NCBI GenBank assembly: GCA_005240095.1
Contig: SBAX01000058.1
Span: 1-63,979, forward strand
Direction of reading: 5' to 3'
Length of the DNA stretch: 63,979 bases
Source: Phycisphaera mikurensis
GTDB lineage: Bacteria; Planctomycetota; Phycisphaerae; UBA1845
The translations under genes and the position numbers were made by a program. Below, in pieces: positions 1-63,979 of the stretch. Under the pieces are notes generated by a model. That model worked only from the letters and a program-made list of their open reading frames with translations, was not told where the DNA came from and did no database searches. Within the stretch, counting starts at the first letter, position 1. Every line of letters begins with the position of its first letter.

Positions 1-268
1 GAGCCAGTGCCACGGTCTCGGCACTACGCCCGCCGGCGTGCTTTCGGGGGTTGAGCCCGACATGCACGTTGTAGCCGGTGTCATTCTCTCGTTTGAGCCG
101 CTCCGCCGCCTCGGGCAATGCCGCCGCCCGGACTGAATCGCACTGCACGTCCTTGCCCTTGATTAGCCGAAGGTCCAGGATGTCGGCCGGATCGTACAGG
201 CAGGCGACGAATTGCCTGAGTTGCTCTGCGGTGTTATCGACATCATCCGACGAATTGTGTAGAATCAT
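1..268 (-). CDS. N-terminal part of a mobile-element replication/primase-like protein (runs off the left edge)
   Basis: This ORF is absent from the ORF track because no stop lies in the window. A reverse-strand ATG at 268 (cat at 266-268) opens a stop-free frame to position 1: MILHNSSDDVDNTAEQLRQFVACLYDPADILDLRLIKGKDVQCDSVRAAALPEAAERLKRENDTGYNVHVGLNPRK... The LDLR.I... plus GYNVHVG.NPR pattern resembles the N-termini of plasmid/phage primase-polymerase proteins. This assignment is from memory only. Confidence 0.35.
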   Translation of the reverse strand, partial: MILHNSSDDVDNTAEQLRQFVACLYDPADILDLRLIKGKDVQCDSVRAAALPEAAERLKRENDTGYNVHVGLNPRKHAGGRSAETVALA

Positions 269-334
269 CCTTGAATCCTTGAAATTGCCCGTCCGCCCAA
301 TGGTTCTCGCGTGGCGGGCGGGCTTTTCAATTCC

Positions 335-613
335 CTAGATGCCTACGCTATCCAATTGCTTCTCAACGTCCCGTTGACGTGCCGCGTTGGTGCCAGGCGG
401 TGGCACTGCCGCCGGGTTGGTGCACTTCTGCACAAAACGGGCAATCGCCTCGCGTGACGTGAACCACCTTCCGCCAACCTTGACGACTTCGAGGCGTTTG
501 TTGCCGGGCTTATCGAACGCCCAGCGGTAGAGTGTGCTTAGGTCGGGACGGCCCGGGATGTACGTCCGGGCCTCCTTCAGCGGAAAAGTCTTCTCTTTTG
601 CAATGTCAATCAT
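335..613 (-). CDS. Excisionase-like / DUF1580-like helix-turn-helix DNA-binding protein
   Basis: 92 aa. The motif LSTLYRWAFDKPGNKRLEVVKVGGRWFTSREAIARFV matches the ..tl.RW...G.kLe..k.GGr..TS.eAi.RF pattern of Xis/HTH_17 and planctomycete DUF1580 proteins. An AAGGAAG RBS lies upstream of ATG 613. The gene sits next to an integrase. Confidence 0.6.
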   Translation of the reverse strand: MIDIAKEKTFPLKEARTYIPGRPDLSTLYRWAFDKPGNKRLEVVKVGGRWFTSREAIARFVQKCTNPAAVPPPGTNAARQRDVEKQLDSVGI

Positions 614-665
614 GGTGGCTTCCTTTCAGGCAAAGCGTTGCCGTTTGCCCTAGGAAACCACCGAT

Positions 666-693
666 TTTTGGACAGTAAGAGCACTGTCCAAAA
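666..693. promoter_or_regulatory. Perfect 11-bp inverted repeat (TTTTGGACAGT-6 nt-ACTGTCCAAAA): operator- or terminator-like
   Basis: Read directly from the sequence. The arms are at 666-676 and 683-693 with a 6-nt spacer, followed by a T6 run at 696-701 on the plus strand. It lies in the 94-bp gap between the 250-aa ORF stop (708) and the HTH gene start (613). Confidence 0.5.
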
Positions 694-707
694 GATTTTT
701 TCGGGTC

Positions 708-1460
708 TTACCGTCCGGCTTCGCGGCGGGCCCGGAACACGGTCTTCGGATTGATGGACAGCTCTCTAGCGACCTCCCGATCAGCCCCGGTCTTGTCGTG
801 GCCCTGTGCCCGCAATTCATCCCAGCGGCGGACATAGCTGGCATATTTCTCGCGGACTTGCCGATCGGTGCCGTGGACGGATTCCTTAGCCGTGCGGCCT
901 CCGGCGATGGTCGCCATGCCTGCCGAGAACACGGGATTGAACCAGCGGGCCTCCATGAGGGTAACCAACCGCATGAGGCGGGCTCCCATGCGGACCAGGG
1001 CGGTCTTGTCGTTGTGCAACTCGCCGTCGATCACGCCCTCCGCCAAGGTGATGATGTTGTTGACCTCCACCAGCAGGCGGATGGCGTCGCGGGCCAGCTC
1101 GTGGTCGGGAACCTCGGACTCGGGCAAACGAAACACCTTCACCGGCTCGATGCCGTGCTCCTTGAGAATGCGATACGAGTACAGCTCGAATACGGCGAGC
1201 GTTTGGGAAAGCGAAAAAGCGTTCTCCGTCCACTGGATCGCCGCGTTGCGAATCCGCAGCAGGCAGATGGCTTGCAGCAGATGCGACGCTCGCTTGTGGT
1301 CATCGTGGGAGACTCCGAAGATTCGATCGGCAATAGGCTTCGCCTGATCTATCTCCGCCTTCGTGGCGGGCTTGTCCTGCATGGCGAGGAAGGCAGTCAG
1401 AACCGACGACGTGCCGAAAATGCGGTCCGCTTCGCCGGGTATCGGGATTTGGTGGAGCAT
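708..1460 (-). CDS. Hypothetical helical protein of the integrative element with a C-terminal HTH-like tail
   Basis: 250-aa ORF between the integrase and the excisionase-like gene. The C-terminus ADREVARELSINPKTVFRARREAGR looks like a short HTH. I recognise no family. Confidence 0.5.
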   Translation of the reverse strand: MLHQIPIPGEADRIFGTSSVLTAFLAMQDKPATKAEIDQAKPIADRIFGVSHDDHKRASHLLQAICLLRIRNAAIQWTENAFSLSQTLAVFELYSYRILKEHGIEPVKVFRLPESEVPDHELARDAIRLLVEVNNIITLAEGVIDGELHNDKTALVRMGARLMRLVTLMEARWFNPVFSAGMATIAGGRTAKESVHGTDRQVREKYASYVRRWDELRAQGHDKTGADREVARELSINPKTVFRARREAGR

Positions 1461-1574
1461 GTTCGTACCCTTTCGATTCGGGCGGGTCGAACGTGACGAC
1501 TGGCAAGGGTACTAACCAGCCGTCACGTCCGGCCCTTCACGCGGTCATGACTCCGCGTGCCCGTCGTTTTCATT

Positions 1575-2876
1575 CTAACCGAGCTTGGCCATGACCGTCT
1601 TGGCCACGGCCGTATCGCGTTCGGCGTAAATCTCCGTCGCTGCCACGTGCTGGTGACCGAGGACGATCCTCGACGCTTCAACACCGAACTCTCTGCGGAT
1701 TCGCGTCCCGCACGTATGCCGCAACTGGTGAGGCGTCCAGGTGTGCTCCCGATTCCAGGCCGTCAACTTCGCTCGATTCGCCCGCCGCCACTGGGCCCGG
1801 ACCTTGTATCGCCGCTTCTCCGGCGTCTGAGCGAGCAAGGCCACTTCCTCGGGATGCAGCCAGGCCTGCCGACAAGCCCGCTCAATCGCCCGGCGATAGA
1901 CATCGACGGTGTACCGATCTCGCTGGACCGCTGGGCGTTGCTTCCGTCGGCGCCGATACCGTGCCAGGTGCGACGGCCACAGCGGCGTCTTGCGATTCTG
2001 GCGGCGTTTGGTGCGGTCCGCCTCGACGGCCTCGGCGGGCTGGAACAGATATTCCTCAAGGTTCTTGCGAAGGAACGGCTTGATGATCTCCTTGGCCTTG
2101 GGCCCGAGGGTTACCTCGCGTTCGATGTCCAGGTGCTCGGTCTTGTGAAATGCGGGCCGGTAAATCCACAGCTCGCCCGTCATGTCCAAGTCACAGCCTC
2201 GCATGATGCAGGTCTCGGTGGGCCTCATGCCCGTGCAATTCTGAAGCTCAATCATCGCCCGGACCGGCGGCGTGACGTGCGGCAGGACGGCCGCGATATG
2301 CTCCTCGGGAACCGCCCGGACCTTCCGTGGGCCTCGGGCGGACGTTTCGCCACGTCTGAGGTTCTTGACCTCTTCCAGGGCCTTGGAAACGTCGGGCCTC
2401 ACCAAGCCCTCGACCACGGCCCGGCTGAACGCCCGCTTGATGATCTTCACCCGGTCGTTGACCGTCCCTAACGTCCAGCCCTCAGCGACGTAGGCTCTGC
2501 GGAGAGCTTCCAGCTTCAAGGGTGTGAAGGCCTCGGCGGGCTCGGGCCCGAACAGCTTCCGCAGCGGCGACATGGCGGCCTTGATGTGCCGCATGATGTC
2601 CGCAGTCGTGCGGCGGGTCGCGTAGTGCTCCTCGGCGTACCGCACGTACATCAGGATCAGTTCGTTGACCGTGGCGGCGACGGGCTCCTCGGTAGCTACC
2701 GGCGGTAGCCGCCGACCGTTGTGCAGCCAGACGGCCACGAGGCGGTCGTACTCGGCTCGACTCTGCCGATCGTGGAAGGGCCCGAGGTAGTGGTCGCGAC
2801 CGTCGAGGGTGACGACGGCTTGACCGGATGGTTTGTGCAGACGGTAACTCGGTACTTTCGGTTTGCGATTCGGCAT
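1575..2876 (-). CDS. Tyrosine recombinase / phage-type integrase
   Basis: 433 aa. The C-terminal catalytic region is ..GMRPTE.. / HQLRHTCGTRIRREFG / VLGHQHVAATEIYAERD (R..HxxR..H..Y signature). The N-terminal SAM-like domain contains LKLEALRRAY. The gene is adjacent to the 3' end of a tRNA. Confidence 0.9.
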   Translation of the reverse strand: MPNRKPKVPSYRLHKPSGQAVVTLDGRDHYLGPFHDRQSRAEYDRLVAVWLHNGRRLPPVATEEPVAATVNELILMYVRYAEEHYATRRTTADIMRHIKAAMSPLRKLFGPEPAEAFTPLKLEALRRAYVAEGWTLGTVNDRVKIIKRAFSRAVVEGLVRPDVSKALEEVKNLRRGETSARGPRKVRAVPEEHIAAVLPHVTPPVRAMIELQNCTGMRPTETCIMRGCDLDMTGELWIYRPAFHKTEHLDIEREVTLGPKAKEIIKPFLRKNLEEYLFQPAEAVEADRTKRRQNRKTPLWPSHLARYRRRRKQRPAVQRDRYTVDVYRRAIERACRQAWLHPEEVALLAQTPEKRRYKVRAQWRRANRAKLTAWNREHTWTPHQLRHTCGTRIRREFGVEASRIVLGHQHVAATEIYAERDTAVAKTVMAKLG

Positions 2877-2891
2877 GGTGCGGCTCCCAAA

Positions 2892-2915
2892 CCCGGTAGA
2901 CTACCGGGCATTTTT
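2892..2915. terminator. Hairpin CCCGGTA-GAC-TACCGGG followed by T5 (core of a longer imperfect palindrome at 2878-2933)
   Basis: The stem is at 2892-2898/2902-2908 and the T-run at 2911-2915 on the plus strand, with TTTGGG after it on the minus strand. The outer arms GTGCGGC (2878-2884) and GCCGCAC (2927-2933) also pair. It sits between the tRNA 3' end and the integrase start. Confidence 0.4.
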
Positions 2916-2985
2916 GGGTTTTCGGTGCCGCACTGCCGCACGCGGGCAGGTATCTAAGTCCTTGATCCGGCGTGGTTTACGTCAC

Positions 2986-3059
2986 TGGGCCCACGAAGAT
3001 TCGAACTTCGGACCTCGTCGTTATCAGCGACGCGCTCTAACCAACTGAGCTATGAGCCC
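2986..3059 (-). tRNA. tRNA-Ile (anticodon GAU)
   Basis: The reverse complement reads GGGCTCATAGCTCAGTTGGTTAGAGCGCGTCGCTGATAACGACGAGGTCCGAAGTTCGAATCTTCGTGGGCCCA. It has a 7-bp acceptor stem, a D-loop AGCTCAGTTGGTTAGAGC, an anticodon stem CGTCG/CGACG with loop CTGATAA (GAT), and a T-arm GTTCGAATC. No CCA is encoded. Confidence 0.9.
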
Positions 3060-3136
3060 TTGCTAGATACAAGAAACTGGAAACTAGGGACTAGAAGCCA
3101 CAAGCCTGTCCTTCCAGCGCCTTGCGTTCCCGACCC

Positions 3137-3164
3137 AATGTAATCAGCCGTTGGGCCGTGTCAA
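3137..3164 (-). promoter_or_regulatory. Candidate sigma-70 promoter TTGACA-16-TACATT upstream of tRNA-Ile
   Basis: On the minus strand, TTGACA is at 3164-3159 and TACATT at 3142-3137, separated by a 16-nt spacer. This is about 75 nt upstream of the tRNA 5' end. Confidence 0.3.
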
Positions 3165-3197
3165 ACTACGTGCCAGCAGCCAACCTGCCCGGCGCGA

Positions 3198-4028
3198 TCA
3201 GCCGGGCCAGTCGCCCTCGAAAACCTCGACGGCAGGCCCGGTCATGTAGACGTGGTCGTTGGCCCCCCATTCAACATCCAGTTCGCCGCCGGGTAATGAG
3301 GCTGTAATGCGGCGTTCCGTGCGCCCGGTGAGCGCTCCCGCGACGCAGACGGCGCAGGCTCCGGAGCCGCAGGCCCGCGTAGCGCCGCTCCCGCGCTCCC
3401 AGTGCCGGACCGTCACATGCGCGCGGTCATCGACACGGACGAAATGGGCGTTGATCCTTCGAGGGAAGAACGTGGAATGTTCGAACCTCGGCCCCAAGTC
3501 TACAAGGTCGACTTTGTGCAGGTCGCGGGTGAAGACGACGGCGTGGGGATTGCCCATGGATACGCAGGTAACCTGATACTCGGTACCGCCCAGGGTAATC
3601 GGATAATCGATCACGCGCTCGACGACGATCGTCGTGGGAATCGATGAGGCATCGAGGACCGGCTTCCCCATGTCCACACGCACGGATTGCACGACACCGT
3701 TCTTGATCATGCAGTCGAGAGTTTTCACGCCCGCGTCCGTCTCGATCCGAAGGTGCGGACCGGCGGCCAGCCCGTGCTCGACGACGTACTTCGCGACACA
3801 GCGAATGCCGTTTCCGCACATTTCCCCGCGGGAGCCTTCTGCGTTGTACATCTCCATTCGGGCGTCCGCGACCTTCGAGGGACAGATAAGAATCAACCCG
3901 TCGCTGCCGATCCCGGTATGGCGGTCGGAAACCAGCTTGGCAAGTCGCTCCGGCTCGGCTATGCGTTCCGTAAAGGCATTGACGTAGACGTAATCGTTGC
4001 CGAGCCCGTGCATCTTTGTGAATCGCAT
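3198..4028 (-). CDS. dapF: Diaminopimelate epimerase
   Basis: 276 aa. It carries MRFTKMHGLGNDYVYV, the two catalytic Cys contexts (GEMCGNGIRC and ACGSGACA), and has typical length. Confidence 0.9.
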   Translation of the reverse strand: MRFTKMHGLGNDYVYVNAFTERIAEPERLAKLVSDRHTGIGSDGLILICPSKVADARMEMYNAEGSRGEMCGNGIRCVAKYVVEHGLAAGPHLRIETDAGVKTLDCMIKNGVVQSVRVDMGKPVLDASSIPTTIVVERVIDYPITLGGTEYQVTCVSMGNPHAVVFTRDLHKVDLVDLGPRFEHSTFFPRRINAHFVRVDDRAHVTVRHWERGSGATRACGSGACAVCVAGALTGRTERRITASLPGGELDVEWGANDHVYMTGPAVEVFEGDWPG

Positions 4029-4081
4029 GAAGCCATTCTAGCCCGGCAGGACCCCGCCGGGGAGACGCCCCCTTGGGGCGC

Positions 4082-4108
4082 AAAAAAAACGCCCGCCGGA
4101 AGCGGGCG
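4082..4108 (-). terminator. Rho-independent terminator after the Lys-rich gene
   Basis: On the minus strand the sequence is CGCCCGC-TTCCG-GCGGGCG followed by T8 (plus-strand A8 at 4082-4089; stem at 4090-4096/4102-4108). It lies 32 nt past the stop at 4140. Confidence 0.65.
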
Positions 4109-4139
4109 CTTGCGTACGTTGTCCTCGACTGTCTGTTGA

Positions 4140-4469
4140 TTAGGCAGCCGGGGCCAGAGTCTTCTTCTTCGTTTCCTGCTTCTCTATGCGCTTCTTCTTC
4201 CGTTCCGAGACCGTGTCCTCCGCTTCGGCTCGCTCCTTTCGCTCGCTAGGCGCCTTCTCGACCTCCTCCTTCGTTGCCTTGGGAGCCTTCCGCTTGTCAG
4301 TCTTGGTCTCGGCGACCTTTTCCGATTTCTTCCGTTCCGTCGGAACTGCCTTGGTGAAATCCTTGGCGCTCGACTCGTCACCACGGAGGACGAAATAGTA
4401 GGATCCCGCGCCCAACACCCCAACAGCCACCAGGGCGAGCAACATCTTTTTCTTTTTTTGATCGTCCAT
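4140..4469 (-). CDS. Small membrane-anchored protein with a Lys/Glu-rich tail
   Basis: The ORF track start is TTG at 4493. ATG 4469 (MDDQKKKKMLLALVAVGVLGAGSYYFVL...) has a GGGAGG about 10 nt upstream. The protein has one TM helix followed by a K/E/R-rich tail. No family recognised. Confidence 0.5.
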   Translation of the reverse strand: MDDQKKKKMLLALVAVGVLGAGSYYFVLRGDESSAKDFTKAVPTERKKSEKVAETKTDKRKAPKATKEEVEKAPSERKERAEAEDTVSERKKKRIEKQETKKKTLAPAA

Positions 4470-4522
4470 CGGGTCTTGCCTCCCGCTTTTCAAGGGCTCA
4501 AAACGGATACGTCCCTGTAGAG

Positions 4523-4551
4523 AGTATGACCGGGTCGCGGCAATGAGTCAA
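4523..4551 (-). promoter_or_regulatory. Candidate sigma-70 promoter TTGACT-17-CATACT for the Lys-rich gene
   Basis: On the minus strand, TTGACT is at 4551-4546 and CATACT at 4528-4523, separated by a 17-nt spacer. Confidence 0.35.
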
Positions 4552-4627
4552 GATGCGGCGGGAAGTCCCTCCACACGGGCTGTTACATGGGCGTCACCGA
4601 CCACCCGCCGAAAGGCCGACCGGAAGC

Positions 4628-5380
4628 TTACACGAGCCCCGCGGAGGCGATTTCGGCCTCCGTTCGGCGTAGCTCCGGTAGAAGCCAATCGCGGACTTCC
4701 CTGGCTTCCTGAGCCATCTTGATCTGCCGAGCGGGCACACCGACCACCGTGGACATCGGCGCTACGTCGCGGATCACGACTGCCCCGGCGCCAACCACAG
4801 CCTCGTAGCCTACGCGAACGCTCTGGATCACGGTGGCGCCAATGCCCACAAACGCCCCCGATTCGATCATCACGCGGCCGGCTATCCGAGCCCCCGGGCA
4901 CACGTGGGTACCTGTCCCAATCACGGACTCGTGGTCCACGATGCACCCCGTGTTCAGGATCACCGAGTCCCCGATCTGACAATGTGCGCAGACCAGGGCA
5001 CCGGCCGCGACGACGATATTGCGGCCAGTATTGACGTTCCGGGCCAGGTTGGCGGAGGGGTGGATCGCGTTGATCAACTCGAAGCCCCAAGCGTCGAGCC
5101 GGTCGGCCAGCTCGCGCCGTGCCCCGTTGTCACCGACAGCCACGATGGCGCATTCAATCTCCAGCAGGCGCCGAAGTTCGGGCAAGTCATCAGGGTGTCC
5201 GAGGACCTTCAGCCCATCCACGCGACGGCCAGTCAGTTGTCGGTTGGAATCCACGAACCCGACCGGCTCGTAGCGGTTAGCTTGGACGAGAACGTCGAGG
5301 ACGACGCGGCCGTGCCCCCCGCTACCCAGGATGATGCAACGCGGGCGGGCGTCGGATTTGGGCGGGGACTTACCTCGCAT
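4628..5380 (-). CDS. NeuD/PglD-family sugar acyltransferase (left-handed beta-helix)
   Basis: 250 aa. The N-terminal Rossmann-like segment is CIILGSGGHGRVVLDVL...YEPVGFVDS, and the C-terminus has hexapeptide repeats (IGDSVILNTGCIVDHESVIGTGTHVCPGARIAG). Confidence 0.75.
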   Translation of the reverse strand: MRGKSPPKSDARPRCIILGSGGHGRVVLDVLVQANRYEPVGFVDSNRQLTGRRVDGLKVLGHPDDLPELRRLLEIECAIVAVGDNGARRELADRLDAWGFELINAIHPSANLARNVNTGRNIVVAAGALVCAHCQIGDSVILNTGCIVDHESVIGTGTHVCPGARIAGRVMIESGAFVGIGATVIQSVRVGYEAVVGAGAVVIRDVAPMSTVVGVPARQIKMAQEAREVRDWLLPELRRTEAEIASAGLV

Positions 5381-5567
5381 GAGAACTCCTTCGTTCGACT
5401 TATCGGTCAGTCGAGAGGCCCGCTGGACGATTTCGGCTCAACGGGCGTCGACCTACTGGTTAGGCGCTTTGAGACGGACCCCGCGGAGTGCCGATTGACT
5501 GTGAGCCCCAGCACCCGTAGTGTGCAGAGGACGCCGATCCGCCGGCAGCCGTAACCTATTGACGCCC

Positions 5568-6341
5568 ATGAACTTACATCTCGACAGGCAGTCCACGACC
5601 TCACGCCGTTGGATTCCCCTTCCGTTTGCCCTGGCGGTGTTGTTGCTGGGCGCGGCCGCGATTCTCGCCGGCCCGGCCGCCCGCCTCTGGGACTTCAGTC
5701 AGGTCAAGGCCCCCCTTCCCCTGGTGAAGCCTTTGGGGGCCCTGGATGAGGCCACGCTGCTCCCCTACCGCGTCATCGAAAGGCAGGCCTTGGATGCAAC
5801 GGTCATCGATGCCCTTGGGACTGATCAGTATTTGAACTGGCTTCTGGAAGACACCAGCGTCCCCCCTACCGACCCTCTGCGATTCGTCCAGCTATTCATC
5901 ACCTACGACACCGGCGGGCACAACCTCGTGCCGCACACGCCTGACGAATGCAGGCTGGGCGCTGGTTATCAACCCGCCCAAGCTCACGAGAACATAGAAG
6001 TCTCAGTACCGCGGCTGGCGAACCTCAGTCCATCCATCCCGGTGCGGGTTTGCACGTTCATGAAAACCGCGGTCTTCCACAAAGAGCAGACCTCCGTGGT
6101 CTATACTTTCTACACCAACGGTCGCTTCACCTGCACACGCAACGGAGTACGATTGCTCATTAACGATCCCGCCCAGAAGCATGCGTTCTTCAGCAAGGTG
6201 GAAGTGTCCTTCCCCCGTGCTACGCGAGAGCAGACCGTCCGGGGTGCGGCAAAACTCTTCGATCAGCTGCTGCCCACCCTGCTTCGTGATCACTATCCGA
6301 ACTTTTCCGCTGCGGAGGAAGCTGCCCGAAAGGGCGCCTAG
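5568..6341 (+). CDS. EpsI-like (DUF3485-like, exosortase-associated type) membrane-anchored protein
   Basis: I prefer the ATG at 5568 (MNLHLDRQ..) to the GTG at 5520. The protein has one N-terminal TM (WIPLPFALAVLLLGAAAILAG). FVQLFITYDTGGHNLVPHTPDECRLGAGY resembles the v.l.iayy....HsPe.ClpG.Gw core of EpsI-family proteins. Assignment from memory only. Confidence 0.5.
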   Translation: MNLHLDRQSTTSRRWIPLPFALAVLLLGAAAILAGPAARLWDFSQVKAPLPLVKPLGALDEATLLPYRVIERQALDATVIDALGTDQYLNWLLEDTSVPPTDPLRFVQLFITYDTGGHNLVPHTPDECRLGAGYQPAQAHENIEVSVPRLANLSPSIPVRVCTFMKTAVFHKEQTSVVYTFYTNGRFTCTRNGVRLLINDPAQKHAFFSKVEVSFPRATREQTVRGAAKLFDQLLPTLLRDHYPNFSAAEEAARKGA

Positions 6342-6370
6342 CGCCCGCTCGACGAAGAGGGAACCGTCAA

Positions 6371-9300
6371 ATGGCTGCCAAACAATTGAACAAGCGACTC
6401 GTTGTGGGATTGGGGCTCTTCGGCTTCGCCTGCATGATCCTGCTGTCCGTGCTCATGCTTCGACAGCTCCAGCGCCGGGACCCGAAGTACTTCGTGCAGT
6501 TGGCCGAAACGGCGGCGGCCCAGGAGCAATGGCAGCAGGCCGCCCTCTTCTATAACGAAGCCTGGGAACGAAGCGGCGAGGCACGGTTCCTGGTTGATGC
6601 CGGCGAGATGCTCCTCCGCGAGGGCGACCCCGGCAGCGCCGTTCGTGCCTGGAAGCAAGCCTTGGTTCACCAACCCGACCTCCTCCGGGCCCATGAGCGA
6701 CAGGTGGCCCTGCTGGTGCAAACTGCCCAGTTGTACGCCACTCCGCAGCGCTGGCAGCAGGTCAGCGATGCCGCCGAGGCCCTTCTGGCGGCGGCACCAA
6801 GCGACGCCCTGGAGCAGCGAGCATTAGCTCAGCACGCTCGTGGATTGGCGCTTCTCAATCTTGAAAGCCAGGATGCCGGGAACGCTGAGCGGGGCATCGC
6901 CGCCATTACCGAAGCGACCAGACTCGCCCCGGGCAACGTCGAGTACGCCATCGATCTGGCACGCGAGTTGATTCGCCAGGAGCGCGTCGACCAGGGGCAG
7001 CAAGTCTATCTTGCCCTGATCCAGCAACACACCGCACCTGGCGGTGACGCTTCCAGGGCACGCCTGGCGTATGCGCAGCACTTGGCCGAAAAGCAGCGCC
7101 TGGATGAAGCGGAGACGTTCTTTCACCAAAGCATGGATTCAGCGGGAGGCGATCCGAGCGCCTTGCGCGAGGCCAAGATCGGTTACGCCCGGTTCATTTC
7201 CTATCGGTGGGTTGCGGCCGTCCGCGAAGGGACGTCCAAACAAGCCGCGGATGACCTTTTCGCTCAGGCGGAGAAGATCCTCCGCGAGTGTATTGAGGCA
7301 GAACCGGACGAGTTCGAGCCTTATCTGCAGACCGCCTTCCTCTACAAAGCAGCCCAGCGTCACGCGGACGTGGTTGATATCTGCGAAGCGCGAATTCGTC
7401 GCGGACTCTCGCGAAAGGGTGTCGAGGCTACACAAAACAGGGTCAGGATGTTCACCTTGATGATCAACGCTTCGGAGGCGTGTGTGGCGCTGGGCGTGAA
7501 GGCGGACGATGTAGCCGAACGGGAGAAATGGCTCGCCAAGGCCGAGCAGTACGTAGCTGACGCCAAGGGAGAGTCGGCCAGTCATCCGCGTGTGCTCAGT
7601 CAAGCAGGTCGCGTGAAGCTCGCCCGCGGGCAAGACCGTGAAGCCCTCAAAGAGCTTCGTGCGGCGGATGAGGCTTACGGCACCTATGATGCCGTGAACT
7701 GGGAAAACAAGATCATTCTCGCTCAGGTCCACATGCGCCTAAGCGAGGCAGGCGCCGCCAGAGACGTGCTGGAGAGCGTCCTGGACAAGGCCATGCGCTA
7801 CCGTTCGCGCGATCCCATCTTCTGGAATCTCTATGCCCAGGTACTCCTCGCGAACAACGACCTCGACCGGGCCCTGGCGATCTGCGACCGAGTGCTGCTT
7901 CTCGATTCCAGCAACACCGATGCGCGGCAGTTGAAAGCGGCCATCCATGAGCGCCAGGGCAAACTCGAAGTCGCGGGGATGGAACACGAGAAGGCCACGG
8001 GCTCTCCGACGATCCGGGCGATGCTGCAGGCCCGGGCGTTGGGCCTCGGCGGTGAACAGGAAGCGGCAGTCCAGGTACTTCTATCGGCGCTGGAACACGA
8101 TCCCGCCGATAGCCGTCTCGTGGCCGCTACGATCAACGAACTCATCAACCTGAACCGCCATGACGACGCGCAGAGCGTCGCCGCCCGGGCCCTCGCGGTC
8201 AAGCCGGATGATCTCCGCCTGCAGCAGCTCTCGCTTCTCGCACGACGCGACCTGACGCCTCAGCAGCGCGACGAGGCCACCTTGCAACTCCTTATGGCGG
8301 AGGAGGACGATCTACAGCGCGATCTCGACCTGGCGATGTTCTACGCCCGCAAGGAGAAGCTTGCCGAAGCGGTGCAGGCTCTCGACAGCGCCGAACGGCA
8401 CATTCTCGCGAAGGATACCCCCCTCGGGCGCTCGGCGACGGCGACGCAGCACGCGGCCGTTCTCAAGGCCAAGATCCGGGCAGCGGCGCAGATGGAGGAC
8501 ATCGCGGCCATGGGGGCCGCTCGCGACTCCGCGGCGCGCCACAACGTGGACGGTGCGGGTGGGAAGTCCCTGCTCGGTTGGTACCACCTGCAACGGCAAG
8601 AATACGAGCTCGCGGTCAATGCCTATCGTGACGCCATTGCCGCTCAGCCCACCGATGCCACCTCGCTGGCTCATCTCGCCCAGTGCCTGCAGGTGCTTGG
8701 ACGCCTCGATGAAGCCAAGGCCGCCTACGAACAAGCTGTGGAGATCAATCCCAATGAGGGCATTGCCCACCAGGGCCTGGCCATGATCGCCCAGGCCCGC
8801 GGCGACACGGAGGGTTTCGCCAGGGAGCTGGCCATCTGTGAGCGGCTCCTGCCCAACGAACCGTGGGTACGCGAACAGGTGACCATCCGAACGGAAGAGG
8901 GCGATCCCGCCGGTGCGATTTCCCGCCGCGAGGCTCGCCTCGCCGAATCCCCCGACGACGCGTGGAATCTTCAGCGACTCGCAATCCTCTATGAGAACGC
9001 TGGTGATTACGTGAACGCCGAGCAGGCCCATGCCCGGCTGCGGGAGCTACGTCCCAGCGATGAAAGAGTCGTCATGGCATCTGCGGCTTTCTACCGCCGA
9101 ACCGATCGTGAGGAGGAAGGCCTGGCCCTCGTCAGACAGTTCGCCGAATCGCGTACAGACCCCAAGCAACGGGCGGTCGCCGCGCTGATTCTGGCCAACG
9201 AGCAAATCCAGCTGCGCAGGCTTGAGGATGCCGAAAAGACGCTCCTCACCGCCCATGAAACGTCGCCCTCGTTGGATGTCGCCCGGGGCATCGCGGAGTT

Positions 9301-10921
9301 CTATGTACGGGCCGCGAACCAACCTGCAAAGGCCGCCGCCTGGTATCAGCGAGCCGTAGATCTCGCGCGCCGCGAGAAGCCGGCCGTGGTTGCCGAGCTG
9401 CTGGACGCGAAGATCGCTTCTCTGCTCAACCGTTCCGTGAACGATCTGGAACAGGCCCGGCGAGACACCGAGGAGCTTCGCAACCAGCATCCTGACTTTG
9501 CCCGAGGCTTTCTATGGGAGAGCGAAATTGCTGCCCGCAACGGCGACATCGATCGTGCGATAAGCAAACTGGGAGACTATCTCAATGCCAGGCCAAACGA
9601 GGCCTACGCGCTGTATCAGCGGGCGCGACATCTGGTCTCTCGCGGGAAGATTGTGGCCGCCATGGCCGACCTCGAGGCAATCAAGAGGGCCTCGCCTCTT
9701 GCGTTGGAGCTCCAGCCGCGGCTCCTGCTCGCACGCCTCCATCTGCGTGCCGGCCAGCGTGATCTGTGGATTGCAGAGTTGGAATCTCTGGTCAAGGACG
9801 CCGAACAGCGCCGGGAGTCCGCAGTGGCGGTGGAAGCGTTGGCGAACGCATACATCTCGGAGAAGCGCCTTGCCGACGCGGAGCGGTTGGTCACCGCCCA
9901 GATCAACCGCACGGCGGAGTCGCCCCAATGGTACTTCCTTCGAGGCCGGATTTCCCTGGCGCTGGGCGACTCGGAAAGAGCACTGGGCGACTTCCGTCGT
10001 GGCGCGGAAATCAGCAAGTTCAGCGCCGAGAGCGTTCTTCAGGTCCTCACGGCATACTTCCAGACTGGTAGGTTTGCCGCCGGCGTGGAGTACTACGACC
10101 GTCTGCCCCCTCAGGAGCGGCCGTCGGCGGGCATGCTCTCGCGTTACGCCCAGCTGTTGGCGCGTTACGGCGCGAAGGCGAAGGCCGTTGAGCAGTTCCG
10201 GCTGGCCATGGCCCGCGCTCTTGGCGAAGAAGCGGATTCCCCTCAGCAGGTCGGCAACGACGTCTTCGCGGTTTTCACGCCGCAGGAGGCCGTGACGGCC
10301 TTTGAAGGCGCCCCGCCGGATCCGGCCCTCGCCCGGGCCAACGACCGCATCCTGGCCCGCGCGGTCGGCCTCGTCGGGCAAGTGGACGATGCCGCAGACC
10401 GCTACGACGCCCTCCTGGCCGCCGCCAATGATCACGAGCGTGCCACGCTGCTCCATGAGCGCGGCGACCTCTACCAGACCGCCGGCCGGACCGACAGCGC
10501 CGTCGAGAGTTACAAGGAAGCACTCAAATACGACCCAACCAACTGGGTGACCTTGAACAACATTGCCTACCTGCTCTCGGATGCCGGTGGCGCGAACGAG
10601 GAGGCGCTTCCCTATGCACAAAAGGCTGTGGCCCTAGCCGACAATGCCTACACCCTGGACACTCTGGGTTGGATCTACGTGGGGCTCTCTCGTTACCCGC
10701 TGGCGATTGCGGAGCTCAGCCGCGCCATCCGCGTGAATCCGGAATACGCCCTGCCCTATTATCATCTTGGAGAGGCCTATCGCCGCAGCTCGCAGTTTGT
10801 CGAAGCCGCCGACGTACTTCGTGACGGTGCGAATGTCGCGAAGGCTGCCAAAGATGAGGCCCTCATGAAGCAGATCGAATCTGCCATCGACAGGTCCGCC
10901 CAGCGCGACGCAACCCCATGA
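6371..10921 (+). CDS. Giant membrane-anchored TPR-repeat protein (PrsT-like?)
   Basis: 1516 aa. It has an N-terminal TM (LVVGLGLFGFACMILLSVLML) and then dozens of A/L/R-rich 34-residue-type repeats (..A...Y..AL...P....A...LA..). It lies 30 nt downstream of the EpsI-like gene. Confidence 0.85.
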   Translation: MAAKQLNKRLVVGLGLFGFACMILLSVLMLRQLQRRDPKYFVQLAETAAAQEQWQQAALFYNEAWERSGEARFLVDAGEMLLREGDPGSAVRAWKQALVHQPDLLRAHERQVALLVQTAQLYATPQRWQQVSDAAEALLAAAPSDALEQRALAQHARGLALLNLESQDAGNAERGIAAITEATRLAPGNVEYAIDLARELIRQERVDQGQQVYLALIQQHTAPGGDASRARLAYAQHLAEKQRLDEAETFFHQSMDSAGGDPSALREAKIGYARFISYRWVAAVREGTSKQAADDLFAQAEKILRECIEAEPDEFEPYLQTAFLYKAAQRHADVVDICEARIRRGLSRKGVEATQNRVRMFTLMINASEACVALGVKADDVAEREKWLAKAEQYVADAKGESASHPRVLSQAGRVKLARGQDREALKELRAADEAYGTYDAVNWENKIILAQVHMRLSEAGAARDVLESVLDKAMRYRSRDPIFWNLYAQVLLANNDLDRALAICDRVLLLDSSNTDARQLKAAIHERQGKLEVAGMEHEKATGSPTIRAMLQARALGLGGEQEAAVQVLLSALEHDPADSRLVAATINELINLNRHDDAQSVAARALAVKPDDLRLQQLSLLARRDLTPQQRDEATLQLLMAEEDDLQRDLDLAMFYARKEKLAEAVQALDSAERHILAKDTPLGRSATATQHAAVLKAKIRAAAQMEDIAAMGAARDSAARHNVDGAGGKSLLGWYHLQRQEYELAVNAYRDAIAAQPTDATSLAHLAQCLQVLGRLDEAKAAYEQAVEINPNEGIAHQGLAMIAQARGDTEGFARELAICERLLPNEPWVREQVTIRTEEGDPAGAISRREARLAESPDDAWNLQRLAILYENAGDYVNAEQAHARLRELRPSDERVVMASAAFYRRTDREEEGLALVRQFAESRTDPKQRAVAALILANEQIQLRRLEDAEKTLLTAHETSPSLDVARGIAEFYVRAANQPAKAAAWYQRAVDLARREKPAVVAELLDAKIASLLNRSVNDLEQARRDTEELRNQHPDFARGFLWESEIAARNGDIDRAISKLGDYLNARPNEAYALYQRARHLVSRGKIVAAMADLEAIKRASPLALELQPRLLLARLHLRAGQRDLWIAELESLVKDAEQRRESAVAVEALANAYISEKRLADAERLVTAQINRTAESPQWYFLRGRISLALGDSERALGDFRRGAEISKFSAESVLQVLTAYFQTGRFAAGVEYYDRLPPQERPSAGMLSRYAQLLARYGAKAKAVEQFRLAMARALGEEADSPQQVGNDVFAVFTPQEAVTAFEGAPPDPALARANDRILARAVGLVGQVDDAADRYDALLAAANDHERATLLHERGDLYQTAGRTDSAVESYKEALKYDPTNWVTLNNIAYLLSDAGGANEEALPYAQKAVALADNAYTLDTLGWIYVGLSRYPLAIAELSRAIRVNPEYALPYYHLGEAYRRSSQFVEAADVLRDGANVAKAAKDEALMKQIESAIDRSAQRDATP

Positions 10922-10991
10922 GGCGGTCGAGCGAGGCGCTGCTGGCGGGCACACCGTGCCACTTGGCTGCCTTTCAGTACAATGCGATCCC

Positions 10992-12242
10992 ATGATCTGG
11001 CTCATGCTTCCCATCCTGCTCGCCGGCTCGGCTTCGATATCGGCCTCCGAGACAACACTGTTCGCCCTGAATCGCCAAACCCTGCACGAATTCGCCCGCG
11101 CGCGAAGCCTGTTTCATCGCCGGGCATTCCAGCTCATGCAGAACCCCTCTCGCGTGCTAATGACCGTGCTGATCGCCAACACGACGGTCAATGTGAGCTT
11201 CTACACGCTCTCCTTCATCGCCTTCGAGGAACTCTCGGCCCCTGTCGCCACCGCCATGGGCGTGGCCGCCTTGCTCACCCTGATTATCATGGGCGAAATG
11301 GTTCCCAAGGCTGTGGCCCTCGCCAATGCGCGGATGCTGGCTCCGCTGGCCTCGGCGTGGATCAGCTTTCTTCAACTGATCCTCGGGCCCGTTACCAGGA
11401 TCCTCTCCGCTTTTGTAGCCGATCCCATCACTCGACTGCTGGCTCCGGCCGGCCCGCCGAGCGACACGCTCGATACCGATGAATTGCAATTGCTCGTCGA
11501 GCACTCTGCACGCGCCGGGCACATTGACACGACCGAGAACGAGCTGCTCCAGTCCATAGTGGCCCTCCCCGAGGCGTCTGTAAGAGAGGTGATGACCCCC
11601 CGCGTAGATATCGAGTTCCTGCGCCTCACCGACGATCCGCGCCGCATCCAACAACTTCTTCAGACTTCTCGCCGGCGAATCCTCCCGGTTTGTGGGAGAG
11701 ACCTTGACGATGTGCGCGGTCTGATTGCCGTCCGTGACGCGTTGCTCAACCCCGGCGGAGCGGTTGCAACCATGGTCCGTCCCGTGCGTTTCGTTCCCGA
11801 GCAGATCAACCTCGCCCAATTGGTCCGCCACTTTCATCACGAACGATCGCACTTCGCCATCGTCGTGGATGAATACGGCGGCACCGCCGGTCTTGTCACC
11901 GTCGACGACATCGTCGAGTGGATCGTCGGCGACCTGCCGGAGCCCGACTCCGCCCCGGGCGAGACTGCTACGGAACAGATTGACGAGAACACCTACAGGC
12001 TGCCGGGCGACGTCAGCGTGCGCGACTGGGCTGAGCGCTTCGGCGTCGAGGAGGTTGATCGTCACGTGGACACGCTCGCGGGGCTGATCCTCTCCAAGCT
12101 CGGTCACCTGCCGCGACCGGGCGACTCCGTGCGTATACGAAACCTCACCCTCACGGTGGAGTCCATCCGTCGGCGACGAATCGATCGCGTTGTGCTCCAC
12201 CGACAGGCGGATCGCCAACTCGCGGAGGTGACGACGTCATGA
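10992..12242 (+). CDS. CNNM/DUF21-CBS-CorC_HlyC family protein (hemolysin/TlyC/CorC-like)
   Basis: ATG at 10992 (MIWLMLPILLAG). It has the DUF21 motif SASETTLFALN...GEMVPKAVA, a CBS pair and a C-terminal CorC-type domain (YRLPGDVSVRDW...GHLPRPGDSV). Confidence 0.85.
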   Translation: MIWLMLPILLAGSASISASETTLFALNRQTLHEFARARSLFHRRAFQLMQNPSRVLMTVLIANTTVNVSFYTLSFIAFEELSAPVATAMGVAALLTLIIMGEMVPKAVALANARMLAPLASAWISFLQLILGPVTRILSAFVADPITRLLAPAGPPSDTLDTDELQLLVEHSARAGHIDTTENELLQSIVALPEASVREVMTPRVDIEFLRLTDDPRRIQQLLQTSRRRILPVCGRDLDDVRGLIAVRDALLNPGGAVATMVRPVRFVPEQINLAQLVRHFHHERSHFAIVVDEYGGTAGLVTVDDIVEWIVGDLPEPDSAPGETATEQIDENTYRLPGDVSVRDWAERFGVEEVDRHVDTLAGLILSKLGHLPRPGDSVRIRNLTLTVESIRRRRIDRVVLHRQADRQLAEVTTS

Positions 12243-13228
12243 TGTGGGTCGTCGTCGCATGCGGTTTGATCCTCGGCGTCGTCGGTTCCGGCCTGTTTTC
12301 GGGCTCCGAGACGGGACTGTATTGCCTGAACCGCCTGCGGCTTCACCTCGCCGTCCAGCAGGGCGATTCCCGGGCGGTACGCCTATCCCGGTGGCTGGAG
12401 GATGAACAACGCGCCTTGGCTGTGGCGTTGGCCGGCACCAACGTGACGGACTACATCGGCACTATTGCCATTGCCTACATGTTTGCCCATCTCCTGGGCT
12501 TCAGCGACGCCGATACCGAGCTCTACACGATCGTGCTGGTCACTCCCCTGGTTTTCGTATTCGGCGAGGTTGTCCCCAAGAACCTCTTCCAGCGATTCGC
12601 CGACTCGCTTATGCCTCGCGTCAGCCTCCTGCTGCTGTGGTCGGAATGGCTCTTTCGCGCCTGTGGGGTCGTGGCCCTCCTGACCGCCCTGACTCGTGGC
12701 GCCAATCGCCTTCTCGGCACGACGCAAGCCTATCGGACGGCCGAGACTCTCAAACGTCGCGTGGCCTTGATGCTCCAGGAAGCGCTGGCAGGGCAAACGC
12801 ATGGAGAGCACCAGTCCGACCTGATTGATCGCGTCGTACGGCTCTCCGAGACACCCATCCGCACGGTGATGGTGCCGTTCCACCGCGTGATCAGCATTTC
12901 ACGTGATGCGGATCGGCTCGAGCTTCTCCGCGTGGCCCGTGCCGCCTCGTTTGCCCGCGTCCCGGTTCATGGAAAAAGCCGGTCTCAGATCCTTGGCCTG
13001 ATCAAGATCGACGACTTGCTGCGATCGCCGCAGACCACCGTCGCCGAGGCGATTCACCCGATGCCCAGAATGTCCCCCAACACGACGGTCGCGGCCGCCA
13101 TCGCCGAACTGCGCCGGGGAGGTTCGGAAATGTCCCTGGTCGTCAACGCGGCCGGACACATGCTAGGGCTGGTCACGCTGCGAGACCTGCTGGAAGAAGT
13201 CGTCGGAGAGTTTGGTGCCCAAGCCTAG
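12239..13228 (+). CDS. Second CNNM/DUF21-CBS protein (no CorC tail)
   Basis: It has an ATGA start/stop overlap with the previous gene. Motifs are SGSETGLYCLN..., GEVVPKNLF, and then a CBS pair. Confidence 0.8.
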   Translation: MMWVVVACGLILGVVGSGLFSGSETGLYCLNRLRLHLAVQQGDSRAVRLSRWLEDEQRALAVALAGTNVTDYIGTIAIAYMFAHLLGFSDADTELYTIVLVTPLVFVFGEVVPKNLFQRFADSLMPRVSLLLLWSEWLFRACGVVALLTALTRGANRLLGTTQAYRTAETLKRRVALMLQEALAGQTHGEHQSDLIDRVVRLSETPIRTVMVPFHRVISISRDADRLELLRVARAASFARVPVHGKSRSQILGLIKIDDLLRSPQTTVAEAIHPMPRMSPNTTVAAAIAELRRGGSEMSLVVNAAGHMLGLVTLRDLLEEVVGEFGAQA

Positions 13229-13256
13229 GCGCAGCGCGCGGGGGGAGACAGGTGCC

Positions 13257-13916
13257 ATGGATGATCTCGCTCGATTGACGGTCGATGAGTTTCTGGATCG
13301 CGTGGCTCAGCGAATACCATCGCCGGGCGGAGGCAGCGTGGCCGCCGCCGGCGGAGCGCTGGCCGCGGCCCTGGGCCGGATGGTCCTGGCCTACTCGTTA
13401 CCGAAGGACCCGGACTCTCCCGCGCGACGACAAACGGGAGAATACCTGGAGCGCATGGGCCGCACGGACGACATCCTCCGGGCCCTCATCACCCGCGACG
13501 CCGCCGCGTATGACGCCATGACCGCCCAGCGACCCAGGCGCGGCCAAGTCGCAACCGAAGCCTACACTCAGGCCGTGCTCGCTGCCCTGGCGGTGCCCCT
13601 CGAGGTCGCCGCCGCCGCCGCTGATGTGCTGAATACCCTGGATTCGTGCAAGCCGAACGTAAACAAGTTCCTGCTTAGCGATCTGGGGGCGGCATGCGTT
13701 CTGGCGGAGGCGGCCGCCCGTGCTGCAAGCTTCATGGTCGCCGTGAATGTGCCCGAGCTGCCCGATGCGGACCTGCGCGCCCGGCTGCTCGGCGATGTCG
13801 ATTCCATCGTCGGCCGCTGCCGCGACGCACGAACGTCCATTGAGTCTTTTGTCCGTCGAGAGGAGAACGGTCCGCCGGGAGATACCGGGCCTGCGGCCGG
13901 TAGGGCGCAGAAGTGA
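13257..13916 (+). CDS. Cyclodeaminase/cyclohydrolase family protein (FTCD_C-like)
   Basis: ATG at 13257 with GGGAGA upstream. The N-terminus FLDRVAQRIPSPGGGSVAAAGGALAAALGRMV is the typical ..PGGGs.aA..GAl.aAL..MV motif. Confidence 0.75.
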   Translation: MDDLARLTVDEFLDRVAQRIPSPGGGSVAAAGGALAAALGRMVLAYSLPKDPDSPARRQTGEYLERMGRTDDILRALITRDAAAYDAMTAQRPRRGQVATEAYTQAVLAALAVPLEVAAAAADVLNTLDSCKPNVNKFLLSDLGAACVLAEAAARAASFMVAVNVPELPDADLRARLLGDVDSIVGRCRDARTSIESFVRREENGPPGDTGPAAGRAQK

Positions 13917-13987
13917 GGGCCTCGTGGCGCTCGACCCTCACCCCTGCAACTCTACCTCGCCAGGTTCTGTCTGTATGGCTCCGACTC

Positions 13988-15451
13988 CTATCCGCCCAGG
14001 AGGGTCAGCACGTTCTGAGACTGGGCATTCGCGATGGCCAGAATGCTGTTGCCCGCCTGCACCAGGATCTGCGACCGCGTCAGTTCCGAGGTCTCCGTGG
14101 CGAAATCCGTGTCCCGAATGACCGACTCCGAAGACGTCAGGTTCTCCGTAGTGATCTGCAACTGGCTGATGTTGGGTTGGAGTGTGTTGCGCTCAAAGGC
14201 TCCAAGTCGCCCGCGAAGGACGGCCACCTGAGTAATCGCCTCCTGAACGACCTTCGAAGCGTCCTGGAACTTCCCCGTATTGAGGGCTTTGGTCTGCCCA
14301 CTCTTAAGATCGGAAAGGAACCCGACCAGGTTGTTTCCGATCTTGTTGGCCTGCATGCTCTTGACGCCGATGTTCTCCTGCAGGTTCGTATTGACCTGCG
14401 GTCCCAGCTGGAAGAGGGCCCCGCCATCGGTGACCTGGAAGCTCGATGTGCCCAACGTCCCCTGAAGTCCCGTCGAGCCGCTGCCGAAGGCCTCCGCCAG
14501 AATCACCTCAAGCTTCAAGAGCGACGAGCTGAAGGAGAGCTTCAGGCCATCGGCCGTCGCCGCGATGCCGTTCACCGTGGCCACGGCGTCGCGCCCAATT
14601 GTACGGTTGACCGTCTGTCCTGCACGGTTCTTCACGGAGAAGGTCGGACTCGGCGGGATCTTATCCACGCTCACGAAGGCATCGCTGCCGTACTCCTTGG
14701 AGACGAAGCGCATGCCGTTCACGCCACCGGCCCCGCTGAGGACGGCGGTGATGCCTGTGGCGTCGGTCTGGGCGTTGATGGCGGCGGCCATGGTCACCGT
14801 CGTGGCACTGGCCGGGAAAGTGAGCGTGATGACGCCCTCGTTTCCGCGAATTTCCAGGGTCGCCCCGCTGCCGGTCAGACGGGCGGAACCGAACCCCAAC
14901 TGGGCCTGCTGGGCGGACTGCGATACGGCGATATCCACGTTCACAAACGCCTGGGTGCCGAACTTGGCTCCCTGCACGTACACGTTGGCTAGTTTGTTGG
15001 CATTGATTCCGCTTGTAACGTAGTCCAACTCCCCGTTGATCAGCTTGCGCCCCGAGAACGTCGTGGTGTTGGCGATTCGCGTGATCGAATCGATGGCGTT
15101 GTCGATCTGCAGCTGATTGGCGGCGATTTCGTCCTCCGAAAACGCCCCGCTGTTGGCGGCCTCGACGAGCAGCGCCTGAATGTCCGTCAGCAGGGACTGG
15201 ACCTCGTCCAAGGCCCCTTCCGTCGTGGCAATCACGTTGATTGCCCGCGCGGAGTTGTCGATCGCCTGCTTGACCACCGCGATCTCCGAGCGCAGTCGCT
15301 CCGACACGATCAGCCCCGCGGGGTTGTCCGCCCCGCGGTTGATCTTCAAGCCGCTGGACAGTCGCTCCAGAGACTTGGTGAGCGCACGCTGCGAGATGCC
15401 CAGGTGCCGCTGAGCGATCAGCGATGGGACGTTGCTATTGATCCGCGACAT
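13988..15451 (-). CDS. fliC: Flagellin
   Basis: 487 aa. The N-terminus is MSRINSNVPSLIAQRHLGISQRALTKSLERLSSGLKINRGADNPAGL and the C-terminus is ...TRSQILVQAGNSILAIANAQSQNVLTLLGG. An AAGGAGGA SD is at 15459-15466. Confidence 0.9.
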   Translation of the reverse strand: MSRINSNVPSLIAQRHLGISQRALTKSLERLSSGLKINRGADNPAGLIVSERLRSEIAVVKQAIDNSARAINVIATTEGALDEVQSLLTDIQALLVEAANSGAFSEDEIAANQLQIDNAIDSITRIANTTTFSGRKLINGELDYVTSGINANKLANVYVQGAKFGTQAFVNVDIAVSQSAQQAQLGFGSARLTGSGATLEIRGNEGVITLTFPASATTVTMAAAINAQTDATGITAVLSGAGGVNGMRFVSKEYGSDAFVSVDKIPPSPTFSVKNRAGQTVNRTIGRDAVATVNGIAATADGLKLSFSSSLLKLEVILAEAFGSGSTGLQGTLGTSSFQVTDGGALFQLGPQVNTNLQENIGVKSMQANKIGNNLVGFLSDLKSGQTKALNTGKFQDASKVVQEAITQVAVLRGRLGAFERNTLQPNISQLQITTENLTSSESVIRDTDFATETSELTRSQILVQAGNSILAIANAQSQNVLTLLGG

Positions 15452-15515
15452 GAGGAATCCTCCTTGAGTTTTCCCGGCTCAAATCCCTACGACCGGGGCG
15501 CGCTCGGATCCGCCG

Positions 15516-15818
15516 TCATCCTTGGGACCGACGCGCTTGTTTGGACCGACGCGGGTCCGAAATCTCCGTGGTATCGGTTTGGTTCACAGACGCCGTGCCG
15601 CCGCCCTCGATGGCAGGGGATACATCGCTCGGCGTCAGATTCGCTGCCTGCTGGTTCTCCCGTTTTATGGCTTCGTAGACTTCCTTGCGATGGACCTGAA
15701 TGTGCCGGGGCGCGTTGATACCCAGGCGCACCTTGTCGCCCCGAATATCGACGACGGTGATCTCCACATCGTCGCCGATCATGATCGTCTCATCGCGTTG
15801 TCTGGACAGCACCAACAT
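15516..15818 (-). CDS. csrA: Carbon storage regulator CsrA (flagellar type, with ~25-aa C-terminal extension)
   Basis: I prefer the internal ATG at 15818, preceded by GGAAGGAG. The product begins [55 protein letters not shown]. It lies directly downstream of fliW and upstream of flagellin. Confidence 0.9.
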
Positions 15819-15977
15819 TGTCGGCTCCTTCCTTGCCAGGCCGATGTATCGGATTCGACCTCCGCGAAACCGCGAATCGAGCGTCCCGGATCGCCCCACT
15901 AGGGGGCGCCGAACGGATGGGCCTCGACCCCGTTTCTCTCGACGGTTGCCCGTAGGGGGCGCCGAATCGAGCCAGGG

Positions 15978-15999
15978 CAATGGGATTCCTGTCCCATTG
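15978..15999 (-). promoter_or_regulatory. RNA hairpin CAAUGGGA-CAGGAA-UCCCAUUG with GGA in the loop (CsrA-site-like)
   Basis: An 8-bp perfect stem with a 6-nt loop containing AGGA, read on the coding (minus) strand between the fliW stop (16032) and the csrA start (15818). Confidence 0.4.
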
Positions 16000-16031
16000 T
16001 AGTCACCCCCTGACCGCTTCGGCCACTCTCC

Positions 16032-16484
16032 CTAGGCGGTCTTTCCCATAACCGCACGACCGGGGATCCGCATCAGGGGGTGCCGAGTCGAGTATCTCTT
16101 GTCGCTCAGCACCAACTGCCTCCCCTTTCGATTGCCGACGTTGATCACCAGCGGCCCCTGGAAATTACCCGTAAGCAGATCGCCTACCTTGTTCACGATC
16201 ACGAATACCTGCCCATGGTCCGGATCGCGCAGCTCAATGCACTCCAGGTCTTCGAGCTTCACCGGTACCTGGTAGTCCGCCACGAACAGCCGCGGGTCAC
16301 ACACCACGAAGGCCAGGTCGCGCGTGTCTACGGACTGCAGCCAGTAGAAACCGCTTCCCTCTCCCGTCTGAATGAGCGCGTACTCGTGTTGTTGGGGAAA
16401 ACCCAGAATGCCTTCATCGAAGTTGATCAGGCGCTCGGGGTTTACTTCCAATTGTCCGAAGCGCGACGTGTCAATCAGCAACAT
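16032..16484 (-). CDS. fliW: Flagellar assembly factor FliW
   Basis: ATG at 16484 gives 150 aa: MLLIDTSRFGQLEVNPERLINFDEGILGFPQQHEYALI...FYWLQSVD..LAFVVCDP...NFQGPLVIN. Typical FliW length and motifs. The upstream part of the 318-aa track ORF is Arg-rich junk. Confidence 0.85.
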   Translation of the reverse strand: MLLIDTSRFGQLEVNPERLINFDEGILGFPQQHEYALIQTGEGSGFYWLQSVDTRDLAFVVCDPRLFVADYQVPVKLEDLECIELRDPDHGQVFVIVNKVGDLLTGNFQGPLVINVGNRKGRQLVLSDKRYSTRHPLMRIPGRAVMGKTA

Positions 16485-16677
16485 CGCGAGTCTCCCATGA
16501 CCGATCCAATCGAGGGTCTGCAAGCGAGCGGGCCGCAACCGACCGACGGTTGTCCTCTCCACCCGTTCTCTCACGCGCGGCTTAGTCAGCCGTGCCCCGG
16601 ACTCCAAGTCCGGGCGACCTATTTCCCATCGCGGCGTCGTGGTCGTCGATGCACCGCGCTTCTCATTAGGCTTCCTG

Positions 16678-18612
16678 CTATTGCAGGAAATCCAGCAGCG
16701 ACAAACTGAGCGTCGCCGAGCTGGCCTGCATGTTCGCCTGGAGGCGGGTCGTTGCGATCTGCAAGCGTGTGACCGCCTCCGCGTAATCAAGGTCCCGGAC
16801 TTCGGATAAGAACACCTCCGTCGCCGCGGAGACATCTTCCATCTGGATCCGCTTGGTGGACATCGTCGCCGCCCGCGCTCCGATGATCCCGTGCATCCGC
16901 GTGGCCTCCGTGCGAACCACGTCGAGGCGATTGCCTGCTGCCGAGATGCCCGGCGTGCTGTCGCCCCGCAGGGCGCGTTCCAGGTCAAGTAAGGCGCCGA
17001 GGATCCCCTCGGTTCGCTGCGGATTCACGTCCGTGCCGACGATCTCGGCCGTCGTGCCGCTGACCGACTGCGCTAACCCCAAGTCAGTGGCGGCGTCGGA
17101 ACCCAGCACGGCCACAGTCAAATCGCCTGTTCCCCCACTGCTGTCTTCGATGCGGATTCCATTGCCGGTGTCGGTAAATGAGGCCTCAATCGCCACGTCG
17201 GCGTCCTCGGCGACCTGGTTGATCCGATCGATGACATCCCCCACAGTCACTGCCCCATCCAGATCCACATCCAGCGAGTCGCCGTCTTTCGCAATAATCC
17301 GCAGATCCCCACTCACTTCGTTTGTGGTGACCCCGTCGCCGAAGTTGAGCTGGGCGATGGGCGTCGCGGAATTGAACGTCCGAATCCCCAGGTCCGTCGC
17401 CGTCGTTCCCCCGTTTTCACCGATGGTCAGTGAAGTTCCCGAGATCTGATTGAACACATCGATGCCCGTGCCCGCATCGTTGATTCGCGCGAGAACGTGC
17501 ACGCCGGCGGTGTTAATCGCATTGATGATGTCCTGCACCGTCACGGCATTGCTCAGATCGATGGTCGCCGTCTGCGTGCCGTTGGTGATGATCAGGCCGC
17601 TGTCTAAGTCGAGCCCCGCACCCCGAGCCAGATCCTCCACAGGCGTCAAGCGGGTGACACGTGGAGTCAGCGCGACTCCGGTGATCTCCGCCGTCGTCGG
17701 CTGCGTGGTGAAGATGCCCAAGTCTGTCGCTACTCCTCCGCCGGTATCCGTCACGGTCACCGCGGCGCTGCCCGGGTTCAGCACCAGCCCGGTGTCACCA
17801 AGCCCCGCAGTGACCTGCGCGCCGGCCGCCTGGGCCGCACGGTTGATCAGATCAACCACGTCGCCGATCGTGTTGGCTGAGCTGAGGTCGACGGTGAACA
17901 CGCCGGCCCCATTGATCTCGTTGACGATCAACGTGCCGCCGCGAATCGTCTGTCCGGAGGCGCCGGTCATGTCATCCAGTCGTGTGGAAGGCAGCAACAG
18001 CGGCGTCAGATCCACGTCGCTCGTAATGGAGGCCGACAGCGCCCCGAAGACCAGACTGCCGGGCATGCTGATCGGAGATTGCAGCAGCGCGTCGGGGCGG
18101 ACGAGCAGCTCTCCGACGTCTCCGACGTAGGCAACTCCGCCAAGGGCGTCGATGAACGGGACTTCAACGGTCTGCCGGCCCCCGAAGAGATACCGGCCGT
18201 TGAACTGCCGATTGGCAATCGCCTGTACCTGCTGGCGGATCGCGGCCACGACTTCGGCCTCCGCCTCCCGCTCCGCCTCGCTGGTCAGGTTGCTGACCGT
18301 TTGACTGGCAATTGCCGAGGCCTGAATCAGTAGCCCGTTGATCTCCGTCAGGGCACTGTCCGCGGCCGTGAGGAACGTATCTCCATACTGGGCGTTCGTG
18401 CGATACTGGTCCTGGCGCAGCAGGGCCTGGGAGAGGTCCGTCGCCCGGGCGGCTCCCACCGGATTCTCGCTGGGGGTAGCGAAACTCCGCCCCGTCGCCA
18501 GGCGAGTCTGCGTCAGGAACAGATCACGCTGATTGCGGCGCAGCGACTCCAACGTCAGCGTCGCGCTGAGGTTGTTGCTGATTCGAGTCACATTGACCGG
18601 GCTTATCGCCAT
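16678..18612 (-). CDS. flgL: Flagellar hook-associated protein 3 (FlgL) with an expanded central region
   Basis: 644 aa. The ends are flagellin-like (N: NNLSATLTLESLRRNQRDLFLTQTRLATGRSF; C: AVTRLQIATTRLQANMQASSATLSLSLLDFLQ). It follows flgK. Confidence 0.85.
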   Translation of the reverse strand: MAISPVNVTRISNNLSATLTLESLRRNQRDLFLTQTRLATGRSFATPSENPVGAARATDLSQALLRQDQYRTNAQYGDTFLTAADSALTEINGLLIQASAIASQTVSNLTSEAEREAEAEVVAAIRQQVQAIANRQFNGRYLFGGRQTVEVPFIDALGGVAYVGDVGELLVRPDALLQSPISMPGSLVFGALSASITSDVDLTPLLLPSTRLDDMTGASGQTIRGGTLIVNEINGAGVFTVDLSSANTIGDVVDLINRAAQAAGAQVTAGLGDTGLVLNPGSAAVTVTDTGGGVATDLGIFTTQPTTAEITGVALTPRVTRLTPVEDLARGAGLDLDSGLIITNGTQTATIDLSNAVTVQDIINAINTAGVHVLARINDAGTGIDVFNQISGTSLTIGENGGTTATDLGIRTFNSATPIAQLNFGDGVTTNEVSGDLRIIAKDGDSLDVDLDGAVTVGDVIDRINQVAEDADVAIEASFTDTGNGIRIEDSSGGTGDLTVAVLGSDAATDLGLAQSVSGTTAEIVGTDVNPQRTEGILGALLDLERALRGDSTPGISAAGNRLDVVRTEATRMHGIIGARAATMSTKRIQMEDVSAATEVFLSEVRDLDYAEAVTRLQIATTRLQANMQASSATLSLSLLDFLQ

Positions 18613-18617
18613 GTATC

Positions 18618-18656
18618 TTCTCCCTCTCCCTCCAAGGGAGAGGGTCGGGGTGAGGG
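18618..18656. repeat. Dispersed GC hairpin element, copy 1 (TTCTCCCTCTCCC-TCCAA-GGGAGAGGG-TCGGGGTGAGGG)
   Basis: Seen directly. A near-identical copy is at 31508-31540, and a 15-nt inverted fragment (GGGGTGAGGGTCGAG) is at 13930-13944. Confidence 0.7.
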
Positions 18657-18682
18657 TCGAGAGACCGGCTCACCCGATAGAC

Positions 18683-20413
18683 CTACCGCAAGAGCGCCAC
18701 CAATTCTCCCAACAACCTCTCAACAACCGTCACGTATCTCGTCGCACCTTGAAAGGCGCGTTCGTACTTGAGCAAGGCGATAGCTTCCTCATCGAGGTTG
18801 ACCCCGCTGATCGCTTCCTTCTGCGCCGCAAGCGACGAAAGGACCGCACTGGCTGCCTCTACGTCGGCATTGGCCGCCGCACCCGCTACCGCCACCGTGT
18901 TGGTGATGCCGTTGTAGTACGCGGTGATCGGCACCCCCGCGAGTCGCGCGCTCGGCGTTGTATCGAGCTGCGCGATCCGGCCGGCGTTGGTCCCGTCGCC
19001 GGGCAGGAACACCGACCCTGCTGCCAGCAGCGACGAGTCGGCCTGCAGTGCCTCGCTTACGCCGATGTTGTTGGCGTCTGTACCCGTGAAAAAAGTGTTG
19101 ATCCCCAGCGCCGCCAGGACGCCGGAGCTGTCCTCCCGGAAATGCTGACCATCCCATCCGAAGGTAAACGACACGCCGGGATCGGCCACGAGTGACAAAC
19201 GTCCGTCACTGGTCACGGAAGCTGTCACCCCGATGACCTGGGTATTGATGCTGTCAACCAGCGACTGGAGCGTCGTGTCTGCGGCCGTGCCGTCCAAGGT
19301 CACGTCAATGCGGTAGGCCACCGGCGTATGCGTTGCGTCGTCCGCGACGGTGATGAAGAAGCTGCCGCTGCGGGGCGCCGTGGCCAGCCCGGCCGAGGCC
19401 GAGTCCAACACCGCGTCCGCTGCGAGCACATCGTTCGTCCCGATGACCTCGTCAAATCCGATCAGACCCTGCCCATCGGCATGAACCCGGTTCACATCAT
19501 GAATCAGCGCCGCGGCAAGCTCGTCGAGCGCCGCGATCCGTCCATAGGCATCCTGATCCCGGGCGATGATCAGGCCTTCCAGCCGCCCGCCGCGAACCTC
19601 AATCTGCTGGTTGGTGTCCGCAAAGCGGACTGTGGTTCGCGGGAATTCGCCCTCGATCTCCGTCACAGCCACCAGCCCGCGCGAGACGGCCGCCTGGACG
19701 AGGGCTTCGCTGCCGATGTATACGTTAATGGCCCCGTCCGGCTGCTCGCGCACGATGACGTCCACGAGTTCGCTCAGGTCTCGCAGCAATCCGTCGCGCT
19801 GATCACGCAGTGCCGTTGCCTGCCCGCGGCGACCCGCCTCCCCGGTGGTAATCTGTGCATTCAGCTCCGCGATCTGCCGGGCGATGTCATCGGCCCGGGT
19901 CACTACGTCGGCGATCTGCCCGTCGATATCCTCCCCAAGCTGCAAGAGCTGGGCCCGCAGCGAACGGAAGCTATTGGCCAACTGCACGCCGCCGGAGACG
20001 GTCAGGTCGCGGATGGCTCGATCCTCTGCGGTGTTCTCCACATCCGAAAAGCGACGGAAGAACTCGCTGAGTTGCGATCCAACACCCGCCCCGCTCACGT
20101 CGTCGAAGAAGGATTCAACCTGGGCAAGCGTAGTCTGCCGCGCCCCCGCCGACTGCTCTCCGCCGATAGCCAGCCGCAGGCGCCCCTCCAACGCCTCGTC
20201 GACGTACCGCTGGATATCCGTTAGCGCAACCCCGGCGCCGGGTTGCAGATCATTAGCGACCAAGCTGCCCTGGATGGGATCGAGCTGCGGGGCCAGGCGC
20301 GTGTAGTCCGGGCTGCCGGCGCTGCTGATGTTGCTGCCGACGGTCTGGAGGGCGCCCTGGTAGCTCATCAGGGCACTCCGGCCGATCTGTAATGCGGAGT
20401 TAAGCAGCCCCAT
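18683..20413 (-). CDS. flgK: Flagellar hook-associated protein 1 (FlgK)
   Basis: 576 aa. The N-terminus is MGLLNSALQIGRSALMSYQGALQTVGSNISSAGSPDYTR and the C-terminus is NLDEEAIALLKYERAFQGATRYVTVVERLL. Confidence 0.9.
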   Translation of the reverse strand: MGLLNSALQIGRSALMSYQGALQTVGSNISSAGSPDYTRLAPQLDPIQGSLVANDLQPGAGVALTDIQRYVDEALEGRLRLAIGGEQSAGARQTTLAQVESFFDDVSGAGVGSQLSEFFRRFSDVENTAEDRAIRDLTVSGGVQLANSFRSLRAQLLQLGEDIDGQIADVVTRADDIARQIAELNAQITTGEAGRRGQATALRDQRDGLLRDLSELVDVIVREQPDGAINVYIGSEALVQAAVSRGLVAVTEIEGEFPRTTVRFADTNQQIEVRGGRLEGLIIARDQDAYGRIAALDELAAALIHDVNRVHADGQGLIGFDEVIGTNDVLAADAVLDSASAGLATAPRSGSFFITVADDATHTPVAYRIDVTLDGTAADTTLQSLVDSINTQVIGVTASVTSDGRLSLVADPGVSFTFGWDGQHFREDSSGVLAALGINTFFTGTDANNIGVSEALQADSSLLAAGSVFLPGDGTNAGRIAQLDTTPSARLAGVPITAYYNGITNTVAVAGAAANADVEAASAVLSSLAAQKEAISGVNLDEEAIALLKYERAFQGATRYVTVVERLLGELVALLR

Positions 20414-20415
20414 AG

Positions 20416-20937
20416 CTACCCCACCAGCTCCAAGAAAGCGGCTCTGTCGCTGCCCACTAACGTCCCGTTGCCGGCATATCCGTTGGGTTTCTCATCCCGG
20501 GGGCGGACCGCGGCCATTACCCACCGAAGGTGATGCACCAGCTCGAGTGAAACCGCTCCGCAGACCCGGTTGGCCTGGGTCACCTTCATCACTACGCGGC
20601 GAAGTTGGTCTGCAGCCGCCTGCAGGGCATCCCGCTGGGGACCCTCGAGCCGTTCGGCAAGCTGGGAGACACTCATGGCCCGGCACGCCCGCGGGGGAAG
20701 TCCCACTTCGCTGCCGATGGCGTCCATCAGTTGGCCGCGAAAGCTCTCCCGTTCGGTGAGCCGCTGGATGAGGGCGATCTCCCGCGCCGAGCACTCCGTC
20801 AGTGCCGGCACGTCAGCCCTGCGCATGCCCGCGATCTTCGCGTCCACCAAGGTGAACAATTCCTCGTGCAAGGCGCGAAGCTGCTCGAGAAGCCTTTGCA
20901 AGTCCCGAACCCGCTTGCTTTCCGCGATCGCCGTCAT
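20416..20937 (-). CDS. FlgN-like flagellar chaperone
   Basis: A 173-aa helical protein immediately upstream of flgK, with a 2-nt gap and a 4-nt overlap with the preceding gene. The call rests on position and composition. Confidence 0.5.
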   Translation of the reverse strand: MTAIAESKRVRDLQRLLEQLRALHEELFTLVDAKIAGMRRADVPALTECSAREIALIQRLTERESFRGQLMDAIGSEVGLPPRACRAMSVSQLAERLEGPQRDALQAAADQLRRVVMKVTQANRVCGAVSLELVHHLRWVMAAVRPRDEKPNGYAGNGTLVGSDRAAFLELVG

Positions 20938-21260
20938 GTCCTCCCCCCTTTCGCCGTGTTGCTGAACAGCACCTGCTGCTTTTCAAGTCGGTGGAATAAG
21001 GCCTGCGAGGCACCGCTGGTGGACGCCTGGCCCATTTGTTCCGCCCACATACCGTGGAGCTGTGCGGCGAAGACCTCTTCACCGCGCCCGCCGTGTCCGT
21101 AGGGTCCCTGCAGCTTGCTCTCGCGCATGGTCTTCAGCAGCGTCCCGAAGAATACCGATCCCACGACCTGCCCGGTCGCGTCCCGCAGCCGCTCGACGTC
21201 GCGCTCCACAGCGTTTCCCTGCGTGACCAGACTGTTGATGCCCACTACTTGCACGGTCAT
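20934..21260 (-). CDS. Rod-binding protein (FlgJ N-terminal-domain type, no glucosaminidase domain)
   Basis: 108 aa. VFFGTLLKTMRESKL....GGRGEEVFAAQLHGMWAEQM fits the Rod_binding motif (F...llk.Mr.....fgg..ge.....l...la). It follows flgI, as in flgHIJ clusters. Confidence 0.6.
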   Translation of the reverse strand: MTVQVVGINSLVTQGNAVERDVERLRDATGQVVGSVFFGTLLKTMRESKLQGPYGHGGRGEEVFAAQLHGMWAEQMGQASTSGASQALFHRLEKQQVLFSNTAKGGRT

Positions 21261-22417
21261 CCCTCGTACATCAGCTTCGCGTGGAGCTTGCCCGCGCGGT
21301 GGATCTCTTCCAGGATGGATACCCGATCCTTGAATGGCACTTTCAAACGGTTCAGGGCGTCGAGCAGGTCGCGCACGTTGGGCAGGCGGTTCTGCTGAGA
21401 ATCGATGGCCACGAATTCCTGCTGCACGGTGGGCGGCAGGGCCGTCTTTGCTTCAGCCTCGGGGTTGGCGACGGTGACCGTCAGGCCAAGCTGCGAAATC
21501 ACGACTGGAGAGATGCGCGTGTCCCCAGTCACCACGATGGTCCCCGCGCGGCGGTTGACCGTAACCCGGGCCTCGCCCGACTCCATGAGGATCGGCGTGC
21601 GTTCTACGTCGCGAATCCAGGAGGCAGGATCGCCGCGCTGGTGGGCCGGAAGAAGGACGATCACATTCTTGCTGTCCACGGCGAGGGCCACGCGCTCGAC
21701 GTCGGCGGACATGCTCAGTTCCTTGTCTACTGCCTGAGCAATGGATGCGGCCATCGACCATCCCGCGTGGGCGTCATCGATCACCAGGGTGATGTAGGTT
21801 TCGTTGGGCTGCAGCCAGGGGCTCTGGATGCCGGCGGCTTTCAGTTCCGTGCCCGTGGCCACCACGTTGACGAAGATGTCCCTCTCCAGGCGAGCGCCGT
21901 CGCGGATGGTTCCATGCGTAGCCACAAGGGGATCGACGACGATCCGCCCGGAGGCGAACCCGAACAGGCCCTCGACGCTGCGGTCATGGTAGATGAGAGG
22001 TGTCGGCAACAGGCGACCGCCCTCCAGACTCTTCGCCGCTACGGCGCTAAGCGCTACATCCAGGAGTTCGCCTTCTCGCCCGCCGTTTTCGGGAACGGTC
22101 ACTTCGAGCATGACTACGGCCGTGTTCTTGCTGGCTTCCACGTCGTCGAGGGACTCCACCTCGGCGCCGAAGCGCCGCATCATTTCCGCCACCGCCCGCA
22201 TGGTGGGAAGGAACTTTCCGCCATCGCCGCTTTTGTCCAGGCCGGTAACCAGGCCGTAGCCCACCAGCGTATTGCGCCCCTGGCCCTGAAGGTGGGTGAC
22301 GTCGCTGACCCGCGCCGTGGGAATCTGCCCCAGGCTGGGAGTCACACACATCGTGACGAGCAAGCTGACAAGGCGTTTCATCATCCGACTTTCCGCTTTA
22401 CACCGGCCACTGATCAC
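21257..22417 (-). CDS. flgI: Flagellar P-ring protein FlgI
   Basis: 386 aa with a signal peptide. Motifs are RVSDVTHLQGQGRNTLVGYGLVTGLDKSGDG and ..VTVNRRAGTIVVTGDTRISPV.. Confidence 0.9.
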   Translation of the reverse strand: MISGRCKAESRMMKRLVSLLVTMCVTPSLGQIPTARVSDVTHLQGQGRNTLVGYGLVTGLDKSGDGGKFLPTMRAVAEMMRRFGAEVESLDDVEASKNTAVVMLEVTVPENGGREGELLDVALSAVAAKSLEGGRLLPTPLIYHDRSVEGLFGFASGRIVVDPLVATHGTIRDGARLERDIFVNVVATGTELKAAGIQSPWLQPNETYITLVIDDAHAGWSMAASIAQAVDKELSMSADVERVALAVDSKNVIVLLPAHQRGDPASWIRDVERTPILMESGEARVTVNRRAGTIVVTGDTRISPVVISQLGLTVTVANPEAEAKTALPPTVQQEFVAIDSQQNRLPNVRDLLDALNRLKVPFKDRVSILEEIHRAGKLHAKLMYEG

Positions 22418-22434
22418 CGGTCACCAGCCACTCC

Positions 22435-23148
22435 TCAAAACGGCTTCAGCAAGTCGACCAACTTCGGGATCCATCCCCGACTCGACGCCTTCCGCAGCGC
22501 TCCCTTGTTGTTAATCGCCACTTCCTTGTCCGCGATTTGAGTGCTCAACACGGTGTTGTCCGCGGTCACATCTTCCTTGCGGCACATGCCCGTCAGAGTG
22601 ATCTCGCTCTTCTCCTCGTCGTGAATGACCTTAGCCCGCGCTTCGATCACCAGCAGACCATTGGGCTTGACGTCGATGATCGTGCCGGTGATGCGCGTGG
22701 TCAGCTTGTCCTCGCGCGAAGAGTCGCCTTCGTTCTTGAGTTTCTGATTGAACTTGTAGTCGATGTTGGGTACACCGCGGCGGAACTCGGCGGCACCGAG
22801 TCCACCTTCGGTCGGCTTCACGAAGGCGTCCAGCGTACTTTTCACGTCGTACTTGCTCTTCGTCTCCAGGTCCGCATCGGCCTCCCACTTACGTTGCTCG
22901 CGTACGATGATGGTGATCAGATCGCCGAGCTTGAAGGTCTTGGGCGGCGCCGGGGTCGCGGCAGTCCAGCCATAGCGCTCGTAGATCAGGTTCCTGGGAC
23001 GCATTACGGTCTCGCGGCCCTCGAAAGGCAATGGCTTGGCGGCATTTGCGGCGCGCTCTTTCACGCCGATGGACGACGTCTGGGCAGGCGCATCGGCTGC
23101 CCAGCTCAGGCTCGCAACGTAGAGCAGCACACAGGCGTGCTTATTCAT
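22435..23148 (-). CDS. flgH: Flagellar L-ring protein FlgH
   Basis: 237 aa with a signal peptide. Motifs are GDLITIIVREQ..., TGTIIDVKPNGLLVIEARAKV.., and ITLTGMCRKEDVTADNTVLSTQIAD. Confidence 0.9.
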   Translation of the reverse strand: MNKHACVLLYVASLSWAADAPAQTSSIGVKERAANAAKPLPFEGRETVMRPRNLIYERYGWTAATPAPPKTFKLGDLITIIVREQRKWEADADLETKSKYDVKSTLDAFVKPTEGGLGAAEFRRGVPNIDYKFNQKLKNEGDSSREDKLTTRITGTIIDVKPNGLLVIEARAKVIHDEEKSEITLTGMCRKEDVTADNTVLSTQIADKEVAINNKGALRKASSRGWIPKLVDLLKPF

Positions 23149-24362
23149 GATCCCGCTCCCAATGCCAGACGCGGCTCGCTGTCTTCTGCTGCCCGAGCGC
23201 CGATCTCCACCTCGCCGGGCCCGGTGACAACCGCGTCGAACTCCACGCGCTTGTCATCCACGGAGCGCACCTTAATGAGCTCGCCGAGCCGACCATCGGC
23301 CGCCGCCTTGCCCGTGGTCACCACACGGACCGCGCCGGCCGTCGAGGTCAGGGTCACCAACTGGCCGCGAACCACGAGGGGCACGGACTCCAACATGGCC
23401 GACTCGATGAGGGTGCCGGCGGGGATCACCTTCTTCGCCCGCTGGCCCACGACCTGCGCCATGTTGTCCAAGCCCAGCTCATCCAGCCGCGAAAACGAAA
23501 GGGAAGAAAGATCTACGTCTGCCGTGGCGATGGTGGCATCGAGATTAATCGTGCGGCGGGCCACGACGGCACGTCGAATCATCGTGACCTGTACCACGAG
23601 CGGCACGGTCTGAACGGCTTTTCCCGCGGCGAGGACGTCCACTTCGAGTGGACAAAGCCCTAGCGGTTGCGAACTGCGGCGACGAACCTTGAATTCATAC
23701 GCCGGACCGGAGAGATCCAGCACCTGGTCCGACGTGCGGTCGAACACCACCTCCGCCGTGCCGCCATAGCGGGCGAACTCGGCGCTAAAGTAGTCGATGA
23801 CGCTTTGTCGCAGGGTAATACCAGGTGCTGTCTGCTCCTGGTTGTTGGGCTGTAGGGAGCGTTGGGCGCGCACGCTTTGTGGAGAACCCTGCGTGCCTAC
23901 CGGCGCGGGTCGTGGGGCCGTTGGACGCGAGACGGCGCACTGCGTAGCTCCGCTGACCGTGACCTGGGCGGGGTTCACTCCGGCCGTTGTTAGGGCCGAG
24001 CGGACCAGCTCCAGGTGGATCATTCGCGATCCCCCCACCGCCGGGGCGTCCGTCACGATCGCGCTGGCGAGCTGCTTCTCGGTGGTGGCATCAAAGCCGC
24101 GGAGTTCGCACAGATCGTGAACGCGAACGTGATCCTCGACGACGACGGCCGAAGGCCACAGGCGGATAGTTCCGGCCTGTGATGCGGAAGCACAGCTCAG
24201 GCAGGAAGCGATCGCCCAGATCCACAGGTTCCGCGCGCACCGCGGGCGCGACGACCGACGGTCCTCCGTGACTCGTCGGACCGTCCCACCCGATCGCGCG
24301 TCCGGCGAGGCTCCCTCCTTGGTCGCCTCGCCCCTGACTCTATCGCACTCCTTGCGCATCAT
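23145..24362 (-). CDS. flgA: Flagellar P-ring formation chaperone FlgA (long N-terminal region)
   Basis: The C-terminal half carries SAF plus FlgA motifs: VVARRTINLDATIATADV..., VIPAGTLIESAMLESVPLVVRGQLVTL...VVTTGKAAADGRLGELIKVRS. The start is uncertain. Confidence 0.75.
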   Translation of the reverse strand: MMRKECDRVRGEATKEGASPDARSGGTVRRVTEDRRSSRPRCARNLWIWAIASCLSCASASQAGTIRLWPSAVVVEDHVRVHDLCELRGFDATTEKQLASAIVTDAPAVGGSRMIHLELVRSALTTAGVNPAQVTVSGATQCAVSRPTAPRPAPVGTQGSPQSVRAQRSLQPNNQEQTAPGITLRQSVIDYFSAEFARYGGTAEVVFDRTSDQVLDLSGPAYEFKVRRRSSQPLGLCPLEVDVLAAGKAVQTVPLVVQVTMIRRAVVARRTINLDATIATADVDLSSLSFSRLDELGLDNMAQVVGQRAKKVIPAGTLIESAMLESVPLVVRGQLVTLTSTAGAVRVVTTGKAAADGRLGELIKVRSVDDKRVEFDAVVTGPGEVEIGARAAEDSEPRLALGAGS

Positions 24363-24432
24363 CTTGCTTCCTGCAACTTTCCGCCGATTCCTACGCTGGC
24401 CGCGCCGTGCTCTTCACCGGCCCGCCCGTTTC

Positions 24433-25242
24433 CTAGAACCTCCTGAGATTCGACACGATCTGCAGCGACTCATCCGCGCTTTGGATCGATTGACTGTTCA
24501 GCTCAAAGGCCCGCTGCGTGGTGATCAGGTCGATCAACTCCCGCACCGGGTCCACGTTGCTCATCTCCAGATTGCCCTGGGCAATGGCCCCCAGGCCGTC
24601 GGATTGCGGTGTCCCGCTCACCGGCGCGCCGGAGGCATCGGTTTCCAGATAGAGGTTGCGCCCGATCTGTTTGAGACCTTCAGGGTTTACGAAGCGGGCC
24701 AGTTCGATCTGCCCGACCGCGTTGAGGGTGTTCGAGCCCTCCTGGCGAACGCGGACCTCGCCGTTTCGCCCCACGGTGATCTCGATGGCATCCGCGGGGA
24801 TGCTGATCGGCGGCTCCAGGACCGAGCCGTCGCTGTTGCCCAGCACGATGTTGCCCACTGCGTTCTGGGCGAAGTTGCCTGCCCGCGTGTACGCCGTGAC
24901 TTCCGCGCCGTCCTGGATCGTGGTCACCTGAAAGAAACCCTCGCCTTCGATCTGCCAATCCAGGGGGCGCCCCGTGGGATCCACGGTGCCGTGTTCAAAG
25001 TTAAGCTGCGTGCCTGAGACCTTCACGCCCGTGCCGATCAGGATGCCGTGGGGGATGGGTTCGTCGTTGGCGTTGGGCACGCCCGGCTCGCGCTTCACCT
25101 GATAGAGCAAGTCTTCGAAGTTGACCCGCGAGCGTTTGAAGCCGTGGGTGTTGATGTTGGCGAGGTTGTTGGCCACGACGTTGAGCTTCTCGTCGAGGGC
25201 CCGCATCCCTGAAGCGGCTGCATGTAGTGCTGTGATCGCCAT
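24433..25242 (-). CDS. flgG: Flagellar distal rod protein FlgG
   Basis: 269 aa. The N-terminus is MAITALHAAASGMRALDEKLNVVANNLANINTHGFKR and the C-terminus is MSNVDPVRELIDLITTQRAFELNSQSIQSADE. Confidence 0.9.
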   Translation of the reverse strand: MAITALHAAASGMRALDEKLNVVANNLANINTHGFKRSRVNFEDLLYQVKREPGVPNANDEPIPHGILIGTGVKVSGTQLNFEHGTVDPTGRPLDWQIEGEGFFQVTTIQDGAEVTAYTRAGNFAQNAVGNIVLGNSDGSVLEPPISIPADAIEITVGRNGEVRVRQEGSNTLNAVGQIELARFVNPEGLKQIGRNLYLETDASGAPVSGTPQSDGLGAIAQGNLEMSNVDPVRELIDLITTQRAFELNSQSIQSADESLQIVSNLRRF

Positions 25243-25268
25243 CTCAACCTACTGCAAACTCAATGCCC

Positions 25269-26036
25269 CTATGCCACGCGGCCCAGCGTGGTCACGGCCT
25301 GCCCGGTCAACTGATCCTGAAGCTGGAGCAGCGTAGCGTTCATCTGGTACTCGCGCGACGCCTCAATCATCGTGGCCAGGCCCTGCATGATGTCGAAGTT
25401 CGAGCCCTCCAGAGAGCCGCTGATCAGCCGGCCTTTCCCGGGGACGGTCTCGCCAACGATAAGCTCGAAGAGGTTCTCCCCGACTTTTCGCAGCACGCGG
25501 GGGTTTTCGACGCTCGCCAGGGCGATCTGGCCGACATCGCTACCGCCCTGCCGGATGGTGCCATTCCCTGACACTTCCGGAGCCGAGCCCTCAGGATCGA
25601 CTTCAATCGGCTGCCCGCTGACGTCCAGCACCCGCCAGCGACCGGACTGCGTGGCCAGCACCAGCTCGCCTTCCGCGTTGATCGCCAGCGCACCGTTCCG
25701 CGTGTAGCGGGTGACTTCCCCATCACCGACGGTAAGAAATCCGTCGCCCTCGATAGCTACGTCCAAGGGCTTGCCTGTCCAATCGATGGGCCCCTGCTCC
25801 CAACTGTGGTACGCCGGCAGCACATTGACCCCGCCGGACAGCCCATCCAGCACGGGATGAGCGAGCCCCACGCCTGCGGGGTTCTCCCGGCTTTCGACCC
25901 GACGCTGCATGACCACGGCCAGATCGTGCTTGAAGCCCGCCGTCTGCTCGTTGGCGATGTTGTTGGCCAGCAGGGTCTGACGATGGTCGTTCACTTTCAT
26001 TCCGGCCGCGGAGAGCCAGAGTCCGTAGGTGCTCAT
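25269..26036 (-). CDS. flgF: Flagellar proximal rod protein FlgF
   Basis: 255 aa. The N-terminus is GLWLSAAGMKVNDHRQTLLANNIANEQTAGFK and the C-terminus is LEGSNFDIMQGLATMIEASREYQMNATLLQ. Confidence 0.85.
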   Translation of the reverse strand: MSTYGLWLSAAGMKVNDHRQTLLANNIANEQTAGFKHDLAVVMQRRVESRENPAGVGLAHPVLDGLSGGVNVLPAYHSWEQGPIDWTGKPLDVAIEGDGFLTVGDGEVTRYTRNGALAINAEGELVLATQSGRWRVLDVSGQPIEVDPEGSAPEVSGNGTIRQGGSDVGQIALASVENPRVLRKVGENLFELIVGETVPGKGRLISGSLEGSNFDIMQGLATMIEASREYQMNATLLQLQDQLTGQAVTTLGRVA

Positions 26037-26206
26037 GCGACGACCTCCGCAGTGGCATGATCCGCTACCACCCCGACCTCACCCGACTGCGCCCGCAGGA
26101 CAGCCTGGCAAACCTGCTCACAGACCAGCGCTCCGAAGGCCTCCCAATCGAGGGCGGTCAGCCCGCTGGGCTCGGCGATTTCTGGTTGCAGCGATCCTGG
26201 TCTCAT
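26033..26206 (-). CDS. Unannotated 57-codon ORF translationally coupled to flgF
   Basis: It falls below the ORF-track size cutoff. ATG 26206 has GGAG about 8 nt upstream. The product is MRPGSLQPEIAEPSGLTALDWEAFGALVCEQVCQAVLRAQSGEVGVVADHATAEVVA. Its TGA (26035-26033) overlaps the flgF ATG (ATGA). By hand count, third-codon positions are about 70 % G/C. Confidence 0.3.
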   Translation of the reverse strand: MRPGSLQPEIAEPSGLTALDWEAFGALVCEQVCQAVLRAQSGEVGVVADHATAEVVA

Positions 26207-26263
26207 GCCCTACTCCGCGAGCGCACCGAAAACGACTGGGCACTCGCCTCCTGCCGCCGTCTA

Positions 26264-26280
26264 ATCAAGGTCCGTGCCAG
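26264..26280 (-). promoter_or_regulatory. Sigma-54-type -24/-12 element CTGGCACGGACCTTGAT upstream of the flgF operon
   Basis: On the minus strand the sequence is TGGCACG-N4-TTGA, against the consensus TGGCACG-N4-TTGC(A/T); only the -12 C differs. It lies about 58 nt upstream of the small-ORF ATG. Confidence 0.4.
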
Positions 26281-26527
26281 GCGAGAGATAGGTTTGAGTC
26301 AAAGCGAACGATCGGGCACTGTAAGTCATTATGGGACAATAACTTACGGCGTTTCCGCGGCGACCCGAATCTCCCCTCTTCCCTCGCGCAGACGGCCTGC
26401 TTTCGCGCAGGTCTTGCCCGCCAAGCGGCAACCTCCGCGTCCCGCGAGAGCCCCCAAGTTGCCTTTGACCGGCTGGCCGCCACGGGGAAGATGCGGCTCG
26501 CCGAACTAACCGTGGAGTCGGATAACG

Positions 26528-27220
26528 ATGATCCTGCCGCCCGCGCTACATTCCTGGTCGCTGACGCCGCGTGAGGCCGTAGCCGTGCAACGCAGGCTCG
26601 CCGAACGGGTGTTGTGTCAAGGCAGCGTGCGGCGATGGCGACTGGTGGCCGGGGCGGACCTGGCCTTCACGCCTGACGCAGCAGAGTGCATCGCCGCGAT
26701 CGTGCTCTGGGACGCGAAGACGCGATCCGTCATCGAGCAGCAGGTAGTCCGCAAACCCGCCACCTTCCCCTACGTGCCGGGCCTGCTCACCTTCCGCGAA
26801 GCACCGGCGATCCTGGCCGCGGTGAGGAAGCTGGAGACTGAGCCCGATGTGTTCATGTTCGACGGGCAGGGCTTCGCCCATCCCCGGCGGATCGGGCTGG
26901 CCAGTCATCTGGGGTTGTGGCTCGACCGACCCAGCCTGGGATGTGCCAAGACGGTGCTGATCGGCAAATGCGAACCACCGGGCAGGGAAAGAGGCTCGAC
27001 CACTCCGCTGTCGGATAGGGGTGAGCGCATCGGAATGGCTTTACGCACACAGGATGGCGTCAAGCCCGTCTTCGTCAGCGCTGGCCATCGTCTCTCGCTG
27101 CAGAGCGCGGTACGGATCGCCCTGGCCTCCTGCGGGCGCTATCGGCTGCCTGAGCCCACAAGACTGGCGGACAAGCTGGTCCGCCGCATGCACGCCGAGC
27201 TGACCCTCCCATGCAGCTAG
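26528..27220 (+). CDS. nfi: Endonuclease V
   Basis: 230 aa. The motif is GADLAF.....AAIVLWD...........FPYVPGLLTFREAPAILAAV......PDVFMFDGQGFAHPRRIGLASHLG..LDRPSLGCAK. Confidence 0.9.
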   Translation: MILPPALHSWSLTPREAVAVQRRLAERVLCQGSVRRWRLVAGADLAFTPDAAECIAAIVLWDAKTRSVIEQQVVRKPATFPYVPGLLTFREAPAILAAVRKLETEPDVFMFDGQGFAHPRRIGLASHLGLWLDRPSLGCAKTVLIGKCEPPGRERGSTTPLSDRGERIGMALRTQDGVKPVFVSAGHRLSLQSAVRIALASCGRYRLPEPTRLADKLVRRMHAELTLPCS

Positions 27221-27588
27221 ACGAACGATTTCGTCCTGCCGAGCGCCTGCGTCGCAAGGCCGACTTCGACCGCGTGTTCGCCTCGCGGCGGTCGGCGGCG
27301 GACGACGTTCTGGTGGTCTACGTCGCGGACAACGGCTTGGCGTTCAGTCGGTTGGGGGTGAGTGTGAGCAAGCGGATCGGTAACGCCGTGCGGCGACACT
27401 ACGTCCGCCGGCGAGTCCGCGAAGCTTTCCGTCGCAACAAGCGCGAGCTGTCCGCCGGGCTGGACATTGTCTGCGTAGCCAAGCCGCCTGCCGCCAATCG
27501 CCGCGTGGATGTCGCCGGGGCGTTGCTGGCTCTGGCGGCTAGGGCAGCTTCCCGTCCGTCCGCGGTCCGCACACCGAAAGGGCGCTGA
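27211..27588 (+). CDS. rnpA: RNase P protein component
   Basis: 125 aa, basic. The motifs are ERLRRKADFDRVF... and FSRLGVSVSKRIGNAVRRHYVRRRVREAFR (RNR-type motif). It overlaps the nfi stop by 10 nt. Confidence 0.8.
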   Translation: MQLDERFRPAERLRRKADFDRVFASRRSAADDVLVVYVADNGLAFSRLGVSVSKRIGNAVRRHYVRRRVREAFRRNKRELSAGLDIVCVAKPPAANRRVDVAGALLALAARAASRPSAVRTPKGR

Positions 27589-29977
27589 GGAACGGATCGG
27601 AGATCGACGGCATAGGTCCGCTGGGGTCGAGCACCGTGACGATGGAGTAGGGACCGGCCACCAGCAGCGGAAGCTGGGGCGACAACCGCGAGTCGGTATC
27701 GCTTGCCTGCCGAGCCAGGGCCGCCGCCAGGTCGATCGTGGTAGTCTGCATTACATTGGGGCTGGCGGGCAGCTCCGCAATCATGCGGTGCAGGGCGTCC
27801 CCTTCTGACCCGACGGGCGCCAATCCATCGGCGCTGAGCCAGAATCGCACCACCGCCTGCGGACCCGTCTCCTGGATGCCGCCGCCGTACCATGTAATGG
27901 TCGCCTCGACCGGGGTGGCTCCATCATCCAGCACGGGGATGCAGGTCAAGCCGCCGCCGAGCGCCGCACCTTGAACTTCGACTGCCTGGACAATCCAGAC
28001 GGGTCTGGTGCTTACGATGACCTCGACCTGGCCTGCCTCCACGGTCTCGATCTCAACGTCGAACTGCCGCGGCCACTCTGCATTGGGCACCACGTCCGTG
28101 CGTACCGGCACCGCCTGCGTGCGTAAATCCAAGTCCGGAGGCGGGAAATCCACCGGCGTGGCGTCCACGCGCACCCGCCCGCCATAGTTCAGGTTGCTCA
28201 GGTAGATGCGGCTGGGGGCGCGATCGATGTGGTCCACGACCGACGATTCGAACATCACCGAAAGCTCCTCGGCCGGGGCCACGACGATAGCGCCATCGAT
28301 GTCCAGGGGGCTCACCGTGATTGGAGGAGGCGAAGGCGGTATGGGCGGCTCGATGATAATGATTCCCCCGCCGCTGCCGCCGCTGTTGTCGTTGGAGTTC
28401 CCGTTGTCACTGTTGTCGTTGGTATTGCCGTTGTCGTTGGTGTTCGTGTTGTCATCGGCGTTGTCGTTCGTGTTGTCATCGGTTGTGTTGTCGTTGGTAT
28501 TGCCCGGCGGCTGCGCCGTGGGATTCACCAAGTGCACGAGTCCCGGAGCCCGGGTCAGCAGTTGCGTGAGACCGTCCGAGATGACTCCCACGAGGCGATA
28601 GGTGCCTGCCGGTGTTTCCGCAGGAATCCCCAGGGTGATCGAGTCCCCGGGTCCTTCGGAATCCTCACCCAACGAGGCCACCAGCAACAGCTCGTCGCCG
28701 TCCAAGGGCACGTTGCCCACGTCAGGATCAAGCAGAAGAGAGATTCGAGCATCGTCGTTGGCGTCGGCATCCTCCCAGCGGATCAGCAGCGTCCGCCCGA
28801 CGATCACTTGCGTGTCCTGCTCGGGCTGCAGGAGGGTCAGCACGGGAGGATCATTATTGGGGTCGGGGAGGATCTTCACCGCCCGATCAACGCGATCGGT
28901 GCCGATCAACTGACCATCATCGATGGTGGCCACCAGATCGTAGAAGCCCGGCAAAGCCCCGCGAATGACCACGTTGGTCGCGTCAGCGGTGGTTCCATCG
29001 GGGTTCTCGGCGATCGGCGGGGCGATGGACAGCACGTGGGCCACCACATCAGCACGCTGCGAAGAAGCCAGCTCGAAGGTGATCGTGGCGTTGTCGTCAG
29101 GGTCGGTGTCGTTCCACGCCAGACTCAGGAAGTCGCCATTGCGTAGCTCAACCGTGCTGCCGGGGGACTGAATCTCAACCGCCGGCGTCACGTTGTCGGG
29201 ATCGCGAACCACGCGAATCTGCCCGGGGGCGGCCGAAACCGCGGAACGGGAGCCGTCCTCAATGACCGCCAGAACGTCGTAGAGACCTGGTTCGACGTCC
29301 TGCACGACCACCCGCAACTCGTCGTTGATGCCATCCAGCAGGGCACCGATCCCCGGACCGACGGCCACGCGATCCGCGGCACTATTGGAGCCCACGGGGC
29401 GCATGAACACCGTAACGATCGTCCCGCTCGAGCCGCCCGCGTCCGTCCATCGGGCGGTAAAGGTGGAGCCCAAGGCCACGGTCAGTTCGCCGGATGGCTC
29501 GACGAGGGTCACACGCGGAGCAACCGGCGAAGGGGTCACCGGGTCGATGGGGTCGGGATCCAGAGCATCCTGCAGGATGTACTCGGCGGGGATATCGGCA
29601 TCGAAGTCCACGCCGAAGACGAAGACCACTTCTTCGATGGCATCGCCTCGGCTATCCACGCCGGAGACCTCCAGAGTCTGGGCCGACTCCGGGCTGGTGA
29701 CAGTGGTAATCGTATCGGGAAGGACGCGGACGAAAGCCAGATGCACGATCTTGGAATCGCGGACGAAACGCAGGGTCACATCCGCCCGGGCCGAGCTTTC
29801 GTTGCGGACGCGGGCGCTCACCGCGGCCTGCGGCACGACCGGCGAGCCATCGTCGGGCACGTCGCCGACCGACGGACCGCCGTCACCCGACGTCAGATCG
29901 GGGATCGACGCTGAGTTGCAACTCAGGGGCAACCATGCGATCAAGCCACACGCACACAGCACTCTGATGCGCTTCAT
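27539..29977 (-). CDS. Large secreted lipoprotein with three tandem ~100-aa beta-type repeats and an Asn/Asp/Thr-rich tract
   Basis: ATG at 29977 gives MKRIRVLCACGLIAWLPLSC (lipobox). The three repeats share ..(A/I)(R/A)W.D.(D/G)...(A/G)TI(T/S)...., PG.YD(L/V).A.I.DG. No family recognised. Confidence 0.6.
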   Translation of the reverse strand: MKRIRVLCACGLIAWLPLSCNSASIPDLTSGDGGPSVGDVPDDGSPVVPQAAVSARVRNESSARADVTLRFVRDSKIVHLAFVRVLPDTITTVTSPESAQTLEVSGVDSRGDAIEEVVFVFGVDFDADIPAEYILQDALDPDPIDPVTPSPVAPRVTLVEPSGELTVALGSTFTARWTDAGGSSGTIVTVFMRPVGSNSAADRVAVGPGIGALLDGINDELRVVVQDVEPGLYDVLAVIEDGSRSAVSAAPGQIRVVRDPDNVTPAVEIQSPGSTVELRNGDFLSLAWNDTDPDDNATITFELASSQRADVVAHVLSIAPPIAENPDGTTADATNVVIRGALPGFYDLVATIDDGQLIGTDRVDRAVKILPDPNNDPPVLTLLQPEQDTQVIVGRTLLIRWEDADANDDARISLLLDPDVGNVPLDGDELLLVASLGEDSEGPGDSITLGIPAETPAGTYRLVGVISDGLTQLLTRAPGLVHLVNPTAQPPGNTNDNTTDDNTNDNADDNTNTNDNGNTNDNSDNGNSNDNSGGSGGGIIIIEPPIPPSPPPITVSPLDIDGAIVVAPAEELSVMFESSVVDHIDRAPSRIYLSNLNYGGRVRVDATPVDFPPPDLDLRTQAVPVRTDVVPNAEWPRQFDVEIETVEAGQVEVIVSTRPVWIVQAVEVQGAALGGGLTCIPVLDDGATPVEATITWYGGGIQETGPQAVVRFWLSADGLAPVGSEGDALHRMIAELPASPNVMQTTTIDLAAALARQASDTDSRLSPQLPLLVAGPYSIVTVLDPSGPMPSISDPFLSALSVCGPRTDGKLP
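28368..28506. repeat. Degenerate GTTGTCGTTGGT-type tandem repeats inside the lipoprotein CDS
   Basis: The DNA reads ..gttgtcgttggagtt..gttgtcactgttgtcgttggtattgccgttgtcgttggtgtt.. and encodes, on the minus strand, NTNDNTTDDNTNDNADDNTNTNDNGNTNDNSDNGNSNDNSGGSGGG. Confidence 0.8.
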
Positions 29978-30323
29978 GGCTCGAACTCCCTCGCCCCCAA
30001 CCAAACCCCTCAAAGCTCTAAGCCGCTAAAGGCCGGCGCGGCTCACGCCCTGCACAGACTTTTCCTGCGTCGTTCCCTGACGTCTCCTTGGCCGTTGCTG
30101 ACTTGGCTCCCTCCGCGAAAGGAACCTGGGCCCACGCGGGCGCGCCCGCTGCGCCGCCGACCCCGCCCTGTGATCACAATCGTTCCTCTTATAGGAGCTT
30201 ACACAGATTCGGACCCTAAATCAAATGTTAAAACGGGAAAGACGCCGGACCGGCGGACTGCCCAGGACAGCCCGGCGGCGGTACAATCCGCCCCGCTCCA
30301 ACGTTCGGCGCCGTCGCCGGGCC

Positions 30324-30359
30324 TTTTTTTGCGGTTTTTTTTCGGGAAGGACGGTTTTT
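30324..30359 (+). other. Three T-tracts (T7, T8, T5) within 36 nt directly upstream of the E1-alpha start
   Basis: The tracts are at 30324-30330, 30335-42 and 30355-59. This is striking in a ~64 % GC background. GGAAGGA at 30345-51 probably serves as the RBS. Confidence 0.6.
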
Positions 30360-30364
30360 GTTCT

Positions 30365-31459
30365 GTGCCCAGAACACCCATCAAAGTAAAGCCCAAGGTC
30401 GAGTACCTCTCCATTCTGGACGGCAGCGGCAAGGTCGATGAAACGCTCGACCCCAAGCTGGACTCGGATCGCTCGATCTACCTTTACCGCCTGATGCTGA
30501 TCGCCCGGCGGCTGGACGAGCGGTGCATCAACATGCAGCGTCAGGGGCGGATCGGCACCTACGGTCCCTGCCGCGGGCAGGAGGCCACCCACTGCGCGTC
30601 CTGCATCTGCATGGAGAAAGAGGACTGGATCGTCCACGCCTTCCGCGAACCCGGCTCCTTCTATCATCGCGGCTGGCCGTTGGAGACGGTCCTGCTGTTC
30701 TGGGGCGGATATGAAGAGGGCTGCTGCCCGCCGGAGGGCGCCCGCGACCTGCCCATTGCCGTGCCCATCGCAACACAGTGCCCGCACGCCATGGGCATCG
30801 CCTGGGCCATGAAGCTCCGCGGCGACAAGCACGCCGTACTGTGCTACTGCGGCGAGGGCGGCACCAGCGAAGGCGATTTCCACGAGGCCATGAACTTCGC
30901 CGGGGTATACAACCTGCCGGTGGTCTTCCTGATCCAGAACAACCAGTGGGCCATCTCCATCCCCCGCGACAAGCAGACGGCTTCGGAGACCATCGCCCAG
31001 AAGGCCCTGGCCTATGGCTTCGATGGCATTCAGGTCGACGGCAACGATCCCCTTGCGGTGTACGTGGCCACCAAGGAGGCCATAGAGAACGCCAAGAAGG
31101 ACGGCGGTCCCACGCTCATCGAGGCGGTCACCTATCGCCTCAGCGTCCACACCACGGCCGACGATCCCACCAAGTATCGCTCCGACGACGAGGTAAAGAA
31201 GTGGGAGAAGCTCGATCCCATCCCGCGGTTCCAGAAGTACCTGGTGGAACGCAAGATCCTCAACCCCAAGCTCATCGAGGAGATCGAAGCCGATGTCCAG
31301 GCCAAGGTCGCCGAGGCCGTCGATCGCTACGAATCCAAACGCGAGGTCGATCCTCTGGAATGCTTCGACTACATGTACGCCAATCTCCCCCCGGAGCTGC
31401 AGAAGCAACGCGAAGAGTTCGCCGCCTGCCTCCAGCGCGAAGGGGTCAAAGGTCACTAG
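30365..31459 (+). CDS. Thiamine-diphosphate-dependent 2-oxoacid dehydrogenase E1 alpha subunit (PdhA/BkdA type)
   Basis: I prefer the GTG at 30365, which gives 364 aa. Motifs are YRLMLIARRLDERCINMQRQGRIGTYGPCRGQEA and YCGEGGTSEGDFHEAMNFAGVYNLPVVFLIQNNQWAIS (TPP-binding GDG..N motif region). The track ORF upstream of 30365 is Arg/Pro junk. Confidence 0.8.
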   Translation: MPRTPIKVKPKVEYLSILDGSGKVDETLDPKLDSDRSIYLYRLMLIARRLDERCINMQRQGRIGTYGPCRGQEATHCASCICMEKEDWIVHAFREPGSFYHRGWPLETVLLFWGGYEEGCCPPEGARDLPIAVPIATQCPHAMGIAWAMKLRGDKHAVLCYCGEGGTSEGDFHEAMNFAGVYNLPVVFLIQNNQWAISIPRDKQTASETIAQKALAYGFDGIQVDGNDPLAVYVATKEAIENAKKDGGPTLIEAVTYRLSVHTTADDPTKYRSDDEVKKWEKLDPIPRFQKYLVERKILNPKLIEEIEADVQAKVAEAVDRYESKREVDPLECFDYMYANLPPELQKQREEFAACLQREGVKGH

Positions 31460-31507
31460 CCCGCGGGAGATCCCGCGACGCGAGAGGGCCAGCGTGAGTG
31501 CAGGTCG

Positions 31508-31540
31508 TTCTCCCTCTCCGGGAGAGGGCCGGGGTGAGGG
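31508..31540. repeat. Dispersed GC hairpin element, copy 2 (TTCTCCCTCTCC-G-GGAGAGGG-CCGGGGTGAGGG)
   Basis: It aligns with 18618-18656 apart from a 4-nt loop deletion and one T/C difference. It lies 50 nt downstream of the E1-alpha stop. Confidence 0.7.
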
Positions 31541-32006
31541 CATGGGGAGGCCAAATACACCGCAGTGAATCGAAACCCTTCCTCGAAATGGGTCGATACG
31601 CCTTGCAGAGGCGTACGACCATTGGTTCCATTGATTCGCATCCAAGCCACCCTTCTCGCCTTAGGCCTGCTCCTGGGCCTTGCAATCAGAGCGCAACCAG
31701 GCCCAGACAACCCGGTCTCAACCGGCCGCTATCAGATCGCGCTGTAACGTCGCCCCTTGTGGGCGGCGGCGGATGTCCACAGTGAACGTCGACTGCCAAG
31801 CTTCGCGAAACCCACAAGGAGCACATTGGGGCTGCGCGAAACGATATCTATCGGAATGCGTGCCCAATAGTGGCACGATAACAGCGCGGGAGAGCTCAAG
31901 ATGGTTAGACCGAGGCCGATCGCTAGGGCTCGAGACTTCGTTCTCCAAACGCCTATGACAACATTGGAATCTGACAGTCAAGCACCGCATTCGCTGCACC
32001 GCTGAC

Positions 32007-32312
32007 TTACGGATCCGTCAAGTCGTAACCACATGCCCGACAGTGCGGGCTCGTTCCGACGCGTTCACCGCGCGTACCTTTGCGGATCAGGCGGATACCA
32101 ATCAACAGGCAGGCACCAAGGAAAGGAACACCGATCAGCCCGGCCGGAACCATAGTAATCTTCCAACCAAGTATATGGCTGCTATTCGGGGAGGCAATCT
32201 CCTGGAGGCGATGATCGAACGTATGAGCGGCAGGGCTCTTGTTGCGCCCACGCATTTCGATCATCGAGACCCCACCCAGCGCTTGCGCGATGGATGGGGC
32301 ACCCTGGGGCAC
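32007..32312 (-). CDS. Doubtful small membrane protein (TM helix plus C-terminal CxxC: SPHCRACGYDL)
   Basis: The ORF begins 4 nt after the prfB stop on the same strand. The likelier start is the internal MVPAGLIGVPFLGACLLIGIRLI. GC is lower, and there is no family support. Confidence 0.25.
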   Translation of the reverse strand: MPQGAPSIAQALGGVSMIEMRGRNKSPAAHTFDHRLQEIASPNSSHILGWKITMVPAGLIGVPFLGACLLIGIRLIRKGTRGERVGTSPHCRACGYDLTDP

Positions 32313-32315
32313 CCC

Positions 32316-33429
32316 CTATTGGTGTCTCGCCGCCGCCCTGTGGCGGAGCATGGCGTCGATGAAGGGTTGGATTTCGCCGTCGAGGACGCCCTGGGTGTCG
32401 GCGGTGGTGTGGCCGGTGCGGGCGTCCTTGACCCGCTGCTCAGGGTAAAGGAAGTAGCTGCGGATGGCGTTGCCCCAGCCGATCTGACCCTTCTCGCTGT
32501 AGGTCTTACTGAACTCGCTGGTGCGCCGGGCCTGTTCGATCTGGTACAAGCGGGCGAGAAGCATCTTCTGAGCGGTAGCCCGGTTCTTGTGCTGGGAGCG
32601 TTCGTTCTGGCACTGAGCCACGACCCCCGTGGGCAGGTGCGTCAGGCGCACGGCGGACTCCGTCTTGTTGACGTGCTGCCCGCCCTTGCCGCCGGCGCGA
32701 TAGGTGTCCTCCCGGACGTCCTTGTCCCAGTCGATCTCGATGTCGATGTCGTCGATCTCCGGCTGGACGTCGACGGAGGCGAAGCTGGTCTCCCGCTTGC
32801 CCTGGGCGCTAAAGGGCGAAATCCGCACCAACCGGTGGACGCCGGTCTCGCAGGAGAGGTATCCGAAGGCGTGGGGGCCCTTGACCAGCAGGCTGCACGA
32901 CTGGATGCCGGCCTCCTCGCCGTCGCGCTTGGCGAGCTCCTCGACTTCGAAGTCGCGGCGCTCGAAGTAGCGCAGGTACATACGAAAGAGCATTTCCGCC
33001 CAGTCGCAGGCGTCGGCCCCGCCGGTGCCCGCCTGGATGTTGAAATAGCAGTTCCGCTCGTCGTTGGGTCCGGAGAGCAGAGTGAGCAGCTCGACCCGGC
33101 CCACTTCCGTGGAGAGGCCTTCGACGCCCTCATCGAGCTCGGCGCGGACGTGCTCATCCTCGGCTTCTTCCAGAAGCTGGGCCATGGCTTCGAGGTCTTC
33201 AAAGCGGGTGGTGAGCTTGCGGACGGGCTCCACGATGGCCCGGATGGACTTCAGCTCGGTGACGGTGTCCCGGGCGGCCTCAGGGTTATCCCAGAAGCCG
33301 GGGGCGGCCATCTTCTGCTCGACGGTGCTGAGCGTCTCCAGCTTTTTGGGGAAGTCAAAGAGAGTCCCGGATGGCGACAATCCGGGCCGAAAGGTCCTTC
33401 AGGGTTGCAACGGAATCTTCAACGGGCAT
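32316..33429 (-). CDS. prfB: Peptide chain release factor 2, expressed through a programmed +1 frameshift (join 33429..33358, 33356..32316)
   Basis: Motifs are SPF, GGQ (YRAGGKGGQHVNKTESAVRLTHLPTG) and QCQNERSQHKN. Upstream, frame 0 reads ATG(33429) MPVEDSVATLKDLSARIVAIRDSL and ends in CTT TGA C (33360-33354). Shifting +1 continues as DFPKKLETL.., which is the track ORF frame. Confidence 0.9.
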
Positions 33430-33461
33430 TCGCGAGTTACCAGTTACGAGCTACCAGTTAC

Positions 33462-34658
33462 CTAGCCGCCGCTGCTTTCTCGCGCGACGCGCTGCATGAT
33501 TATATCTTCTGCCGGGAGGGATGTCTCTCCGGGCAGCACGGGATTGGCCACGGTCTCCACGCGGGCAATCTGGTCGACAACTTCCTGGCCGAGGACCACG
33601 TGCCCGAATACGGTGAAACCCTGGGCGTCCAATCGGCTGTTGTCTTCGTTGAGGTTGATGAAAAACTGGGTGGTTCCGGAGTCTGGGTCACCGCCACGCA
33701 AGGCCAGGGCGACGGAATACAGCTCTCCGTTGCTCAGACCGTTGTCGGCCTCCGAGGGAACGGCTTCACGCGTGGCCTCGACCTCCTCCAGCTCGCCGTC
33801 AACCCGTCGATAGCCTCCGGTTTGAATAACGAACGGGATGCACTCGTCCTCTGTGGTCCCCCCGGAGCAGGCCACGCGATGAATCAGCAGGCCGTCGTAG
33901 AAGCCCGCGTCCACGTAGAGCAGGAAGTTCGTGGTGTGCAACGGGGCAGCCTCGACATCCAGTTCGATGGTGAAGTCGCCCTCGGTGGTTTCAATCCGCA
34001 CGCGGGGCTGATGATCGGCAATGGAGACCACGTCGAACTCCCGGGTGGCGGTTGAGGACGTCGAGCCAGACGCGATCGTCACGGTCAGGCGGATCCGCAC
34101 GGTCTCGGAGACGTTGGTAGTCAGGGTCGTCGAGGCGCGAGCGGGGTCGGCGATCACCGCGTCGCCTTGCAGGACCGTCCATTGGAAGGTGGCCTCAGCG
34201 GTTGGATCAACCAGACCGACGCTGAGCACCTCGGGCTCGCCGATTAACGCGAGAGTCGGTACGGTCGTGTTCACGGCGGCCAGCGTTCGAACCTCCACGA
34301 AGGCGTCGGCATGCTCGTCGGCGGCATCCGCCACAACCACGCGGAAAACGTACGTACCTACGGCATCCAGCGGCCCGGCAGTCAGTAGGGGGGTATTGCT
34401 TCCCTCCAGTGCCGCGTCCGCCGGGCCGCCGTTCTGATCCCAGAGGAAGCGATAAGGCGGCGTGCCGCCTGATGCCGACGCCCTGAGCGCAACCGTGCCG
34501 CCCTCGAATACGTCCGCAGGTTCCGCGACAGCAGTCACTTGCAGACCGGACGACCCATCAGGAGCGGACACGGTTGGGTCGCGAAGCGGGACGCAGCCCT
34601 GCGTCATCACGAGTGAAACCGCTATGGCGCAGACGATCCAAACAACCTTGTTTGCCAT
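33462..34658 (-). CDS. Lipoprotein peptidyl-prolyl isomerase (cyclophilin type) with N-terminal Ig/PKD-like domains
   Basis: The signal and lipobox are MANKVVWIVCAIAVSLVMTQGC. The C-terminal cyclophilin motifs are NFLLYVDAGFYDGLLIHRV, FVIQTGGY, SVALA...DPDSGTTQFFINL and FTVFGHVVLGQEVVDQI. Confidence 0.85.
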   Translation of the reverse strand: MANKVVWIVCAIAVSLVMTQGCVPLRDPTVSAPDGSSGLQVTAVAEPADVFEGGTVALRASASGGTPPYRFLWDQNGGPADAALEGSNTPLLTAGPLDAVGTYVFRVVVADAADEHADAFVEVRTLAAVNTTVPTLALIGEPEVLSVGLVDPTAEATFQWTVLQGDAVIADPARASTTLTTNVSETVRIRLTVTIASGSTSSTATREFDVVSIADHQPRVRIETTEGDFTIELDVEAAPLHTTNFLLYVDAGFYDGLLIHRVACSGGTTEDECIPFVIQTGGYRRVDGELEEVEATREAVPSEADNGLSNGELYSVALALRGGDPDSGTTQFFINLNEDNSRLDAQGFTVFGHVVLGQEVVDQIARVETVANPVLPGETSLPAEDIIMQRVARESSGG

Positions 34659-34778
34659 TCAGTCCTCACGAAGGAAAGGCGAAGGACGCCAGCTGGCCCA
34701 TCGCCGGAATTTCCATACAATATCGTCATCGGCGCTGCCGGTCACGCCGAGCCCTCGAGAACGGTCGGAAACCACGCG

Positions 34779-36209
34779 ATGCCCAAGCTGAGCGTTTACG
34801 AGTCTCCCCTGGTCACCCGATACGCCTCCGCGGAAATGAGCGCCCTGTTCAGCGAGCGGACGCGTATCCTGACCTGGCGCCGCCTGTGGCTGGCCCTGGC
34901 CAGGGCAGAGCATAAGGCCGGTATTCGAGTCACGGCGAAACAGGTCCGACAACTGGAACGAACCATCGAAGACATCGACTTCGCCGCCGCCGCCCGGCAT
35001 GAGAAGCGACTGCGGCACGATGTCATGGCCCACCTGCACACGTGGGGCGACATCGCGCCCGAGGCTCGCGGCATCCTCCATTTGGGCGCCACCAGTGCCT
35101 ACATCGTGGACAACGCGGACCTGATCATCATGCGGGAGGCACTGCGGCAGGTGGCCGGCTGGCTGGCCAACGTCATCGACGCACTTGCGGACTTCGCCCG
35201 CAAGTACCGTTCCCTGCCGACGCTGGGGCTTACACACTTTCAACCCGCGCAGATTACGACCGTGGGCAAGCGGGCGGCGCTGTGGTGCTACGACTTCGTC
35301 CGGGACCTGGATGAGATCGAGCGCCGCCTGGGTGAGCTTCGTTTTCGCGGCGTGAAGGGCACGACCGGCACGCAGGCCAGCTTCCTGGAACTGTGCGGCG
35401 GCGACCATCGCAAGGTCATCCGTCTGGAGCAGGACGTCGCCCGGCAGATGGGCTTCGCCGAGGTCGAACCGATCACCGGACAGACGTATTCGCGTAAGGT
35501 GGATGCCCAGGTCGTGTGCAGTCTTGCAGGCGTCGCGACCAGCGTGCACAAGTTCGCCAACGACCTGCGTTTGCTGGCGGGAATGAAGGAAATCGAGGAG
35601 CCCTTTGAGACCGAGCAGATCGGTTCGAGTGCCATGGCCTACAAGCGTAACCCCATGCTCTGCGAGCGGGCTACGGGGCTGGCGAGGCTAGTGATGTCGC
35701 TCGTGCAATCGACTCTGCAAACCGCGGCCGAGCAGTGGTTCGAACGCACGCTGGACGATTCCTCGAATAAGCGAATCGCCGTACCCGAGGCGTTTCTGGC
35801 GACGGACGGGATGTTGCGTGTGGTGGCGCATGTGGCACGCGGGCTGGTGGTGTATCCCAAAGTCATCGAGTCCCACGTTCGGGCGGAGCTGCCCTTCATG
35901 GCTTCGGAGAACATCCTCATGGCCGGCGTCGCCGCGGGTGGAGACCGCCAGGAATTGCACGAACGAATACGCCGTCATTCCCAGGCGGCGGGGCGTGCGG
36001 TGAAAATGGAGGGCAGAGAGAACGATCTGCTCGATCGGCTCAAACGTGACCCGGCGTTTACCAAGGTGAAGCTGGATCGCGTCCTCGATCCGAAGCTCTA
36101 CGTCGGTCGGGCGCCGCAACAAGTGGATGAGTTTTTGCGAAGCGATGTAGCCCGCATCCGCCGCGGCTATCGCCGGTCGTTGTCGCGGCCTATCGAGCTT
36201 TCCGTCTGA
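34779..36209 (+). CDS. purB: Adenylosuccinate lyase
   Basis: 476 aa. Motifs are SPLVTRYASAEMSALFS, GATSAYIVDNADLI, and the signature GSSAMAYKRNPMLCER. Confidence 0.9.
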   Translation: MPKLSVYESPLVTRYASAEMSALFSERTRILTWRRLWLALARAEHKAGIRVTAKQVRQLERTIEDIDFAAAARHEKRLRHDVMAHLHTWGDIAPEARGILHLGATSAYIVDNADLIIMREALRQVAGWLANVIDALADFARKYRSLPTLGLTHFQPAQITTVGKRAALWCYDFVRDLDEIERRLGELRFRGVKGTTGTQASFLELCGGDHRKVIRLEQDVARQMGFAEVEPITGQTYSRKVDAQVVCSLAGVATSVHKFANDLRLLAGMKEIEEPFETEQIGSSAMAYKRNPMLCERATGLARLVMSLVQSTLQTAAEQWFERTLDDSSNKRIAVPEAFLATDGMLRVVAHVARGLVVYPKVIESHVRAELPFMASENILMAGVAAGGDRQELHERIRRHSQAAGRAVKMEGRENDLLDRLKRDPAFTKVKLDRVLDPKLYVGRAPQQVDEFLRSDVARIRRGYRRSLSRPIELSV

Positions 36210-36225
36210 CGATCGGATCTGTAGG

Positions 36226-36759
36226 ATGACACTCATGACCAAGACTGATCTCGCCCGGCGCATCCGCGAAGCCGCATACCTTGAAGGCGACTTCACGCTG
36301 CGCTCGGGCCGAAAGAGCAAGTATTACCTGGACAAGTATCTGTTCGAGGTGCAGCCGGATATCCTACTGGCGCTGGGCGAGATGTTCGCAGGCTTCGTCC
36401 GGCCGACGACGACGTTGATCGCGGGGGCGGAGCTCGGCGGGGTGGCCCTTGCGGCGGCGGCGTCGATGGCGTCGGGCAAACCCTTCGTCATCATCCGTAA
36501 CGCGAAGAAGGACTACGGCACGTCCAAGCCGTATGAAGGGAAGCTGACCGATGGGGACTCGGTGCTGCTGGTGGAGGACATCGCCACCACCGGCGGACAG
36601 GTCCTGGAGGCCGCCAAGCTCATCGCTTCGATCGGCGCGAAGGTGGAGCGGATCGTGGCGGTCATCGACCGCCAGGAAGGCGCCCGTGAGAACATCGAGG
36701 GGGCCGGGTTCGGTTTCGAGGCGCTCTTCACCAAGGCCGATCTGGGCATCGCCTCGTAG
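36226..36759 (+). CDS. pyrE: Orotate phosphoribosyltransferase
   Basis: Motifs are GDFTLRSGRKSKYYLDKY and the PRPP motif VLLVEDIATTGGQVLEA. The start may instead be the second ATG at 36235, which has AGGA upstream. Confidence 0.9.
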   Translation: MTLMTKTDLARRIREAAYLEGDFTLRSGRKSKYYLDKYLFEVQPDILLALGEMFAGFVRPTTTLIAGAELGGVALAAAASMASGKPFVIIRNAKKDYGTSKPYEGKLTDGDSVLLVEDIATTGGQVLEAAKLIASIGAKVERIVAVIDRQEGARENIEGAGFGFEALFTKADLGIAS

Positions 36760-36844
36760 TTCGCGTTACGGGTTTGACCTGTCGCCTCGGCTCAGTACGC
36801 TTTCCTGCTCGGGCAATAGCACAACGCCAACTGGAGGACGACAC

Positions 36845-38512
36845 ATGCGAAAGAGCTTGTTACTTGGATCCCTGGTTCTGATCCTGGTCGCCGGCGGCTG
36901 CCGCTCTGCGGGAAAGGCTACAACCCCGCCCGGCGCAACGACTCCTCTGTTCGAGGGCATTGGGAGTCACCATCGCGCGGTCACCACATCCTCGCCACTG
37001 GCTCAAAGATACTTTGATCAGGGGCTCGTGTGGACGTTCGCGTTCAACCACGACGAAGCCATCCGCTCGTACCGGCAGGCGGCCGAGCTCGATCCCAACT
37101 GCGCCATGGCGTGGTGGGGCATCGCCCTGTGCAACGGTCCGCACATTAACAACCCGGTCATGCCCCCGGAGCGGAGCAAGGCCGCGTGGGAGGCATTGCA
37201 GAAAGCCCTCGCATTGAAGGGGAATGCAACGCCGGTGGAGCGTGCGCTGATTGAGGCTTTGGCCAAGCGCTACGCTGATCCGCCGCCGGCCGATCGCAAA
37301 CCTCTGGATGAAGCCTACGCCGCCGCGATGCGCGAAGTGTGGAAGGCGTATCCGAAGGATCCGGATGTGGGGACTCTTTTTGCTGAGGCGATGATGGACC
37401 TTCGCCCGTGGGACCTCTGGACGAAGGATGGAAAGCCGCAGCCGGGAACTACAGAGATCGTCGCCGTCCTCGAGGGCGTACTGCGGATCCAGCCCGATCA
37501 TCCCGGGGCCTTGCACCTGCACATCCACGCCATCGAGGCGTCGCCCCGGCCAGGCGACGCTACGGCCTCGGCGGATCGGCTGCGCCCCCTGGTTCCAGCG
37601 TCCGGCCACCTGAGGCACATGCCCACGCACATCGACGTGCTGACGGGGCGCTGGGCCGATGCCTCGCGATCCAACGAACAGGCCGTCGAGATCGATCGGG
37701 CTTATCGCAAAATCTCGCCGCGCCAGGACTTCTACCGCTTCTACATGGCCCACAACCGGCACATGCTCGCCTTCGCGTCCATGATGGAAGGGCGCAGCAA
37801 CGTCGCCCTGCGCAGTGTTCGCGAGATGCTCGCGGAAATCCCGGAGAGCTACGCCAGGGAAAACGCGGCACTCGTGGACGGCTTCATCTGCTCTCCCTGC
37901 GAAGTGATGATGCGCTTCGGGCAGTGGGACGCGATCCTCCGCGAGCCGGCGCCGCCCGCGCACTTCCCCATCGCTACGACCATGTGGCACTTTACGCGGG
38001 GCGTGGCCTTCGCGGCCAAGGGACAGGTCGCGGAAGCCGAGAAGGAACGTGAGGCGTTCGAGCGAGCGCGGGCGGCCGTGCCCAAGGAAGCGGTGGTGGT
38101 CATCAATCCCGCGGAGAATGTGCTGCTCATCGCCAAGCACGTGCTCGACGGGGAGATCGCCTTCCGCAAGGGGGACATGGACCGCGCCGTGGCGTCCCTG
38201 CGCGAGGCCATCAGGATCGAGGATAACCTGAAGTACATGGAGCCGCCGGAGTGGATCCAGCCCGTTCGGCACACGCTTGGGGCGATCCTCGTCTCGAATG
38301 GACAGTACGAGGAGGCCGAGAAGGTCTATCGCGAGGATCTCAAGGAGTGGCCGGAAAACGGCTGGTCGCTCTACGGCCTGTCCCAAGCCTTGCGCGCCCG
38401 CGGAAACACCACGGAGGCCGATCAGGTCGATGCTCGCTTCCGCAAGGCCTGGTCCCGCGCGGATGTTCAGATCGGCTCAAGTTGCCTGTGCGTCACTGCG
38501 CGGCGCGGATAG
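36845..38512 (+). CDS. TPR-like helical lipoprotein of unknown function
   Basis: I prefer the ATG at 36845 (MRKSLLLGSLVLILVAGGC, lipobox). The track ORF start at 36551 overlaps pyrE in another frame. TPR-like helices are present (AIRSYRQAAELDPNCAMAWWGIALC; WSLYGLSQALRARGNTTEA). Confidence 0.6.
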   Translation: MRKSLLLGSLVLILVAGGCRSAGKATTPPGATTPLFEGIGSHHRAVTTSSPLAQRYFDQGLVWTFAFNHDEAIRSYRQAAELDPNCAMAWWGIALCNGPHINNPVMPPERSKAAWEALQKALALKGNATPVERALIEALAKRYADPPPADRKPLDEAYAAAMREVWKAYPKDPDVGTLFAEAMMDLRPWDLWTKDGKPQPGTTEIVAVLEGVLRIQPDHPGALHLHIHAIEASPRPGDATASADRLRPLVPASGHLRHMPTHIDVLTGRWADASRSNEQAVEIDRAYRKISPRQDFYRFYMAHNRHMLAFASMMEGRSNVALRSVREMLAEIPESYARENAALVDGFICSPCEVMMRFGQWDAILREPAPPAHFPIATTMWHFTRGVAFAAKGQVAEAEKEREAFERARAAVPKEAVVVINPAENVLLIAKHVLDGEIAFRKGDMDRAVASLREAIRIEDNLKYMEPPEWIQPVRHTLGAILVSNGQYEEAEKVYREDLKEWPENGWSLYGLSQALRARGNTTEADQVDARFRKAWSRADVQIGSSCLCVTARRG

Positions 38513-38513
38513 G

Positions 38514-39857
38514 CTACTCGTGCCGGAGGGCGTCGATGGGGTGAAGGATCGCGGCCTTGAAGGCGGGGATGATGCCGAACAGAACGCCGACGCCGACGCA
38601 GAATCCCAGGGCGAGCAGGACCGCCCAGATCGGCACCACGATCTTGACCATCACCGGATGCAAGGAAGCGATGGCGCAGATGCTGTAACCCAAGGTGATG
38701 CCGATGACGCCGCCGACCGTGGCCAGGGCCACGGCCTCGGTCAGGAATTGCAGCAGGATGTCCCGCCGGCGCCCGCCCACGCTCTTGCGCAGGCCGATTT
38801 CCTTAGTGCGCTCGGTCACGGAGACGAGCATGATGTTCATGATCCCGATGCCGCCGACGATCAGCGAGATTCCCACGATGCCCGCGAGCACGCTGGTGGC
38901 GATCATCCGCACGCGCTGGAAGTCCCGAAGCATTTCGTCCTGACGGAAAATGCGAAAGTCGTTCGGCTGGCCTGGCTGCAGGCCGTGGCGAGTGCGAAGC
39001 ACGCGGCTGATCTGTAGCGAGGCCTCCTCGGTATCCTGCTCGGCGGTCACCTCCACGATAAAGGGCATCCACCGCGCAAAGAACGGCAGCATCTTGAGCA
39101 GTGTCGTATCGGGAATGAGGACGATATTGTCCTGGTTCTCATCCATGAAGTTGCCCTTCGCCTCCAGGATTCCGAGGACCCGAAAGCGAAGCTGGTTGAT
39201 GAAGACGTACTCGCCGACGATGCTGTCGTCCACTTCCAGGAGCTTGAGCACCTCCCGGCCCAACACACACACGTAAGTGCCGTGGTCTACGTCGATGGGG
39301 CCGAAGAAACGCCCTTTCTCCACAAAGAAGTTGCGGATGGTCTGAAACGCCTCGGTGACGCCCTGGATTTCCACGTTCTCGGCCTTCCCCCGGCCGTATT
39401 CGACGGTACCGCTGGTGAAAAGCATGGGAGAGATCCGCCGCACCTTATCGCACTCGGAGCCGACAGCCCGTTGGTCGTGAATATCCATCGAGACGCGCCC
39501 GATCATGCGACCCTGCATACCGGTGGGCGCCCAGGGGACCACAAACATGATGTTGGTGCCGAAGCCGCGAAGCATGTTGGTGACGTAGTCCCCAAATCCC
39601 TGCACGAACGAAACCACGGTGATCGTCGAAGTCACGGCGATGATGATGCCCAGCGTGGTGAGCACGGACCGAGCCTTGTTGGCCCAGATCTGGATAAAGG
39701 CGGTCTGGATGTTCTGCCACTGCGTGGCGAGCCGCCCCCCGAACCACGAGCCCAATCGCACGGGCAGAAAGACTACGCCGACCAAGGCGCGCGGCAGCCG
39801 CCCTCTGGCCTGTGCCAGCTCTCGAGTCACACCCACATGGACTGTAGCTTCCGGCAT
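38514..39857 (-). CDS. MacB/FtsX-family ABC transporter permease (paralog 2)
   Basis: 447 aa. It has a MacB_PCD-type periplasmic domain between TM1 and the C-terminal FtsX 3-TM bundle (..[53 protein letters not shown]). Confidence 0.85.
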   Translation of the reverse strand: MPEATVHVGVTRELAQARGRLPRALVGVVFLPVRLGSWFGGRLATQWQNIQTAFIQIWANKARSVLTTLGIIIAVTSTITVVSFVQGFGDYVTNMLRGFGTNIMFVVPWAPTGMQGRMIGRVSMDIHDQRAVGSECDKVRRISPMLFTSGTVEYGRGKAENVEIQGVTEAFQTIRNFFVEKGRFFGPIDVDHGTYVCVLGREVLKLLEVDDSIVGEYVFINQLRFRVLGILEAKGNFMDENQDNIVLIPDTTLLKMLPFFARWMPFIVEVTAEQDTEEASLQISRVLRTRHGLQPGQPNDFRIFRQDEMLRDFQRVRMIATSVLAGIVGISLIVGGIGIMNIMLVSVTERTKEIGLRKSVGGRRRDILLQFLTEAVALATVGGVIGITLGYSICAIASLHPVMVKIVVPIWAVLLALGFCVGVGVLFGIIPAFKAAILHPIDALRHE

Positions 39858-39860
39858 TCT

Positions 39861-39900
39861 TCGTTTCTGCGTTTTTGTGTTTCTGCGTTTCTGCGTTTCT
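39861..39900. repeat. Five tandem 8-nt units (minus strand GAAACGCA-like) filling the spacer between the two permease genes
   Basis: The plus-strand units are tcgtttct/gcgttttt/gtgtttct/gcgtttct/gcgtttct. The last unit overlaps the TAG of the upstream permease, and the array ends 3 nt before the downstream ATG (39857). Confidence 0.8.
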
Positions 39901-41176
39901 ACTCGTGCCTCAGTGCATCAATGGGATGGAGGATCGCCGCCTTGCAGGCGGGGATGATCCCAAACACCACCCCCGCGGCCGCCGAGAAACCCAGTGCCAG
40001 GGCCACAGCCCACCAGGGAACGCTGATCGACACCATCGAAGGGTGCAGCGAGGCCAGATAGGAAATCGAATACCCCAGGACAACGCCCACCAGACCTCCG
40101 AGTGTGCAGAGGACGACCGCCTCGGTGAGGAACTGGACCATGATGTCCCGGCGGCGGGCTCCAATACTCTTTCGCAGCCCGATCTCCCGGGTGCGCTCTG
40201 TCACTGAGACCAGCATGACGTTCATGATCCCGATACCCCCCACCAGCAGCGAGATGCTGACGATGCCGGCCAGCGATCCGGAGGCGATGTTGCGCACCTT
40301 CTCGAACTCGCGGACGTTCTGGTCCTGTCGCCTGATCTCGAAGTCGTTGGGCTGCCCTACCTGCAAGCCGTGCCGGCGGCGAAGGATCCGGGTGATCTCC
40401 GCCTGAGCGTCGTCCAGGTCGCCCTCGCTCGGCGCTTCGGCGAGGAAGCGTACCGATTCCCTCATATCGGGATAAAAGTTCAGCATGGTGGTGTAGGGGA
40501 CCATGATGGTCTTGTCCTGGTCTTCGCCGAACATGCTGCCTTTCTGCGTCAGAATGCCGGTGACCTGGAAGCGATGGCCGTTGACGTAGACATGCTGGCC
40601 GATGATGGACTCGTCGCACTGGAGCTGTTTGAGAATCGTCCGTCCGAGCACGACCACGTTGGCCGACGTTTCCACTTCCATGGGTCCGAAGAAGCGGCCT
40701 GCGTCCACGTAATAGTTGCGAATGACCTGGTATTCCTCGGTGACGCCCCGGGTGGGCACCTCCGTCATCTTCTCCAGACCGTACGCGACCTCCACCCGCT
40801 CGTTGTACAGAAACGGCGTAAGGCGTTTGACATGCGGGGCTTCCGTCCGGACCGCCTCCACGTCGGCAAGATTCAGCGTCACAGTGCCGACGCCCGACTG
40901 CCAAGCATTCGGCGGATAGTAGGCATAGACGATGAGGAACTGGGTGCCGTAGCCCCGCACCATGTTGGTGACGTAGTTGCCGAATCCCTGCACGAAGGAG
41001 ACGACAACGATCGTGGAAGTCACCGCGATGATGATTCCCAGAGTGGTCAGGACAGACCTTCCCTTGTTGGCCCAGACCTGGACCAATGCCGTGCCGATGT
41101 TCTGGGCGCTGCGCCCGGCCGATCCCACCGCGCCGCGCCACAGAAAGACCGGGATGCCCACCACTGCGCGAATCAT
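39899..41176 (-). CDS. MacB/FtsX-family ABC transporter permease (paralog 1)
   Basis: 425 aa with the same architecture. Its C-terminus [20 protein letters not shown] is nearly identical to the paralog. Confidence 0.85.
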
Positions 41177-41931
41177 GCCACGGCCGCGGAAAGGGAAACC
41201 GATGTGGGAGTGTGCCCTGGCTCGACGACCGAACGAGGGGACGTGTGGACGTCTGAGGCAATGAGCCCGTCCTTGAGGCGGATGATCCGACGGCAGCGGG
41301 CGGCGATATCCTCTTCGTGAGTAACGATGATGATCGTCTGTCCCTCGGCGTGCAGGGAATCGAAGATGTTCATGATCTCTTCGCCCGTCTGACTGTCGAG
41401 GTTTCCGGTCGGCTCGTCGGCGAGGATGATATCCGGCTCCTGAGCCAGGGCCCGGGCGATGGCCACGCGCTGCTTTTGTCCGCCGGAAAGCTGATTGGGG
41501 CGGTGAGTCGCCCGATCGGACAGCCCGACGCGCTTAAGCGCCGCAATCGCCTTCTGCTTCTTGTGCGGCATCTGCGTGTACATAAGCGGCAATTGGACGT
41601 TCTTCAGCGCCGTCGTCCGCGGCAGCAGCTCGAAGGTCTGGAATACGAAGCCGATCTGCCGACCTCGGATGCGGGCCAGTTTGGACTGCGAGAGCTTGGA
41701 CACGTCCTTGCCGCGGAGCATGTACATACCCGCGGTGGGAATATCCAGGCAACCCAGGATGTTCATCAGCGTGCTCTTGCCCGAGCCGCTGGGGCCCATG
41801 ATGGCCACGTATTCGTTGGGCTGGATGGTGAGGGTCACCCCCCGAAGAGCACGCACCAGCTCCGTGCCTACGCGGTAAACCTTTTCGATACTGCTCAGCT
41901 CAATGAGCGGCGAGCCGTTGGTCTCGTTCAC
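41173..41931 (-). CDS. ABC transporter ATP-binding protein (MacB/LolD-type)
   Basis: Motifs are Walker [11 protein letters not shown]-loop, signature LSGGQKQR, Walker [12 protein letters not shown] and H-loop VTHE. It has 4-nt overlaps with both neighbours. Confidence 0.9.
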
Positions 41932-43346
41932 GGGGTTTTGCTCGCGGCGACGGCCTGCTCATCCTGCTCTGCCGTCTGGTCCTTCTTCTCTTCCTTGTCG
42001 CCATCCTTCTTCTCATCCTTGTCGGCGACCTTCTCCTCGGTCGTATCGGCCTTGGGCTTCTTATCCTTGTCCGACAGCGCCACCTTGCGTCCCTCCTTGA
42101 GCTGATCGAGGCTGCGGTACGGACCGGTGATCACCGTCTCTTCCAGGCCCACACCTTCGAGAAGCTCGACACGGCGGGCGTCGGCAATGCCCGGCTCGAC
42201 GACGCGGACTTTGGCGACCTCCCCATCCATCACGTAGACCACCTTGATGTACTGGGCCTGCCGGGCGCGATCGGAGATGTCCAATCCTGCCTGCTTCTTA
42301 TCAAACTCCGCCACCACGGACTCGGGCAGATCCTTTCTCATCCGGTGGACGACCGCTTCAATGGGCACCGTAATGGCATCCTCGCGATGGGCGACTTCAA
42401 TCTCGACGTTGGCGGTCATGGCCGGCTTGACCCGCTCATCCTTGGAGAGCACTTCCAGCAGGGCCTCGAAGGTGACCACGTCCCGGCCGGTGGCCTTGGT
42501 ACCCTTGGAGGCCACCCGCAGAACCCGGGCCGCCACCGGCCTGTTCTGATCCGCCTGCAGGTAGACGCGGGCCTTCTGCTCCGCTTTCACCAGCGGCACA
42601 TCCACCTCGTCGACGCGTGCTCGCACCTGCATGCGAGACAGGTCACTGATGGTCATGACCACCGTTCCCGGGTTGTTCATGGTGCCGGTTACCACCACCT
42701 CGCCCTGCTTGGCCTGGCGTTTGGAGATCACGCCATCGATGGGCGAGCGGATGATGGTCTTCTGGAGGTCCTCCTGCGTACGCTTGAGCATGGCCTCGGC
42801 TTGGGCAAGCTCGTGCTCGCGCATCTCCAGAGTGGCCCGCGCTTTGTTGCGCACCGTCTGGTAGTCGCGCAACTCCAGGTCTGAGGTCGCCTCAGATTCC
42901 GACAGGCTGACCTGTCGGGTCAAGTCACGGTCCGCCTTCTCCAAGTCCGCCTGAGCCCCGACGATGGCCGCCTTGAGTTGGGCGATGCGGGCCTTTCCGG
43001 ATTCGATATCCGCCAGCAAGTCCTTGTCGTTCAGTCGGCACAGCAACTCACCCTTTTTGACGAAGTCGCCTTCTTCGACGGGCATTTCCTCGATCTTGGC
43101 CATGATCTCGGAGCGGATCTCTACTTCGAGCTCAGCCTCGACATCGCCGGGGGCCTGGACGATGCGGATGATCTCCTCTCTGGCAGGCTTGGCCACCGTC
43201 ACCGTCAGGGGCACTTCCTGGGCCACGTGGAGCAGGGGCTTGTCCTCACCCTTCTTGCGGTAGGTGCCCAAAGCAAAGACGCCCGCGCTGATCAGACCCA
43301 GCACGACCAACGTCAACAGAGCCTTCATGAAACGCTTCTCCGACAC
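41928..43346 (-). CDS. Periplasmic adaptor (MacA/HlyD/RND-MFP family) with a Lys/Asp/Glu-rich C-terminal tail
   Basis: It has an N-terminal TM, a biotinyl-lipoyl-like segment ([10 protein letters not shown]), a long coiled-coil hairpin and a beta-barrel. The tail is [30 protein letters not shown]. Confidence 0.85.
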
Positions 43347-43382
43347 TTGTTTTCGCCGAGCTCGTGGACTCGGCGCGTTCGA

Positions 43383-44216
43383 TTACGCTCCGGCGAACCC
43401 CATTCCTACATGGACGCCGATCCCGACAATACAAAGCAACGTACACGTCACCACGGCCATGCGTCGGCTCAACTGCTGTGTGACCGCAAGGCCGATGGCC
43501 ACCAGAACCCAGTACCAAATGCGGAAGGGATCCGCGCCGCCCAGCACCGGGGCGAGCCATCTGACCTCCGGCGCCAGCGCAGCGAGATCCCGCAGCGAAG
43601 TGCCCACTTCCGTACTGCGGTAATAGAGCATCATCGCCAGTTGAACGACAAACGCGGCCAGCTCAATGAACCCTGCATAGACGCAGATCGACATCAGCGT
43701 GTGGTACTCCGGCTTTCGCCCGGTAAGCGCAACCATCGCGTAGATGATCGAGGCGATCAGCATGAACGATGCCAGAAGATAGACCGGCCTGATGACGATC
43801 ACGCCCAGCCGCGTAATAGTTTTCGAGAACACCGCTGATTTATGGATGGCTTCCATGCGATCCTTGAGCTCCATGCGGTCGACAAGGTGCAGCTGAGTAT
43901 TCTCCAGATCCTCCAACTGTTTCTGCGTTTGCTTCTCTACGACCTCGTCGATGAGCCCGGTCTGCACCTGGGCATAGCCGATCAGCACAACCAGCCCCAA
44001 CAGCGTAACCAAGGCCCAGCCGTACGCGCCGGTATCCTCCACGCGATTGAACAGAGCCCGCGGCGCGACGAACACCATCAGCGCATGCCGCACGCCAAGA
44101 TCGCCGCCATGCGGACGCAACATTCGATTTGTGATGCCAGTGCCCACGACGCTCGCCTTTGCCCCCTCACTCGCCGGACGCCGGCGCAGGCAGGGAGAGA
44201 GGGCATTATATTTCAT
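43383..44216 (-). CDS. Yip1-domain multi-pass membrane protein
   Basis: The protein has five or six hydrophobic helices. The N-terminal region FVAPRALFNRVEDTGAYGWALVTLLGLVVLIGY is typical of Yip1/DUF1282-like proteins. The start is uncertain (ATG 44216 chosen). Confidence 0.55.
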   Translation of the reverse strand: MKYNALSPCLRRRPASEGAKASVVGTGITNRMLRPHGGDLGVRHALMVFVAPRALFNRVEDTGAYGWALVTLLGLVVLIGYAQVQTGLIDEVVEKQTQKQLEDLENTQLHLVDRMELKDRMEAIHKSAVFSKTITRLGVIVIRPVYLLASFMLIASIIYAMVALTGRKPEYHTLMSICVYAGFIELAAFVVQLAMMLYYRSTEVGTSLRDLAALAPEVRWLAPVLGGADPFRIWYWVLVAIGLAVTQQLSRRMAVVTCTLLCIVGIGVHVGMGFAGA

Positions 44217-44345
44217 CTTCGTTTCGCATGATGGGTTATTCGTGTCGCGGTTAGCATTTTGTGCGCCCGCCGACAATAACCGACAATCGTAGCCATGCGG
44301 GGACCTGCACAGGCCACGAGGCATTGGCTCAACGGACGCGGCGTG

Positions 44346-44801
44346 CTAGCCGCAGCACTGGCCGTTGCTTTCGTAGTCGGTGATCTTCTGGATGCGGCGA
44401 TCGTGCCGGCCGCCCTCGTAGTCGGTTTGCAGCCAGACGTCGACAACGCGGCGCATGAGGGCCTCCCCAAGGAGGTCGGCGGGAAGGCACAGGACGTTGG
44501 CATTGTTGTGGCGGCGGGACATTTCCGCGGTGAGCTCGTCATGACAGAGGGCGGCACGGATTCCCTTGACTTTGTTGGCGGTCATGGACATCCCGATGCC
44601 CGTGCCGCAGAAGAAAATCCCGCGCTCATCGTCTCCAGAGGCCACGGACGTCGCCCCACGGAGGCTGAAATCCGGGTAGTCGCAACTGTTGGCGCTGTCA
44701 CAGCCGAAGTCGTGGACTTCGTGGCCGGCGGCCTTGAGATAGCTCTTGATCAGCTCCTTGGCATGATAGCCGCGATGGTCACTGCAGACTGCAACCTTCA
44801 T
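44346..44801 (-). CDS. rpiB: Ribose-5-phosphate isomerase B
   Basis: 151 aa. The motif is MKVAVCSDHRGYHAKELIKSYLKAAGHEVHDFG....DYPDF....GIFFCGTGIGMSMTANKVKGIRAA. Confidence 0.9.
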   Translation of the reverse strand: MKVAVCSDHRGYHAKELIKSYLKAAGHEVHDFGCDSANSCDYPDFSLRGATSVASGDDERGIFFCGTGIGMSMTANKVKGIRAALCHDELTAEMSRRHNNANVLCLPADLLGEALMRRVVDVWLQTDYEGGRHDRRIQKITDYESNGQCCG

Positions 44802-45919
44802 ACGACAACCTCCTGCAGGCGAGCGCGAAGTCCCCGCTCGATGGTCAGCGCACCGCGTTCGTAATCCTCGCTCGTGCCCCCCATGGGGTCGGACACATCA
44901 TCGTCGTCCAGGAGCAGGCGGACCTTACTCTCGGACATCGGGGACATTCGCAGAATCGCATCGCGATGAGCACGAGTCATGGCGAAGACGTAGTCGGCCT
45001 GGTGGATCATCTCCGAATTGAGGGCGGTAGACGTATGGCCGGACAGGTCCACGCCGCGCTTGGCCATCACCTCAGCGGCGAAAGGCGACGCCCCCCCGAT
45101 CCCCCCTGATGTACCCGCGGAGACGACCGTGACGCCGCGGTCGGACAGATCTTCAGGTCGACAACCCAGCCGCTCCGCCAGCATGTGCCGGGCCCAATGG
45201 GCCGCCATCGGACTGCGGCACGTATTCCCGCTGCAAACGAAGAGGATTCGTACGGTCGACAATCGGGCTATGCTGCCGCTGTCGTATACCCCTTCGCGAA
45301 TCACCTCGAAGGAACGATCGGTTACCCGCACAATGGTTGAAGGCTTGGCGTATTTGGTGCGTCCGGCATCCACGACGAGATCGATGGCCCCGTCGAGGCG
45401 TTTGAGCACGTCCTCGCCGCTGAGGGGCGCGGGCTCCCCCGCGGGGTTGGCGCTGGCAGCCACGACGGGGGCTTCCACCGTCCGCAGCATTCCCTGGGCG
45501 AGCGGATCGTCCGGGCAACGCAGGCCAATCGTGTTGTCGTAGTAAATCGCGGCTGCAACGGCGCCGTTCCTGCCCTTCATGATGGGCGAGGACTCCGGGT
45601 GTTCCACGTCCAGGATCAGGGTGATCGGACCGGGCCAACCCTTACGCGCCAGCCGGGCGGCCATTCCAGTCAGCTGGGGGACAAACTGTTTGGCATCCTC
45701 GCGGGAAGCGATGTGTACAGTGAAGGCTTTCCCACCTTCGCGAGACTTCACGGCCCGGAGCCGCTCCATCGCACCCGGGTGATCCGCACGGGCGCCAAGG
45801 CCGTACACCGTCTCGGTTGGGAAAGCCACCAGCCCGCCGCCGCGAAGCACTTCGCTGGCCTCGCGGACTGCATCCGTGCAGGGGACCTGCGGGTCCGATT
45901 TGATGACCGTGGTGACCAT
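44798..45919 (-). CDS. Fusion protein: YrdC/TsaC-like threonylcarbamoyl-AMP synthase domain plus low-molecular-weight protein (Tyr/Arg) phosphatase domain
   Basis: ATG at 45919 with GGAG upstream. The N-terminal half has GGLVAFPTETVYGLGA...KSREGGKAFTVHI..(YrdC fold motifs). The C-terminal half has ILFVCSGNTCRSPMA (C-x5-R-S P-loop) and ..DVSDPMGG (DP loop). Confidence 0.8.
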   Translation of the reverse strand: MVTTVIKSDPQVPCTDAVREASEVLRGGGLVAFPTETVYGLGARADHPGAMERLRAVKSREGGKAFTVHIASREDAKQFVPQLTGMAARLARKGWPGPITLILDVEHPESSPIMKGRNGAVAAAIYYDNTIGLRCPDDPLAQGMLRTVEAPVVAASANPAGEPAPLSGEDVLKRLDGAIDLVVDAGRTKYAKPSTIVRVTDRSFEVIREGVYDSGSIARLSTVRILFVCSGNTCRSPMAAHWARHMLAERLGCRPEDLSDRGVTVVSAGTSGGIGGASPFAAEVMAKRGVDLSGHTSTALNSEMIHQADYVFAMTRAHRDAILRMSPMSESKVRLLLDDDDVSDPMGGTSEDYERGALTIERGLRARLQEVVV

Positions 45920-46083
45920 GATCGCGGCTCCAAAGGATAGGGTAGGAGGCTGTCGGAAGGTGTCAAGGTTACATCGACAATGTACGTCGAGCGCGTTAGA
46001 CTCGCCGCAAGTTAGGGCCCCGTTTCCTCTTGCCCGCATGGAGCCTGTTTCCTTAAGAGCGAATCAAGTTAAGGAGTAGAAGC

Positions 46084-49000
46084 GTGATAAACCGCACGGT
46101 CTTCCGGTTGTCGTTTCCCATGGTCATGGCAGGTCTGCTCGTCGTTGGTGGGCGGGCCCATGGAGAGTTTGAGACCCCTATCGCGCTGACCGGTGTCAAG
46201 ATCGTGACCGAGGCCGGCACGACGATCGAATCTGGGACCATCGTCATGGCCGATGGCCGGATCGTGGCTGTCGGGTCAGACGTGACCATCCCGGCCCATG
46301 CCGAGCGCGTGGACGGGACCGGGCTGATCGCCTACCCGGGATTCATCGATGGGCAGTGCCACCTGGGCATCGCGGAGAAGGAGCGCACCAAGGAAGAGCG
46401 GGAGCGGACCGAGGATGTAAGTCCCGATCCACGCGAAGGGCCGCTGGTAGCGACGCGCTTCGCGGAGCGGAAGGGAGTCCGTCCCCAGACGCGGGCCATC
46501 GACCTGTTCACGCCCGACGACAAGCAGCGGGAAGCCCACCGGGCATCAGGGTTCACCGCAGCGTTGATCGCCCCGCGGGATGCGCTTTTCGCAGGGACCA
46601 GCGATCTGGTGAGCCTGGCGGATGCCCCGATCCGGCGGAGCGTGCTCAGCTCTGATGTCGCCCATCACGGCTCTTTCACCATCGGCGAGCAAGGAGAGTA
46701 CCCCCGGACGATCCTGGGGATCTTCGCCCAGTTCCGGCAGGTGTTCCTGGATGCAGTCTGGAACGCCAAGATGCAGAAGTACGCCGAGCGGCACCCCACG
46801 AGTACGGAGCGCGTCCCCACGGACGCGGCACTGGATTCGCTGCAACCGCTGCTGGGGGGGTCGAAACGGATCTTCTTTGAGGCCAACACGGACAACGAGA
46901 TTCGGCGGGCGCTGGACCTGGCCGGGGAATTCAAGCTCAAAGTCGTGATCACCGGCGGCAAGGAGGCGTGGAAGGTGGCGGATCGGCTCAAGGCCGAGCG
47001 TGTGCCGGTGATTCTGAGCTTGAAGTTCGATGAGGAGCCGGAATACGGCAAGAAGAAGAAATCCAAAGGCGAAGGCAAGAAGTCGGAGGATAAGTCGGAG
47101 GTGGCCGCCGAGGAGTCCGGTGACAAGCCGGAAGCCGAATCCAAGGAAGGCGAGAAGAAAAAGGAAGAAAGAATCTACGAGCCGCTGAGGCTGCGCAAGG
47201 AGCGCCGTCGTCTGTGGGAAGAGCAAGTGACCAACGCGGTTCGCCTGCACGAGGCCGGCGTGCCCTTCGCCTTCTCCACACGGAAGTTCAAGTCGCCATC
47301 CGAGTTCATGGAGAGCCTCCGGCTGGTGATCGAGAAGGGGCTTCCTGAGGATGTCGCCGTCCGAGCCCTGACCGACAGCGCCGCGGAGATTCTGCAGGCC
47401 AAGGATCAGATCGGACGGGTCGCGCCGGGCTACCTGGCGGATGTCACGGTGATGACCAAGCCGCTCTCCGACAAGAGCGCTAAGGTCAAATTCGTATTCA
47501 TCGACGGGAAAAAGATCGACATCGAGGCAGAGGACGAGAAGGAAGGCGATAAAGGCGGCAAGGAGGCCAAAGCCGGCGACAAGGACGAGGAGAAGACGGA
47601 AACTGCCGAAGGCGACAAGCCCGCTGACAGCGGCGCGCCCGCGGAGGAAGCCGACAAAGGGCCGGCCTGGGACGTGGAACTGCTGGCCGATCGAATGCCG
47701 AAGACAAAGACGGGCGGCAGCGCCCTGATTCGCAACGCGACGATCATTCCCGTTGTGGGGCAGACAATTCCCAAGGGGTCCATCCTCGTCCGCAACGGCA
47801 AGATCGCCGCCGTCGGGGCAGACCTGACCGCGCCTCCGGACGTAACCGTCATTGATGCGGCCGGCCGATACGTCATGCCGGGCATTGTCGACCCGCATTC
47901 GCATCTGGGAATCGATGGCGTCAACGAATCGCCTCTGGCCATCAGCGCTGAGGTTCGCATCGCCGATACCATCGATCCGCACGACGTGGCCATCTATCGA
48001 GCCGTCGCCGGGGGCGCAACGACGCATCACGCCATGCACGGCTCCGCCAACCCCATCGGCGGGCAGAACGTGATCTTCAAGCTCAAGTACGAGCGGCCGG
48101 TGTCGGAGATGGTCATCGCCGACGCTCCGCGGACGATCAAGTTTGCTTTAGGAGAGAACGTCACCCAGGCGAACTTCTTCGAGAACTTCGGCAAGCGCTA
48201 CCCCAACACACGCATGGGCGTGGAAGCGGTGATCCGCGCCGCGTTTGAGGCCGCCAAGGCGTATCAGGCCGAGTGGGACGAGTGCAACCGGCTGTCGCAG
48301 TCGGGTCAGGATGTTCCGCCACCGCGCCGCGACCTGCGCCTGGAAGCCCTGGCCGATGTCCTCGCCGGCCGAATGACGATCCACAGCCACTGCTACCGGT
48401 CGGAAGAGATCCTGCGTCTGCTGGCCACGTGCGAGGAATATGGCGTGCGCGTCGGCCTGCTGCATCACGTTCTGGAAGGCTATCGCATTTCACCGGAGAT
48501 CGTCCGCCATGGCTGCGGGGCGTCCACGTTCGCCAACGATTGGGCATACAAGGTCGAGGCGTTCCAGGCCATTCCCCACAACGCGGCGCTCATGACCCAG
48601 AACGGCGTCAATGCCTCGCTCAATTCCGATTCGCAGAACACAATTCGCTACCTGGGTCAGGAAGCCGCCAAGACCATCAAATGGGGCGGCTTGGACGAGA
48701 ATCAGGCCTTGCGGCTCGTGACGCTCAATCCCGCGATGCAACTGCAGATCGACGATCGCGTCGGCAGCATCGAAGTCGGCAAAGACGCGGACTTGGCCAT
48801 CTTCAATGGGCATCCCCTCAACACCTTCTCTAAATGCGTGATGACGCTTATTGACGGAGAGGTTTACTTCGAGAACGCCCGCCCGGAGCCTACCGAGCCG
48901 AGTTTCGTGTGGGGTGCGGGTCCATCACAACTGGATCGCACCATCCCGCAGACGCCCCACCGCGCTTATGCCATTGTCGATGCGACGATTCACCCCATCA

Positions 49001-50292
49001 GCGGCCCGGTGATCGACAAGGGGACGGTGGTCATCGTCGAGGACAAGATTCTGGCCGTAGGAGTGAGCGTGGACGTACCGCCCGGCGCGGGCGTGATTCA
49101 AGGGACGGGACTGCACGTGTACCCCGGGCTGATGGATGCCGGCAGCGTGCTGGGCATGACGGAGATAGACTCTCTGCGCACGACGCGGGATTTCAGCGAA
49201 ATCGGCACGTTCAACCCGCACCTCAAGACGGCCAGCGCCGTGCATCCCCACAGCGAGCATATTGCCATCGCCCGGGCGGCAGGAATCACCACGACACTGG
49301 TGAAGCCTTCGGGCAGCCGCATTCAGGGACAAAGCTCGATCGTTCATCTCGACGGCTGGACGGCACCGGAGATGATCCTAGTTGACTCTTTCGGTCTGCA
49401 CATGAGCGTGCCGAGCCTGCCCGTCCGCCTGCCTGAAGACAAGGAAGCGAAGAAGAAGCAGCAGGATGAGCACAAGAAGGCGCTCAAGCATCTGGAAGAG
49501 TACATCGCCAAGGCCAAGCACTACGCAGAGGTCAAGCAACTGGCCAGTGCCGACCCGAAGCTGCGCTTCGATGTGGACCTGACGCTGGAGGCGATGGTCC
49601 CCTATGTGCGCGGCGAAAAGCCGGTGATCTTCGAGGCCGCGACCTACAAGACCATCCTCGACACGCTGGAGTTCGCCGAGAAGCACAAGCTCAAGGCCAT
49701 CCTGAGCGGCGGGCAGGAGGCCTGGAAGGTCGCGGCGCAGCTTAAGGAAAAGGACATTCCCGTCATTCTGAGCACGGTGCTGAGCTATCCGCGCGGGGAG
49801 TATGAGACCTGGGAGTCGGTCTATCGCTGCGCGGCGGAACTCGACCGCGCCGGAGTCCGTTTCTGCTTTGCCTCCGACAGCGCTTCCAGCGCGTATGACC
49901 TGGGGACGATCGCGGGCATGGCCGTCGCCCACGGTTTACCGCGGGAGCGGGCAGAGTATGCTCTGACCCTCGGCGCTGCCCAGATTCTGGGTCTTGCCGA
50001 CCGCATCGGCTCCATCGAGCCAGGCAAGTACGCCGACTTGATCGTGACCACGGATACACCGCTACAGACCGTCGCCCAGGTTACTCACGTGTTCATTGAC
50101 GGACTGCCTCGCGACTTGTCGAACCTGCACACGGAGAACTACCGCAAGTTCAAGAACCGCCCGGCGCCCAACCTCGGTCCTCTGGCCGAGCTTCGCGGGC
50201 CCAAGAGCCTCAGCACCGCAAAGGTGGATGTTGCCCGAGGCGGCTCCGGAGGCGCCGGGTCGCAGTCTAGCGCGTCCGGTCGGGCGCCCTAG
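46084..50292 (+). CDS. Secreted triple amidohydrolase-fold fusion protein (1402 aa)
   Basis: GTG start with a signal-like N-terminus. Three modules each begin with a composite beta-sandwich motif: YPGFIDGQCHLGI, MPGIVDPHSHLGI and YPGLMDAGSVLGM. K/E-rich linkers lie at about aa 320-370 and 475-520. Confidence 0.8.
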   Translation: MINRTVFRLSFPMVMAGLLVVGGRAHGEFETPIALTGVKIVTEAGTTIESGTIVMADGRIVAVGSDVTIPAHAERVDGTGLIAYPGFIDGQCHLGIAEKERTKEERERTEDVSPDPREGPLVATRFAERKGVRPQTRAIDLFTPDDKQREAHRASGFTAALIAPRDALFAGTSDLVSLADAPIRRSVLSSDVAHHGSFTIGEQGEYPRTILGIFAQFRQVFLDAVWNAKMQKYAERHPTSTERVPTDAALDSLQPLLGGSKRIFFEANTDNEIRRALDLAGEFKLKVVITGGKEAWKVADRLKAERVPVILSLKFDEEPEYGKKKKSKGEGKKSEDKSEVAAEESGDKPEAESKEGEKKKEERIYEPLRLRKERRRLWEEQVTNAVRLHEAGVPFAFSTRKFKSPSEFMESLRLVIEKGLPEDVAVRALTDSAAEILQAKDQIGRVAPGYLADVTVMTKPLSDKSAKVKFVFIDGKKIDIEAEDEKEGDKGGKEAKAGDKDEEKTETAEGDKPADSGAPAEEADKGPAWDVELLADRMPKTKTGGSALIRNATIIPVVGQTIPKGSILVRNGKIAAVGADLTAPPDVTVIDAAGRYVMPGIVDPHSHLGIDGVNESPLAISAEVRIADTIDPHDVAIYRAVAGGATTHHAMHGSANPIGGQNVIFKLKYERPVSEMVIADAPRTIKFALGENVTQANFFENFGKRYPNTRMGVEAVIRAAFEAAKAYQAEWDECNRLSQSGQDVPPPRRDLRLEALADVLAGRMTIHSHCYRSEEILRLLATCEEYGVRVGLLHHVLEGYRISPEIVRHGCGASTFANDWAYKVEAFQAIPHNAALMTQNGVNASLNSDSQNTIRYLGQEAAKTIKWGGLDENQALRLVTLNPAMQLQIDDRVGSIEVGKDADLAIFNGHPLNTFSKCVMTLIDGEVYFENARPEPTEPSFVWGAGPSQLDRTIPQTPHRAYAIVDATIHPISGPVIDKGTVVIVEDKILAVGVSVDVPPGAGVIQGTGLHVYPGLMDAGSVLGMTEIDSLRTTRDFSEIGTFNPHLKTASAVHPHSEHIAIARAAGITTTLVKPSGSRIQGQSSIVHLDGWTAPEMILVDSFGLHMSVPSLPVRLPEDKEAKKKQQDEHKKALKHLEEYIAKAKHYAEVKQLASADPKLRFDVDLTLEAMVPYVRGEKPVIFEAATYKTILDTLEFAEKHKLKAILSGGQEAWKVAAQLKEKDIPVILSTVLSYPRGEYETWESVYRCAAELDRAGVRFCFASDSASSAYDLGTIAGMAVAHGLPRERAEYALTLGAAQILGLADRIGSIEPGKYADLIVTTDTPLQTVAQVTHVFIDGLPRDLSNLHTENYRKFKNRPAPNLGPLAELRGPKSLSTAKVDVARGGSGGAGSQSSASGRAP

Positions 50293-50438
50293 CAGGCGCG
50301 AACAGTCGAGAACGGAAGTTCGCGAAGTATTCCATGTGGCCCAAGGATGGCTTAAGGGTAGTTCCCTAATCCAATGTCAATGCAAACTCGCGCGTCGATG
50401 CGTGTCCGTCGGCCAAAAACATTTCCTCAAAATAGGAC

Positions 50439-50467
50439 TTGACAGACGTAAGGGGGGGGCGCATATT
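50439..50467 (+). promoter_or_regulatory. Candidate sigma-70 promoter TTGACA-17-CATATT with a G8 tract in the spacer
   Basis: TTGACA is at 50439-50444, G8 at 50452-50459 and CATATT at 50462-50467. It lies in a locally AT-richer 300-nt intergenic region, about 125 nt upstream of the ATG at 50595 (GGAGG RBS at 50583-87). Confidence 0.45.
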
Positions 50468-50594
50468 GTATCTTGAACTCTTATTTCCGCCGTCGGTGAT
50501 GAGAGAACTCGGATGTTCATAGTTGGTGCAACGGCTTTGCTGCCGCGAGATGCGCGCGGCCTCACACGACCAATAGAAAAGCTGGAGGTTCAAG

Positions 50595-51041
50595 ATGAGA
50601 AAGATCGCCCTTGTCGTCGTGCTCGGAGTCGCTCTGATCGCTGTCGCTGAGAGCGCGGTACGCTGGGTCGGCGTGGAGCCTGCGCCAGCTGTGGTAAACG
50701 CACAGCCTCTCCCACCGCCCCCGGGCGAATGCACTGGGGGAGCTGGTTGCAAGAAACTGGGAGCTGCCCCGCCTGGATGCAGTTACACGCCCTGTTGCGC
50801 TCCGAATCAGCAAACATGTAACGCCATCTCGACGAGCGGCTTTCCTAACCAACATATGGTCGACGCTACATGGCAGGAAGGCAAGTGCCGCAAGCAAGAT
50901 GGAGAACCCGTTGTCATCTGCCAGATTTGGGAGTGCGCTGGAACTACCTGCCCGAACTGCTGGCTCGACGAAACGACGCTGGAAGAGAAAACGAGGGCCA
51001 AGTGGAAGGAATACGGCCCGTGCGCAGCTGCCACAGAATGA
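50595..51041 (+). CDS. Secreted 12-cysteine mini-protein, unknown family
   Basis: 148 aa. It has the signal peptide MRKIALVVVLGVALIAVAES, a Pro-rich stretch AQPLPPPPG, and then 12 Cys. A strong RBS precedes it, and its stop overlaps the next start. Confidence 0.55.
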   Translation: MRKIALVVVLGVALIAVAESAVRWVGVEPAPAVVNAQPLPPPPGECTGGAGCKKLGAAPPGCSYTPCCAPNQQTCNAISTSGFPNQHMVDATWQEGKCRKQDGEPVVICQIWECAGTTCPNCWLDETTLEEKTRAKWKEYGPCAAATE

Positions 51042-52447
51042 AGTGCTTATTCTCGATTCTCGTATTCCTACTTGCGGCAGGCGCCGGTGCGGAGCCGCAG
51101 CGCGCCGACCTACCGCAGCGACTGCGCGGACTTTTGGAAGCGCCCCGCATCGGGACATCCCAGATCGAATGGACGATTTCATGGGCGGAGAGCTGCAATG
51201 CAGGGCTGCGGGAGCGCTTTGTGACACGCTCCTCCGATGAAACGCTCTGGGAGAGCAACCTCGGTGATCAGAACGGAACGCACGCCGCGAGGTGCGTGCG
51301 CCCTGACCCGCAAGATCCCGACGCACTTCCGCAAGCAGTCCCACCGGGTAAGTACGACGTCGGCACTCGATCGCGCATGATCTACGAAGGCGCCGTTTGG
51401 GACCTCCCGTGCGCCGAAAGACCGGATTCCGGTTCCGTCACGCCACGGGAGGCTGCTCGCGTGCGGCTTCCCGTCGATATCCTGACCATTGGTCTGGCGC
51501 CCTGCAAGATCACGGATGAAACAGACGCCAACCCGTTCCGCTTGGAGAACCGCGTATATGAGGAGTTGGCGTCCGGCAAGTTCACCGAAGGATATCAGAA
51601 TGGTTTGCCAACCGTGGCGACGGAATCTCAGGACGGGCACTACCGATTGAAGTGGACATTCGACGATCGCCTTGGTGGGCAACCGGTGAGCGCGGCGCTC
51701 TACGTTGCCGGCGAATTGGTCTTCTCGTCTGAAACGGCGTACCAGGACGCTGATGGTCGTTGGGTACCGAAGTCAACGCGTTTCTATCAACGTGACTCCA
51801 CAGAGCCGTATAAGACGATCGATGTCGAGCGGGCCTCCTTCAACGAGCCCTGGCACGCAAAGGAGATCAACCCAGCCGACATGGGTGCGCTGAACGGCAC
51901 TCAGTTTTCCACGCCCGATGGCACTCAGTTTTGGACTGGTAGCGAGCTGGTTTCGAGTGACGAATTCTGGGAGCTGGTGTGCGTGCACGATGTCATGCCG
52001 GACCCGAAGATCCTAGAACTTCTGTCCAGTGATCTTGGACAGACTGTGGACCAGTATCTGACATATCTCAGCCGTGCAGGCGAACATCTCCGCGAGCAGT
52101 ACCGGCGCAAGCACGATAGCGAGCCGTGGCTCATCAAGTCGACACCAGCCAAACAACAGGACGAGTGGGACACCTATGTCGAGAAGTTCCTGGCCGAGCA
52201 CAAGTTGCCGGAGGCGGGCGTGAAGAGAGCACATGAAATCCTAAAGCAGGCCAAGGCCTTACGCGATGCTCGACGAAGGCAGAACGCTATAGACATTCGG
52301 CAAGCTGAGAAGGAAAACGACCGCCGCAGACTAGATCATTTCGCGGATTTGGAGAAGATGATCTTCGACCGCGTGCTGGTGCGCTCTCTCAAGAAGCTGA
52401 TTCCCTCCCAACAGGGTTCCACACCAGTTCCCGGTGGCAACGATTAG
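51038..52447 (+). CDS. Secreted 469-aa protein, unknown family (beta-rich N-terminal part, charged helical C-terminal part)
   Basis: The ATG at 51038 lies in an ATGA overlap with the upstream stop. The signal peptide is MKCLFSILVFLLAAGAGA. The track ORF upstream of 51038 overlaps the Cys-rich gene out of frame. Confidence 0.55.
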   Translation: MKCLFSILVFLLAAGAGAEPQRADLPQRLRGLLEAPRIGTSQIEWTISWAESCNAGLRERFVTRSSDETLWESNLGDQNGTHAARCVRPDPQDPDALPQAVPPGKYDVGTRSRMIYEGAVWDLPCAERPDSGSVTPREAARVRLPVDILTIGLAPCKITDETDANPFRLENRVYEELASGKFTEGYQNGLPTVATESQDGHYRLKWTFDDRLGGQPVSAALYVAGELVFSSETAYQDADGRWVPKSTRFYQRDSTEPYKTIDVERASFNEPWHAKEINPADMGALNGTQFSTPDGTQFWTGSELVSSDEFWELVCVHDVMPDPKILELLSSDLGQTVDQYLTYLSRAGEHLREQYRRKHDSEPWLIKSTPAKQQDEWDTYVEKFLAEHKLPEAGVKRAHEILKQAKALRDARRRQNAIDIRQAEKENDRRRLDHFADLEKMIFDRVLVRSLKKLIPSQQGSTPVPGGND

Positions 52448-52456
52448 CAACGAAGG

Positions 52457-53491
52457 TCAGCCGCCGTGGCGGGCTTCCAGGTTGAGAGCCAGACTGCGTT
52501 CATTGCGGAGCAGGCCCAAGGCCATGCGTGCACTGGGCTCGATGCGGGTCAGCAGGCGGTGCAGGTCGTCGACTGACGAAACGAGACGCCCGTCCAGCGA
52601 AACGATGACGTCGTCGGGCTGCAGGCCACCCAGCGCCGCGGAACTGCCCGGCTCGACGGACTCGACGCGCACGCCGGACTCGTTGAGCAGGTCCAGCTCT
52701 CGCGCGAGGCGGCAGGGAACTTGCACGGTCGCCGCGGCGATGCCCAGCACGGCGCGGCGCACGCGGCCGTGGGAAATCAGTTCCGTGGTGACCCAGCGGG
52801 CGGTGTTGGAGGGGATGGCGAAGCCGACGCCCTGGGCAAAGGCGATCATGGCCGTGTTCAGTCCGACGATCTGACAGCGGCTGTCGACCAGCGGACCGCC
52901 GGAATTGCCGGGATTGATCGGAGCGGTGTGCTGGATGACGCCGTCGATCAGCCTGCCGCCGATCCCGCGCATGCTCCGCCCCATGGCACTGACGATGCCG
53001 CTGGAAACCGTGGCTTGCAGGCCAAAGGGGCTGCCCATCGCCACGACAAGCTGCCCGACGCGCAGGGCATCGCTGTCGCCCAGCTGCGCCGTGGGCAAGT
53101 CGCGGGCGGAAAGCCGAACTAAGGCCAGGTCAGTCGCCGGGTCGTCGCCGATGAGGCTCGCATCGAGCGTATCGCCTTCGTGGGTCGTCGCGGTGAGCCG
53201 CTCGCGCCCGGACACGACGTGGCTGTTGGTCAGGGCGAATCCATCGGGCGTCAGCAGGACTCCTGAGCCGGAGCCACCGCGCCGCTGCACCCCGCGCGGA
53301 CTCTGGATCGCAATGACGGCGGAGCCAGCCTGCTCGACGACACGAACGACCGTCTTCGAGTACGCGTCAAGAAGATCTTCCGTCGGCGAAGCGGACGGCG
53401 ATGCGGAACACGACGGGGAAACATCGCCGTTCGCAGAAGAATCGTTCAGTGCGCTGATCAGGGCGTCGTATTGCTGTTGTGATGCACGCAT
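52457..53491 (-). CDS. HtrA/DegP-like trypsin-fold serine protease with one PDZ domain (no obvious signal peptide)
   Basis: The catalytic triad contexts are TNSHVV, D..LALVRL and NPGNSGGPLVD. The C-terminal PDZ is (VESVEPGSSAALGGLQPDDVIVSLDG). The N-terminus MRASQQQYDALISALND is not hydrophobic. Confidence 0.85.
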   Translation of the reverse strand: MRASQQQYDALISALNDSSANGDVSPSCSASPSASPTEDLLDAYSKTVVRVVEQAGSAVIAIQSPRGVQRRGGSGSGVLLTPDGFALTNSHVVSGRERLTATTHEGDTLDASLIGDDPATDLALVRLSARDLPTAQLGDSDALRVGQLVVAMGSPFGLQATVSSGIVSAMGRSMRGIGGRLIDGVIQHTAPINPGNSGGPLVDSRCQIVGLNTAMIAFAQGVGFAIPSNTARWVTTELISHGRVRRAVLGIAAATVQVPCRLARELDLLNESGVRVESVEPGSSAALGGLQPDDVIVSLDGRLVSSVDDLHRLLTRIEPSARMALGLLRNERSLALNLEARHGG

Positions 53492-53639
53492 TGGGCTTTC
53501 TCCTATGCTGGAGAAAGTCTAGGCGCGCAGAAGACGTGATTCCAAGCGACCGCCTATGATAACGCCGTCAAGGCATCTGAAGCCCTGGGGTCAACCGGAG
53601 CCGCACTCAGGTGCTACAGAGTGAGCCGTTTTCTGCGCG

Positions 53640-53870
53640 AAGGCCCGAAGGGCCGCCATAAATCAGCCCAGGGCAACGCCCTGGGTTTCATCCGCCCGCA
53701 AACAGGCAAGCCCTGAAAGGGCGCTATAGACGGGGCTGACCACAACGCACGCTACGCCTTACGCGCTGCATCGCCCGGCACTATCCCGCTCTTTCAGAGC
53801 TTCCGCGCTTACGGCTCGCAACCTCCCAGGACGTTGCCCTGGGCTGCTGTATTTGGCCCATTCAGGGCCC
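53640..53870. repeat. Inverted pair of ~90-nt repeat units (arms 53640-53729 and 53781-53870), each containing three short GC hairpins
   Basis: A 15-nt perfect inverted core, CAGCCCAGGGCAACG (53664-78) / CGTTGCCCTGGGCTG (53832-46), is flanked by imperfectly matching GGCCCGAAGGGCC-like and GCCCTGAAAGGGCG-like hairpins in both arms. Confidence 0.75.
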
Positions 53871-53898
53871 CAGCCGCAAGCCCGCTCGGTTTGAGTTG

Positions 53899-55761
53899 CT
53901 AGATCTCGATCAGATCGAAGCGCGGCTTGGCACGACGGCCAAGGACCAGAATGACGAGGAACATGAGGACCGCCCCCGCGGCGAGGCCGAAGTACCAGGG
54001 CTGACCATAAACGCTGCACATGATATCCCCGAAGGCCAGGGCGGCGATTCCGGAGAGTACAGCGTAGGGCAACTGCGTCCAGGTGTGCTCGATGAGCGAG
54101 CAATCCGCGCCGATCGCGGAAAGGACGGTCGTGCTGCTCAGCGGCGAGCAATGGTCGCCGAAGATCGCTCCGCCGAGAACGCTGCCCACGCTGGCATAGA
54201 ACAGCGTCAGGGCCTGATCCGGCGGCAGCGGTTCGGCCAGCTTTACAGCGAGCGGGATGGCAATAGGGCAGAGGATGCCCATGGTTCCCCACGAGGTGCC
54301 GGTGGCGAAGGAGATCAGGTAGGCGACGACGGAGATGGCAAACGGCAGCCACACGGCAGGGAAGGCCATGCTCCTCAGTCTCTCCGCCAGGATTTGCCCC
54401 AGCATGAGGTCCTGCTCGATTTGCGACAGGGCCCAGGCGAGAACCAGGATCGTAAGGGCGGGAACGGTGTGGGCCATGGAGTTCAGGCCCGCGTCCATAG
54501 CGTCCTGCAACGAGCACGTCCGGGCGAAGAGGGTGAGTACGACGGAAATCACTGCGGCGAAGAGTGACCCGTAGAGGATGGAGAGGTAGGCGTCGGCCTT
54601 GCCGATGATGTCGGCAGCCTTCTGCCACCAGGGAAGGTCGCTCTGGCTGAGGATCTCGCGTCCGCCGTTGGCCAGGCCGGTCATGGCCAGGATGGCCAGC
54701 GTCACGAACACCAGAACCGCAACAGCAAAAAACCCCAGCCACCACACCGGGCGCGGTCCCCGGCTCAGGGTGCTGTCGGAGACAACCGGCGTCACGTCGC
54801 GATCCAACTGGCTGACCGCGCGAGCCTGGGACTTCCGCATGGGCCCGAAGTTCCGCCCGAGCAGGACCACCAGCAGGGCGCACACGATGGCGAGGATCGG
54901 ATAGAACCGGTACGGCAGACTATGGATGAAAGCAGACATGGCGGAAACGGGCTTGCCGTCCGCAGTCATCAGGAAGGCAGGAACTCCTGCAGCCAGTGAT
55001 GGATCGAGGCCCGTCTGGATGTATGCGACGACCGCGCCGATCCAGGTGCCGATGATGGCGAGGGAGGCGACCGGCCCGGCGGTGGTATCGATGATGTACG
55101 CCAGCATGGCGCGAGACTGCTTGATGCGGTCGAAAACAGGTCGCATCGTCGGCCCGAGTATCATGCAGTTTGCGTAGTCGTCGAAGAAGATCACCAGCCC
55201 CGCGATCCACGCGGTGAGCCCTCCGCGGCGCGGTGATGTCGACTCGCCGGCCACGAGCCCGACCATACCCGCCGTCCCGCCGTTGCGCCCGATCACGCCC
55301 ACCATGAAGGCAACGAAAAACGTGAACACCAGGATCTTGATGCGGGCGAAGTCGGTTTCGGAATACTCGTGCAGGGCCCCGATGATGTAGTGTTCGGTGG
55401 TCAGCCGCGCCGCCTCCATCACCGGATTGCCGCTGTAGAATGGCGAATCGGCAGATAGGCAGGGCACGAACATACACGCCCCGACCACCACGCCGATGAA
55501 CAGAGCGGCCACCACCTGGCGGGTAACGATCGTAAGTCCGATGGCCAGCACGGCCGGGGCAAGGACCCACAGGCCGTAGCTCTGGGGATCAAGAGGAACG
55601 CGCGGCGGCGCTGATGCATTCGCCGGATCGCCGGCGACTGGCGAGGTCACCTGCGACACGGCCGGCGTCTGCCCATCCGCGCCGGCGGGCAATAGCCAGG
55701 ACGAGGCCGCCAAGGCGGCCACGGTCGTCGCGATCACCCGCTTCCGTGCTCGACTGGTCAC
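53899..55761 (-). CDS. NhaC-family antiporter-like membrane protein
   Basis: 620 aa with a GTG start and more than 10 TM helices. It has an NhaC-type layout, with a signal-like N-terminus and duplicated Na_H_antiporter_C-like hydrophobic blocks. The family call is from overall pattern only. Confidence 0.7.
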   Translation of the reverse strand: MTSRARKRVIATTVAALAASSWLLPAGADGQTPAVSQVTSPVAGDPANASAPPRVPLDPQSYGLWVLAPAVLAIGLTIVTRQVVAALFIGVVVGACMFVPCLSADSPFYSGNPVMEAARLTTEHYIIGALHEYSETDFARIKILVFTFFVAFMVGVIGRNGGTAGMVGLVAGESTSPRRGGLTAWIAGLVIFFDDYANCMILGPTMRPVFDRIKQSRAMLAYIIDTTAGPVASLAIIGTWIGAVVAYIQTGLDPSLAAGVPAFLMTADGKPVSAMSAFIHSLPYRFYPILAIVCALLVVLLGRNFGPMRKSQARAVSQLDRDVTPVVSDSTLSRGPRPVWWLGFFAVAVLVFVTLAILAMTGLANGGREILSQSDLPWWQKAADIIGKADAYLSILYGSLFAAVISVVLTLFARTCSLQDAMDAGLNSMAHTVPALTILVLAWALSQIEQDLMLGQILAERLRSMAFPAVWLPFAISVVAYLISFATGTSWGTMGILCPIAIPLAVKLAEPLPPDQALTLFYASVGSVLGGAIFGDHCSPLSSTTVLSAIGADCSLIEHTWTQLPYAVLSGIAALAFGDIMCSVYGQPWYFGLAAGAVLMFLVILVLGRRAKPRFDLIEI

Positions 55762-55763
55762 GT

Positions 55764-56705
55764 CTAGCGCAGGAATCCCTCGGCCACGCCCACAAGTTCC
55801 TTCACGTGCGACACGCTGGTGGCGAACAGTTTCTTTTCGTCGTCATTGAGCTTGACCTCGATGACTTTCTCCACGCCGCCGGCGCCGAGCACGGCGGGCA
55901 CGCCGACGAAGTATCCGCCCACGCCGTACTCCTTGTTGCAGTACGCCGCGCAGGGAAGGATGCGTTTCTTATCCTTGATGACCGCCTCGGCCATCTGGAT
56001 GGTGCCCGATGCCGGGGCGTAGTAGGCACTGGTGCCCATGAGCTTGACCAGTTCCCCGCCGCCCATCTTGGCCCGCTCGATGATGGCCTGCAGCCGATCC
56101 GGGGCGATCAACTGCGTCACGGGGATGCCGGCCACCGAGGTGTAGGACGGCAAGGGCACCATGTCGTCGCCATGGCCCCCCAGCAGCAAGGCGGTGATGT
56201 CCTCGACGCTGCAGCCGAGCTCCATGGAGATGAACGTGCGGTAGCGGGCAATATCCAGACAGCCCGCCTGCCCTACCACGCGGTTCGTGGGGAATCCCGT
56301 CTTCTTCCAGGCGGTGTACACCATGGCGTCGAGCGGGTTCGACACGACGATCAGCACAGCGTTGGGCGCGACCTTGGCGACCTGCACGGCCACGTCGCCG
56401 ACGATCTTGACGTTGGTCTGCACGAGGTCGTCGCGGCTCATCCCCGGTTTGCGGGGCACACCCGCGGTGATAATGACCACATCGCTGTCTTTGGCATGGG
56501 CATAGTCGGCGGTGCCCACAATGCGGCAGTCGAACCGCTCGATCGGACCGCACTGGAGCAGGTCCAGCGCCTTGCCCGCGGTCTTGTCCGCAAACTCGGG
56601 AATATCGATGAGAACGATGTCCCCGAGTTCCTTCTGCGCCGCCCACACGGCGCAGCTCGCCCCCACGTTGCCAGCTCCCACGATGGTAATCTTTGCGCGT
56701 TTCAC
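55764..56705 (-). CDS. mdh: Malate dehydrogenase (LDH-like, NAD-dependent)
   Basis: I prefer the GTG at 56705, with GAGGGA 8 nt upstream, giving 313 aa. Motifs are KITIVGAGNVGASCA, DIVLIDI, VVIITAGVPRKPGMSRDDL and GGHGDDMVPL. Confidence 0.9.
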   Translation of the reverse strand: MKRAKITIVGAGNVGASCAVWAAQKELGDIVLIDIPEFADKTAGKALDLLQCGPIERFDCRIVGTADYAHAKDSDVVIITAGVPRKPGMSRDDLVQTNVKIVGDVAVQVAKVAPNAVLIVVSNPLDAMVYTAWKKTGFPTNRVVGQAGCLDIARYRTFISMELGCSVEDITALLLGGHGDDMVPLPSYTSVAGIPVTQLIAPDRLQAIIERAKMGGGELVKLMGTSAYYAPASGTIQMAEAVIKDKKRILPCAAYCNKEYGVGGYFVGVPAVLGAGGVEKVIEVKLNDDEKKLFATSVSHVKELVGVAEGFLR

Positions 56706-56883
56706 GGTTTGATCCCTCACTTCCGTTGTTTCCGCAGACAAGGACGTCTCGGACAGTATCATCTTAGACCATCCAACCGCGGATGCAACGACGCGATTGC
56801 GAACGAAGGCAAGCGTTGGTACCGTGCCTCCCGTGCGGCGGCGCGGCCCCCCGAGAGGCAGTGCCGGCCCAAAGGAGCGTGCT

Positions 56884-57405
56884 ATGCGACGTTTATTCCC
56901 GACTGGTGCAGGACTGTGGGTTCTGGCTGTAGGTTTCGGGTTGATCGCGGCTTTGCAAGAGGTTCGGTCGGCTGATCCCCAGAGCCCGCCGAGCATCGAA
57001 GGCACCTATCGGCTGGTCTATCGAGAGCAACCTGACGGTCAGCAGCTCAAGTATCCTCGCATCCACGGGCTGCTGACCTACGGCAAGGACTTCCGCAACT
57101 TCAATGTGTACTGGATGAACGAGAACAAGAAGACCTTCTCGATGACCTATGTCGCGAAGTACAAGCTGGACTCCCAACAGTACCACGAGGAGAGCCTCTA
57201 CTGCCTGATCCTCGACGGCATCAACGACCAGGGTCCGCGCTACGACCTGGGCGGTATCAAGAAGAGTTCTCCGATCAAAATCGAGGATGGGCGTATTGCC
57301 TTCAAGCTCCCGCTGTACAACGAGCCCGAGGTTGTGTTCGACGGCGACAAGATGATCGCCACGCGGGCCGGGGAATTCGTCGACCACTGGGAACGAGTCA
57401 AGTAG
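56884..57405 (+). CDS. Small secreted lipocalin-like protein
   Basis: ATG at 56884 gives MRRLFPTGAGLWVLAVGFGLIAALQ (signal). The motif IEGTYRLVYRE...GLLTYGKDFRNFNVYW resembles lipocalin-like domain proteins. GC is lower (~55 % in the first 60 nt by hand count). Confidence 0.5.
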   Translation: MRRLFPTGAGLWVLAVGFGLIAALQEVRSADPQSPPSIEGTYRLVYREQPDGQQLKYPRIHGLLTYGKDFRNFNVYWMNENKKTFSMTYVAKYKLDSQQYHEESLYCLILDGINDQGPRYDLGGIKKSSPIKIEDGRIAFKLPLYNEPEVVFDGDKMIATRAGEFVDHWERVK

Positions 57406-57426
57406 CGCCTGCCAACCCGCGCTGCG

Positions 57427-58731
57427 ATGCCCGATGAGACGGCCATATCACCGCCCCCCACAAGGGCCACGTGGCGCGAATGGCTGGGGTTGAACCCCTC
57501 CACGCTTGCCCTGCTCGGCACGATCCTGCTGGTGACTGCGGCGACGGAGCTGTGGGCCCCGCTCATCCCCCAGTACCTCAAAGCCCTCCGCGAGGAGGCC
57601 GGGGCCGGCGACGCATGGACGATCCTCCTGGTAGGGTTCTACGGTTTCTATCGCGACGCCCTGGAGGCGGTGAACTACTACGCGGGTGGTGCCATCGCCG
57701 GGCGGTTCAACACCCGTCGCGCTCTCTTGCTTTTCAACTTCCTTCCCTTCATTGGCCTGGCAGTGCTCGCCCTATGGCAAGCCCCCCTTGCGGTCTTTGT
57801 GGCCATCCCCTTCGTGTTTGCCTGGGACAGCATCGCCGGACCGGCGACGCTGACCGTCGTCGGCGAAGCCGTGCCGCCCGATCGGCGGACAATGGCGTTT
57901 TCGTTGCAGGCCATCTTTCGGCGGGTTTCGCGGGTGCTCGCTTACTGTATCAGCGCCGCGCTGGTGCTTTGGCTGGGCCGCATTCGCGGCGTGCACGCGG
58001 ACGCCATCGTAGCGGCGATCTTTGTCGTGATCGCCTGTGCGGTGCAATACCGCTACATGCGAACGGCCAGTCGGGACAGCAAGATCGCGCTGAGCCGTCC
58101 GCGTCACTTGCTGCGCCATTTCAGTCCGCAGCTTAAGCGGCTTCTGGCCGCGGATATCTTCGCCCGCTGGGCGGAGGGAATGGCCGGGCCCCTGATCATC
58201 CTCTACTGCGTGCCGCTCCTCTCGACCGACTACTCGCACGGAACGGCACTGTATCAGTCGGTTCTGCTGAACATCCAAGCCGTGACCAACACCATCCTCT
58301 ACGTCGTCATCGGTCCGCTTGCCAGCCGGGAAGGCCTGGCCAAGAAGCCTTACATTGGGCTCACTTTCCTGTTTTTCGCGTTGTTCCCCATCAGCTTGAT
58401 CGTCCTGGGCCGCACGCTTGGCTTCTGGGGATTGGCCTTGGCTTTCGTAGTTGGCGGTCTGCGTGAGATCGGCGAGCCGGCCCGCAAGGCCATGATCGCG
58501 GACCTGGTGCCCGCGGACGTGCGTACCCAGGCGATCGGGCTTTACTGGAGCATGCGAAGCATCGCCGTCATGTGGGCCTCGCCGGTCGGAGCGCTCCTCT
58601 GGGTCCTGGGAGATCGCTGGAAGCCGGGCATGGGCCCCGCCCTGGCGTTCCTGGCTGCCGGCGCCCTCGGACTGGTGGGAGTTGTGGCGTTTTTTGCGCA
58701 TTTCGGAAGAGCCGAACCGTCCCAACGCTAG
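57427..58731 (+). CDS. MFS transporter
   Basis: 434 aa with about 12 TM helices. The loop 2-3 motif is AGGAIAGRFNTRRAL. Confidence 0.8.
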   Translation: MPDETAISPPPTRATWREWLGLNPSTLALLGTILLVTAATELWAPLIPQYLKALREEAGAGDAWTILLVGFYGFYRDALEAVNYYAGGAIAGRFNTRRALLLFNFLPFIGLAVLALWQAPLAVFVAIPFVFAWDSIAGPATLTVVGEAVPPDRRTMAFSLQAIFRRVSRVLAYCISAALVLWLGRIRGVHADAIVAAIFVVIACAVQYRYMRTASRDSKIALSRPRHLLRHFSPQLKRLLAADIFARWAEGMAGPLIILYCVPLLSTDYSHGTALYQSVLLNIQAVTNTILYVVIGPLASREGLAKKPYIGLTFLFFALFPISLIVLGRTLGFWGLALAFVVGGLREIGEPARKAMIADLVPADVRTQAIGLYWSMRSIAVMWASPVGALLWVLGDRWKPGMGPALAFLAAGALGLVGVVAFFAHFGRAEPSQR

Positions 58732-58830
58732 CAAGTGGCGAGCAGCTTGGACTGCCTCAGCCGCAGCGCCGGCGGATCACTCAGAGCCCGTTACCTTCCC
58801 GATAAGACGTTGAGTCGTAGCCTTCGCAAC

Positions 58831-59799
58831 ATGGATGGTATGCGCGCAACCCACTGCGTTTTCATGCTCGCAGCTCTTAGCTTCGCAGCACCCGCGCGCG
58901 GCGAGGACGAGAGCCTTCCCTTGCGGCTGGCATGGCAGATTGCCCTCGAACGGGCGGGCTTTTCGCCGGGCTTGATCGATGGTCAGCTCGGACCCAAGAC
59001 GAAGCTGGCCACGCGTGAATTTCAGCGTGCGCGCGGACTGCCCCTTACCGGCGTGCTCGACACCGCTACTTCCTCGGCGCTCCAGGTTGACGCAACCAGC
59101 GCCATCACGACATACACAGTCACACCGAACGACCAAGCCGAGGTCGGCCATGTACCTGCGCAATGGTTGGAGAAGAGCAGACTACCGCGACTGGGCTACG
59201 AGTCTCTCGCGGCCGCCGTCGCCGAAAAGTTCCATTGCACTCAAGGACTCCTGGCGCGACTGAATAACGCTCGAGACCTGGGAAAGCTCACGGTGGGTGC
59301 GGTCCTGAGGGTCCCTGCGGTCGGCCCCGTGCCACACAGCGCGGGATCGAACCTCGAAATCAACCTTCGAGAAAAGGTGATCCGGGTACTGGGGTCCCGG
59401 GGGCAGCTCGTAGCCCTGTTCCACTGCTCCATCGCCAAGGACAAAGAGAGGCTGCCCAGGGGTGAAGCGCAGGTCGTGGTGATCACCGACGATCCCAGCT
59501 ACACGTTCGACCCCGCCATGTGGCCGGAGGTTCGCGGGGTCGACAAAAAACTCCTGATCCCGCCCGGCCCTCGCAACCCGGTCGGCAGATGCTGGATCGG
59601 GCTGAGCCTGCCGGGATATGGGATCCACGGCAGTCCGAACCCTGAACTCATCGGCAAGACAGGCTCGCACGGCTGCTTCCGGCTTACGAACTGGGATGCG
59701 CAGCGACTGGGCAAGATGATTCATACCGGAGCCAAAGTCCGCTTCGTGGGTGCGGAGCAAGTGGCGTCCCGAGCGCGAGGCAATCATCGAGGCACCTGA
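58831..59799 (+). CDS. L,D-transpeptidase (YkuD) with N-terminal peptidoglycan-binding domain
   Basis: The PG_binding_1 motif is GFSPGLIDGQLGPKTKLATREFQRARGLPLTGVLD. The catalytic motif is GIHGSPNPELIGKTGSHGCFRLTNWDA. The start is ATG 58831 or 58840. Confidence 0.85.
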   Translation: MDGMRATHCVFMLAALSFAAPARGEDESLPLRLAWQIALERAGFSPGLIDGQLGPKTKLATREFQRARGLPLTGVLDTATSSALQVDATSAITTYTVTPNDQAEVGHVPAQWLEKSRLPRLGYESLAAAVAEKFHCTQGLLARLNNARDLGKLTVGAVLRVPAVGPVPHSAGSNLEINLREKVIRVLGSRGQLVALFHCSIAKDKERLPRGEAQVVVITDDPSYTFDPAMWPEVRGVDKKLLIPPGPRNPVGRCWIGLSLPGYGIHGSPNPELIGKTGSHGCFRLTNWDAQRLGKMIHTGAKVRFVGAEQVASRARGNHRGT

Positions 59800-59816
59800 G
59801 GTTCCCCAGTGATCAT

Positions 59817-61208
59817 ATGCTTGTCGCCCCGACGTCCTGCATTCTGAATCGCCGCACCGCTGACATCGACCGCCCGGCCGCATGGAACGGAAAGCAACCC
59901 GCGATCCTTTTCCTGCTGAACCCGGGCAACTTCACGCGTCACTGTCTGCTCGACATGGTCGATGCGGCCAAGAGCCTGGGCTTTCATCCCCTGACCATCG
60001 AGCTGGGCGAAGTGTGGACTCTGAATCAGGGTAACAGCTCCTGGGACCTTGCCGGACTGGCAGGGCTCTTGCGTGACGCCAATGTCAAGGCGGTCATCAG
60101 CTCTTCCATGAATGGACTGCTGGAGTGGCCGTGCGCCTCCGCGCCGGACGGGCGCCCGCAGCCATTCTTCGAACAGCTCGGAATCCCTCACCTGATGTGG
60201 TGGACCGATCATCCCCAATGGGCCAACAACAGAATGGGCCTGCGTCCTGACCTGCAGGCCGCGCTGCGTTCTCCGAACAACCACCATTTCGTGAAGTCCG
60301 AAGCCGCCGCGTCGGAGCTGCATGACGTCCTCGGATGGCCCAACTGCCACGGAGTTCCTGTTGCCGAGAATGCTGAGCGACTGCGGCCCGTCGCCGATGC
60401 CCGGCCGGATCATGACGTGGTCGCCCTCGTCGGATCTCCGCCGCATATGGATCCGGCGCTGCAAAGGTTCCTGACCGAAGACGACCCCGATTTCGCCGCG
60501 ATTCAGGAGACGGTCGCTGACAAAGTCCTTGAGCAGCTCAGCACGCTATGGGCATCTCGCGCGCCGCGGTCCATCATTACGGAACTCACCGAATTCGGCC
60601 GGCGCTGGGCGACCGCCCGGCAGATGCAACCCCTGACGGCCTCATGGCGGGTCTTTGGCGGTCTCGAGCCGGAGCACCCGGCGGCAGCAAAGTGGCTGCG
60701 AAGCAACCCCGATAGCTACTTCGAGGCGATCTCGATCCTCTGGGAGTTCGGCCGCTGGCGGCGGACTTTCTACATCTGCTATCTGGCGAAGTATTTCCGT
60801 CTTGGGATATTCGGGGCGGACTGGTCCTCGGTGGGTTTGGACGGCGCCTCGTGGGTGCAGCACGACGACCAGCCCGCCTTCTACGCCCGGGGGCGAGTGG
60901 CGATCAACATATCCCAAGCCGGCGAGGAAGAGGGCGTCGCCCACAAGCCCTTTCAGATTGCCGCATCGGGAGTCCCGATGGCACACATTGACGCGGCGGG
61001 ACTTGAGGACCTGTTTCAAAGGGATCGGGAGGTTGCGGTTTTCCTCACTCCGCGCGAGGCTCGCGAGGCCATCGACGCACTGCTGCAGGATCCGGATCGC
61101 CGCGCCGCTATGGCGTCGGCGGCGCGGCAGCGCCTGTGTCGCGATCACACCTGGCGGCAGCGTCTGCCCGAGATGCTCCGATTTGCGGGGACTGGTCTGC
61201 CACGCTGA
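59817..61208 (+). CDS. CgeB-like glycosyltransferase-family protein (DUF3880/Glyco_trans_1_2-like)
   Basis: 463 aa. The C-terminal part YARGRVAINISQ....HKPFQIAASGVPMAH....LEDLFQRDREVAVFLTPREAREAIDALLQDPDRRAAMASAARQR resembles CgeB/spore-maturation-type GT C-termini. Assignment from memory only. Confidence 0.5.
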   Translation: MLVAPTSCILNRRTADIDRPAAWNGKQPAILFLLNPGNFTRHCLLDMVDAAKSLGFHPLTIELGEVWTLNQGNSSWDLAGLAGLLRDANVKAVISSSMNGLLEWPCASAPDGRPQPFFEQLGIPHLMWWTDHPQWANNRMGLRPDLQAALRSPNNHHFVKSEAAASELHDVLGWPNCHGVPVAENAERLRPVADARPDHDVVALVGSPPHMDPALQRFLTEDDPDFAAIQETVADKVLEQLSTLWASRAPRSIITELTEFGRRWATARQMQPLTASWRVFGGLEPEHPAAAKWLRSNPDSYFEAISILWEFGRWRRTFYICYLAKYFRLGIFGADWSSVGLDGASWVQHDDQPAFYARGRVAINISQAGEEEGVAHKPFQIAASGVPMAHIDAAGLEDLFQRDREVAVFLTPREAREAIDALLQDPDRRAAMASAARQRLCRDHTWRQRLPEMLRFAGTGLPR

Positions 61209-61236
61209 TTGAGCACCAGCGAGCCATGCCCGCGCA

Positions 61237-63462
61237 TCATTTCAGCACAACCACATCGACGTCCTCCGTGGCTCTTTCCACGCACACGCCAACAGCGTCG
61301 TCATATCGCAGAAGGCGCAGGTCGACCAACGCATCTCCGATGCGGACGTCGTAAAGGTTCACTTCTTTGAGGAACGCCGGGAGAATGGGCCGCCGCAGGA
61401 TAATCCGGTTCCTCGTAGCATCAATCGTCATCGCCAGGCACGCCTGAAGGAGCATAAAGATGGTGCCTGCGGCCCAAGCTTGAGGTGAGCAGGCCACGGG
61501 GTAGAGAATCGGTCCCTCGGCGCGCCGTCGGGCAAAGCCGCAGAGGAGCTCGGGGAGGCGACCGGACTCCATAAAGGTGCTGGCCTCGAACATACCCGCG
61601 AGGATGCGGTTGACCGCCTGCTGCTGCCCGTATCGGGCCAGCCCTGCGGCAATCAGGGCGTTATCGTGCGGCCAGACCGATCCGTTGTGGTACGACACGG
61701 GATTGTAGTGCGCTTCCTGCTCGTGCACGGTGCGGATACCCCATCCGCTGAACATCGGCTCGCTGAGGAGCTGCGCAGCCAACTCCCCGGCATGCCGGCG
61801 ATGTACGATCCCCGTATACAGGCTTTGCCCGGCGTTGGATGTCCGCACGCGGCACGGTCGCTGAGCCCCATCCAGGGCGATCGCGAAGGTCTTCAAATCG
61901 TGAAGCCAGAAGGCCTTGTGGAAACGGTGGCGGAGCCTTGCCGCCTCAGCCGAAAGACGCCGGGCCTGGATGTCGTAATGGAGGCCGTGGGCGAGTCGTG
62001 CGGCGCTGCGCAGCGCTGCATAGGCATAGCCTTGGACCTCGCACAGGGCGATAGGCGGCTCGGCCAGGCGGCCGTCGCTATGGAAGACCGCATCGTGCGA
62101 GTCCTTCCAACCCTGGTTCGAGAGGCCGCGCGAGCCCCGGCGACGATAACGGAGGAACCCGTCGCCCCGCTGGTCACCGTAGGTGTGCATCCAGGTCAAC
62201 GCCGCCTCGACGTGCGGCCAGATCTGACGAGCAAAGGCCACATCTCCGGTTCGCGTGTAGTAGCGCGCCGCGAGCACAACGAAGAGCGGCGTGGCGTCCA
62301 CCGTTCCGTAGTAGGAGCGGAAAGGGATCTCGTCCAGGGCCGCCATCTCGCCTCCCCGGATTTCGTGGACGATCTTGCCCGGTTCGGCATCTCTTTCGGG
62401 ATCAAGCTCCTTCGCCTGGCGGGCGGCCAGAAAACCCAGCACGCCACGGGCCAGGTCGGGCATGGCCCAGAGGGTTTGAAGCGCAGTGATGATGCCATCT
62501 CGGCCGAAGAAAGTGCTGTACCACGGCACGCCCGCGTAGGGGTAGACTCCCTGCGGCGTGTCCGTCAACATCATGAGCAAATCGGCCAGAGATCGATTGA
62601 TCCAGCGGTTGAACTGGGTGTTGGAGGTGACCACGCGAGCTACACGCCGAGTCAGGTCTTCGGTACGAGCGATCAGCGATTGTTTTGCTGTGGCGAATGA
62701 TACCCGCGCAGGCTGCCGCCCATTCAGGCGGCAAAAGATAGTTACCGCAATACCCACTGCCCCTTTGGGCGGCACTCGTAACAGGGACTGCAGGGACCGA
62801 GCGCCGACCCTGGACGGCGGCGGATCGGTGGTGACGATCGTCTCGCGTCGCACACCGTCCAGGCCGAGGTAGCCCAGGACAATCCCATCCGCAGGCTGAG
62901 TTTCCTTGAGCATCTGCCCGCGACGGGTGCGCTCCACACCCCGGACTTCGAAGAGGTCGACAAAGTCCGCCGCGAGATCGAGCTGCAGCCGGCAGGCAAT
63001 CTCCCGCATCTCATAGTGGGAGACGGTCACTCGCTCCAGGCAGCCCCCGTCGATCAACAGCTTGGCGCGGTGGATGTGCAGGGCCCCGTGGGGTAGAAGC
63101 TGGCCGTCTTCCTGCTGCAGGTCCGGGTTGGTGAGATCCACGGTGAGGGCAATGTTTTCCTCATCAACTGCAGAGTTGAGAAGCATCGGGTGAGCGCCGT
63201 CGATGGTCAGTTCGAATTGGCTGAGGTATCGCGTACCGTCGTGATAGAGCCCGGCCTGCCCCTTGTGGCCGCGCGCGTGTATGTCGCCATAACGGTCGAA
63301 CAGGGCGAAGGTGTCCTGATGCTTGAGGACGCGCCGTTGATCGTCCGGCGGAGCTGCGGATACCGTGATACTGAACGGCTCGGGAACCTCGTCAAGCGGC
63401 GGAGTAACTGACAAGGGGCCCGCCGTTTCCGGCGTCGACATCAGAGGCGCGTCCTGCCACAA
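61237..63462 (-). CDS. Amylo-alpha-1,6-glucosidase / glycogen-debranching-enzyme family protein (GDE_N_bis + GDE_C)
   Basis: 741 aa. Motifs are [34 protein letters not shown] and [18 protein letters not shown]. The start is uncertain: ATG 63462 or 63441, and both overlap the upstream GT stop (63392). Confidence 0.85.
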
Positions 63463-63979
63463 GGCGTTCGTAAACTCTCAGGTAGTCGGTGGCCATACGG
63501 CCGGCTGAAAACCTCTGCTCGAAGGTCCGGCGACAGCGGGCGCGTTCGATCCCTCCGATTCGAGCCAAGGCGGACACTGCCTCGGGGATGCTCCCTACCA
63601 CGAAGCCCGTCACACTGTCGTCGATGACCTCCCGGACGGAGCCCCTATTGAAGGCGATCACGGGGGTACCGCAGGCAATCGCCTCGATCATCACCAAGCC
63701 AAAGGGCTCGGGCCAATCAATCGGGAAGAGCAGGGTCCGAGCGCCCGCCAGGAGCGTTTCCTTGTCCCCTCCACCCGTCTCGCCAAGGAACTGTACACCC
63801 GGATGATCCAGCAAGGGCTCGACCCGCTTGTGAAAGTACTCCTTGTCTTGAGCATCAACCTTGGCCGCAATCTTCAGCCTCCATCCCGAGCGCCTGGAGA
63901 TTTCGATCGCCTGCTCCACGCCCTTTTCCGGCGACACACGACCAAGGAAAAGCACGTAGTCCTCGGGATCCCTCCGAAA
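63392..63979 (-). CDS. GT4-family glycosyltransferase, C-terminal part (continues beyond the right edge)
   Basis: The frame is open to position 63979. Motifs are [46 protein letters not shown] (E-x7-E region). Confidence 0.75.

Follow-up and report, generated by a model that had tools for sequence, protein, structure and literature searches.

A two-gene envelope module of uncultured Planctomycetota encoding a hypervariable cysteine-rich protein and a LolA-fold partner

Members of the LolA/LolB/RseB/MucB/LprG superfamily bind hydrophobic ligands or partner proteins. Conotoxin-like and other small secreted cysteine-rich effector families combine a conserved leader with a hypervariable mature domain. 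Contingency promoters, such as those of Neisseria porA and opc and of Bordetella fim, carry a homopolymeric tract in the spacer between the −35 and −10 elements. Hypervariable families under homopolymer-containing promoters are well known in host-associated pathogens; to our knowledge, they are hardly known from free-living Planctomycetota. Among the LolA-fold proteins, LolA3 lacks both the Arg hallmark of LolA and the Leu hallmark of LolB, and its role is unknown (PMC13103446).

Here, we describe a cassette of two genes, ORF1 and ORF2, in a 63,979-nucleotide stretch of DNA (the window) that has some properties of each of these systems. The two genes are a real, conserved envelope module of uncultured Planctomycetota, mostly Phycisphaerae, and the cassette family is lineage-restricted. 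The layout of the cassette is as follows.

50293–50594 (+): intergenic leader region with the promoter and a ~120-nt 5′ UTR; 302 nt, 52.3% GC versus 63.2% for the window
50439–50467 (+): sigma-70-like promoter TTGACA-17-CATATT, with the −35 at 50439–50444 and a −10-like hexamer at 50462–50467; 10 of 12 positions match
50452–50459 (+): homopolymeric G8 tract inside the promoter spacer, the single G/C run of ≥8 in the 64-kb window
50584–50588 (+): GGAGG ribosome-binding site, 6 nt before the ORF1 ATG at 50595
50595–51041 (+): ORF1, 148 aa, predicted to be exported or membrane-tethered, with 12 conserved Cys
50595–50729 (+): ORF1 residues 1–45, a basic N-terminus, a hydrophobic helix (putative signal peptide or signal anchor; AF2 helix at residues 7–19) and a Pro-rich linker
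50730–51038 (+): ORF1 residues 46–148, a hypervariable, β-rich putative ectodomain on an invariant 12-Cys scaffold (AF2 block-mean pLDDT 72–94)
51038–52447 (+): ORF2, 469 aa, predicted to be exported; its start overlaps the ORF1 stop (ATGA)
51113–51955 (+): ORF2 residues ~26–306, a predicted LolA/LolB/RseB-fold β-domain (AF2 model and Foldseek)
51266–51367 (+): ORF2 residues ~77–110, a variable, indel-rich loop in the β-domain (alignment columns 101–143; block-mean pLDDT 70–77)
51956–52393 (+): ORF2 residues 307–452, a charged helical C-terminal domain (AF2), also found alone or in other secreted proteins

The genes around the cassette are housekeeping genes. The upstream neighbour is an amidohydrolase ORF (Pfam Amidohydro_1/3) with its stop at 50292, and the downstream neighbour, at 52457–53491, is a convergent Trypsin_2+PDZ gene (HtrA-like, one PDZ) whose stop lies 9 nt from that of ORF2; no intrinsic terminator was found at the cassette. 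The ORF1 stop and the ORF2 start overlap as ATGA at 51038–51041. ORF2 could alternatively start at an in-frame GTG at 51020, which is preceded by AGGA at a distance of 9 nt; this is the start in the database gene call, giving 475 aa. The spacer, promoter, GGAGG, ATGA overlap, 12-Cys ORF1, 469-aa ORF2 and convergent HtrA-like protease reported in a first-pass annotation were all found where it had placed them. Its claim of a lower GC content also holds: the cassette has 58.2% GC (ORF1, 60.0%; ORF2, 58.8%) versus 63.2% for the window, and the GC3 of ORF1 (0.62) and ORF2 (0.68) is below that of all ten Pfam-verified neighbouring genes (0.72–0.83). Of the rare codons it had listed, TTA (4-fold), CTA (5-fold) and GTA (1.6-fold) are enriched in the cassette, but ATT is not.

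The N-terminus of ORF2 is of the export type, with MK, then a run of 16 apolar residues, then AGA↓E. ORF2 has 24 full-length homologues at 41–53% identity. The AF2 model (pLDDT 85.5, pTM 0.80) places β-strands at residues 40–306 and helices at 307–452, in agreement with the earlier description of a β-rich N-terminal part followed by a charged helical C-terminal part; 57 of the C-terminal 163 residues are charged. In a Foldseek search of the PDB, 15 of the 17 matches at E ≤ 1e-3 are LolA, LolA3, NE2245, RseB or MucB. The remaining two are a GtfA chain and another, marginal LolA entry; structures of LolB and LprG come just above the cut-off. The best match is LolA3 (9tp6; E 1.3e-8, TM 0.57), with NE2245 (3buu), RseB, MucB and LprG among the others; for the LolA-type structures, E ranges from 1.3e-8 to 3.7e-7 at probability 1.0, with a target-normalised TM of 0.53–0.57. 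Judging from the model, the ORF2 β-domain belongs to the LolA/LolB/RseB/LprG structural superfamily, whose hallmark is an unclosed antiparallel β-sheet of 11–13 strands with helices inside. This fold favours a binder or carrier over an effector, so that, of the “effector plus partner or carrier” suggested earlier, the second half fares better than the first.

Sequence searches give a different picture. Neither protein had a meaningful match in Pfam, NCBIfam, PADLOC, PHROGs or the PDB sequences. No match to the Pfam families LolA, LolB, LolA_like, MucB_RseB and LppX_LprAFG, or in NCBIfam, was found for ORF2, for any of its 24 homologues or for the 68 distant relatives; across the 25 close and 68 distant ORF2 proteins, Pfam gave nothing consistent. 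PDB sequence-profile searches with ORF2, with the distant relatives and with the helical domain alone returned chance-level matches only, and no PDB or Pfam relative of the helical domain was found. The first-pass statement that no family can be recognised is thus correct at the level of sequence but not for the fold of the ORF2 β-domain. At 50% identity, the ORF2 superfamily falls into at least 617 clusters; in those that were checked, all named members are called “hypothetical”. A profile built from 68 distant members matches the window’s ORF2 with E 2.5e-60.

A single-sequence search with ORF1 returned ORF1 itself as the sole match. A profile search at E ≤ 0.001 recovered 27 proteins, the window’s ORF1 and 26 homologues, all of 146–171 aa and all free of Pfam domains. 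In ORF1, the Cys residues are at positions 46, 52, 62, 67, 68, 75, 98, 109, 114, 119, 122 and 143, forming the scaffold C-x5-C-x9-C-x4-CC-x6-C-x22-C-x10-C-x4-C-x4-C-x2-C-x20-C. If N-terminal Cys are not counted, most members of the family have an even number of Cys. The CC doublet and the variable C-x(2-4)-C spacing would fit disulfides better than a metal site. The AF2 model is moderate overall (pLDDT 75, pTM 0.47), with a wide pLDDT range of 56–75 over the five models. The best match in a fold search of the PDB and BFVD, an RNase A-like structure (E 0.7, TM 0.2), is at noise level and was rejected, and a sequence-profile search of the PDB with ORF1 found chance-level matches only.

The ORF1 N-terminus reads MRK, followed by a 15-residue apolar run and, in the window’s copy, a possible cleavage site AVA↓E. 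Most homologues have instead a 22-residue hydrophobic helix that lacks a good signal-peptidase site. Therefore, ORF1 in most homologues is probably a type II signal-anchored membrane protein, with 3–5 residues ahead of the helix; there is no lipobox, hence ORF1 is not a lipoprotein. Both proteins had been proposed to be exported. Their N-termini are of that type, but free secretion seems not to suit most ORF1 homologues.

An ORF1 homologue lies directly upstream of ORF2 in 15 of 16 close copies, the gaps being mostly −4 to +18 nt, with exceptions of 43 nt (L016) and 199 nt (L010); the copy without ORF1 is at 6001–7446 of L004. Among the distant ORF2 relatives, about 14 of 20 are preceded by an analogous small protein with an N-terminal helix and 12–17 Cys, and six loci have no Cys-rich partner. 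The ORF1 family and these distant Cys proteins have a common layout, as follows: an N-terminal helix, six Cys, a gap of ~22 residues, five Cys, a gap of ~20 residues and one Cys. Homology between them was dropped as a proposal, since hhalign was not significant and cross-HMM searches were negative. Because profile–profile comparison fails to link the Cys proteins, the wide conservation of the pair rests on an analogy of layout. The tightly coupled two-gene module of the first-pass annotation is borne out by these adjacencies. It also withstands each of the three refuting conditions that the annotation had set: neither protein belongs to a characterised sequence family, the adjacency is conserved, and GC3 and codon use stand apart from those of the neighbours. 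A chance neighbourhood of two ORFs, unrelated or spurious, within a patch of low GC, as the missing family annotations and the solitary ORF1 search result could suggest, is refuted for practical purposes by two families with invariant residues, by adjacency and order kept across deep divergence and by the confident ORF2 fold.

Among close homologues, identity is 63–86% in the ORF1 leader and 46–79% in ORF2 but only 20–50% in the ORF1 ectodomain. The ectodomain dN is 0.47–0.63, versus 0.13–0.20 for ORF2, and three of the four compared pairs show a higher dS in the ectodomain as well. The omega values are 0.5–0.6 for the ectodomain and 0.2–0.36 for ORF2, with dS saturated or itself elevated. Since this makes dN/dS uninformative, it was set aside as a test of positive selection, and recombination is indicated instead. 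Paralogous cassettes within one genome are mosaic. In two cassettes of a single MAG, nucleotide identity is 84–94% in the 5′ UTR and leader, 43–54% in the ectodomain, 62–88% over ORF2 residues 1–240 and 90–100% over residues 240–430. In the variable ORF2 loop, it drops to 47% between the paralogues L008 and L009. The greater divergence of the N-terminal half of ORF2 could merely mark the end of a gene-conversion tract.

Genomes contain several cassette copies, including tandem copies and one degenerate copy. The flanking genes differ between loci, and the L016 cassette has a GC3 of 0.46–0.48 versus ~0.79 in its flanks; from these two facts we infer that the cassette moves as a unit. For the window’s own copy, acquisition, which the first-pass annotation had suggested, is only modestly supported, since GC3 falls moderately and no flanking repeats of note and no integrase, transposase, phage or plasmid matches were found. 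No cassette relatives were found on viral contigs or in phage or plasmid records.

The promoter is the only sigma-70-like site within 50200–52700, where shuffles give 0.5 expected, and its spacer holds the one G/C run of ≥8 in the window, against 8.8 expected from shuffles. In 431 kb, there are nine instances of the pattern TTGACA-N(0-14)-G(6 or more), each of them upstream of a cassette (0.9 expected). Tract lengths in these nine cassettes are 6, 7, 7, 8, 8, 8, 8, 10 and 12, and the −35/−10 spacing varies from 13 to 19 nt. Between independent assemblies of the same strain, compared as consensus sequences in which minority tract lengths would not show, no length polymorphism was seen. The tracts are identical in the window, L017 and L018 (G8), in L004 and L069 (G12) and in L011 and L070 (G10); L004 and L069 differ by eight SNPs near an unchanged tract. 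Tracts of A8 and G5 were invariant across 5–6 samples. Expression of the cassette may be phase-variable through the G-run. A regulatory RNA in the leader was rejected: the region 50293–50594 has no Rfam match, and the 5′ UTR folding energy is no better than that of shuffles (z = 0.05). Conservation of the 5′ UTR is limited to one close subgroup of cassettes.

The best explanation, which we favour tentatively, is a Planctomycetota-specific module in one operon, composed of a tethered, variable Cys-rich ectodomain and a constant periplasmic LolA-fold binder. Transcription would start from the sigma-70-like promoter, with the spacer G-run perhaps tuning expression or switching it on and off. The N-terminal hydrophobic segment would insert ORF1 into the inner membrane or export it across, and a short Pro/Gly linker would position a disulfide-knotted, β-rich ectodomain of ~100 residues in the periplasm. 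ORF2, with its translation coupled to that of ORF1 and its export directed by a Sec signal, would be the constant partner, whose half-barrel and helical tail may bind ORF1 so as to chaperone, carry or cap it. The variable block would comprise the ORF1 ectodomain together with the part of ORF2 next to it, the N-terminal half of the β-domain. Recombination among paralogous cassettes would swap this block while the promoter, 5′ UTR, leader and C-terminal half of ORF2 stay similar. Given such a block, the target recognised is most likely itself variable, be it an external ligand, an enzyme or a parasite. It is tempting to go further and propose an undescribed, widespread phase- and sequence-variable recognition or defence system of Planctomycetota, with a recombined tethered ectodomain, a LolA-fold partner, a G-tract switch and a new small fold, a proposal that we regard as speculative and doubtful.

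Other readings must be weighed. ORF1 might be a secreted Cys-rich toxin, bacteriocin or signal, for which ORF2 serves as periplasmic carrier or protective partner; the conserved leader would then be a recognition and export signal, and the variable, disulfide-rich mature part would act outside the cell, much as in conotoxin-type families. We think this unlikely in both its parts. It does account for a leader that is conserved ahead of a mature domain that is hypervariable around fixed Cys positions, and arms-race families typically come in multiple, tandem and degenerate copies. Furthermore, the h-region of the window’s ORF1 is short enough to belong to a signal peptide that is cleaved off, and LolA-fold proteins ferry hydrophobic cargo across the periplasm (PMC13103446). 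However, no toxin, bacteriocin, immunity or defence family was matched, ORF1 has no structural match, and no dedicated exporter or outer-membrane component is conserved beside the pair. Most homologues lack a plausible signal-peptidase site near their long hydrophobic helix. Nor does ORF2, which is exported, large and far more conserved, show immunity-like co-variation over its whole length, as only its N-terminal half co-diverges.

The presence of RseB and MucB among the significant structural matches of ORF2 (2p4b, 2v42, 6jau) raises the idea of an envelope-stress sensor like RseA/RseB or MucA/MucB. That ORF2 caps the periplasmic domain of anchored ORF1 and guards it against proteolysis, for instance by the HtrA/DegS-like enzyme encoded next door, is quite unlikely; it is likewise quite unlikely that a lipid or misfolded-protein signal frees ORF2 and so triggers ORF1 proteolysis and signalling. 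The outer side of ORF1, one TM helix and a periplasmic domain, would be RseA-like, and a one-PDZ HtrA-type protease gene does converge on the window’s cassette. This neighbour is not conserved at the other loci, though, and the 3–5 cytoplasmic residues of ORF1 leave it with no anti-sigma domain or output. ORF1 matches neither RseA nor any other anti-sigma Pfam family, and neither in the window nor at loci L001–L005 is the cassette flanked by a sigma-70-family or ECF sigma gene. Residues 307–452 of ORF2 are all-helical, unlike the small RseA-binding β-domain of RseB, and hypervariability in a regulated domain would be unexpected.

It is improbable, in our view, that the tethered ectodomain is a periplasmic protective inhibitor that blocks incoming hydrolases or toxins, comparable to membrane-bound lysozyme or protease inhibitors or to orphan immunity proteins, with ORF2 as its scaffold and variability that tracks the attackers. 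The putative inner-membrane tether with a short linker, the small, probably disulfide-stabilised domain, the hypervariability and the gene arrays would all suit such a role, but Ivy, MliC/PliC, ecotin and known immunity families were not matched in Pfam or the PDB, and the obligatory, conserved 470-aa partner is left without a reason.

A redox or metal module is very improbable. Here, the 12 Cys would bind metal or buffer thiols, and in ORF2 a LolA-like domain would be fused to a periplasmic chaperone of the Spy/CpxP/ZraP type. The operon of distant relatives begins with a DUF1573 gene carrying a CxC motif, and their helical domain has L-x-x-x-Q and TRAQ motifs; selenocysteine (UGC) forms of the DUF1573 family are known, implying a redox-active site (PMC9312934, PMC13188914). 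The window’s locus has no DUF1573 gene, however. Of the Pfam families LTXXQ and Metal_resist, only LTXXQ gave a match, which fell well short of the threshold (E 0.17) and concerned another module of a related protein, and the helical-domain profile retrieved no Spy, CpxP or ZraP chain from the PDB, so that this idea for the helical domain is not supported. The variable C-x2-4-C spacing, with no His or Met partners, and the hypervariability are likewise atypical of metal sites.

We return to the proposed tethered ectodomain and its LolA-fold binder. ORF2 defines a large unnamed superfamily in which the LolA/RseB fold occurs in a new architecture and with a new kind of partner. The ORF1 family adds small bacterial proteins that keep a conserved 12-Cys scaffold while their sequence turns over very fast, and for which no structural relative could be detected. 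Should both the G-tract and the variability have a function, the cassette would be an accessible model of envelope-level arms races with phages, predators or competitors’ enzymes in environmental bacteria. Even a conservative reading gives a testable annotation, a periplasmic binder with a tethered disulfide-rich ligand, for hundreds of hypothetical gene pairs.

How does the cassette compare with the known systems? ORF2 has the unclosed antiparallel β-sheet and internal helices of the LolA/LolB carriers, of LolA3 (P. gingivalis, 9tp6) and of NE2245 (N. europaea, 3buu). Like LolA, it is predicted to be soluble, Sec-exported and periplasmic, and like LolA3, it lacks the LolA Arg and LolB Leu hallmarks. 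It differs from LolA and LolB in matching none of their Pfam models and in its extra 145-residue helical domain, and its partner is a Cys-rich non-lipoprotein rather than LolCDE or LolB. As in RseA–RseB and MucA–MucB, the gene for a LolA-fold periplasmic protein adjoins that of a probable single-pass inner-membrane protein that it could bind, and in the window a DegS-like one-PDZ protease gene is next door. In contrast to RseA–RseB, the gene order is functionally reversed, as ORF1 is devoid of a cytoplasmic anti-sigma domain; a sigma-E gene is absent, the small C-terminal β-domain of RseB is missing from ORF2, and the partner is hypervariable and probably disulfide-rich. Like contingency promoters, those of the cassettes have a G-run of 6–12 nt between TTGACA and a −10-like hexamer, tract length and spacing differ between cassettes, and the genes behind form a multi-copy family of variable exported proteins. 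Unlike them, they show no length polymorphism across independent same-strain assemblies, their hosts are free-living environmental bacteria, and switching is only a possibility. No structural similarity of ORF1 to Cys-framework families was detected in the PDB or BFVD. Nevertheless, as in conotoxin-type families, its Cys scaffold is fixed and its leader conserved while nearly all else varies; it stands apart from them as a bacterial protein with a domain of ~100 residues that is probably membrane-tethered and obligatorily paired with a LolA-fold protein.

The cassette lies behind an amidohydrolase ORF of 1402 amino acid residues with its stop at 50292. Its elements are as follows.

50293–50594, + strand: spacer of 302 nt, 52.3% GC against a window average of 63.2%
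TTGACA at 50439, 17-nt spacer, CATATT ending at 50467, + strand: sigma-70-like promoter, 10/12 matches
GGAGG, 6 nt 5′ of the ATG at 50595, + strand: ribosome-binding site
50595–51041, + strand: ORF1, 148 residues, 12 cysteines
51038–52447, + strand: ORF2, joined to ORF1 by an ATGA overlap

All of these elements had been described in the first-pass annotation and are present, and the promoter is the sole sigma-70-like site within 50200–52700. The database gene call chooses an alternative ORF2 start, GTG at 51020 with AGGA ahead of it, giving a protein of 475 residues. The convergent HtrA-like protease that had been placed directly beyond ORF2 is a Trypsin_2+PDZ gene, the two stops being 9 nt apart; no intrinsic terminator is predicted at the cassette. 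The flanking genes in the window are housekeeping genes. The amidohydrolase gene (46084–50292, + strand) shows matches in three stretches, along with long Lys/Glu-rich linkers; its product resembles an amidohydrolase that has undergone internal duplication, with a signal-like segment at the N-terminus. The longest ORF of the protease (52457–53491, − strand; Trypsin_2 and one PDZ, 344 residues) lacks an N-terminal hydrophobic segment. Two independent Logan contigs (runs SRR6943130 and SRR6261452) are identical to the window, and both start exactly at 49674, within the amidohydrolase gene, which suggests an assembly-graph branch point, e.g., a strain variant or repeat.

The cassette's composition differs modestly but genuinely from its surroundings. 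Its GC content, reported earlier as low from hand counts, is 58.2%, and the GC3 values of ORF1 (0.62) and ORF2 (0.68) fall under those of all ten Pfam-verified neighbouring genes (0.72–0.83). Among the codons that had been called rare, TTA, CTA, and GTA are enriched in the cassette, but ATT is not.

ORF2 belongs to no curated family. Full-length homologues (n = 24, 41–53% identity) derive from metagenome bins of Phycisphaerae or Planctomycetota, and those with names are all labelled hypothetical. An exhaustive profile search defines a superfamily of 617 clusters at 50% identity, 354 of them at E ≤ 1e-10, with members mostly of 440–500 residues. A profile built from 68 distant members alone matches the window ORF2 at E 2.5e-60, and neither these nor the close homologues contain a Pfam domain. 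The ORF2 model (pLDDT 85.5, pTM 0.80) has β-strands in residues 40–306 and helices in 307–452, in agreement with the β-rich N-terminal and helical C-terminal parts proposed earlier. Foldseek matches to the PDB are nearly all to the LolA/LolB/RseB/MucB/LprG superfamily: LolA3 of P. gingivalis (E 1.3e-8, TM 0.57), NE2245 (E 1.9e-7), RseB (E 7e-5), and MucB (E 9e-4). No role has been assigned to LolA3, a paralogue without the hallmark residues of LolA and LolB (PMC13103446). Thus the view that ORF2 has no recognisable family holds by sequence but not by structure; at the fold level, it is a new family of the LolA/RseB superfamily, and its combination of domains is new. The helical domain, for which no relatives are detectable in Pfam or the PDB, is found in other secreted proteins, in some of them twice. 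A group of ~400-residue secreted proteins (loci L039–L065, e.g., L042:1990–3402 and L046:2182–3534) has two helical modules with a long Pro-rich linker in between. Of these, the C-terminal one shares homology with the ORF2 helical domain, and the N-terminal one matches LTXXQ below threshold (E 0.17).

For ORF1, a single-sequence search recovers only ORF1 itself. The gene directly 5′ of ORF2 homologues encodes a product of 145–168 residues with a hydrophobic helix at the N-terminus, a Pro/Gly linker, and 12 cysteines in aligned positions, and a profile of this type finds 27 proteins of 146–171 residues, the window ORF1 and 26 homologues, none with a Pfam domain. The model of ORF1 is of moderate quality as a whole (pLDDT 75) and better in the β-rich ectodomain, residues 46–148 (block-mean pLDDT 72–94); it has no structural match in the PDB or BFVD. 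Neither by sequence nor by structure does ORF1 have recognisable relatives.

The proposed coupling of the two genes is conserved. An ORF1 homologue lies directly upstream on the same strand in 15 of 16 ORF2 copies among close relatives, with gaps mostly of −4 to +18 nt (L016 has 43 nt, L010 has 199 nt). The remaining copy, an orphan ORF2, stands shortly before a complete cassette in L004:6001–9602:

6001–7446: orphan ORF2
7648–7677: TTGACA-N6-G12-ATAATA
7736–8179: ORF1 homologue, absent from the public gene call
8190–9602: second ORF2

Several genomes have more than one cassette, with three in one MAG and two in another. In L001:3301–5190, a degenerate second cassette stands in tandem upstream of an intact one; a frameshift in its ORF1 falls precisely at a C8 run (3424) encoding the Pro-rich linker, and an in-frame stop interrupts its ORF2 at 3943. 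This copy reflects either pseudogenisation or an "off" state by coding-region slippage. Among distant ORF2 relatives, surveyed in 50 metagenomic loci, ~14 of the 20 evaluable genes have a small protein upstream (127–165 residues, N-terminal helix, 12–17 cysteines). No homology of these proteins to ORF1 is detectable; they have its layout, and in them, too, the leader is conserved and the Cys domain variable. The genes flanking the cassette vary from locus to locus. Directly downstream of one cassette is a gene for a 151-residue protein with an IPTL-CTERM sorting motif (L008:6619–7074).

Around its invariant Cys scaffold, the ORF1 ectodomain is hypervariable, with identities of 20–50% where those of ORF2 are 46–79%, and the N-terminal leader (residues 1–45) is conserved to about the degree of ORF2. 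A comparison of L008 and L009, two cassettes from a single MAG, gives these nucleotide identities.

5′ UTR and ORF1 leader: 84–94%
ORF1 ectodomain: 43–54%
ORF2 residues 1–240: 62–88%, with 47% at an indel-rich loop (residues about 79–106)
ORF2 residues 240–430: 90–100%

In this pair both dN and dS are raised in the ectodomain (0.63 and 1.10, versus 0.13 and 0.37 for ORF2). The pattern is a recombination mosaic, in which a variable block, composed of the ectodomain plus the neighbouring half of the β domain, sits between homogenised flanks. That the N-terminal half of ORF2 diverges together with ORF1 is the sole hint, and a weak one, as to which surfaces might meet.

The best-supported reading, which we hold tentatively at a little short of an even chance, is that ORF2 would be a constant periplasmic LolA-fold binder made together with ORF1, a variable, disulfide-rich ectodomain either tethered to the inner membrane or exported. 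The operon anatomy, the conserved pairing, the ORF2 fold, the Cys scaffold, the hypervariability with its mosaicism, and the promoter motif are shown; we infer the topology, the disulfides, the physical binding of the two proteins, and the purpose. That ORF1 is a secreted Cys-rich toxin or signal with ORF2 as its carrier is improbable, as neither a toxin family nor a conserved exporter is found. An RseA/RseB-like sensor ranks below this, since three of its four defining features fail. A tethered inhibitor or immunity protein has only an outside chance and would leave the obligatory large partner without a reason. A redox or metal module is very unlikely; the only suggestion of one comes from distant operons (L019:1292–4437, L049:1703–4506, and L066:571–2130) that start with a membrane-anchored DUF1573 gene bearing a CxC motif, either CAC or CGC. 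Reports of selenocysteine (UGC) forms in this family suggest a redox-active site (PMC9312934), and the DUF1573 protein may assist the oxidative folding of the Cys-rich protein. Coincidental neighbours, a negligible prospect, are ruled out by conservation and fold.

Inside the promoter spacer is a G8 run (50452–50459), the window's only G/C run of 8 or more, where shuffles expect 8.8. Long G/C homopolymers are thus strongly avoided in this genome, and so the promoter run stands out. In 431 kb comprising the window and the non-redundant loci, TTGACA-N(0–14)-G(6 or more) occurs nine times versus 0.9 expected, each time on the cassette strand and directly 5′ of the cassette's first gene; three of the nine belong to the distant family. 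The runs have lengths of 6, 7, 7, 8, 8, 8, 8, 10, and 12, with implied −35/−10 spacings of 13–19 nt. Within a close subgroup, orthologous positions have G7, G8, A8, or no run, while the 5′ UTR that follows is conserved. The layout is that of a contingency promoter. Since independent assemblies of the same strains have identical tracts, with no length differences among them, switching by the G-run is offered as a hypothesis, possible but on the doubtful side; alternatively, the run may be a regulator site or a promoter-strength element. Some cassettes lack the motif; in its place, between about 225 and 160 nt before the ORF1 homologues (L071–L082), they have in common a GC-rich palindrome and, after it, an A8 (or A6) run. 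The A8 run is unchanged across the five P0041 samples.

Cassette neighbourhoods are unrelated between genomes. The most divergent cassette (L016:5439–7182, ORF2 identity 29%) has a GC3 of 0.46–0.48, with flanking genes at about 0.79, which is the strongest indication that the two genes are transferred horizontally together. The cassette therefore moves as a unit. In the window, where the cassette had been proposed to be acquired, the compositional deviation is moderate and no mobile-element marks are found; acquisition is plausible, not demonstrated.

In the literature searched, no account was found of this two-gene system, its hypervariability, or its G-tract promoter. That the cassette is a categorically new phase- and sequence-variable envelope recognition system is unlikely. 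The known kind to which it comes closest is a periplasmic binder of LolA fold paired with a membrane protein.
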